Shown: positions 1-33,479 of the stretch, piece by piece
How the letters are laid out: each line of letters opens with the position of its first letter
How positions within the stretch are numbered: position 1 is the first letter of the stretch
IMG/VR virus record: IMGVR_UViG_3300034122_002487
Location: 1 to 33,479 of that record
Reading direction: 5' to 3' (one strand)
Length of the DNA: 33,479 bases
From: a virus
Lineage: Duplodnaviria; Caudoviricetes
Program-made: the position numbers and the translations under genes
The notes under the pieces: generated by a model
Seen by the model: the letters and a program-made list of their open reading frames with translations, nothing else
What the model was told of the DNA's origin: nothing
Databases searched by the model: none

Positions 1-1
1 C

Positions 2-49
2 TTGCAGAACCTGCAGCAAGCAATCAAGAAAGTCAGCGCGGCAGCATGA
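2..49 (+). CDS. 3' end of upstream gene (partial)
   Basis: Open frame LQNLQQAIKKVSAAA* whose TGA overlaps the polymerase ATG (ATGA at 46-49), the same coupling seen along the operon. Confidence 0.5.
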   Translation: MQNLQQAIKKVSAAA

Positions 50-2067
50 CCACCCTGCGCATCGACCTGGAGACTTTCAGTTCCGTCGACCTGAAGAAGT
101 GTGGCGTGGCGCGCTACGTCGAGAGCAACGACTTCGAGATCATGCTCTTCGCCTATGCGTTCGATGACCAACCCGTCCAGGTCGTCGATCTGCGACAAGG
201 CGAATCCCTGCCGCTCGAAGTTGTCGCCGCACTCAAGGACCGGGCCGTCATCAAGACCGCCTACAACGCGGCGTTCGAGATGGCCTGCATCGCTCGAGCA
301 CTACCGAACGTCAGGCTCGACGTCACCCAGTGGCGCTGCACGTCAGTGCATGGTTTGTATCTCGGGCTTCCCGGCAACCTGGGCGACGTCGGCAAAGTGG
401 TGGGGTTGAGCGAGGACAAGCAAAAGCTCATGACGGGCTGGTCGCTGATCCGCTACTTCTGCATCCCGTGCAAGCCGACCAAGACCAACCACGGGCGCAC
501 GCGTAACTTGCCGCACCACGACCCGCAGAAGTGGGAGCTCTTCGTTGAGTACTGCCGGCGCGACGTGGAGACCGAGCGCGAGATCTCCAAGCGCATCGCC
601 AAGTTCCCGGTGCCCGAGGTCGAGTGGCGACTGTGGCATCTGGACCAGCGCATGAACAACGCCGGCATCAAGGTGCACCGCACCCTGGTGGCCAACGCGA
701 TCGTGTGCGACGAGCAGGTCAAGACGCGGCTGCTCGACGAGGCGATGGAGCTCACCGGCCTGGATAATCCCAACAGCCGCGACCAGCTGCTCGCGTGGCT
801 GCAGGAGGAGACCGAGGACGACTCGATCACCGACCTGACCAAGAAGACCGTGCCCAAGGTGCTGCAGGCCACCGACAGCGACGTCGTCAAGCGCGTGCTG
901 GAGATCCGCCAGGAGCTGGCCAAGACGAGCGTCACGAAGTTCCAGGCCATGGCGCGGGCTGCGTGCAGCGACGATCGGATCCGTGGGCTCACGCAGTTCT
1001 ACGGGGCCAACCGCACCGGGCGCTGGGCCGGCCGACTTGTACAAGTCCAGAACCTGCCGCAAAACAAACTGCGCGACATCGACCTCGCGCGCAACCTGCT
1101 GATCGAGGCCCGCTTTGATGAGCTCGAGTTCCTGTATGGCAACGTGCCGGACACGCTGAGCCAGCTCATCCGCACGGCCTTTATTGCCGAACAGGACCAC
1201 CGGTTCATCGTCGTCGACTTCAGTGCCATCGAGGCCCGCGTGATCGCATGGCTGGCGTGGTGCGTGTGGCGGCTGGAGGTGTTCAAGACCCACGGCAAGA
1301 TCTACGAGGCCAGTGCCGAGCAGATGTTCAAGCTGGCGCCGGGCAGCGTCACAAAGAAGAGCCCGTACCGGCAGAAGGGCAAGATCGCCGAGCTCGCGCT
1401 GGGCTACCAGGGCGGAGCCGGTGCGCTCAAGACCATGGGCGCGCTGGAGATGGGCATCGCTGAGGAAGAGCTCGACGACATCAAGACCGCGTGGCGCGAA
1501 GCGAACCCCGAGGTGGTCGCACTTTGGTACGCATGCGAAGAGCGCGCGAAGAATGCGGTGCGCCACAAGACCAAGACCGTTCTCGAGATCGCCGGCGACC
1601 GGGCCCGGTTGGAGTTCAGCTACGAAAGCGGGTTCCTGTTCATCGCCCTGCCCTCGGGCCGGCGCCTGTCATACGTCAAGCCTCGCATCGAGGGCGCGGA
1701 CCTGTACCGCGAGAAGGCTGACGGTAGCCGCTACGTGATCGCCAGCGCCGGGTCGCTGACCTACGAGGGCCTGGACCAGAAGACCAAGCAGTGGACGCGC
1801 CTACCCACCTACGGCGGCAAGCTCGTCGAGAACATCACCCAGGCGATCGCGCGCGACTGCCTGCGCGAATCGATGCTGGCCATCGACGAGGCCGGCTACC
1901 TCCAGCTCACCACCGTGCACGACGAGATCGTGATCGAGGCGCACGACGACTTCGGCTCGCTGAAGGGCGTCGAGGAAATCATGGGCCGCCCGATCGCGTG
2001 GGCGCCCGAGCTGCCTTTGCGCGGGGATGGGTTTGAGACTCGCTACTACATGAAGGAGATCGACTGA
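46..2067 (+). CDS. polA: Phage family A DNA polymerase with 3'-5' exonuclease domain
   Basis: Exo motifs IDLETFS, AYNAAFE, YCRRDV; polymerase motif A DFSAIEARV, motif B RQKGKIAELALGY, motif C VHDE. No 5'-3' exonuclease domain. Confidence 0.95.
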   Translation: MTTLRIDLETFSSVDLKKCGVARYVESNDFEIMLFAYAFDDQPVQVVDLRQGESLPLEVVAALKDRAVIKTAYNAAFEMACIARALPNVRLDVTQWRCTSVHGLYLGLPGNLGDVGKVVGLSEDKQKLMTGWSLIRYFCIPCKPTKTNHGRTRNLPHHDPQKWELFVEYCRRDVETEREISKRIAKFPVPEVEWRLWHLDQRMNNAGIKVHRTLVANAIVCDEQVKTRLLDEAMELTGLDNPNSRDQLLAWLQEETEDDSITDLTKKTVPKVLQATDSDVVKRVLEIRQELAKTSVTKFQAMARAACSDDRIRGLTQFYGANRTGRWAGRLVQVQNLPQNKLRDIDLARNLLIEARFDELEFLYGNVPDTLSQLIRTAFIAEQDHRFIVVDFSAIEARVIAWLAWCVWRLEVFKTHGKIYEASAEQMFKLAPGSVTKKSPYRQKGKIAELALGYQGGAGALKTMGALEMGIAEEELDDIKTAWREANPEVVALWYACEERAKNAVRHKTKTVLEIAGDRARLEFSYESGFLFIALPSGRRLSYVKPRIEGADLYREKADGSRYVIASAGSLTYEGLDQKTKQWTRLPTYGGKLVENITQAIARDCLRESMLAIDEAGYLQLTTVHDEIVIEAHDDFGSLKGVEEIMGRPIAWAPELPLRGDGFETRYYMKEID

Positions 2068-2363
2068 TGAAGACGATTGTGGGATTGACGGGCGCGCAGC
2101 TGGAGATCCAGCGCCAGCTCGATGAGCAGTGCCGAGGCAACACGCCCGGCCGAGTCGGGGCCAACGCCGTGCAGGTAGGTGGCGGCCACTACAAGCAGTT
2201 CAAGTTCGAGACCTGGGACGTGATCCTGGACTGGGGCTTGGGCTATCTGGACGGCAACGCCGTGAAGTACCTAAGTCGTTGGCGCCACAAGGGTGGCGTT
2301 GAGGACTTGCGCAAGGCCAAGCATTACATCGAGAAGCTGATCGAGAAGGAAGTTCAAGCATGA
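2067..2363 (+). CDS. DUF3310 family protein (T7 gp1.7-like, putative nucleotide kinase)
   Basis: Signature QVGGGHY...GNAVKYLSRWRHKGGVEDLRKAKHYIE; TGATG overlap with polA. Confidence 0.85.
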   Translation: MKTIVGLTGAQLEIQRQLDEQCRGNTPGRVGANAVQVGGGHYKQFKFETWDVILDWGLGYLDGNAVKYLSRWRHKGGVEDLRKAKHYIEKLIEKEVQA

Positions 2364-2566
2364 CTGCCGCAACCCTGAAGACCCTCACGCCCGAAGATCT
2401 GGCGGTGCTGCTGCGCCGTTCGGTCTCGACGATCAAGACCGATTGCCGACGCCGGCCCGAGACGCTGCCTCCGCGGTTGCGCATCCCAGGCAGCACGCGG
2501 CTCGTGTGGCTTGAGGCCGATGTACTGGAGTGGCTGGAGCGGTGCCGCGAGAAAGCCAGGAAGTGA
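2360..2566 (+). CDS. AlpA/excisionase-like helix-turn-helix protein
   Basis: 68 aa, LTPEDLAVLLRRSVSTIK...LPPRLRIPGSTRLVWLEADVLEWL winged-HTH pattern; ATGA overlap. Confidence 0.8.
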   Translation: MTAATLKTLTPEDLAVLLRRSVSTIKTDCRRRPETLPPRLRIPGSTRLVWLEADVLEWLERCREKARK

Positions 2567-2871
2567 AGCGCAGCAAGCCCGAGCCCGACTTCGTGACCGA
2601 GCAGGCCGAGCGAATGAATGCGCTGTTGCATGAGCGCGCGGCCTTACCGCGCGAGGACCTGGAGTACGTCGTCGAGACTGTGGCCAAACTCAAGGACAAG
2701 CGGCTGCAGGCATGCGTCGCTGAGCTGATCGGTTGGGGCGACGAAGAGCGTGCAGAGATCGAGACCTTCGTGGCGATCGCCCTCGAGGTGATGAAGCGAA
2801 CGAACGTGTCGAAGCTGCGCGAGGCCGCCAGGGTGGTCGAGCTGCGCTACCTGATGAAGGAGCAGAGCTGA
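2563..2871 (+). CDS. Hypothetical helical protein
   Basis: GTGA overlap with the upstream stop, AGGA upstream, codon bias like neighbours; start revised from 2530. Confidence 0.7.
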   Translation: MKRSKPEPDFVTEQAERMNALLHERAALPREDLEYVVETVAKLKDKRLQACVAELIGWGDEERAEIETFVAIALEVMKRTNVSKLREAARVVELRYLMKEQS

Positions 2872-3104
2872 TGTGGCAGCTGCCCGAGTACACCTGGGGC
2901 GAAGAGCGCAAGCTCTGCAAACGATGTGCGCACTACCGAGAGCGCATCAGCGGCGGCCGGCGCGGCAACACCAGTGTCGTGATGTCCTGCGCGCTCAACA
3001 CGAAGAGCACCGCCGGGTTCGCGCAGCACGGCACCTGCATCGACATGCGTTACGACGGCAAGTGCGGCCGGGAAGGAAAGCTGTTTAAGGAGAACACCAA
3101 GTGA
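2871..3104 (+). CDS. Small Cys-rich, probable Zn-binding protein
   Basis: TGATG overlap, AAGGAG RBS; CKRC...C...C...C; start revised from 2733. Confidence 0.7.
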   Translation: MWQLPEYTWGEERKLCKRCAHYRERISGGRRGNTSVVMSCALNTKSTAGFAQHGTCIDMRYDGKCGREGKLFKENTK

Positions 3105-3214
3105 GACTCTTGCATCGAATTCTGTGCGGGCTGCGCCTGCATCTGAGGAGCTCCCGCAAGCGGGGCGCGGGACTGCAGATCTACTGCAAGCGGTGCGGGA
3201 GGTTCCTCGCATGA
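3101..3214 (+). CDS. 37-aa Zn-finger-like peptide (C-x4-H...CxxC), below the ORF-track size cutoff
   Basis: My translation: MRLLHRILCGLRLHLRSSRKRGAGLQIYCKRCGRFLA. AAGGAG RBS, GTGA overlap at the start and ATGA overlap at the end. Confidence 0.7.
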   Translation: MRLLHRILCGLRLHLRSSRKRGAGLQIYCKRCGRFLA

Positions 3215-3864
3215 GCTTCGTGTGCCCTCTGCCACCGGTGAAGGTCCTGGTGCGCCCCGAGTATCTGTATGACTTTGACAAGGACCGCTCGCTCGACGAG
3301 CTGGTCGAAGGCATCTGGGTCAGCGTCAAGGCCATCCGCGGCGAGGCCTTCCGCTTTGAGACCTACCTGCCGCAGTACGGCGCGCTGTACGACAAGCTGC
3401 CCATCAGCGCCTTCTACACGTCGGACTGGGGCCACATCGCCGACGATACCGACCTGAAGCTGGACGTGCTGCAGATCTGGGACGCGCTGAGCTACCACGT
3501 GACGGTGGTCGAGAAGCCGCTGCTCAAGGGCCTGCGCGCTGAGTTCTTCGCCAAGGACAAGAAGACCTACGGTGGCGAGTACATGTTCACGCTGGACACG
3601 TGCAGCCCCGATCCGCGGATCCCAGACTTCACGTTCAGCGAATCGATCGACGAGCACAAGAGCTACAACGTGCTGCGACTGGACCATGGCCAGTTTGCGC
3701 TGCAGCCCAACAACCGCTGCCGGTTCTTCGACCCGGCGTTCAATCCCCAAGAGCTCAAGCTCCCCGACTTCAAGGTGGCCACGCGCAAGTACCGCGTGGA
3801 GCAGCATGCGAAGTGGAGGCTGGGCGACACCACAACGGTGACCTACGACGACAGGAGCGAGTGA
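3211..3864 (+). CDS. Conserved phage protein of unknown function (EHKS...QPNNR family)
   Basis: GGAGG RBS and ATGA overlap fix the start at MSFVCPLPP; motifs EYLYD, LPISAF, YMFTLD, EHKS, QPNNR recalled from aquatic phage proteins. Confidence 0.8.
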   Translation: MSFVCPLPPVKVLVRPEYLYDFDKDRSLDELVEGIWVSVKAIRGEAFRFETYLPQYGALYDKLPISAFYTSDWGHIADDTDLKLDVLQIWDALSYHVTVVEKPLLKGLRAEFFAKDKKTYGGEYMFTLDTCSPDPRIPDFTFSESIDEHKSYNVLRLDHGQFALQPNNRCRFFDPAFNPQELKLPDFKVATRKYRVEQHAKWRLGDTTTVTYDDRSE

Positions 3865-4025
3865 TGCGCTGCTCGGGGCCCTGCAACAACGGGATCAGCC
3901 CGTGCCCTACCCCTTACGCTTGTCGGCGTCGCCAGGAACGCAAGACCCAGGCGGTGGTGCTTGTGGCCGTCGCGGCGCTGATCGGCTTGGTCGCTGTGAT
4001 GATGGGGGTGGACCTGTGGCTGTGA
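3864..4025 (+). CDS. 53-aa Cys-rich single-TM membrane protein
   Basis: AGGAG RBS, TGATG overlap; CSGPCNNGISPCPTPYAC followed by a basic patch and a hydrophobic helix. Confidence 0.7.
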   Translation: MRCSGPCNNGISPCPTPYACRRRQERKTQAVVLVAVAALIGLVAVMMGVDLWL

Positions 4026-4036
4026 GCCATGGCCGG

Positions 4037-5074
4037 TCAGTCGAGCATATCGGCGATCTCGGAGGGCAGCGGGTTGTAGTAGTGCTTGAGCGATTGCAGG
4101 TTCTTGTGACCCGTGGCCGCTGACAGCACCAGCACGTTGGGCAGCTTCTTGGCGAGCCGGGTCGTGCCTTCGTGCCGGCTGTCGTAGAAGCGCAGGTCGG
4201 CGTTTTTCAGGCCAGCCTTTTCCCGCAGATCGCGGTAGTACGCGCCGATCGTGGCTTCGCCCACGGGGATGATCTTGTCGCTGGCCTGCTTGCCCTGGCA
4301 GAGCTTTTTGAACAGCTCGGTGGCCCGTTTGTTTAGGGGCACGTTGCGCCCGACCGTGTCTTTGTGTGCGTCGTTTTTGGTTTTGTGCACCCGCACATAG
4401 CGGTCTCGCTCATGGAAGTCGCGCACTGTCAGTGAGCACAGCTCCTTGGGGCGGATGGCGCATTCGCAGGCGATGAGCAGCGCCCAGACCACGTAGTCCT
4501 TGCCGATCTGCGGCAACGTGTTCTCGTCAAACTTGGCGGCCTCGAGAACCGCATCGAGCTCGTCTTGGTGCCAGCGGCGAAACCGGTAGCGCATGACGCC
4601 CTTGGGTCGGCTGACTAGAGACACGGGGTTGTAGGGCAGCGGCATCGACCATTCCTGGATCGCCTGCGTGAAGACGCTGGAGATCAGGTTCATTTCGCGG
4701 TTGACGGTGGCTGGCGAGACCTCGGTGAGGCGCTGGTCGCGCCAGTCGCGCACGTCCTCGAACTTGAGTTGGTCCAGTCGGCGCTTGGTGAACTCGGCGT
4801 CCAGGATCAGGCGGTTGAGCCGGGTGGACTCCCACTTGCCGCCGTCGCGGTTGGGGCAGACCTCATCGCGAAACCTTTGAAAGATTTCCCCGACCGAGTG
4901 TTCGCGCGCTTTGGCGAGGTTGCGAAACTTGTTGTTGTCCATTGAGGACTCGATCTCGCGCGCCCATGCATCGGCGTCGATTTTGAGGTCGAAGATTTTT
5001 GACTGAACGGGGTACCCGATGCGGCGTACCACGACCCTCCAGCCACCCAATTTGTAGGGACGAATTGAGGCCAA
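4037..5074 (-). CDS. int: Tyrosine recombinase / phage integrase
   Basis: Catalytic residues R (CAIRPKE), K (KTKN), YDSRHE, GHK, Y (HYYNP); N-terminal ASIR...WRVVVRRIG arm-binding-like domain. Probable TTG start at 5074 behind AGGAG. Confidence 0.93.
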   Translation of the reverse strand: MASIRPYKLGGWRVVVRRIGYPVQSKIFDLKIDADAWAREIESSMDNNKFRNLAKAREHSVGEIFQRFRDEVCPNRDGGKWESTRLNRLILDAEFTKRRLDQLKFEDVRDWRDQRLTEVSPATVNREMNLISSVFTQAIQEWSMPLPYNPVSLVSRPKGVMRYRFRRWHQDELDAVLEAAKFDENTLPQIGKDYVVWALLIACECAIRPKELCSLTVRDFHERDRYVRVHKTKNDAHKDTVGRNVPLNKRATELFKKLCQGKQASDKIIPVGEATIGAYYRDLREKAGLKNADLRFYDSRHEGTTRLAKKLPNVLVLSAATGHKNLQSLKHYYNPLPSEIADMLD

Positions 5075-5121
5075 CTGACTCTCCTGTACATGGATGTACG
5101 CGGGTGTGCGCCGGTGCTCAA

Positions 5122-5141
5122 TTGCACACGGATTGCACACG
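5122..5141 (+). repeat. Arm-type repeat copy 1 (TTGCACACGGATTGCACACG)
   Basis: Perfect 20-bp match to 5298-5317; itself two TTGCACACG units 11 bp apart. Confidence 0.85.
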
Positions 5142-5161
5142 CCGCAGAAAAGTCAGTTTAA

Positions 5162-5174
5162 TTTCAAGTACTTA
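5162..5174 (+). promoter_or_regulatory. IHF-like site
   Basis: TTTCAAGTACTTA, one mismatch to WATCAANNNNTTR. Confidence 0.55.
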
Positions 5175-5190
5175 CGCGTGCAAGTAAGGG

Positions 5191-5206
5191 CCTCTTCTGG
5201 GCACCA
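5191..5206 (+). other. att core matching the 3' end of a tRNA (probably tRNA-Leu)
   Basis: CCTCTTCTGGGCACCA = T-stem 3' strand, acceptor strand, discriminator A and CCA; matches my recollection of betaproteobacterial tRNA-Leu ends. Confidence 0.75.
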
Positions 5207-5240
5207 GGTATACACTGCCGTACACCCCGAGTCCCTTTAG

Positions 5241-5253
5241 AATCAAGGACTTA
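5241..5253 (+). promoter_or_regulatory. IHF binding site
   Basis: AATCAAGGACTTA, exact match to WATCAANNNNTTR. Confidence 0.7.
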
Positions 5254-5297
5254 GCGTACGCGAAAGTGTTGTAAAAGTGCATAAACGTACATATTCG

Positions 5298-5349
5298 TTG
5301 CACACGGATTGCACACGGCCCTGAAAAACCGGCACTCCATTTGCACACG
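5298..5349 (+). repeat. Arm-type repeat copy 2 (5298-5317) plus a single unit (5341-5349)
   Basis: TTGCACACG occurs five times in total around the core. Confidence 0.85.
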
Positions 5350-5352
5350 CAC

Positions 5353-5378
5353 ACGCCCAGTCTGACACTGGGCGTTTT
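5353..5378 (+). terminator. Intrinsic terminator-like hairpin
   Basis: ACGCCCAGT-ctgac-ACTGGGCGT, a 9-bp stem followed by TTTGCTTT. Confidence 0.6.
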
Positions 5379-5392
5379 GCTTTGTGGCGAGC

Positions 5393-8300
5393 TCAACGCT
5401 CCTCCCCGTCCACGGTCAGCCCTTCGCGCAGCCGGATCCGCTTCTCGCGCTGCAGCTCACGCTGCGCCTCGGCGTTGTCCGGCGTGATCGCCCCGCGCGC
5501 CTCGAGCTGGTTCAACCGCCGGATCTCGGCGTCCAGCTCCCGGATCAGCCGCTTGCGATCCGACTGCTCGATCCGCTCGCTCATCTCCAGGTCGATCGGC
5601 CGCACCTTGACGCCCACCGTCTGCAGCGCCGCCAGCCCCGGCTGCACCGGCAACCCGTCCTTGCCGAACCCGGTGTAGCCCAGCACCGGCTCGCCGGTGA
5701 TGCTGGCGATTGCGTTCAGCGTCCGATCCCAGTGGTAGTTGCCCACCGCCAGGGCGGGCGAGAACTGCCGCCAGAGCCACTCGCCCCGCTTCTCGGCCAG
5801 CTCGCCCTGGGTGTCGCTGCCCTTGGTGACGTCCTTGCCCAGGAACATGTCCCGGTTGGCCATCATGGCCACGAAGGTCGTCAGCAGCGGGCTGGACGGC
5901 GTCAGCGGCTGGAGCATCGCCACGCCCCCGGAGTTGTTGACCGCATCGAGCAGGTCGCCACCAGGGAAGATCTTGCTGACATCCAGGAAGAGCGGCAGGT
6001 TGGTCACGTCGTCCATGCCCAGGCGGATCGCCTTGGGGGTCCCGAGGGTAGCACTCATCCCCTTCATCCACTCCGGCAGGTTCGCCCGCTCCGACTCCTC
6101 CAGCGCCTTGGTCCTGGCGCGGAACGCCGGGTCGGTGATGTAGCGCCGGGCAGCCTCCAGCCAGTCGTCGTCCTCACCCTCGCCCGCGGCCTGGGCCATG
6201 GCGTAGAAGAGCGCGTTCACGCCGTACAGGATCCCGGCCGGGGCGGCGAAGCGCCAGGGCTTCTCCAGCGCCGTGCTGGCCAGGGCCGGCACCACCTTGT
6301 AGGTGTAGCTGAAGAAGGGCAGCGCCGTGTCGCGGATGATGCGCGCCGTCTTGGGCAGGTCGTCGTAGGTGAAGATAAACCGCTGGGCGTACTCGACCGC
6401 GTCGTCGGACTCCAGGCCCCGCTTGCGCGCGTCGCGGTAGATCAGGTACCGGAAGAACTGGTCCTCGGCGTCGTACGCCTTGCCCAGGGGCTTGTTGAGG
6501 AAGAAGGACAGCGCGTTCCAGACGGTGTTGCCCGCCTTGGCGATCTTGCCCTCGCTTGCACCGGCCAGCATCTTGAGCTGGTCAGGCATGTCCTTGAGCA
6601 GATCGGCCCGGCTGAACGTGCCGAGGAACAGGCCCGCGTCCTGCGCCTCCTTGACCATCGGGTCGTTGCGCATCAGGTCGCGCACCGCGCCCGCGTACTT
6701 GCCCGCGTCCCAGTAGGACACGCCGGCGAAGTGCGCCATGGTCAGGTTCGACAAGATGTTGTTGGCGTGCGAGACCGGGTTCAAGACCGTCTTGCCTTCC
6801 TTCCACTTGGACAGGGCGGACAGGTACATCTTGACGATCTCGTTCTGCATCGTGCCGTCGTAGGCCGACAGGTGATCCATCACCTCCTTGGGCACGTACA
6901 TGCCAGCCAGGGCCCCGTAGCGCCGGGCCTGCGTGTCGGTGACCTTGGTATCGGGCACCTGGACGAAGCCTTCGCGCTCCGTGCGGCTGGCCACGTCCTG
7001 GGCGATGCGCTCGTACATCCGGCCCAGCGCCACGTCGCGCTGGGTGGCGTTGTAGCCCATCACGAACCGGAACATCGCGTCGCGGATCTCGCCCATCTCC
7101 TCGCGCTCCTCGCGCGTGAAGTCACGCCAGACCTGGGTCTCGCGGTCCTTGGCCGGGTTGAACCCGGGGTCACGCTGCTCCCAGCCCTCGGCCGTCCACT
7201 GGTCGAGCTCGTCGACCGGGATGGTCTTGAAGATGCCGCGGCTCTTGAGGTTGCTGCCCCTGATGCCCTGCATCGTGCGGGGCTTGCGCACCAGCTCCAG
7301 CGCGGCGCGCGCCCAGCCCTGGACTTCACCCTTAAGCTTGCTCTCGTAGAAGCGCGGCAGGTACTTGCCCTCCCAGCGACCGGCAGCCTCGGGGCTCAGC
7401 ATCCCCAGGCGCACTAGCTCGGCGCTCTGCTCGGACATGATCGTCTGCATGGACGCGGCCAGATCGAGGATCTTCTTGGGCGGTGTGACGCCGGCCTTGA
7501 GCTCGCCCTCGATGACGTCGCTGATCATCTGGCGCTCTTCCTCGGACAGCGTCTTGAGCTTCTCGGCCACGTCGACCGTGAGGTTCTGGGCGCGCTCGAC
7601 CTCGACCTTCATCTTGCGCATGGCGCGGCCGAGCTCGGTGCTGATCGGCTTCAAGCCGACCTTGTCGAGCACGGCGTTGGCCACGTCGGCGGCGTAGCGG
7701 TAGGCCACCGCCCCTGGTGCGAACTGCGCGCGGCCGGTCTCATCGCGCCAGCCGGTGTCGCGCTGGCGCGAAAGCTGGACGTTGCCTTCGCTGTCGAGGA
7801 ACGAAGCCTTGATGCTGTCTGCAATCTCGGCGTCGTCCATGCCCGTGCTGAACTTGCCCACGCGGCTGAGCCGCGACGGCTGACCCGTGGCAGCCTCGAT
7901 CAGCTTGCCGTCGAACAGCACCTCGGTGGTCAGCGCGCGGCTGTTGCGGTTTGCGCGCTCTCCGGTATCGGGGTACTTCTTCTCCAGCGCGTCGTAGGCG
8001 GCGCGGCGCTCGGGCCCTGCGGGCAATGCGTTGGCTGCGCGGAAGTCGTCGCGCCTTGCCCGGTCGGCGTCGGACAGAAGATCCTCATCCCACACGCGCC
8101 CGGCGAAGTAGACCTCCCCAGGTTCCAGGGTGAGTTTGAACACCTGCAGCGCGGTCTCGTCAGTCGGCGCGTACTTGGTGTACGCCCGCGCCATTTGAAC
8201 CGCCGTGTCCACATCATCGCTGCCGCGAATCAGGTAGCCGTAGAAGCCTTTGCCCAGCGGACGCAGTCCACCGGGTTCGCCCTGACCGAAGAACCGGGGG

Positions 8301-11300
8301 TTGATCTCGTCGAAATCGCTGCCGCCGTGGACCAGCAAGAACACGCGCTGGCGACTGGCGGTGATGGATGGGTTGGCCGGGTCGAACGCGCCGCTGTTGC
8401 CGGTGGCGGACTTGATCTGATCGGGGCGGAAGGCGATGTAGATACCGTCGCCAAGATCAACACCATCAAAACCCTCATCTTGAAGAAGTTTTCGGTGTCT
8501 TGCGTCGTGGTCGGCCCAACCTGTTTTTTCGCTCTGCGCCTCGGCAATCTTGCGTGTCCTCAAATAATCTCGACGCGATGCCGGGTTCTGAATCGAAAGG
8601 TACAGCGGGTAAACAAGAGGAGAGTCCGTTCCGCGAGCCGAGATACCCGCATACTCGGACGCAACCCCCGGGTCAGAGGCGCTCCAAATTCCAAGCGCCT
8701 TGTTTGGGTTGTACTTGAACTCAGAAAAGTCTTTCCCGCTGCCGTGGTACACCACCATCGGCTCACCGTTGGCATCCACAACCTTGCTGTCGCCGAACCA
8801 CCGCTTGAACTCAGGCGTATCGGTCTGACGCTGGCGGCTGGCAGTGATCTTCGCCTCGCCATCGTTGGCGGGCTTGGCTGCGATCGGGATCGTCTTCTTG
8901 CCACCGCCGGCCAGGGCCTTCTGGGTCTTGATGACCAGGGTGTCGCCGTCGCGGTCGGGGTCGTAGTCGAGGAAGAAGCCGTTGTGCTTGACCGCGGCGT
9001 CCTCGGGCTTGGTGGTCTTGTCCTTGTTGGTCAGGCCGACGATCATGCCCTGGTTGAGCTCGTTGCCGGGCTGGCCGGGCTTGGGATCCAGGAAGCGCGC
9101 GTCGTAGTTGTCGCCGTCCCAGACCTGGAACCGCTGGCCGGTACGCTCGTCCAGGATGAACTTGGGCATGGCGGTGCGGCTGGTGAACGCCATCGCGACG
9201 TTCATGCCCTTGGTCAGACGGTCGTCGACCATCTTGTCCCAGTTGCTTTCCTTGTTCACCACGACCTTGCCGTTGACGATCTGGCTGGCGCCCGTCGAGC
9301 TGTAGGTCAGGTGGTGGTTCGGGGCGATCGAGTTGCTGGGCAGCTTCGTGTAGTCATAGAACATCACGCCGGGGAAGGCGTCGATGATTCCCTCGAAGGT
9401 CTGCGGCCGGAAGTCGCTCGTGACGTTCAGGCGCACCGTGGGCTGGTAGTCCTCCTTGGCCGCGGCGCGCTGGAACTTCTCGATCTCGTTGTGCAGCACG
9501 ATCGCGAAGTCCTCGGGGTGCTGCACCAGGGCCTCGGTCTTGAGGTACTGGGCCAGACGCGGGCCGGACTTGAACTGACCCTCGCCACCGTAGAGCAGGT
9601 TCTGGCCGGACGTCTCGCCCAGGCACAGGCCTTCGCAGATCGCTGAGTTCGGGCAGGTCGAGAGGTTCTTCTCGTTGATCTTCTGGGCGCTGGCGAGACC
9701 CAGGCCCATCGACATCACGTCCTTGCCGTTGTAGTTGTTGAGCCCGTAGCCGCCGGTGTTTGTCTTCTCGAGCTTGCCGTTGACGCCAAGCAGCGTGCCG
9801 ACGTTGTGCTCGTCCTTGAGCACTTGGCGCGCTTGCTCCAGGCGAGCCTTGCGTGCCGCTCCGTCGAGTTGCAGGTACTGGTTGAGCGAATCGCCGATGC
9901 GTTGCTGCAGGTCGGTGAGCTTGGTCTCCTTCGACAGCGCGCGGGTGCGCGGCGCATCGAGGGTGAACAGCTTGGTCATCTTCGACTTGTAGGCCTGACC
10001 TTCGGCGACCGGGATGAAGAAGTCCTTGCGACCGTCCGGGTACTCCTTGTCCAGGTGCAGCAGGCGCGGGTCGACCTGGAGCAGCACGTTCGCGCCGTCC
10101 ATCTGGTGGTCAATGTTGCCCGGCTCGTTCATGACCTTCGGCCCGCTGGACTCGTTGGTCAGGTAGATGCGGTTGGCGTCGGGCGTCGCACCGGTGAGCT
10201 TCTTCGTGCGAGCCAGTTCGCGCGCCACGGCGTTGCTCGTCGGGAAGTACAGCGTGACGGTGCCGTTCTTGTTGAGCGGCAGGCCGGTAAGCGGATCGTT
10301 AGCCCGGCCCTTGGCGAACTCCTTCTCGCCGTAGGGACGCTTGACCGAGAACTTGGTGCCCTCGCCGTCCAACGGCACCGAGATCTGGCCCTCGGAGGTG
10401 TACGGCGCCATGCCGGTACGCTCCTCGTAGACCTCAGCCTTCTTGACGTCGGCGGCGTCGGACTTCTGCCAGTCGCGCTGCGCGCTCTTCGTGATCCGCG
10501 GATCGCTGGTGGGCCGCTCGTTGAAGACGGACTTCACCTGCTCCGGCCGGAAGGCCATCACCTCGATGAAGCCACCAGGGCCACCGCGCTCGACGACACC
10601 GTCATAGCCTTCGGCGATGAGCTGGTCGGTGATGCGCTGGCTCTCCTCGGGCGTGCGCTTGGCACGGCCGAATCGCTCGACGAAATCGTCGGCGTCGATC
10701 GGGTTCTTCACCGATGCGAAGACCGGGTACATCTGACCCTTCTCGCCCTTGGTGTAGCCCTCGGAGCGGCGGGCCGAGCTGCTCATGTAGATGCCGGTGC
10801 CGTACAGACCCGGCTCGGTGGTGAACGACTCGACGCCCTCGGCCGGCAGGCTCTCGCCGCGCATGCCGCGGTACAGCATCACCGGCTTGCCGGTGGCCGT
10901 GCGGACTTGGCTGTCCTTGTAGAACTCCTTGAACTCCGGGGTCTCGGTCTGGCGCTGCGCGCTCAGGCGCAGCTTGTCCAGGCCGAACTCGCGCTCGACC
11001 TCGGAGACCGGCGCACGCGCGGGGGCGGCGGCTGGAGCTGCAGCCGGTGTAGCACCCGGTGCTACAGCCGCGGCCGGCGCGGCCTGCTCGGCCTTGGCCA
11101 CCTCCATCTGAAGGCGCGCGGCCGGCTCGCGTTGCTGCTGGGCGTAGGTGACCAGCGCCTGCTTCACGGCGGCCTGGATCGCGTTGAGGTCCTTGACCAG
11201 GGCCTCGGTGTCGGTGAATCCGCCCTGCGTGACGGCCTGCTTGAATGCGCGGATCGACTTGTTGATTGCAGCGGCCAAGCGAACGATGATGCCGCGCGCA

Positions 11301-14300
11301 CCTTCCGGGTTCTGCGCAGCGATCTCCTCGAACACTTGCCCCAGGAAGTCGGGGTCCATCAGCACCCGGTTGCCCACCAAGTCGCTGGTGATCTCTTCCA
11401 GGTCCGCGCCCTCGCGATAGTCCTCGGCGCCGTCGCGCAAGTTGCGCTTCACCACGGCCTCGAGCGCCGCGTAGGCCTCGGGGTTTTCCCGCTTGAGCAG
11501 GTGCGTGAGCTCGTGGAAGAACACCGCCAGCGGGGAGGCCTCGGTGCTGGTGTTCACGTAGATCGACTGGTTGTCGCCGGCCTGCACGAAGCCGTCGGCG
11601 CGCAGCGTCGGCGACTCGAAGACGACGAGCCGCTTGCCGAAGATCCGCGCTACCTGCTTGAGCAGGCGACCGGTGTTGCCCATGCGCGAGGCGTCGACGA
11701 CCGTCACCTCGTGCTTGACCGGCTGGCCTTGGGCGTCGTTGCCGTCGTTGACGGTGAAAGTGGCGCCGGGCACCGGGTCGCGCTTGCTGGAGAACTTCGC
11801 GCCGGTCGTGATGATCATGCCGCCGCTGGGCTGAGCCAGTCGGCCTTCGTTCGCTGCGGCTTCCAGGCGAGCCTGGGCGTCGCCCTCAACGGCGGCGGGC
11901 GCCGCACCGCGCTGCTCCTGCTTACGCGCAAGCAGCTCGATCTGCGCACTGCGGCGCGTGACCGCCGGCAGGTTCTCGTTGCCAGCGGTCGTGCGCAGCT
12001 GCTCGTCAGTCAGCGAGCTCGCCGGCACGCCACCGACCCTCGCCGGGCGCGGCAGGTTGTTGCCGGTGCGGATGGCCTCATTGCGGCCCAGGAATGCACT
12101 GCGCGGCTCCAGGCCCGTCTCGACCTGAATGCCCTCGGCCTGCGCGGCTGGGGCCTGGGCAGCTGCCCGCTCCACGCGGGCGGTGGCACCCTCGACCGTC
12201 AGGTCCTGCTCGGTCAGCGGCCGGTTGCCGTACAGGCTCACGGCCTCGGCCAGCACCGGGCTCACGCCGCGCGAGCGCAGCTCCTCGACCTGCACGCCGG
12301 TGGGCGCCGCCTCGGGCGTGGCCTGGGCGGCTGCGCTCTCGATGCGCTCCTGGCTGGACGCGGGCAGTGCGCGCTGGGCCTCCAGGGCCTGCGTCACGTC
12401 CGCATCCGAAATGCGCCCGGCTTCGTAGTCTTGAACGAAGGCGCGTGCAGCAGGCGTGTTGGTCTCGCGCATCTGCTGCACGAAGGTCTGCTCGATGCTG
12501 ACCTCCGGCGCTGCGGAGGGCTGCTCGGCCTTTCGGCCCTGCAGGTCAGGCGTGTACTCGAACGCGGGTGCAGCGGGCTGCTGACGCGTGGACTCGCGAG
12601 CACCGAACCCCAGGCCTGCTTCCTGACCCACGGCCACACCGGTGGCAGCGGTGAGCTGCTCGTCAGTCGAGGCGGGCCGCCCCAGGCTGGGGTCGATGCT
12701 GTTGAACGGCTGGCCCATGTTGGCCGCGCGCAGCAGCTCGGCCTCGTAGGGCGAGGCCACGCCACCGCGAGCCTCGATGGCCGCCATCGTGCGGCTGACC
12801 ATGTCCTGGCGCGGCGCGTCTTCGGCGCGGCGCTGCTGCTCTTGCCCGGCCAGGGCGGCAGACTCGATGCGGCTCTGCGCAGCCGCGGGCGACGGCGCGG
12901 GGGCGGCGGTGTTGAGCTCGAGGTCGGCGGCCTGCAGCGGCATCTGCGCGCGGGCGATCGCCAGCTTGCCAGCCTCCGACGGGTGCGAAACGATCTGCAG
13001 CGTCAGCGGCTCGGCGAGCTGATCGCGCAGCACGGCCAGACGCTGCCGGGCCTCCATCGGCTCCATCGGCTTGAGGTCGACGAACTGCTCGGCGGTGCGC
13101 GGCGCAGCCGGCGGCAGCGCGGCCTGGGCTTGCTCGAGCGCCATGCGCTGGTCGAACCCGGTGCCAGCCTGATTGGCCTGACCGACCAGCTCCGCGTTGC
13201 GGTCAGCCATCTGGCGCAGTGCCGGGATGCTGGTCAGCGGCGCGGGCGCAGGAGTGGCCAGCGGCACGTTGGCCACCTGCTCTGCGATCGAGACTGCCTC
13301 GTCGATGGTGCGCGCCTTGGTGATGTCGCTGGGCTGGACGTACGCGGTAACGGCCGCCTCGAGCTCAGGCAACGTCGCGGCGAGCTCACGCTGCGCCGCG
13401 GGCGTGCCGGGGGCCGCGGGCGGCGGCGCGTCGGCGCGTTGCTGCGACATGGCCTGCGTGAGGATGCCGGGCTCGTTGAGTCGGTTGGCGACGTAGAGTT
13501 CGGGCAGCGACTGCGACAGACCGGCCACACCTTCCAGCACGGCCTCCGTCGGCGAGAACTCGCCGGTGGCCACGAACTCGCCCAGGCCTTCGCCCAGACC
13601 TTCGCCCACCGACTGCAGCCCCACGGCGCTGGCGCCACGGCCGGTACGTCGGGCCAGGGTGTTGGTGGTCTCGAAGGCCGTCTTCTGTGCGGACGTGACC
13701 GACGCGCGCAGCGCCGGGTCCAGCAGGCCCTCACGCGCCATGGCCTCGATGGTCGCCTTCTCGACGGCCTCAACAGTGGCCTTCTGGCTGGCGCCCTTGC
13801 TGGCCGACACGGCCGCCTGTTGCGCTTCGCGGATGCTCTGCGCTGCGCGGGCAGCGTCGATGCCGGCGTCCTGCAGCGTGCGGACCGTGGCCTGCTCGAC
13901 GGCACGGCCGGCTGCGCCCAGCACGAACTTGCTGGCACCCAGGGTGACAGCGTCGACGCCGGTGATCACGGCGCCCTTGGTCGCGCCCTCACGCAGCGCC
14001 GCACTGCGGTCCTCAGGGGTGAACGTGCCCTGGCCCGCCTTCTCGATCGCCTTGCCACCGGTTTCCAGCAGCGTGTTGGCCCCGAACAGGCCAGCCAGGA
14101 AACCGCCGACACCGCCGATGGCCGCGCCGACCGGGCCGCCCACGAGCGCGCCGCCCGCTGCACCAGCCTTCGCACCGGCAAAACCGGCGCCCAGGGACAA
14201 GGCAGCGTTGGGTGCCTGTTCGGCGATGAGCTGCACGCCACCGGACGGATTGGCCGCCACGGCACCTGCGACGTTCTTGATGCCCTGGACGATCGTGTCG

Positions 14301-14614
14301 TCGCCGGTCTTCTTGCGCGCCTGCAGGTCGGCCTTCAGGGCCTTGAGCGCGTCAGCTTCAGACCCAAGCTCTAAGTCGCGCGCCTCTCGCGCACGCTCGA
14401 CAACACTGGCCCGGTCATCACCGAAGGTGCTTATCGCAGCACGCGCTGAGCCAACCGTTTTCTTAGCACCTTCAACAACAGCCGAACCGATGTCGGTGAT
14501 GTCTTCCATCAGCGACGTCTTCCTCGGCTTCTCCTGCTTTTTTCCGAACATCTCCTCGTCACTGAGGTAGCTGCCCGTACCGAAGATCTCGTCGTCGCTG
14601 AGGTACTTGCTCAT
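5393..14614 (-). CDS. 3073-aa polyvalent internal virion/ejection protein (metallopeptidase, several ART-like domains, GP88-like domain, helical C-terminal region)
   Basis: Last gene of the ejection cluster; Gly-zipper hydrophobic segments near the N-terminus; HELTH at 11501-11515; ART-PolyVal-type motifs; CPNSAICEGLC, RLNVTSD and FYDYTK. Confidence 0.9.
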   Translation of the reverse strand: MSKYLSDDEIFGTGSYLSDEEMFGKKQEKPRKTSLMEDITDIGSAVVEGAKKTVGSARAAISTFGDDRASVVERAREARDLELGSEADALKALKADLQARKKTGDDTIVQGIKNVAGAVAANPSGGVQLIAEQAPNAALSLGAGFAGAKAGAAGGALVGGPVGAAIGGVGGFLAGLFGANTLLETGGKAIEKAGQGTFTPEDRSAALREGATKGAVITGVDAVTLGASKFVLGAAGRAVEQATVRTLQDAGIDAARAAQSIREAQQAAVSASKGASQKATVEAVEKATIEAMAREGLLDPALRASVTSAQKTAFETTNTLARRTGRGASAVGLQSVGEGLGEGLGEFVATGEFSPTEAVLEGVAGLSQSLPELYVANRLNEPGILTQAMSQQRADAPPPAAPGTPAAQRELAATLPELEAAVTAYVQPSDITKARTIDEAVSIAEQVANVPLATPAPAPLTSIPALRQMADRNAELVGQANQAGTGFDQRMALEQAQAALPPAAPRTAEQFVDLKPMEPMEARQRLAVLRDQLAEPLTLQIVSHPSEAGKLAIARAQMPLQAADLELNTAAPAPSPAAAQSRIESAALAGQEQQRRAEDAPRQDMVSRTMAAIEARGGVASPYEAELLRAANMGQPFNSIDPSLGRPASTDEQLTAATGVAVGQEAGLGFGARESTRQQPAAPAFEYTPDLQGRKAEQPSAAPEVSIEQTFVQQMRETNTPAARAFVQDYEAGRISDADVTQALEAQRALPASSQERIESAAAQATPEAAPTGVQVEELRSRGVSPVLAEAVSLYGNRPLTEQDLTVEGATARVERAAAQAPAAQAEGIQVETGLEPRSAFLGRNEAIRTGNNLPRPARVGGVPASSLTDEQLRTTAGNENLPAVTRRSAQIELLARKQEQRGAAPAAVEGDAQARLEAAANEGRLAQPSGGMIITTGAKFSSKRDPVPGATFTVNDGNDAQGQPVKHEVTVVDASRMGNTGRLLKQVARIFGKRLVVFESPTLRADGFVQAGDNQSIYVNTSTEASPLAVFFHELTHLLKRENPEAYAALEAVVKRNLRDGAEDYREGADLEEITSDLVGNRVLMDPDFLGQVFEEIAAQNPEGARGIIVRLAAAINKSIRAFKQAVTQGGFTDTEALVKDLNAIQAAVKQALVTYAQQQREPAARLQMEVAKAEQAAPAAAVAPGATPAAAPAAAPARAPVSEVEREFGLDKLRLSAQRQTETPEFKEFYKDSQVRTATGKPVMLYRGMRGESLPAEGVESFTTEPGLYGTGIYMSSSARRSEGYTKGEKGQMYPVFASVKNPIDADDFVERFGRAKRTPEESQRITDQLIAEGYDGVVERGGPGGFIEVMAFRPEQVKSVFNERPTSDPRITKSAQRDWQKSDAADVKKAEVYEERTGMAPYTSEGQISVPLDGEGTKFSVKRPYGEKEFAKGRANDPLTGLPLNKNGTVTLYFPTSNAVARELARTKKLTGATPDANRIYLTNESSGPKVMNEPGNIDHQMDGANVLLQVDPRLLHLDKEYPDGRKDFFIPVAEGQAYKSKMTKLFTLDAPRTRALSKETKLTDLQQRIGDSLNQYLQLDGAARKARLEQARQVLKDEHNVGTLLGVNGKLEKTNTGGYGLNNYNGKDVMSMGLGLASAQKINEKNLSTCPNSAICEGLCLGETSGQNLLYGGEGQFKSGPRLAQYLKTEALVQHPEDFAIVLHNEIEKFQRAAAKEDYQPTVRLNVTSDFRPQTFEGIIDAFPGVMFYDYTKLPSNSIAPNHHLTYSSTGASQIVNGKVVVNKESNWDKMVDDRLTKGMNVAMAFTSRTAMPKFILDERTGQRFQVWDGDNYDARFLDPKPGQPGNELNQGMIVGLTNKDKTTKPEDAAVKHNGFFLDYDPDRDGDTLVIKTQKALAGGGKKTIPIAAKPANDGEAKITASRQRQTDTPEFKRWFGDSKVVDANGEPMVVYHGSGKDFSEFKYNPNKALGIWSASDPGVASEYAGISARGTDSPLVYPLYLSIQNPASRRDYLRTRKIAEAQSEKTGWADHDARHRKLLQDEGFDGVDLGDGIYIAFRPDQIKSATGNSGAFDPANPSITASRQRVFLLVHGGSDFDEINPRFFGQGEPGGLRPLGKGFYGYLIRGSDDVDTAVQMARAYTKYAPTDETALQVFKLTLEPGEVYFAGRVWDEDLLSDADRARRDDFRAANALPAGPERRAAYDALEKKYPDTGERANRNSRALTTEVLFDGKLIEAATGQPSRLSRVGKFSTGMDDAEIADSIKASFLDSEGNVQLSRQRDTGWRDETGRAQFAPGAVAYRYAADVANAVLDKVGLKPISTELGRAMRKMKVEVERAQNLTVDVAEKLKTLSEEERQMISDVIEGELKAGVTPPKKILDLAASMQTIMSEQSAELVRLGMLSPEAAGRWEGKYLPRFYESKLKGEVQGWARAALELVRKPRTMQGIRGSNLKSRGIFKTIPVDELDQWTAEGWEQRDPGFNPAKDRETQVWRDFTREEREEMGEIRDAMFRFVMGYNATQRDVALGRMYERIAQDVASRTEREGFVQVPDTKVTDTQARRYGALAGMYVPKEVMDHLSAYDGTMQNEIVKMYLSALSKWKEGKTVLNPVSHANNILSNLTMAHFAGVSYWDAGKYAGAVRDLMRNDPMVKEAQDAGLFLGTFSRADLLKDMPDQLKMLAGASEGKIAKAGNTVWNALSFFLNKPLGKAYDAEDQFFRYLIYRDARKRGLESDDAVEYAQRFIFTYDDLPKTARIIRDTALPFFSYTYKVVPALASTALEKPWRFAAPAGILYGVNALFYAMAQAAGEGEDDDWLEAARRYITDPAFRARTKALEESERANLPEWMKGMSATLGTPKAIRLGMDDVTNLPLFLDVSKIFPGGDLLDAVNNSGGVAMLQPLTPSSPLLTTFVAMMANRDMFLGKDVTKGSDTQGELAEKRGEWLWRQFSPALAVGNYHWDRTLNAIASITGEPVLGYTGFGKDGLPVQPGLAALQTVGVKVRPIDLEMSERIEQSDRKRLIRELDAEIRRLNQLEARGAITPDNAEAQRELQREKRIRLREGLTVDGEER

Positions 14615-14629
14615 AGGTGCTCTCGATTG

Positions 14630-15796
14630 TTACTTCAGCTTCCAGCCCGTGCCGTCCCACACCGCGGTCTTGCCCTTGTGTGGGCCCGCGGCGACGACGC
14701 GCTCAGCGCCGACCTTGAATGGGCCCGTATTAGTCGGGGCCTGCTCTGGTGCAGGTTTGGTGTCCTTGCTCGGAGCTGGGCTCGGAGCGGGTGCAGGCGT
14801 TGGCGCAGGTGCGCGAGCGCCCAGCCCTTGATTCAGCAGAGTGGTGGCGCGATCTCGCAACTCCACTGCAGCCTCGTACTGGCGCTTCCACTCAGCCTTC
14901 TCTTCGTCGGTGCGGCCGCGGCTGCCATCGAGCAGCGTCTTGATGGTGGTGTTCGCGCTGTTGACCATCGTGGTCAACCGCTCCTGGCTGACCTTGCCGC
15001 CTTCGGCTGCCTTCGCCAGGGCCTCGCGCCCTTGAGCGTTTGCCTTGCCGGCCTGGGCAAGGTTCTCGGTGATCTCAGACCTACCCTTTTCGGTCGTAGC
15101 GGTTGCGCCGGTGTACTGGTTGAAGGCCGTGCCGTCCTTGACGTCCACCAGGGGCTTAGCGTCGCCAGCGGCCATGCCCTGGCCGATGATGCCGGCCTTG
15201 CTCGGGTCACGGATCGCGGCGTCCGACGCGTCGACTTCCTGCTGGTTGCGACGGCCCTTGGTCACGTCGTCGTACTTGCCGCCCAACACGAAGGACTCTT
15301 CGATCTTGGAGAGCACCTGGGCCTTGGCCTTGAGCTCGCGATCGAGTCCAGGCGGGTAGGCCGTGGACTCCATCGCGCCGTACTCGTTGTCCAGCGTCTT
15401 GACCTTGGTCCCAAACGGGGACATGTCGCCGGTCTCGGAGAACCGACGCAGCGCGCGCAGCTCGGGGACGGTCATGCCAGCGCGACGCGCAAGCAGCCCC
15501 TCACCCGAACCGCCCTCGCCCAGGTCCCGCATCGGGATCCCGTCGGGCCCGCTGCCGGAGCCAGTGCGGCCTGCAGCCTGCTGGTCTGCCGTGCGGCGGT
15601 ACAGCGCATCGCGCTCGCGTTCGTAGGCGCGACGCTCCTCGAGCTCGCGACGGCGCTCCTGCTGGCGCTCCTCGAGCTCGCGCCGCCGCTCCTCTTGGCG
15701 ATCCTCATCGCGAATGTCCTGCATCATGTAATTGCCAACGGTGCTACTGGCGTTGGCGAGGCTTTGCCCCAGTGCGCCAAAGATCAGTCCCGACAT
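14630..15796 (-). CDS. Probable internal virion/ejection protein (388 aa)
   Basis: GGAGG RBS before MSGLIFGALG; charged coiled coil, Pro-Ala linker, C-terminal AVWDGTGWKLK; position in the cluster. Confidence 0.75.
   Translation of the reverse strand: MSGLIFGALGQSLANASSTVGNYMMQDIRDEDRQEERRRELEERQQERRRELEERRAYERERDALYRRTADQQAAGRTGSGSGPDGIPMRDLGEGGSGEGLLARRAGMTVPELRALRRFSETGDMSPFGTKVKTLDNEYGAMESTAYPPGLDRELKAKAQVLSKIEESFVLGGKYDDVTKGRRNQQEVDASDAAIRDPSKAGIIGQGMAAGDAKPLVDVKDGTAFNQYTGATATTEKGRSEITENLAQAGKANAQGREALAKAAEGGKVSQERLTTMVNSANTTIKTLLDGSRGRTDEEKAEWKRQYEAAVELRDRATTLLNQGLGARAPAPTPAPAPSPAPSKDTKPAPEQAPTNTGPFKVGAERVVAAGPHKGKTAVWDGTGWKLK
15633..15698. repeat. 33-bp tandem duplication encoding (RQ[EQ]ERRRELEE)x2
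   Basis: CGCTCCTCGAGCTCGCG at 15633 and 15666. Confidence 0.8.
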
Positions 15797-15797
15797 G

Positions 15798-16304
15798 TCA
15801 GGCCTCCTGTTCCGCCATGCGGTCGAACTCGCTGGGGTCGACCTGATCCATCGCCTGTTGCAACTGGGTGGTATCCACGCCCTGCTCACCCAGATAGCGC
15901 AAGATCATTTGCTTGAGGGCCAAAGCAACATCGGCGGCACGCAGCTTGATGCCAGCGGCCTGTGCGATGTCGGCCACCTCTTGGAGAATTCGCGTGGCCA
16001 GCAGCGCGAAGAGCTCGTCCGGCACGGCACCCTCGGTGCGCTCGTCCACGATGCTTGTGATCTCGTAGGCCGTGTTGGCCAAGGCCTCGACGGGGTCCTT
16101 CGAGGTCTTGAGCGACACGGCGACGTTCTCGGCCGCGCCGTTCTCGTACAGCGCCTGCATCGCGAACTTCAGCGCGGTGACGTAGTTGGGATCGCTGTCG
16201 GGATCGACCTCGCCGCCTTGTTGGTTCTGAGGCATCGGGGCCTCGGGCATCGGAGCCTGTGGCGCCGGCGCGGGCTGCATGCCCTGTTCAATGAGTCCAG
16301 CCAT
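15798..16304 (-). CDS. Acidic hypothetical protein of the ejection cluster (168 aa)
   Basis: AAGGAG RBS before MAGLIEQGMQ; helical and acidic. Confidence 0.75.
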   Translation of the reverse strand: MAGLIEQGMQPAPAPQAPMPEAPMPQNQQGGEVDPDSDPNYVTALKFAMQALYENGAAENVAVSLKTSKDPVEALANTAYEITSIVDERTEGAVPDELFALLATRILQEVADIAQAAGIKLRAADVALALKQMILRYLGEQGVDTTQLQQAMDQVDPSEFDRMAEQEA

Positions 16305-16315
16305 GTTGTTCTCCT

Positions 16316-16993
16316 TCAGCCCCACAGGCGCGTGCCGACGTTGGTGTTGTAGCGATCGCGCGCTTCACCAGCGAGCTGCTCCTGACGCTTCTGCTCTTCG
16401 CGCATGCCGTAGCCCTGCATCGCACCGCCAATGAGCTGGCCGCCGGTGGTGATGAGCGCCGGGGCGGCGTACTTGCTGGACATCATCTTGGCGATGAGGC
16501 CCGTGTTGGACGCGGCCCCGGCGCCTGCAGCCTCAGCGCCGAGCACGTTCAGCCCAGTGCTGCTGGTCATCCAGGGGGACGCGGCCGCCTTGGCCGCCGT
16601 AGGTGCAGCCGACTGCACGGCCAGCGGAGCGGCCTCGGCCGCTGCCATAGGCACGCCTGCCGTGGCGGCACTCGTAGCTGCGCTTCCCGCGCCGGTGAAG
16701 CCCTGCGACAGCGCAGAGCCTGCGCCGCTCAAGTTCCCGCTCGTGAGTGCCGAGAACGCGTTTCCTATCCCTGACGCCGCACTGGATAGCCCTGAGCTCA
16801 TCCCCGAAAGGAAGCTGCCTCCCGCAGCCGACGAGCTCAGTCCCCCCATGAGTGCAGCGCCGCCAAAGTAGACGGTCGCAGCGATGAGAAGCGCCTTGCC
16901 CAGCTTGCTGGATGCAACCTTCTTGACGACGTTGGTGACGCCCTTGACCACACCACTGATGGCGCGTCCAACACCTTTGACGACCTTGCTCAT
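16316..16993 (-). CDS. Gly/Ala/Ser-rich ejection (pilot) protein
   Basis: Basic amphipathic N-terminus, hydrophobic Gly-rich segments, C-terminal Gln/Arg helix; typical of small podovirus ejection proteins. Confidence 0.7.
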   Translation of the reverse strand: MSKVVKGVGRAISGVVKGVTNVVKKVASSKLGKALLIAATVYFGGAALMGGLSSSAAGGSFLSGMSSGLSSAASGIGNAFSALTSGNLSGAGSALSQGFTGAGSAATSAATAGVPMAAAEAAPLAVQSAAPTAAKAAASPWMTSSTGLNVLGAEAAGAGAASNTGLIAKMMSSKYAAPALITTGGQLIGGAMQGYGMREEQKRQEQLAGEARDRYNTNVGTRLWG

Positions 16994-17442
16994 GTCAGAG
17001 CCTTTCGTACGTATGAGAGGTTGATCGACTCGCGGTCGAAGCCCACTCGCTTGAGAAACTTGACCAGCCTTGGATCAGACCCGGGCTCGAGCTCGAGCAC
17101 GGCGACCTTGATGGCTGACCGACCTTTGACCCAGTGCGCGAGCTCTCGCATCAGTGGCAGACCAGCACCAGGGGTACGCGTGTAGTACAGGAGGACGGAG
17201 CACTGGAGTTTGTCGAACCAGAACGACGGCTGGACGCACGCAGCGACCGACGCCACGACCTTGCCGTCCTGCTCAGCAACCCACATGAAGTGGGCGGGGT
17301 TGAGGCAGGTCCTGGCGGTCTCGGCCATGGACTCGCGGTTGATCTTGACGGGCAGCGGGTCGCGAGATACCGACTCCACCGCGATGTCCACGATCGCGGG
17401 TACGTCATCCAGGCGGGCCTTGCGACAGACGATCTTGGTCAT
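16990..17442 (-). CDS. GNAT-fold acetyltransferase-like protein
   Basis: CRKARLDDVPAIVDI, WVAEQDGKVVA, GAGLPLMREL, FLKRVGF. Confidence 0.75.
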   Translation of the reverse strand: MTKIVCRKARLDDVPAIVDIAVESVSRDPLPVKINRESMAETARTCLNPAHFMWVAEQDGKVVASVAACVQPSFWFDKLQCSVLLYYTRTPGAGLPLMRELAHWVKGRSAIKVAVLELEPGSDPRLVKFLKRVGFDRESINLSYVRKALT

Positions 17443-19346
17443 CCGCCGCTCACGCTGCCGCCGTCACCACCGCTGGCCAGCGAGTAGTACCCGTTGTTGT
17501 CGAAGTACGACTGCTGCGCCATCCGCCGCGAGATGAGCCCTTGGCCCTGCCGGCCTTCGTTCTCGCCGTAGTTGTCGTAGTGGAACTGCGCGAAGTCCGC
17601 GAGCGACATGTCCGTCTGGTTGTTCAGCCAGTAGTTCAGGACGTCCGGGTTTGCTTGCAGGTACGCCCGGGTCGACCCTCCTGTCGTCGCCAACGCTTGA
17701 GTGGCCGGGTCTGCCGCAGGTGCAGGCGCCGGCGCGGGAGTGGGCGCAGGAGCGGGTGCGGGCGCAGGCGCAGGAGCGGGTGCAGGAGCGGGTGCAGCCG
17801 CAGGCGGTCTGCTCGTGCCACCGCCTGCGCCAGGGCCCGGGTTCACGACTCCAGGCGTCCCGCCCGGTGCGGCGATCGTCGGCAGCGCCGTGTTGTAGAA
17901 CGTCGAGCCCCACTGCATCGTGGCGTTTGACGTCGCGATCACGTTGTCAATCGCACCGCGCTTGGCCTCCGGCGACAGGTTCGGATCGGCCTGGATTGCG
18001 TTGATCGAGTTCAACGTGCCGGTGGCGACGTTGGCCGCGAAGCCTCGGCCGACGTTGGCGGTGTTGATCTCGTTCTGCAGGTTGATCAGGTTGCGCTGGT
18101 TGTCGCGGTCCAGCTGCGACTGCGTAGCCTGGAACTGCTGGTTCGCGGTCTGCAGCGTCTTGTTGGCCTCGATCTGCTTGTCGGCGATCTGCGTCTGTTG
18201 AGCACGATCCTGTTCGCGCTGCCCCTGCTCGAAGGTGCGGTTGGCTGCGTTCTCTCCGCGGGTGAACTCTTGCTGCTGGCTCTGCAGCGTGCGCTGCTGC
18301 GCACGATCCAATTCGTTCTGTGCTGTCTGGAAACCTTGGCGCGCTGTCTCGAGCGCCTGATTGGCGGCGATGCTCTTGTCGGCCAGGGCGACCTGCGTCG
18401 CACGCTCGAGCTCGTTCTGTGCCGACTGGAACGACTGTTGCGCTTGCTGCAACAGCTTGGCCTGCTCGCGGTCCAGATTCGCCTGAGCTGCCTGGAACTG
18501 CTGCTGGGCTTGCTGCAGGGCTTGATTGGCCGCGATGGTCTTGTCCGCCAGGGCGACCTGCTGCGCACGATCCAGGTTGGACTGCGCTGCCTGGAACGTC
18601 TGCTGCGCCGCAAGGATCTTCTCCTGCTGCGCGCGCTCGAGCGCGGACTGCTCACGGGTGAACTGCTGCTGGTTTTCCTGCAGCGCCTTCTGGTTGACCC
18701 GGTTGAGTTCGTTCTGCGCACTCTCAAAGTTGAACTGCGCAGTCTGCAGCGTCTTCTGGGCCTCGATGCTCTTGTCGGTCTCAGCCGCACGCGCTGCACG
18801 ATCCAGGGATGCCTGCGCCGCCTGGAAGTCCTGGGTCGCCTTGTTCTGTTCAGACGTGAACCTCTGAGAGCCCAGGCGCTCGCTGGTCGTGAAGCTGCGG
18901 GACTTGTCCGCCTGCTCAGCGGTGAAAGACTGTTCGCCACGCTGCAAGCCGAACTTGTTCTGCTCGGCCGCGTTGAAGATGCCGGCTTCATTGACCGCAC
19001 CCATGTTGGCCAGGGAACGCTTGTTGAACGTATCGGCGTCCTGCTGCGCGATCGGCGTGACGCGGTCGATCATCGCGGCCACCGCCGCGCCCTGCGCCAT
19101 CGAGCTGTTCACCAGCCCGCGGGCGTTCATGTCCTGCATCGCGGTCGCGCGAGCACGGCGCAGCAGCGGGCTGTCTTTGGCCAACAGTGAGTCGATCTGC
19201 CCAGCGGCCGTTTCCGTCGCGCGGTTGACTTCGCGTTGCTGCGGCGTGAACTGGGCCGCCGCGCCCGAGGTTGCGTTGGTCATGGCTCCGCCGATGATCC
19301 CGCCATTGTTGCTGCCGACATCAAACGGATTCGCTGCTGTAGCCAT
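17439..19346 (-). CDS. Gln-rich long coiled-coil internal virion/ejection protein (635 aa)
   Basis: GGAG RBS before MATAANPF; MNARGLVNSSMA motif; 11-residue repeats; Pro-Ala linker; C-terminal YLQANPDV module. Confidence 0.8.
   Translation of the reverse strand: MATAANPFDVGSNNGGIIGGAMTNATSGAAAQFTPQQREVNRATETAAGQIDSLLAKDSPLLRRARATAMQDMNARGLVNSSMAQGAAVAAMIDRVTPIAQQDADTFNKRSLANMGAVNEAGIFNAAEQNKFGLQRGEQSFTAEQADKSRSFTTSERLGSQRFTSEQNKATQDFQAAQASLDRAARAAETDKSIEAQKTLQTAQFNFESAQNELNRVNQKALQENQQQFTREQSALERAQQEKILAAQQTFQAAQSNLDRAQQVALADKTIAANQALQQAQQQFQAAQANLDREQAKLLQQAQQSFQSAQNELERATQVALADKSIAANQALETARQGFQTAQNELDRAQQRTLQSQQQEFTRGENAANRTFEQGQREQDRAQQTQIADKQIEANKTLQTANQQFQATQSQLDRDNQRNLINLQNEINTANVGRGFAANVATGTLNSINAIQADPNLSPEAKRGAIDNVIATSNATMQWGSTFYNTALPTIAAPGGTPGVVNPGPGAGGGTSRPPAAAPAPAPAPAPAPAPAPAPTPAPAPAPAADPATQALATTGGSTRAYLQANPDVLNYWLNNQTDMSLADFAQFHYDNYGENEGRQGQGLISRRMAQQSYFDNNGYYSLASGGDGGSVSGG
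17715..17805. repeat. Hexanucleotide-based repeat encoding (AP)n linker
   Basis: Degenerate GCAGGN/GCGGGT units; protein APAPAPAPAP... Confidence 0.8.
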
Positions 19347-19360
19347 GTCTGCTCCAAAAG

Positions 19361-19386
19361 AAAAAGCCGCCCAAAAGGCGGCTTTT
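19361..19386. terminator. Bidirectional intrinsic terminator
   Basis: AAAAAGCCGCC-caaaa-GGCGGCTTTT. Confidence 0.8.
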
Positions 19387-19418
19387 CGCGGGCGCACTGG
19401 CCCCACGAAGATTTTAGG

Positions 19419-19670
19419 TCAACATCTCCAAGCTCTCAACGACTTATTGATCCGGCTGTTCGGATCGTTCGCCGTTTTCTTGCTTGTAAGTTTTGCTTTC
19501 ATCCCGCGCATCCGCGCGCAAAAGCTCTTCTTGCGCGCGCCGCCCTCGGGCTGCGGCGGCTTGAGATCACTGCCAGGGTTCTCGCGCTCGTAGCTGCGGC
19601 GGCCCTTTTCGCTGAGGCCACCCTTCTCGGACTTACCCTCTGTACGGGTCCATGCTGCTGACTTGCTCAC
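19419..19670 (-). CDS. Small basic phage protein (DUF6321-like)
   Basis: AWTRTEGK...GGLSEKGR...RKKSFCARMRGMK...DPNSRINKSLRAWRC; GTG start overlapping the Rz stop, GGAG RBS. Confidence 0.75.
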   Translation of the reverse strand: MSKSAAWTRTEGKSEKGGLSEKGRRSYERENPGSDLKPPQPEGGARKKSFCARMRGMKAKLTSKKTANDPNSRINKSLRAWRC

Positions 19671-20161
19671 TGCTGTTCTCCCTTGCACACGGACGCCGCG
19701 TAGTCCTGCAACCCAGTCACTTGGTCGCGGAGTTGATCAGCTCCTTCTGCCACTGCTCTATATTCCGCTGCGCACGCTCCAAGTAGCTCTCGGGCGGTAC
19801 GGGCTTCGCGAGCGTAGGTGGCAGACTCGGGATCTTCGGGGGTTGGACGGGCATTGAGTCGGTCGATGTCGTCGCGCAGCCCACGAGCAGCATTGTCGGC
19901 AGCAGCCACGCGAGCGGCGAGCACTTGGGTCTTTTTGAATTCATTGGCGGCGATCCTCTCAACTTGAACTTGCATGGCCTGCTCTTTGGCTCGTGCCTCA
20001 GCCTCGGCCTTGCGGGTGTTTTCAGCGACCTCGGCACGGTAAGTGGCGAGCTCACGATGGGCATTGTTCATGCGAACGTAGGCCGCGCCCGCGACTAGCA
20101 CCAGGACAGCAATCGCCGCTGCGTAGATCCACCCGGGCACGACGTCAAAGATCTTGAGCAT
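19667..20161 (-). CDS. Rz: Inner-membrane spanin (Rz-like)
   Basis: N-terminal TM helix then coiled coil; directly after the endolysin; contains a nested lipoprotein gene. Confidence 0.85.
   Translation of the reverse strand: MLKIFDVVPGWIYAAAIAVLVLVAGAAYVRMNNAHRELATYRAEVAENTRKAEAEARAKEQAMQVQVERIAANEFKKTQVLAARVAAADNAARGLRDDIDRLNARPTPEDPESATYAREARTARELLGACAAEYRAVAEGADQLRDQVTGLQDYAASVCKGEQQ
19717..19944 (-). CDS. Rz1: Outer-membrane lipoprotein spanin (Rz1-like), nested in Rz
   Basis: GAGAGG RBS; MNSKRPK...LLVGC lipobox; Pro-rich mature region; different frame inside Rz. Confidence 0.8.
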   Translation of the reverse strand: MNSKRPKCSPLAWLLPTMLLVGCATTSTDSMPVQPPKIPSLPPTLAKPVPPESYLERAQRNIEQWQKELINSATK

Positions 20162-20865
20162 CAGACCTTCCCCTGGTACTTGGGCATGCGTGTGAGTAGC
20201 ACGTCATGCACGTGATGCCTGTTGATGTCGCACGCGCTGCGGTTGCCGTACAGCGGCTTGGTGGACTTTGTGCAGGTGTGTTCAACGTGTCCAAACCAGA
20301 CGTTCGGGTTGCAGCCACTCTTCATCGCACAAGCCCGGCGCTCGTTCATGACGCCGCCCATCCCGCCGTTGTAGGCCGCGTCGGTGAACGCCAGCCGCGG
20401 CATGTGCTCAGGCACCAGCTTTTCCAGTCGGTTGTAAGCCTGCCGGGTCATCAACACGATTACCCGCATCTGCAGATCCGGGCGCTGGTAGACGGTATCC
20501 CAGCGCAGCTCGTTAAGCCCCCTGGGGTCCAGACGGCGGCTGTCTTCCAGGGCGTCGAAGCGGATGCTGCCGTCCTTGTTGAAGGCCCGCGTGAGCTGGC
20601 CCAGGCCCGCGCCCTCTTCGCGATCAGACTTCAACCGAGACGTGGGCGCCCAGCACCTTGAATGCTTGAGGCTGATACAGCTTTCGTGCTCGATCAGGGC
20701 CGCGAAATAGTTCGGTGTCGAAAAGCTCGGCCAGACCTCGAGCACCTGCGCGCGCAGCGTCGGCAGGTGCTCTTGAGCTCTTGGGGGAATGTATGTCTCG
20801 ACTGGCTGCGACGTTGCAGACACCGACGCGCAGGCCAGCAGAGAAGCCAGAAGCCGCCTCAACAC
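20161..20865 (-). CDS. Lytic transglycosylase (SLT-fold) endolysin with N-terminal signal peptide
   Basis: IEHES catalytic Glu, GLGQ and AYNGG motifs; MLRRLLASLLACASVSATS leader. Confidence 0.85.
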   Translation of the reverse strand: MLRRLLASLLACASVSATSQPVETYIPPRAQEHLPTLRAQVLEVWPSFSTPNYFAALIEHESCISLKHSRCWAPTSRLKSDREEGAGLGQLTRAFNKDGSIRFDALEDSRRLDPRGLNELRWDTVYQRPDLQMRVIVLMTRQAYNRLEKLVPEHMPRLAFTDAAYNGGMGGVMNERRACAMKSGCNPNVWFGHVEHTCTKSTKPLYGNRSACDINRHHVHDVLLTRMPKYQGKV

Positions 20866-20868
20866 GGC

Positions 20869-21195
20869 TCACCTCTGCACCTGGGCGAAGAACAGCAGCA
20901 GCGCCATCAGGACGAACGCGCGCAGCAGGCAGATGCCGGTGTAGGCGATGCCAGCGCCGACGTTGCCGTCCAGGGCCTTTGTGTACAGGTCTTCGCTCGA
21001 GGCCTTGCCCAGCATCGCCTTGGCGATCAGGTAGGCCAGTCCCGTCACTAGGAAAGCCTGCCCCCAGAGCTGCACGCGCAGCAGGGTGTCAGCGCCGCCG
21101 CTCGGATCGGTGGCAACGAACCAGACGAGCACGACCAGCGGGATGAGGGCGAACTGAAACCAGCGGGCGCCGATGACCTTGATGAACTTGTCCAT
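20869..21195 (-). CDS. Putative holin (3 TM)
   Basis: 108 aa with three hydrophobic segments, immediately upstream of the endolysin. Confidence 0.65.
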   Translation of the reverse strand: MDKFIKVIGARWFQFALIPLVVLVWFVATDPSGGADTLLRVQLWGQAFLVTGLAYLIAKAMLGKASSEDLYTKALDGNVGAGIAYTGICLLRAFVLMALLLFFAQVQR

Positions 21196-21196
21196 T

Positions 21197-21670
21197 TCAG
21201 ACTCCTAGAGCGGTGAGGAACAGGACAGCACCAATGCCGCCCACGAGAATGGAGCTGTAGAACAGCGCCATGGACACGGCGAGGATCGCCGCGCTCGAGA
21301 GAACGATCCCGAGCTGCAACGCCATGCCGGCGTACGAGAACCATGAACTGCGGCCCTTGGCGACTTCTCGGTCAGCCTCTGCGGCCTTGGCAAGGGCGGC
21401 GATCTCTTCCATGTCGGCGCGCTGCGCCGCGGCCTTTGCATCCTGCCCAGCGGTCTCGAAGATCGTGGCGCGCACGTTCTTCGCCTGATACCAAGCCCAG
21501 TAGTTGTTGGCAGCGATCGTGCCGTTGAGGACCCGGCTGGAGTTGGATCCGCCGAACACGCTGTTGATAGCCAGCAGCAGCGCAAAGATCGAGATGGTGA
21601 TCGCGGCAAGGCCCTTGACGTAGGCCTCGCGCTCAGACCGCGACGCTGTCGCGGGTGGTGCCTTGAACAT
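21197..21670 (-). CDS. DUF4337-like membrane protein (157 aa)
   Basis: AITISIFALLLAI...WAWYQAKNVR...ALQLGIVLSSAAIL; TAATG overlap fixes the start at MFKAPP. Confidence 0.7.
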   Translation of the reverse strand: MFKAPPATASRSEREAYVKGLAAITISIFALLLAINSVFGGSNSSRVLNGTIAANNYWAWYQAKNVRATIFETAGQDAKAAAQRADMEEIAALAKAAEADREVAKGRSSWFSYAGMALQLGIVLSSAAILAVSMALFYSSILVGGIGAVLFLTALGV

Positions 21671-22164
21671 TACTTGCCTGCTTTCTCCCAGAGCACATAG
21701 AAAAGAGCGGCCACCGCGGTTGCCAGAAAGGCAATGCCGGCGCCGTACTTTGCGTTGAGGACGAATGCCTGCTGACGCAGCCGATGCTCGCGCTCGCGCT
21801 TCTCGCGCTCCTTCTTGAGCCGGATGCGCTCCATGATCATCTCGTTGTAAACGTTCTCGCCGTAATGGGCGATGATCAGGATCTTGAGCTCGTACTCCTG
21901 CTTGACCAGCGCCTGCTTGTGCATCGTGATCTGCAGGGCCTCTTGCTCGATCGAGCCGTCGTGCATCAGCCGCTTGAAGACAGACGGCTTCTTGTTGGCC
22001 TTCTCGGTGGCCAAGCGGTTGAAGTCGCCGAACGCGCCATACCACTTGCCCAGTTGACCGGCTACGTCCTGAATCTCGCGGCCCGTAGCCACGAGCTTCT
22101 TTACCGCGCCGAACGCGGCGTTGGCCGCCGATACCGCCGCGAGGATGCCGGTGATCGGTTCCAT
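21670..22164 (-). CDS. Coiled-coil membrane protein (164 aa)
   Basis: MEPITGILAAVSAANAAF amphipathic N-terminus, charged coiled coil, C-terminal TM; TGATG overlap. Confidence 0.7.
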   Translation of the reverse strand: MEPITGILAAVSAANAAFGAVKKLVATGREIQDVAGQLGKWYGAFGDFNRLATEKANKKPSVFKRLMHDGSIEQEALQITMHKQALVKQEYELKILIIAHYGENVYNEMIMERIRLKKEREKREREHRLRQQAFVLNAKYGAGIAFLATAVAALFYVLWEKAGK

Positions 22165-22343
22165 CAGAGCTTCAGCACCAGGGTCAGAAGCAGCGCAATG
22201 ATGAACCCGCAGCAACCAACTAGTACTTGTTCAATTCGCTTCAGGCGCGAGTTGCTGCTTCGGAATTGCAGCTCAATGTTGGCGTACCGCTGCGCACACA
22301 CGGCCTCATGCGTCTCGAGGCGGGCTTCAACTGGGCTGATCAT
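22164..22343 (-). CDS. Small coiled-coil + C-terminal TM protein (XhlA/holin-like)
   Basis: VEARLETHEAVCAQRY...RLKRIEQVL followed by a TM helix; AAGGA RBS. Confidence 0.7.
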   Translation of the reverse strand: MISPVEARLETHEAVCAQRYANIELQFRSSNSRLKRIEQVLVGCCGFIIALLLTLVLKL

Positions 22344-22370
22344 TTGCGAGTCTTCCTTCTTCCTCAAATG

Positions 22371-22397
22371 AAAAAGCCCCGCGGGCGCGGGGCTTTT
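22371..22397. terminator. Bidirectional intrinsic terminator
   Basis: AAAAAGCCCCGC-gggc-GCGGGGCTTTT. Confidence 0.85.
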
Positions 22398-22415
22398 CGT
22401 CCTAAGTCTTCAGCG

Positions 22416-22757
22416 TCAGATAGACGGACTGGCGCTTGCCGTTATTGTCGCAGTGGCGCTGACGCCGTCAATGGTGATGGTGCTTGACGCGCTGACGCCC
22501 TCGTCGATGCCGTCGATCTCAAGCTCGATAACCGCGAGCGGCTTCGCAATTTCGACCCACCGCCCCTGCGACTGACTCCAACTCCAATCGGTAGTGTCCG
22601 TTGCCGCAGGCTTAGGACGACGCACTACCCATCCCGGTGGATACCACCAGACTACTTCCAGTCCTTCTTCGACCACTGGAGGCTCTGATACTTCAATCCA
22701 ACCTTCAGTGCCGTCAGTCTCAGGTTTCGGGATCGACCCGTTCTTCGAGTAAAGCAT
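22416..22757 (-). CDS. Putative adhesin/tail-fibre assembly chaperone (113 aa)
   Basis: AGGAG RBS before MLYSKNGSIP; Trp/Pro-rich with WSWSQSQGRW motif; follows the LamG adhesin. Confidence 0.6.
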   Translation of the reverse strand: MLYSKNGSIPKPETDGTEGWIEVSEPPVVEEGLEVVWWYPPGWVVRRPKPAATDTTDWSWSQSQGRWVEIAKPLAVIELEIDGIDEGVSASSTITIDGVSATATITASASPSI

Positions 22758-22759
22758 GG

Positions 22760-24844
22760 TCAGACTCCTATGTCGGGGAACGGCGCACTGGGCGGCGTGA
22801 AGTTGGCGGTGTACCGGGCCACGCCCTTGGTGATGCGGAGGTCGTCGATGTAGCCGTTCCAAGGCCAACTTGAAGCGTTTTGAATGCCCCAGAAAGTTGT
22901 CACTGCGGTTGACCCAATGGAATTGCTGTTTGTGTAACTGCCAACACTTGTTCCGTTGATATACAAAGTAACGGTTGTTCCTGATCTAACGGCAGCAAAG
23001 TGATACCAAGTTCCTGTCGTGATACCGGCTGAATAGAACGAAGTACCGGCAGTGGTTAAGAAACGAATACTTCCGTTGTTCTGAATCTGAATAAGCCACT
23101 CGTTGCTGTTCTCCACAGACCAAGTGCCGCCCAAAACGTAGTACGCATTGGCAAGCGAGTTCAGATAGAACCAACCCTCAATCGTAAAGTTGCCAGTACC
23201 AAAGTTCTGTCCCTGGTTGTATGGCTGAACAAGATAGTCACCACTTCCATCAAACAACATCGACCCACCACCGAACTTGCTCTGTGCGGTGCTGATCTGC
23301 GCGTTGCCAACCGTTTCAAGGTTGTTCATCTCGGCGTTGTCGATGATGCCTGCGTTGGTGAAGTTCAGCAGGAGACTGGTGTTGGTGATGGCGGTGAGCG
23401 GGGCGCTCGGGGGTGTGAAGTTTCCGGTGTAAACGGCTGAACCCTTTACCGCTCTCAAATTCGATATGTAGCCGTTGAAAGCCCAGTTGTTGTCTTGCAA
23501 GTCATAGCCAACAGTGCCGTTGCCTGCTGCGTAGTTGTTAGTGTCAGTTCCTGATGCGACGCTCACACCGTTCAGATAGATCGTTGACGTTGTGCCGTTC
23601 CTGACAAACGCGACATGAGTCCAGACGTTTAGTGGTGCCGCGACAGGAGACAACAAGACCAATGCATTGTTGTTGTACCAAACAGGTTGTGAGGTTCCCG
23701 TATCAATACCCAGAAACGAACCAACAACTCCTGCGTTTGTTCGGGTGCTAAGAAAGACTTGGTACTGCGCCGTTGCGGTCAGATAAAACCAGCACTCAAC
23801 GGTCAGCGATCCAGTGCCCCACGCGAAAGCAGCGTTATTTGGCGCAGACAGCCAATCTCCGCTGCCATCAAAGTAACCGCTCCCTCCGTCGACGCTGGGC
23901 GTATATGGCTCAGTCGGTGCGAACGGGCTGAAGCGTTGGACGTTCACATTGCCGTTGCGCGTTAGGGTGAATGCGTTGGTGCTGTTGTCGATGAAGCGGT
24001 TGCTTTGGCAGGCCAGCAGCGAAGTGTTGGTGATGGCCGTCAGCGAGGAGGTGCTAGGCGTGAAGGCTGCGGTGTAGACGATGCTGTTGACGATTCGCAG
24101 GTTGCTGATGTAACCGCTTACAGGTGAAGAACCGGAACTATTTGCTGCGGCAACTGTCAATGCATTGGTTGCATTGGACCCCGACGGGGTGTTAACAGTC
24201 TTGTTTCCTGTCCCGGCTGATGCGCCATTGATGTAAAACTTTGCGTTACTAGAAGATAGAGATTGGTCGTACGTTACGGCAATGTGCACCCATTGATTCG
24301 TTGGCACAGTCCCGGTACTTACCACGTAGGCCGTCACGTTCCCCACGCCGGAGACGCCGCGAGTGATGAACAGCGAAAGTGCGCCGCCCGCCACGACAGA
24401 AAGGGCGCATCCAATCTGACCCGATCCACCACCGTTGTTTGCAAACAAATACTGCTCACTCGCAGTAGACGGGAAGTAAACCCAACACTCAAACGTAAAA
24501 AGCGCCGATGAGTTGTGCATGAAATTGAAACTACTCGTCGTTCCAATCCCGCTCAGAAAATCCCCCGACCCATCAAAGTAGTTCGACCAGTTGCTCCCAT
24601 ACGGGCTGAAAGTACCCTGCGTGGTGTTCCCGTTGCGGGTGATCGTAAAGTTGTTGGTGCTGCTGTCGAGGAACGTGTTGTTCTGCCTGCCGTTTGTCCC
24701 GTTGCCATGCAGCAGCATCGTGACGTAGTTGAACTGAAGGTCGATCGGGAGTAGCGGAGGCCAATTCGCTCCCTGCTTCGCACGCTTCTGTTTCTTCAAC
24801 GTCCAGATGCCGGACGCGCTGAGATTTGAAGGAAACTGCGGCAT
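22760..24844 (-). CDS. Adhesin with three LamG/concanavalin A-like domains
   Basis: Three repeats of FDGSGD[FWY]L...FT[FVI]ExW...W.H.A...[FL]Y.NG...GYI[SD][ND]LR...YT..FTP. Confidence 0.85.
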   Translation of the reverse strand: MPQFPSNLSASGIWTLKKQKRAKQGANWPPLLPIDLQFNYVTMLLHGNGTNGRQNNTFLDSSTNNFTITRNGNTTQGTFSPYGSNWSNYFDGSGDFLSGIGTTSSFNFMHNSSALFTFECWVYFPSTASEQYLFANNGGGSGQIGCALSVVAGGALSLFITRGVSGVGNVTAYVVSTGTVPTNQWVHIAVTYDQSLSSSNAKFYINGASAGTGNKTVNTPSGSNATNALTVAAANSSGSSPVSGYISNLRIVNSIVYTAAFTPSTSSLTAITNTSLLACQSNRFIDNSTNAFTLTRNGNVNVQRFSPFAPTEPYTPSVDGGSGYFDGSGDWLSAPNNAAFAWGTGSLTVECWFYLTATAQYQVFLSTRTNAGVVGSFLGIDTGTSQPVWYNNNALVLLSPVAAPLNVWTHVAFVRNGTTSTIYLNGVSVASGTDTNNYAAGNGTVGYDLQDNNWAFNGYISNLRAVKGSAVYTGNFTPPSAPLTAITNTSLLLNFTNAGIIDNAEMNNLETVGNAQISTAQSKFGGGSMLFDGSGDYLVQPYNQGQNFGTGNFTIEGWFYLNSLANAYYVLGGTWSVENSNEWLIQIQNNGSIRFLTTAGTSFYSAGITTGTWYHFAAVRSGTTVTLYINGTSVGSYTNSNSIGSTAVTTFWGIQNASSWPWNGYIDDLRITKGVARYTANFTPPSAPFPDIGV

Positions 24845-24847
24845 GCC

Positions 24848-25255
24848 TTACTCCTGCTCGACAAGCACCCACGACGTCGTGGCTTCGTCCCATCGATAGA
24901 CCTTCAAGCCTTCTTCGGGATTAGCTTCAGCCGTCATGCTGCTCACGCCATCGATGGGATATGGCACAGGTGCGTCCCACTGGCACGTGTCTTCATTCAG
25001 CACCCATGACGGGAACGGCTTGGGCGGAATGAAAGCATTGCGGGTGCTGTCGTAGGTAAAGCCCTCGCCTGCATAGTTCTTGCGGAAGTTGGCGTTGTAG
25101 GACGTTTGCAGCCATGTGCCACCGAATAGGTTGCGGCAGAACTCAGTGCCCTTCGATTCCTGCTCCACACCGTTCTCGTCGAGCAGCTCGTTGTTGTGAA
25201 CCACGATGACGCGAAGCACCGTGTTGTTCAGACCGATCTCTGCGAAGTGAGCCAT
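24848..25255 (-). CDS. Putative adhesin chaperone (135 aa)
   Basis: MAHFAEI...WLQTSYNANFRKNYAG...FIPPKPFPSW...YRWDEATTSW; a type I recall following Gly-rich phage proteins. Confidence 0.65.
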   Translation of the reverse strand: MAHFAEIGLNNTVLRVIVVHNNELLDENGVEQESKGTEFCRNLFGGTWLQTSYNANFRKNYAGEGFTYDSTRNAFIPPKPFPSWVLNEDTCQWDAPVPYPIDGVSSMTAEANPEEGLKVYRWDEATTSWVLVEQE

Positions 25256-25266
25256 TGTTCTTATCC

Positions 25267-26196
25267 TCAGAAGGTGATGCTGCCCGAGGCAGTGAATGTG
25301 TAGATTGTGCGGCCACCGCTAGTGGTGATGGTGGGGGAACCTGTGGTTGAAGCGGCTTCTCGTGATGCGCTAATGATCACGACGCCAGAACCACCAGATC
25401 CGGCAAGGTCGGGAGCATCACTGCCACATCTCGTTGAGCCACCGCCGCCGCCGCCGCCAGTATTCGTGGACCCGGAGGTCGCATTACTGCCGCTATTACC
25501 ACCCGCGCCGCCACCACCTGAACCGCCTGCGCCGCCAGTACCGTTGTTGCAGTACCCGCCGCCGCCACCACCGCCAGCGTACGTAACCGCCGAGCCGGTA
25601 ATGCTGGAGGACGCGCCAGCGCCGCCAGCCCCGTTATTCGTGGTGGTGGTGTTTTGTCCGCCAACGCCGCCTGCACCGCCGCCGCCGGCGGAATAGAAGT
25701 ACGGAGACGCACGGTATCCAGCTCCACCCGCATTACCCTGACCAGCAGTTCCCGCAGCTCCCGGATTCATCGCAGTGTTCGTGCTTGGATTACCACCGCC
25801 GCCAGAGCCGCCAACCTGAGCGATCTGCTCCACACTGCCGTTATAGCCAGCGCCACTGCCTCCACCAACAGCCGTCACAGTGGTCAAGCCCGTTCCTGAG
25901 ATCACAGAGTTGCTGCCATTGGACGGCAAAGACGAACCCGTGCCGCCGGTGCCACCGCCACCTACAGTCACCGTGTACGTCACGCCGACTGTAAGCGTCA
26001 CACCCGTAGCAGAAAGCAATCCACCTGCGCCGCCACCCCCGCCGACATATGCGCCACCACCGCCACCTCCAGCGACTACAAGGTAGTTGATCATCGGCGG
26101 CGGAAGCGCAGGCCAATTGTCGCCTGCCTCGGCGCGATAGTTGTCCATCAGACTCCAGACGTCTGATGCTGATGTGGTGCTTGGAAATTGAGGCAT
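25267..26196 (-). CDS. Glycine-rich adhesin-like protein B
   Basis: YLVVAGGGGGG...YTVTVGGGG...GGSGVVII...IYTFTASGSITF; many poly-Gly runs. Confidence 0.8.
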   Translation of the reverse strand: MPQFPSTTSASDVWSLMDNYRAEAGDNWPALPPPMINYLVVAGGGGGGAYVGGGGGAGGLLSATGVTLTVGVTYTVTVGGGGTGGTGSSLPSNGSNSVISGTGLTTVTAVGGGSGAGYNGSVEQIAQVGGSGGGGNPSTNTAMNPGAAGTAGQGNAGGAGYRASPYFYSAGGGGAGGVGGQNTTTTNNGAGGAGASSSITGSAVTYAGGGGGGGYCNNGTGGAGGSGGGGAGGNSGSNATSGSTNTGGGGGGGSTRCGSDAPDLAGSGGSGVVIISASREAASTTGSPTITTSGGRTIYTFTASGSITF

Positions 26197-26198
26197 GG

Positions 26199-27059
26199 TC
26201 AGAACATGATTGAGCCGGAGGCCGTGAACGTGTAGATCGTGCGTCCACCGCTCGTGGTTACTGTCGGCGATCCGGTGATCAAAATGGCTGCTTGAGATGC
26301 GCTGATGATGACGACGCCGGAGCCGCCACGGCCACCAGTAGTGGCTCCTTGCGACCCTCCACCACCACCGCCTCCAGTATTGGCTGTGCCCGGAACACTG
26401 CCCCCGTTGCCACCGCCGCCACTACCACCTGCCCCATCTGAATCAGCGCCGCCGCCACCGCCGCCACCGGCGCGGGTTACGGAGGTTCCAGTTATGGACG
26501 AACTTGCGCCTGCACCGCCGCCACCGCCACTATTACCCGAACCACCGCCGCCGCCACTACCGGCACCGCCACCGCCGCCGCTTGAATCTCCGGCAGATGG
26601 GCTCGGCCCACCGTTATTTCCTTGTGAGGGGGAAACGGTTGGCGTGTTACCCGTGCCGCCGCTTTCAAGGCCGCCACCGCCGCCGCCACCGCCGCCAGAG
26701 CCACCGTTTCCACCCCTTCCGCGAGTCCCGCCACCTCCGCCCCCTGCTGAAGTAAGGGTCGAAAATGTAGAGCTCGATCCGCTTACATTATTTGAACCGC
26801 CTGCGCCAACGGTTACGGTGTATGCAGTATTGGTGAGAATTGAGAATTCGGTAGCTGTTCTATACCCACCAGCACCGCCGCCACCACCGCCACCCCCACC
26901 ACTTGTTCCGTTGCCGCCGCCGCCGCCGCCAGCAATTACAAGCAGGTCGACAGTCATTGGTACCGGCACACCCGGCCAGTTCCTGCCCATGACCGCATCA
27001 CGCTGATCCATCAGCGTCCAACGTCCATAGGCGCTTGTCGGTGACGGAAAGTCAGGCAT
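26199..27059 (-). CDS. Glycine-rich adhesin-like protein A (paralog of B)
   Basis: Same architecture; near-identical C-terminus GSPTVTTSGGRTIYTFTASGSIMF. Confidence 0.8.
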   Translation of the reverse strand: MPDFPSPTSAYGRWTLMDQRDAVMGRNWPGVPVPMTVDLLVIAGGGGGGNGTSGGGGGGGGGAGGYRTATEFSILTNTAYTVTVGAGGSNNVSGSSSTFSTLTSAGGGGGGTRGRGGNGGSGGGGGGGGGLESGGTGNTPTVSPSQGNNGGPSPSAGDSSGGGGGAGSGGGGGSGNSGGGGGAGASSSITGTSVTRAGGGGGGGADSDGAGGSGGGGNGGSVPGTANTGGGGGGGSQGATTGGRGGSGVVIISASQAAILITGSPTVTTSGGRTIYTFTASGSIMF

Positions 27060-27062
27060 GGC

Positions 27063-27416
27063 TTAGGCGATGATTTCGTAGGAGCAAACGGCTTCGAGGT
27101 CACCCGCGGCGTTGGCAGTCAGGCGAAGCGAGTCGCCCTCCTCCAGGTAGATCGCTTTGCTGAGCACATCGAGCACGGCGTCAGCCGGTACAACCACCGT
27201 GAACGCGAGGCGGTACGCGACACTCGAGCGGAACAGGTCCACCGTGATCTCGGCGTTGTTCGTGCCATCGACGTTGGCCACGTACAGCGCGTTGATCTTG
27301 AGCACCTGATTGCTGCTACCGCCGTTGCTGACGATCGCGGTGGCGGTCGTCGTAACCGCGAGCACCGCAGTCTTGCCGGTGATGGTTGCGACGTTGACGA
27401 TATTGGGAGCGGCCAT
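27063..27416 (-). CDS. Small beta-rich tail-fibre-associated protein (putative tip adaptor)
   Basis: MAAPNIVNV...IYLEEGDSLR...SYEIIA; lies between the fibre and the adhesins. Confidence 0.65.
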   Translation of the reverse strand: MAAPNIVNVATITGKTAVLAVTTTATAIVSNGGSSNQVLKINALYVANVDGTNNAEITVDLFRSSVAYRLAFTVVVPADAVLDVLSKAIYLEEGDSLRLTANAAGDLEAVCSYEIIA

Positions 27417-27434
27417 GGTGGTTGCCTTTCAGAA

Positions 27435-30400
27435 TTAGCCGAACACGATGGCCATAGCGATGGCCTTGCCGGTGGAGATGCCAGATGGGGTTGACCAAGT
27501 CGGCGCCGCGCCAGAGCCGGCTGACGTGAGCACTTGGCCAGACGTGCCGTAGCTCGGCGAGCCGGCTGATCCGATGCCCAACTTGCTGTTGATAATCAGA
27601 TCGCCGGCTAAGTAATTGGCAGCGTTGCCGGCCATGTAGAGATTCCAGACACCGCTAGCCGCAGCCACATCAGACTGGAATGCGAAGTTGTTGGTCGCAC
27701 CGTTCAGGTTGCTAAGCACACGGAAGCCGTACTGATTTGATACGGTTGACCCGGCGCCGACGTTGACACCTTGGACGCGGTAGTGCGCCAAGATTGGAAT
27801 CGTGAAGGCCGCTGCAGTAGAGAACGGCACTGAGTCGTACATCGTCAAACTTGACGTTACGTCTGACAGCGCAGTACCCGCGTTGCGAAGCGCGACAAAG
27901 CTAGTTGCGCCCGTCATGTTTCGGTCAAGGCGCAGGTTGAAGCCAGTTAAGGTGGCCGAACCCACACCAAGCGAACCCGCCATGTAATTCGATGCGCTAC
28001 CGACGGCGTAGATGTTCCAGCGCGAGGTGCCAATGCCAGCGGACAAATTGCTGTACAGACCGTATGCGTTGACCACCTGAGAAGATGAGCCAACCGAACT
28101 GTCTGCAATGAATCCGTAAGCACTGGTAATAGTGCTGCCGGCTCCGACAGCCGTCATGCCCGCTTGAAACCCGCACCACAGAGGTAGGGTGAAAGCGGCC
28201 GCTTCCGTCGGCGCTGCGGACCTAACTCCATAGAACGCCGTTGTGACATCCGACGCAATAGTCGGAGTCATGTTCATTCCATAGAAGATGGCGTTACCAG
28301 TTGCTGACGCAGAATTGTTCGCGTTAATCAGCGCCTGCGTACTTGTGGCACTACCAACCCCAATCCGTGTCGTGAACGCAGGCGTATCAAGCGGCGCAAA
28401 CTCACGCCAAGATGGAGAGCTGTTCGCAACCGTCCCATTCTTCCACCCGCCGAACATGCGAATGTTGCTCGACGACCCACCCATCACCATATAAACGATG
28501 TTGGGAGTGCCGTCATACGGGATCTGCAGCACGCCGCCGTTGATTCCAGGGCCCGATACAGCAGTTGTCAGCACGCGGTAGATGCGCGAGATCCAGGAAT
28601 CGACGGTGAAATCAGTGCCGTAGTTTGCTGTGGATCCTGTCGCCCAACCAAAGCCAGTCGTAAGGGTGTCGACGTACAGCTTGGTCGCCGCATGCAGGTT
28701 TGTTGTCGGCGCGCCGGACAGTGTCAGCAGACCAGTCATCGTGTCGCCGGTCTTGGCCACGTAGCCCGCAGCGGGCAGGTACGCGGCTACCCAGCTCGAG
28801 CCGTTCCAGACCCGCATCTCGCCGGCGCTGGTGTTGAAGTACAGCGCGCCGGTCTGCAGCGGGTTGCCGTCGTTGTCGACCGTCGGATTGCTGGTCTTGG
28901 GGCCCAGGTAGCGATCGTCGAAGTCATCGTAGCTGGCCGCGGCGGCGTTGGCTGCGTTGGTTGCGGTCGTGGCGCTGCCCGAAGCGGACGTCGCGCTGTT
29001 GGCTGCGTTGGTTGCGCTGGTTGCCGCAGCAGATGCCGAGGCGGCGGCGCTGGTCGTGCTGCCAAAGATCGTGTCGATATAGTTCTTGGTCGCGGCGTCC
29101 TGGGCGCTCGACGGATCAGCCATGTTGGTGATCCGGTTCGTGCCCATGTTGATCTGGCCGGACATCGTGCCGCCGGACAGATTGAGCTTCAGCGCCAGGG
29201 CAGAGTCGACCTGGGTGGTCGTGTAGGCGTCGGTGATGCCGTAGCCGGCCAGGGTCGTCGGGTTCGTGCCGGCGGTCACCCGCCCGTACAGGTCGACGGT
29301 GACCGAACGGTACGTACCCGCGGAGACACCGGTGGTCGCCAGATCGATTTCGTCGGCGCCCACGACGATGCGCGAGGCAGAGGCAGTGTTGACGTTGAGG
29401 GTGTTGCCCGTCTTGGTCATGCCGGTGCCGGCGATGACCTGCCCAGCGCCGGAGAACTGCACCCAGGTGACGGCAGTGCTGCCCAGCGTGCCGCCGGCCG
29501 TGACCGTGCACACGTATCCGTTGTTCGCGCCGGCCGTGCCGGCCTCGACGAACGAGTAGGCGTGGACCAGCTCGTCCCAGGTGTTGGCGTCAGCCGAACG
29601 CGACCACGAGCCTGCGGCAACTATATAGATGCCGTTCTCAGACGCAGTGGACTGGTCCTTGACCAACACTCGGTCGCCGGCGATCACGGCCACGCCGTCG
29701 ATCGTCTGAGTGCCAGACAACGTGATGTTGGCGGTCGTGGCTACCCGGCAGCTTGCCTTGGCGTCCAGGCCCTGCACCGAGTTGTCGACGTAGATCTTGG
29801 TCGCCGCATCCTGCGCGTTGACCGGGTCACCCATGCCCGTAATGCGGTTGGTACCCATCGCGATGGCACCGGACATCGTTCCGCCGGCCAGCGACAGCTT
29901 CAGCGCGTCCTGGGTGTCGACGTAGCCCTTGTTGGCCGCGTCGCCGTTGTTGGTCGGGTTGGGCAGGTTGATGATGGTCGCGGAGCTGCCCGCGTCCATG
30001 TCCAGCTGGCCATTGATCGTGACGTTGTTGAACTGGCTTGTGCCGCTGGTGGCCGTGACGTTGCCGGTCACGTTACCCGTCAGATTGCCCAGGACGTTGC
30101 CAGTTACGTTGCCGGTCAGGTTGCCGGTCACGTTACCCGTCAGGCCAGAGGTGGCGGACAGCGTCGTGAAGTAGCCGGCCACCGGCGTCGTGCCGCCGAT
30201 GATGGTGTTGTTGATCGTGCCGCCGGCAATCGTGACGCTTGAGCCGAGGCCGGCCGTGCCGTTGACCGACAGGTTCGTGAAGTTACCGGCTGCTCGGGTC
30301 GTTGCGCCGATCGGCGTGCTGTCGATCGTCGAGCTGGTGATCGCCAGCGACTGCAGCGCGCTCGAGGCAATCAGTGCGGTGCCGCCGGCGTTGACCATCG

Positions 30401-30542
30401 CGACCTTGTAACCGTTGCCCGACAGCGTCGGCAGCAGGCTGAAGCCAGCCGTGATCAGGTCCAGCTCGGCTCGCAGAGCCGCCGACGATCCCGGTGCGTT
30501 GGGAGTCGGATAGATTGAATGGTTGTAGTAGCTGTTTGGCAT
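27435..30542 (-). CDS. Tail fibre protein (1035 aa)
   Basis: GN[VL]T repeats, repeated GGTMSG.I.MGTNRIT...DAATK.Y.D units, VIAGDRVLVKDQ...ENGIY fibre domain, C-terminal GKAIAMAIVFG. Confidence 0.88.
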   Translation of the reverse strand: MPNSYYNHSIYPTPNAPGSSAALRAELDLITAGFSLLPTLSGNGYKVAMVNAGGTALIASSALQSLAITSSTIDSTPIGATTRAAGNFTNLSVNGTAGLGSSVTIAGGTINNTIIGGTTPVAGYFTTLSATSGLTGNVTGNLTGNVTGNVLGNLTGNVTGNVTATSGTSQFNNVTINGQLDMDAGSSATIINLPNPTNNGDAANKGYVDTQDALKLSLAGGTMSGAIAMGTNRITGMGDPVNAQDAATKIYVDNSVQGLDAKASCRVATTANITLSGTQTIDGVAVIAGDRVLVKDQSTASENGIYIVAAGSWSRSADANTWDELVHAYSFVEAGTAGANNGYVCTVTAGGTLGSTAVTWVQFSGAGQVIAGTGMTKTGNTLNVNTASASRIVVGADEIDLATTGVSAGTYRSVTVDLYGRVTAGTNPTTLAGYGITDAYTTTQVDSALALKLNLSGGTMSGQINMGTNRITNMADPSSAQDAATKNYIDTIFGSTTSAAASASAAATSATNAANSATSASGSATTATNAANAAAASYDDFDDRYLGPKTSNPTVDNDGNPLQTGALYFNTSAGEMRVWNGSSWVAAYLPAAGYVAKTGDTMTGLLTLSGAPTTNLHAATKLYVDTLTTGFGWATGSTANYGTDFTVDSWISRIYRVLTTAVSGPGINGGVLQIPYDGTPNIVYMVMGGSSSNIRMFGGWKNGTVANSSPSWREFAPLDTPAFTTRIGVGSATSTQALINANNSASATGNAIFYGMNMTPTIASDVTTAFYGVRSAAPTEAAAFTLPLWCGFQAGMTAVGAGSTITSAYGFIADSSVGSSSQVVNAYGLYSNLSAGIGTSRWNIYAVGSASNYMAGSLGVGSATLTGFNLRLDRNMTGATSFVALRNAGTALSDVTSSLTMYDSVPFSTAAAFTIPILAHYRVQGVNVGAGSTVSNQYGFRVLSNLNGATNNFAFQSDVAAASGVWNLYMAGNAANYLAGDLIINSKLGIGSAGSPSYGTSGQVLTSAGSGAAPTWSTPSGISTGKAIAMAIVFG
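30060..30143. repeat. 24-bp direct repeat within the GN[VL]T tetrapeptide array
   Basis: GTTGCCGGTCACGTTACCCGTCAG at 30060-30083 and 30120-30143. Confidence 0.85.
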
Positions 30543-32587
30543 TATCGAAGCCCCCGGCGAACGGTGTAGTGCACGATGATGTTGTTCACCGTGAACGGCT
30601 GAAGAATCGCTGACACCGAGGAAATGCGGATCGCCATGTTCTCGGCGGTGCCCACAACCTCAATTTCAGACGGCGTGATGTCCGCACCATCCCAAACGAA
30701 GTTGTCCCAGGTCATGCTGTCCCAGTAGGCGGACCGCAGATCGTTCTCGTAGGTCTCGTCAGCAGCCTGGGACAGCGAGGTCTTGCGGTAGGCCAAGTCG
30801 TAGCCAAATGCGATCTCGGCAAACGAGTCGCCCGTCAATTCGACGGCCGCTTTGCGGTACCGCTTGAGCACACGCGGCGAGCGCGTGCTGTTGTAGACGA
30901 GGTTCAGATTGGCCGGAATTGGCTGCCCGTCGAAGCTGGTGCCCACGTCGAGCTGGTAAACGAAGCCGTTGGTGGATCCGAAGAACGTCGCGGCGTTTCC
31001 GTCCGTGTCCTCGCCCTCGCACGCGCAAGTGACAGGGTTCGTGAACTGCACTGGCATCGAACCCAGCAGCTTGCCGTTGAGCATCGTCAGGTACAGCGCG
31101 TTGGCGTCGCTGAAGAACACCCGGTACTGGCCCTTGTCGCGGCTCACCGCGCTGGCCGTCGCGAGGTTCTTGCGCACCTCGAGGAACGGCCGGATGTTCA
31201 TCGTCAGCGACGCCGGCAAGAAATTGCCGAAGTTCAGCGACGTGCCCAGCGTCATCACGCCGCGATCGTCCAGCACGTACGCTTGGTCCATGTTCTGGGC
31301 TGTGTACGGGATTGCGCCCGTGCCGGTGTTGAACGTAGACAGTGCGAAGTTGGCCGAGCTCGTGCCGTACAGCACCGAGGTGTCGTTGCGGGTGTACACA
31401 CCCAGCGCGCCCGAAGACTGGTCGCCCGGCAGCGGGATCAGGTTCGTGATCTCGGCATTCATCGCCAGTTCGCCTGCGCCCAGGATCGGGTTCCACTGGT
31501 GCGGATCCCCCAGCGCGGAGAACTGCAGCGACGCACCGAACGACAAGAACAGGTGCTGCTTGTGGAAAGCGATGTGCTTGGGTGTGTCGACCGGCATCGT
31601 GCTGTTGATCGGCACCAGCAGCGTGCCGTCGAACTCGAACGCGCGATTGACGCCGTCGCACCCGTAGAGCCTGTAGTTGGCCGTGCCACCGCCGAAGTTG
31701 GCGATGACGGTCTCGAACCGACCGCCCAGGGCAAAGGAGATCTGCGTGGCTGCACCCGCGCACACCGCACGGTTGACCGCAGAGACCTGCAAGTTCTCTG
31801 CGTTCTGGAAGGTGCCGGTCGTGCTCGAGAGGATCAGCCGACCCTGGGCGTCGCCCGAGCTCCAGGCGCCGTCTTCAATGACCACCCGCGACACGACGCC
31901 GGTGGCGCCGCTCGTGGCGCCGGTGACCGTCTGGCCAACAGTGATTGCAGAGCTGCCCGTGTTGAACGGCAGCTCCTTCTGAAAGTTGATCTTGGTCCAG
32001 CCGCTCGTACCCGAGACGTACATGTCGACCGCGGTGTTTCCCGCGTTCGCACGCCATGCGTAGACCTTGCCGTTGTAGAAGGCCACGCCCAGGATCGAGC
32101 CGGTGCCCGGCACCGCCTGGATCGAAGACCGGTACTCGTTGGCGGCCAGCGCCTTGTAGGTCGCATCCAGCAGGCCGTCGGCTGATACGCCGACCACCTC
32201 GTCGATCGTGCCGACGGGTGTTGCGCCAACGCGGATGCCCTCGCCGGTCAGCAGCACGCCGACCTCGCGGGTGACGATCACGTTGCCACTTGCCAGCGCA
32301 ATGACCTTTGCGGTCGCCGCAGACGTCTGCCCGGTGATCGTGTCGCCAACGGCGACTGCGCCGGTCAGCGTGCAGTCCAGCAGGTTGTAGACCGCCGCCG
32401 AAGGACTCGGCCGGCCATCGAACCGCTCGTAGCCCCCGACGCGGGAGTAGCCGCCCGTGATCGAGCACTCGAAGTTCGCCGCGCGACGCACGTAGCCCGG
32501 GGGCAGCGAAAGCGTCGGGGTGACTTGATCCAGGCCTCCGGCCAGTCGGATCAGGTCGTATTGAACGGGCGGCGTCTTGAGCGGCAC
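30542..32587 (-). CDS. Probable tail nozzle / DNA stabilisation protein (P22 gp10 / T7 gp12 analogue)
   Basis: 681 aa, beta-rich, N-terminal GGLD motif; lies between the adaptor and the fibre; AAGGAG RBS. Confidence 0.65.
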   Translation of the reverse strand: MPLKTPPVQYDLIRLAGGLDQVTPTLSLPPGYVRRAANFECSITGGYSRVGGYERFDGRPSPSAAVYNLLDCTLTGAVAVGDTITGQTSAATAKVIALASGNVIVTREVGVLLTGEGIRVGATPVGTIDEVVGVSADGLLDATYKALAANEYRSSIQAVPGTGSILGVAFYNGKVYAWRANAGNTAVDMYVSGTSGWTKINFQKELPFNTGSSAITVGQTVTGATSGATGVVSRVVIEDGAWSSGDAQGRLILSSTTGTFQNAENLQVSAVNRAVCAGAATQISFALGGRFETVIANFGGGTANYRLYGCDGVNRAFEFDGTLLVPINSTMPVDTPKHIAFHKQHLFLSFGASLQFSALGDPHQWNPILGAGELAMNAEITNLIPLPGDQSSGALGVYTRNDTSVLYGTSSANFALSTFNTGTGAIPYTAQNMDQAYVLDDRGVMTLGTSLNFGNFLPASLTMNIRPFLEVRKNLATASAVSRDKGQYRVFFSDANALYLTMLNGKLLGSMPVQFTNPVTCACEGEDTDGNAATFFGSTNGFVYQLDVGTSFDGQPIPANLNLVYNSTRSPRVLKRYRKAAVELTGDSFAEIAFGYDLAYRKTSLSQAADETYENDLRSAYWDSMTWDNFVWDGADITPSEIEVVGTAENMAIRISSVSAILQPFTVNNIIVHYTVRRGLR

Positions 32588-32597
32588 GTCGGCTCCT

Positions 32598-33290
32598 TCA
32601 AGCCAGGGGTGGCCCGCTCACGGTGGTGGGCAGCTGGTCGATGTCGAGTCGATTCATCAGCCGCTTGAATTCGGTCTCGCCGCGTGCGTAGACCTCGGGC
32701 GCAGCCTCGTAGCCGCCGTAGAACATCATTGCCCGGTAGACGATCATCATGTGGAACCGGTCCGGGAAGTACGGAGACGGTGCGTCAGTGTCGGCCGAGA
32801 ACTCGGTCGGCTTGACGTAGTACTCGCCGACGATCACGTAGGGCTGGTCCGGGATCGAGCCGAAGGCCAGATCCTTGTCCGGCGTAATCGACACCACCAC
32901 CGGACGGGCGTAGGTCGTCCGCATGTTCCCGTACTGGTACAGGTTGCGGAACGTCGTGAAGTCCATGTAGTTCAGCAGCTGCTCGTCGCGATAGTTCTGT
33001 CCGACCGACGAGCAGCGGAAGCTGTCGCGCTTCCAGTTGCCGAACGTGCTGCCCACCCCCGCCTGGGCGGCGGTGTAGACCTGCTGCTGAGTGACCGTGT
33101 TGAACTGGAAGGGCTCACGCATCCACTGCCAGTCTTCCTTCGCCGTCTGCACATCAACCCAGGCGCTGTTGACCCAGCTGGCGAACCGCGCGGATTCGCC
33201 GGTCAGGCCCTGCGCCGTCGTCAGCGGAGTGCTGGCGCCCGAGGCGCCACACTCCACCCGCGCGCGGTTGATGAGCTGAAGAAAGTTCAC
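32598..33290 (-). CDS. Probable head-tail adaptor (P22 gp4 / T7 gp11 analogue)
   Basis: MNFLQLINRAR...WVNSAW...WQWM and P..FH..IVYRAM pattern; AGGAG RBS; gene position. Confidence 0.65.
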   Translation of the reverse strand: MNFLQLINRARVECGASGASTPLTTAQGLTGESARFASWVNSAWVDVQTAKEDWQWMREPFQFNTVTQQQVYTAAQAGVGSTFGNWKRDSFRCSSVGQNYRDEQLLNYMDFTTFRNLYQYGNMRTTYARPVVVSITPDKDLAFGSIPDQPYVIVGEYYVKPTEFSADTDAPSPYFPDRFHMMIVYRAMMFYGGYEAAPEVYARGETEFKRLMNRLDIDQLPTTVSGPPLA

Positions 33291-33304
33291 TCAGGCACTC
33301 CTGG

Positions 33305-33478
33305 TCAGGCGGGTTCAGCCAACACGTTCTGCAGCCACGCACGGCCCTTCGGATTGGCGTCGTCGACCAGATCGAAGGGATAGGCCAGTCCGTGGCGGGC
33401 ACGCATCTCGGTTACGTCCGGGGCGGCGGGGTTGGGCGTGTACTGCGTGTACTTGGTCTCCTTCATGCGAGCCAAGAT
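33305..33478 (-). CDS. 3' part of a conserved morphogenesis-region protein (partial)
   Basis: My translation: ...ILARMKETKY...LAYPFDLVDDANPKGRAWLQNVLAEPA*; runs off the window edge. Confidence 0.65.
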   Translation of the reverse strand: MLARMKETKYTQYTPNPAAPDVTEMRARHGLAYPFDLVDDANPKGRAWLQNVLAEPA

Positions 33479-33479
33479 C

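Follow-up and report, generated by a model that had tools for sequence, protein, structure and literature searches.

Does a giant phage protein that carries a putative metallopeptidase cut itself into separate effectors, and at which positions? The question is raised by P0001, a polyvalent protein of 3,073 aa in which a short peptide of the form S-x-[QK]-R recurs between modules. The original prediction was that P0001 is ejected with the viral DNA, that its HExxH domain cuts the chain at these motifs, and that the motifs also mark the places where cassettes are swapped. Below, "the window" means the whole stretch of DNA analysed (33,479 nucleotides).

P0001 and its genomic setting

5393..14614, minus strand: gene of P0001 (3,073 aa), defined by ORF call, domain content and gene context
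4037-5140: integrase gene, directly downstream of the P0001 gene
11801..14614, minus strand: N-terminal region (aa 1-938), no Pfam or PHROG match
11081..11779, minus strand: zincin-like HExxH domain (about aa 946-1178), from ligand conservation and AlphaFold2 prediction
10496..10951, minus strand: cassette with ART-PolyVal copy 1 (PF18760, E 4.6e-16)
10358..10474, minus strand: ~40-aa piece accompanying the GP88 cassette, from comparison with relatives
8849..10336, minus strand: cassette with an unassigned domain and a GP88 domain (PF17338, E 9e-23)
8366..8827, minus strand: ART-PolyVal copy 2 (PF18760, E 1.3e-25), a cassette replaced in L061 and L004
7781..8344, minus strand: 190-aa module, a cassette replaced in L061 and L004, no Pfam match
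5393..7759, minus strand: conserved C-terminal region (788 aa), 339 relatives, no Pfam match

P0001 is a phage polyvalent protein of the class of Iyer (2017); two ART-PolyVal domains, a GP88 domain, the HExxH domain and modules with no assignment are found within its 3,073 aa, and the domain architecture is mosaic and variable among its relatives. Upstream of the gene lie the tail and lysis genes and the GNAT gene of a morphogenesis block of podovirus type, encoding SU10 adaptor, tail fibre, spanin, endolysin and GNAT; downstream are genes for an integrase and DNA polymerase A. Because of this context and the precedent of phi24B gp47, P0001 is likely to be a virion component that is ejected along with the viral DNA, and the N-terminal region, whose nearest relatives all bear a zincin of the P0001 clade (clade A), is likely to be the packaging or conduit part. 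LPD38 is found at the C-terminus of many zincin-clade relatives; the P0001 C-terminus gave no LPD38 match but four matches of 23-24% in Helicobacter pullorum phage records. Its zincin gave no match in cultured phages.

The Pfam envelopes of the two ART-PolyVal copies (aa 1241-1369 and aa 1947-2077; 60 and 91 bits, with a curated cut-off of 31.2) and of GP88 (aa 1626-1844) each fall within a single motif-bounded segment. At the candidate catalytic position in the last ART strand, Glu is found in copy 1 but Ile in copy 2; of 162 modules, only 27 have Glu there. The GP88 domain holds the sole three Cys of P0001 (1654, 1660 and 1664). For the 190-aa module there is a weak ART-like lead (Atlas rank 12, score 0.90, recognition below threshold), and 24% of its Atlas cluster is PF18760; comparison of this module with ART copy 2 by BLASTP gave no significant match.

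The zincin-like domain

HELTH is located at 11501-11515 and EEITSD downstream at 11381-11398, in agreement with the original prediction. H1034, E1035, H1038 and the third ligand, E1074, are each kept in 182 of the 183 rows of an alignment whose rows were chosen by zincin similarity. AlphaFold2 predicts three strands, an HExxH helix (aa 1028-1043) and a Glu helix (aa 1072-1081), in an order that fits a zincin. Library matches are weak (E 0.1-0.6), as are profile matches to zincins (E 0.3-1.1; DUF6782 E 0.1), Pfam gave no MPTase-PolyVal match, and a wide fold search with VIA, uninformative in that the helical C-terminal half dominated it, returned only helical bundles (Z <=7.8) and no zincin. 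Since the metal ligands and the general base are conserved, the domain is likely to have protease activity.

The junction motif

11780..11800, minus strand: AKFSSKR (S942), immediately N-terminal to the zincin
10952..10972, minus strand: LRLSAQR (S1218)
10475..10495, minus strand: ITKSAQR (S1377)
10337..10357, minus strand: TKFSVKR (S1423), conserved within a cassette
8828..8848, minus strand: ITASRQR (S1926), left crossover of the swapped cassette
8345..8365, minus strand: ITASRQR (S2087)
7760..7780, minus strand: VQLSRQR (S2282), right crossover of the swapped cassette
13436..13447, minus strand: SQQR (aa 390-393), possible eighth junction site, from its match to S-x-[QK]-R

All seven motifs are where they had been reported, with coordinates that span the 4-mer and not the 7-mer, but the list was incomplete, as the eighth match at aa 390 had been missed. 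Relatives have S-x-x-R at the same place (QEMSRRR, QEMSRSR and SAYSARR), and it may therefore be a real site. The S-x-[QK]-R pattern, which was picked after the data had been seen, matches 8 times in the whole of P0001 (1.14 expected; 0 of 5,000 shuffles reached 8) and 7 times in aa 936-2290 (0.55 expected; 0 of 5,000 reached 7). The proposed [QK] at +2 turned out to be no feature of the family (A 22%, Q 17%, R 15%, E 12% and K 12%), and the family-wide junction motif is wider, namely hydrophobic-x-x-S-x-x-R. Of 118 full-length relatives, 56 have a motif immediately N-terminal to the zincin.

The motifs had been placed at domain boundaries. No Pfam envelope is crossed by them and modules are exchanged there, except that S1423 lies inside a cassette. 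A boundary check by AlphaFold2 on aa 925-1235 likewise put S942 (block with mean pLDDT 54) and S1218 (stretch with pLDDT <50) outside the folded domain (about aa 945-1178), and neither motif was placed confidently on the zincin.

The same residues emerge among relatives when no motif is supplied: at 710 clustered BLAST alignment ends, Ser occupies -3 in 21% (3.7x background), and 25% have Arg at 0 (3.5x background). A fixed regex for the motif, not fully blind in that it was set after relatives had been viewed, occurred near 164 of 704 alignment ends (24 at random positions) and 294 of 907 alignment starts (45 at random positions), with the window and P0152 excluded. Per 1,000 aa, motif density is 3.0 in the cassette region, 0.36 in the N-terminal region and 0.10 inside the zincin. 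The regex test is preferred to a PSSM scan (709 motif matches vs 110 shuffled), which is partly circular because the PSSM was trained on alignment ends; in a per-protein enumeration of gapped 3-mers, the signal was drowned by composition noise.

Cassette exchange at the motif

Modules meet at the motifs, and it is exactly at these that cassettes are exchanged. L061 and L004 are near-identical alleles with different cassettes in place of ART copy 2 and the 190-aa module; DNA homology to both ends at 8829 and restarts at 7768 (BLASTn), in each case inside motif codons, and the crossovers share 9-14 bases. In P0161, the same ART module as copy 1 begins after VLASRQR, and an additional module of ~130 aa directly follows ITKSTQR at the S1377 site. 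The module after S2087 is preceded by IAASRQR in P0160 and by VKFSAER in P0044. The predicted exchange at the motif is thus seen at the L061/L004 crossovers and at the start of the P0161 insertion, but not at the 3′ end of this insertion, where the full motif is absent, nor at S1423, which is a swap point in none of the relatives compared; the 42-aa piece before S1423 moves with the GP88 cassette.

Shufflon- and integron-like cassette arrays carry a conserved DNA crossover site at every junction. No such site was found here: motif Ser codons are mixed (20 AGY and 18 TCN, resembling background), two alleles encode Ser from different codon families (TCN vs AGY) at one site, and no DNA repeat family links the seven sites among the 20 largest listed. 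The mixed codons, and the lack of a joining repeat among those 20, led us to reject a model in which the adjacent integrase acts on a DNA site. That Ser comes from both codon families indicates selection on the peptide.

Motif form and zincin clade

When junctions that follow the same module, ART, are compared, 108 of 110 have Arg at +3 in clade A, but 0 of 21 in c0 (a different zincin clade); the figures are 1 of 42 for split halves and 0 of 12 for the other clades. The junction code of c0 is S-x-R. Clade A has S-x-x-R 649 times (146 shuffled) and S-x-R 198 times (146 shuffled), the corresponding counts in c0 being 26 (34 shuffled) and 159 (34 shuffled). By nearest-neighbour identity, the closest counterpart of an ART module belongs to the other group in 28 of 124 cases, and one cross-group pair is 80% identical with different tags. 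The chimera P0022 combines c0-like N- and C-terminal parts with a clade A zincin and S-x-x-R tags, and P0001 itself joins a c0/split-type C-terminus with clade A tags. The c4-type zincin of P0245 is unlike that of P0254, while their N-terminal regions are 85% identical and S-N-R tags are common to both; P0245 also holds a second zincin, and its c4 relatives likewise use S-x-R.

At the level of sequence, the form of the motif follows the lineage of the zincin, which is confounded with the N-terminal region in 235 of 238 proteins, kin sharing labels. The comparison supports a reading in which the HExxH domain would recognize the motif, with P0245 as a counter-example. Within the clade, identity at +1 drops from 0.48 to 0.14 with zincin tree distance (+1/+2 residues compared), but since kin share labels we do not read this covariation as co-evolution.

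Self-processing and its alternatives

Because modules swap at the junction motif and its form changes with the zincin type, the motif is likely to be a self-cutting signal, and the zincin of P0001 probably cuts its own chain there. P0001 would be packed in the virion and ejected together with the DNA, and its zincin would cut hydrophobic-x-x-Ser-x-x-Arg peptides, releasing the modules as individual early effectors. In many relatives two genes encode the chain and the ends at the split carry a Cys, which suggests that the chain must travel in one piece, and we infer that cutting would take place after ejection. Recombination within the 9-14 bases that motif codons have in common would give rise to the swaps, and selection would retain the junctions that restore a full site. 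A broader proposal, for and against which the case is evenly balanced, is that podophage ejection polyproteins amount to plug-and-play sets of effectors, each zincin lineage reading a protease code of its own (S-x-x-R here; S-N-R, F-S-E-D, I-N-A or Y-A-S elsewhere), with incoming cassettes acquiring the tag of the resident zincin and motif codons serving as the crossover. If so, a single short peptide would act at once as splice joint at the gene level and as release signal for a library of injected anti-host enzymes that spans the family.

Another protease, of phage or host, might instead cut the motif, the zincin being directed at host proteins or peptidoglycan. This would fit with the confounding of zincin clade and phage lineage, with the tag of P0245, which is unchanged after a zincin swap, with host-targeting as an option named by Iyer (2017; PMC5512222), and with the peptidoglycan degradation that the authors of the phi24B preprint suggest for the gp47 metallopeptidase (bioRxiv 10.64898/2026.04.10.717836). 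However, the tag of P0022 changed along with the zincin while c0-like ends were retained, and no protease other than the P0001 zincin is annotated in the 33-kb window, the head genes being outside it; we consider this alternative rather unlikely. It is also unlikely that the motif serves, uncut, as a tag for docking or translocation, by which modules are held, folded or threaded via the zincin or the N-terminal region of a chain that stays whole. N4 vRNAP, which like ArdC and TraC1 carries a zincin-like domain, is yet packaged uncut, as the other two are packaged or transferred (PMC5512222), the tag also tracks the N-terminal region, and second halves of split proteins keep their tags although they lack a zincin themselves; against this, the general-base Glu and all metal ligands are strictly retained, unrelated enzyme modules would benefit little from remaining joined, and an upstream gene with a zincin, possibly acting in trans, is found in 9 of 10 split loci examined. 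Finally, crossovers inside motif codons and the integrase gene directly downstream would suit a mere recombination scar (DNA microhomology or a neighbouring integrase site) whose peptide has no function, but this is improbable in view of the two Ser codon families, the lack of a joining repeat among the 20 largest and the conservation of S1423, which is not a swap point.

Comparison with known systems

Self-processing by an in-chain protease is known from viral polyproteins, and exchange of effector cassettes at a short conserved boundary peptide from polymorphic toxins. P0001 is unlike the latter in that several tandem internal cassettes are swapped, not one C-terminal toxin.

Self-processing of polyvalent proteins is already published as a hypothesis, in which the MPTase is proposed to cut the chain into functional units and cassettes may recombine (Iyer 2017; PMC5512222). 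P0001 resembles the phage proteins of that study in its giant size, its many domains and its combination of an HExxH+E zincin with ART-PolyVal, and many of its relatives also carry LPD38, InPase, GNAT or MuF-C as those proteins do, but it differs from them in its zincin without an MPTase-PolyVal match and its C-terminus without LPD38. In contrast to the P0001 family, neither a junction motif nor exact points of exchange nor covariation of motif and peptidase was found in the available text of PMC5512222, in whose main text "linker" and "boundar-" have 0 occurrences and "cleavage site" occurs in a reference only. A literature search, with subscription journals mostly outside its coverage, found no paper on a junction motif or code of this sort.

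The 2,811-aa podovirus polyvalent protein gp47 of phi24B, detected by virion proteomics, is a proposed ejection protein and, unlike P0001, has no processing or junction motif described in the available preprint text (bioRxiv 10.64898/2026.04.10.717836). N4 vRNAP and crAss-like gp65-gp67 are, like P0001, giant ejected proteins with an HExxH domain, and cleavage of fused gp65-gp67 forms was suggested; they differ in their RNA polymerase cargo and, in the available text, have no mapped cut site (PMC13434306; bioRxiv 2020.03.07.982082).

The hypothesis of 2017 has so far had no predicted cut sites, and the P0001 locus offers seven or eight. With exact sites, an E1035A catalytic mutant and the natural swap between S-x-x-R and S-x-R, it becomes testable in few experiments. 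The motif also permits in silico division of hundreds of giant phage proteins into real effector units, exposing uncharacterised injected enzymes singly, and a protease family with new specificity would be an additional gain.

Genomic setting of the giant protein

The 33,479-base window is a single contig with a podovirus-type morphogenesis block on its minus strand (SU10 adaptor, tail fibre, lectin-like proteins, endolysin, spanin and GNAT), and the giant gene and its neighbours are arranged as follows.

Between the GNAT gene and the giant ORF (-): ORFs of 225 aa and 419 aa
5393-14614 (-): giant ORF of 3,073 aa
After the giant ORF: integrase and DNA polymerase A
4037-5140 (-): tyrosine integrase, immediately following the giant gene and on its strand
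2360-2566: excisionase-like HTH

In podoviruses, a giant ORF at such a position is taken as an ejection protein. On this basis, and by analogy with gp47 of phi24B, we infer that the 3,073-aa protein is probably one. A preprint reports gp47 in virions (bioRxiv 10.64898/2026.04.10.717836). The Gln/Ala-rich, repetitive 655-aa ORF upstream of the GNAT gene (17439-19406(-)), which has no match in Pfam or PHROG, is a candidate further ejection protein. The tyrosine integrase and the excisionase-like HTH suggest that the phage is temperate. A 246-aa ORF (3124-3864(+)) matches phrog_3704, annotated as ferredoxin in the auxiliary metabolic category (E 1e-80).

The junction motif and the zincin

The original prediction described seven S-x-[QK]-R motifs bounding modules of an injected polyprotein, together with the HELTH and EEITSD of a built-in HExxH domain (zincin), and all are present where it placed them. 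S-x-[QK]-R, a pattern picked post hoc, occurs eight times in the giant protein (the eighth at aa 390) against 1.14 expected, a count reached in 0 of 5,000 shuffles. Two ART-PolyVal domains and GP88 (Pfam) are each confined to one segment between motifs. The only three cysteines of the giant protein form a C-x5-C-x3-C in the GP88 module (9623-9655(-)), possibly a metal or Fe-S site of an injected enzyme.

The expectation that motifs lie outside folded domains was borne out for the zincin: AlphaFold2 (aa 925-1235, 36 rows) predicts with confidence a domain spanning about aa 945-1178; the two flanking motifs lie outside it, and neither was docked on the zincin in cis. The residues H1034, E1035, H1038, E1074 and D1078 each occur in 182/183 aligned rows, a set selected by similarity. 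Library matches are weak (M48 peptidase, E 0.3; DUF6782, E 0.1), and the VIA fold-search list contains no zincin.

Related proteins were collected through the zincin (set A, 187 including the window's own; the best 150 of 310 plus further zincin relatives) and through the C-terminal region (set 2, 120 listed of 339 found, 118 of them new). When the parts of these proteins that follow the zincin were compared by all-against-all BLAST, 710 clustered alignment ends resulted, and their profile, with no motif supplied, reads D-[VI]-R-F-S-x-x-R, with Ser enriched 3.7-fold and Arg 3.5-fold. The regex hydrophobic-x-x-S-x-x-R, fixed only after the relatives had been inspected and counted leaving out the window and P0152, has a match close to 164 of 704 alignment ends and 294 of 907 alignment starts (random positions, 24 and 45). 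The majority of alignment ends are therefore away from the motif; many of these are assumed to be internal losses of similarity. Among 118 full-length proteins, motif density per 1,000 aa is 4.8 directly before the zincin and 3.0 in the cassette region, against 0.63 in the C-terminal 750 aa, 0.36 in the N-terminal region and 0.10 inside the zincin. Across these sequences, the wider motif is family-wide, marking module edges; [QK] at +2 is a local flavour.

Cassette exchange at the motifs

In two relatives, L061 (encoding P0152) and L004, flanking DNA is 92-98% identical to the window, and unrelated cassettes of ~130 and ~570 aa replace its ART copy 2 and 190-aa module. BLASTn matches to both relatives end at 8829 and restart at 7768, within the SRQR codons of S1926 and S2282; a cassette swap exactly at the motif is thus shown at base resolution. 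The window's modules are also found in other proteins, preceded by the same kind of tag. P0161 has an additional module directly after the S1377 motif, but this module lacks a full motif at its far end. S1423 is conserved within a cassette, with no swap there among the relatives examined.

Probable processing at the junctions

It is fairly probable, and the likeliest reading, that the chain would be packaged whole, ejected and then cut at the tags by its own zincin, freeing the zincin, two ART-fold modules of putative ART activity, the GP88 module and an uncharacterised module. The junction code was read behind a single common module, at the C-terminal end of ART-PolyVal, where 156 proteins supplied 185 ends. 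Arg stands at +3 from Ser in 108/110 ends of clade A (the window's zincin clade), 0/21 of clade c0, 1/42 of the second halves of split giant genes and 0/12 of other clades. Counted along entire cassette regions, S-x-x-R occurs 649 times (146 shuffled) and S-x-R 198 times (146 shuffled) in the 160 proteins of clade A; in the 34 proteins of c0, S-x-x-R occurs 26 times (34 shuffled) and S-x-R 159 times (34 shuffled). ART modules are mixed between groups, the nearest neighbour lying across the clade divide for 28 of 124, and one pair 80% identical carries different tags (ITKSTSR vs ILKSNRA). Read by eye, further lineages use further tags (FSED, IDFA, INA, YAS). Set-2 relatives such as P0255, P0257, P0266 and P0283 combine a window-type C-terminal region with other zincin types (Pfam PF06167 or PF07737), in some cases two per chain, and have differing tags (INA, YAS, IEP).

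That another protease cuts the tags is unlikely, though lineage confounds zincin clade and tag: the N-terminal region has its best match in its own group for 235/238 proteins. Chimeras are the real test. P0022, with a set-2 C-terminus and an N-terminal region whose nearest match is c0 (55% over 524 aa), has a clade-A zincin and carries S-x-x-R, against a second protease, and the window protein combines a c0/split-type C-terminus with clade-A tags. In favour of one, P0245, which has a c0 frame (N-terminal region 85% identical to P0254) but a zincin of the c4 type, keeps S-N-R. This weakens the link between zincin and tag without breaking it, because c4 relatives likewise use S-x-R and P0245 has a second zincin. 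In the sequences compared, tag form tracks zincin lineage, and the zincin is probably the reader of the code. A tag for docking or translocation, without cutting, is no likelier than a second protease.

The motif as a pure recombination scar is very improbable: its Ser codons are AGY in 20/38 and TCN in 18/38, resembling background, and the codon family differs between alleles at one and the same site. The constraint acts on the junction peptide. No DNA repeat among the 20 largest families joins the seven motif sites, and with mixed Ser codons this makes a site of the adjacent integrase unlikely. The 9-14 shared bases of the motif codons may help crossovers.

As to when the zincin would cut, a Cys lies within four residues of the C-terminus in 69/187 set-A proteins and within the first nine residues in 43 set-2 proteins (e.g. 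P0015, P0004 and P0189 across the two sets; L043:5294-19351). Such terminal Cys may re-link split halves as a disulfide clasp; because the halves would then travel as one chain, this suggests that cutting follows ejection. The set-A termini fall mostly into two types, ..INC[DK] and a helical ..LLECL[RG]K. All ten split loci examined (10/10) have an ORF of 162-164 aa, ferritin-like by eye, between the two pieces (L005:6591-7088; equivalent place in L006, L008, L011, L013, L015, L016, L017, L020 and L022), and in the six whose termini were inspected the first half ends KINC[KD] and the second starts M-x(1-2)-C-T-Y.

Comparison with known systems

Comparison was made with the available parts of PMC5512222, PMC9503650, PMC13434306, bioRxiv 2020.03.07.982082 and the phi24B preprint; no description of the junction code was found in this literature, nor did literature searches list a paper on one. 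The words 'linker' and 'boundar-' are absent from the main text of PMC5512222, whose supplementary alignments could show the motif. Its available text already proposes that polyvalent proteins are processed by their own MPTase and that their cassettes may recombine, and it mentions that some MPTase proteins are packaged or transferred uncut. The predicted order of the zincin (three strands, HExxH helix, Glu helix) agrees with the MPTase core that Iyer et al. describe there. The giant protein has those features of phage polyvalent proteins that could be checked from sequence, and its junction motif is real.
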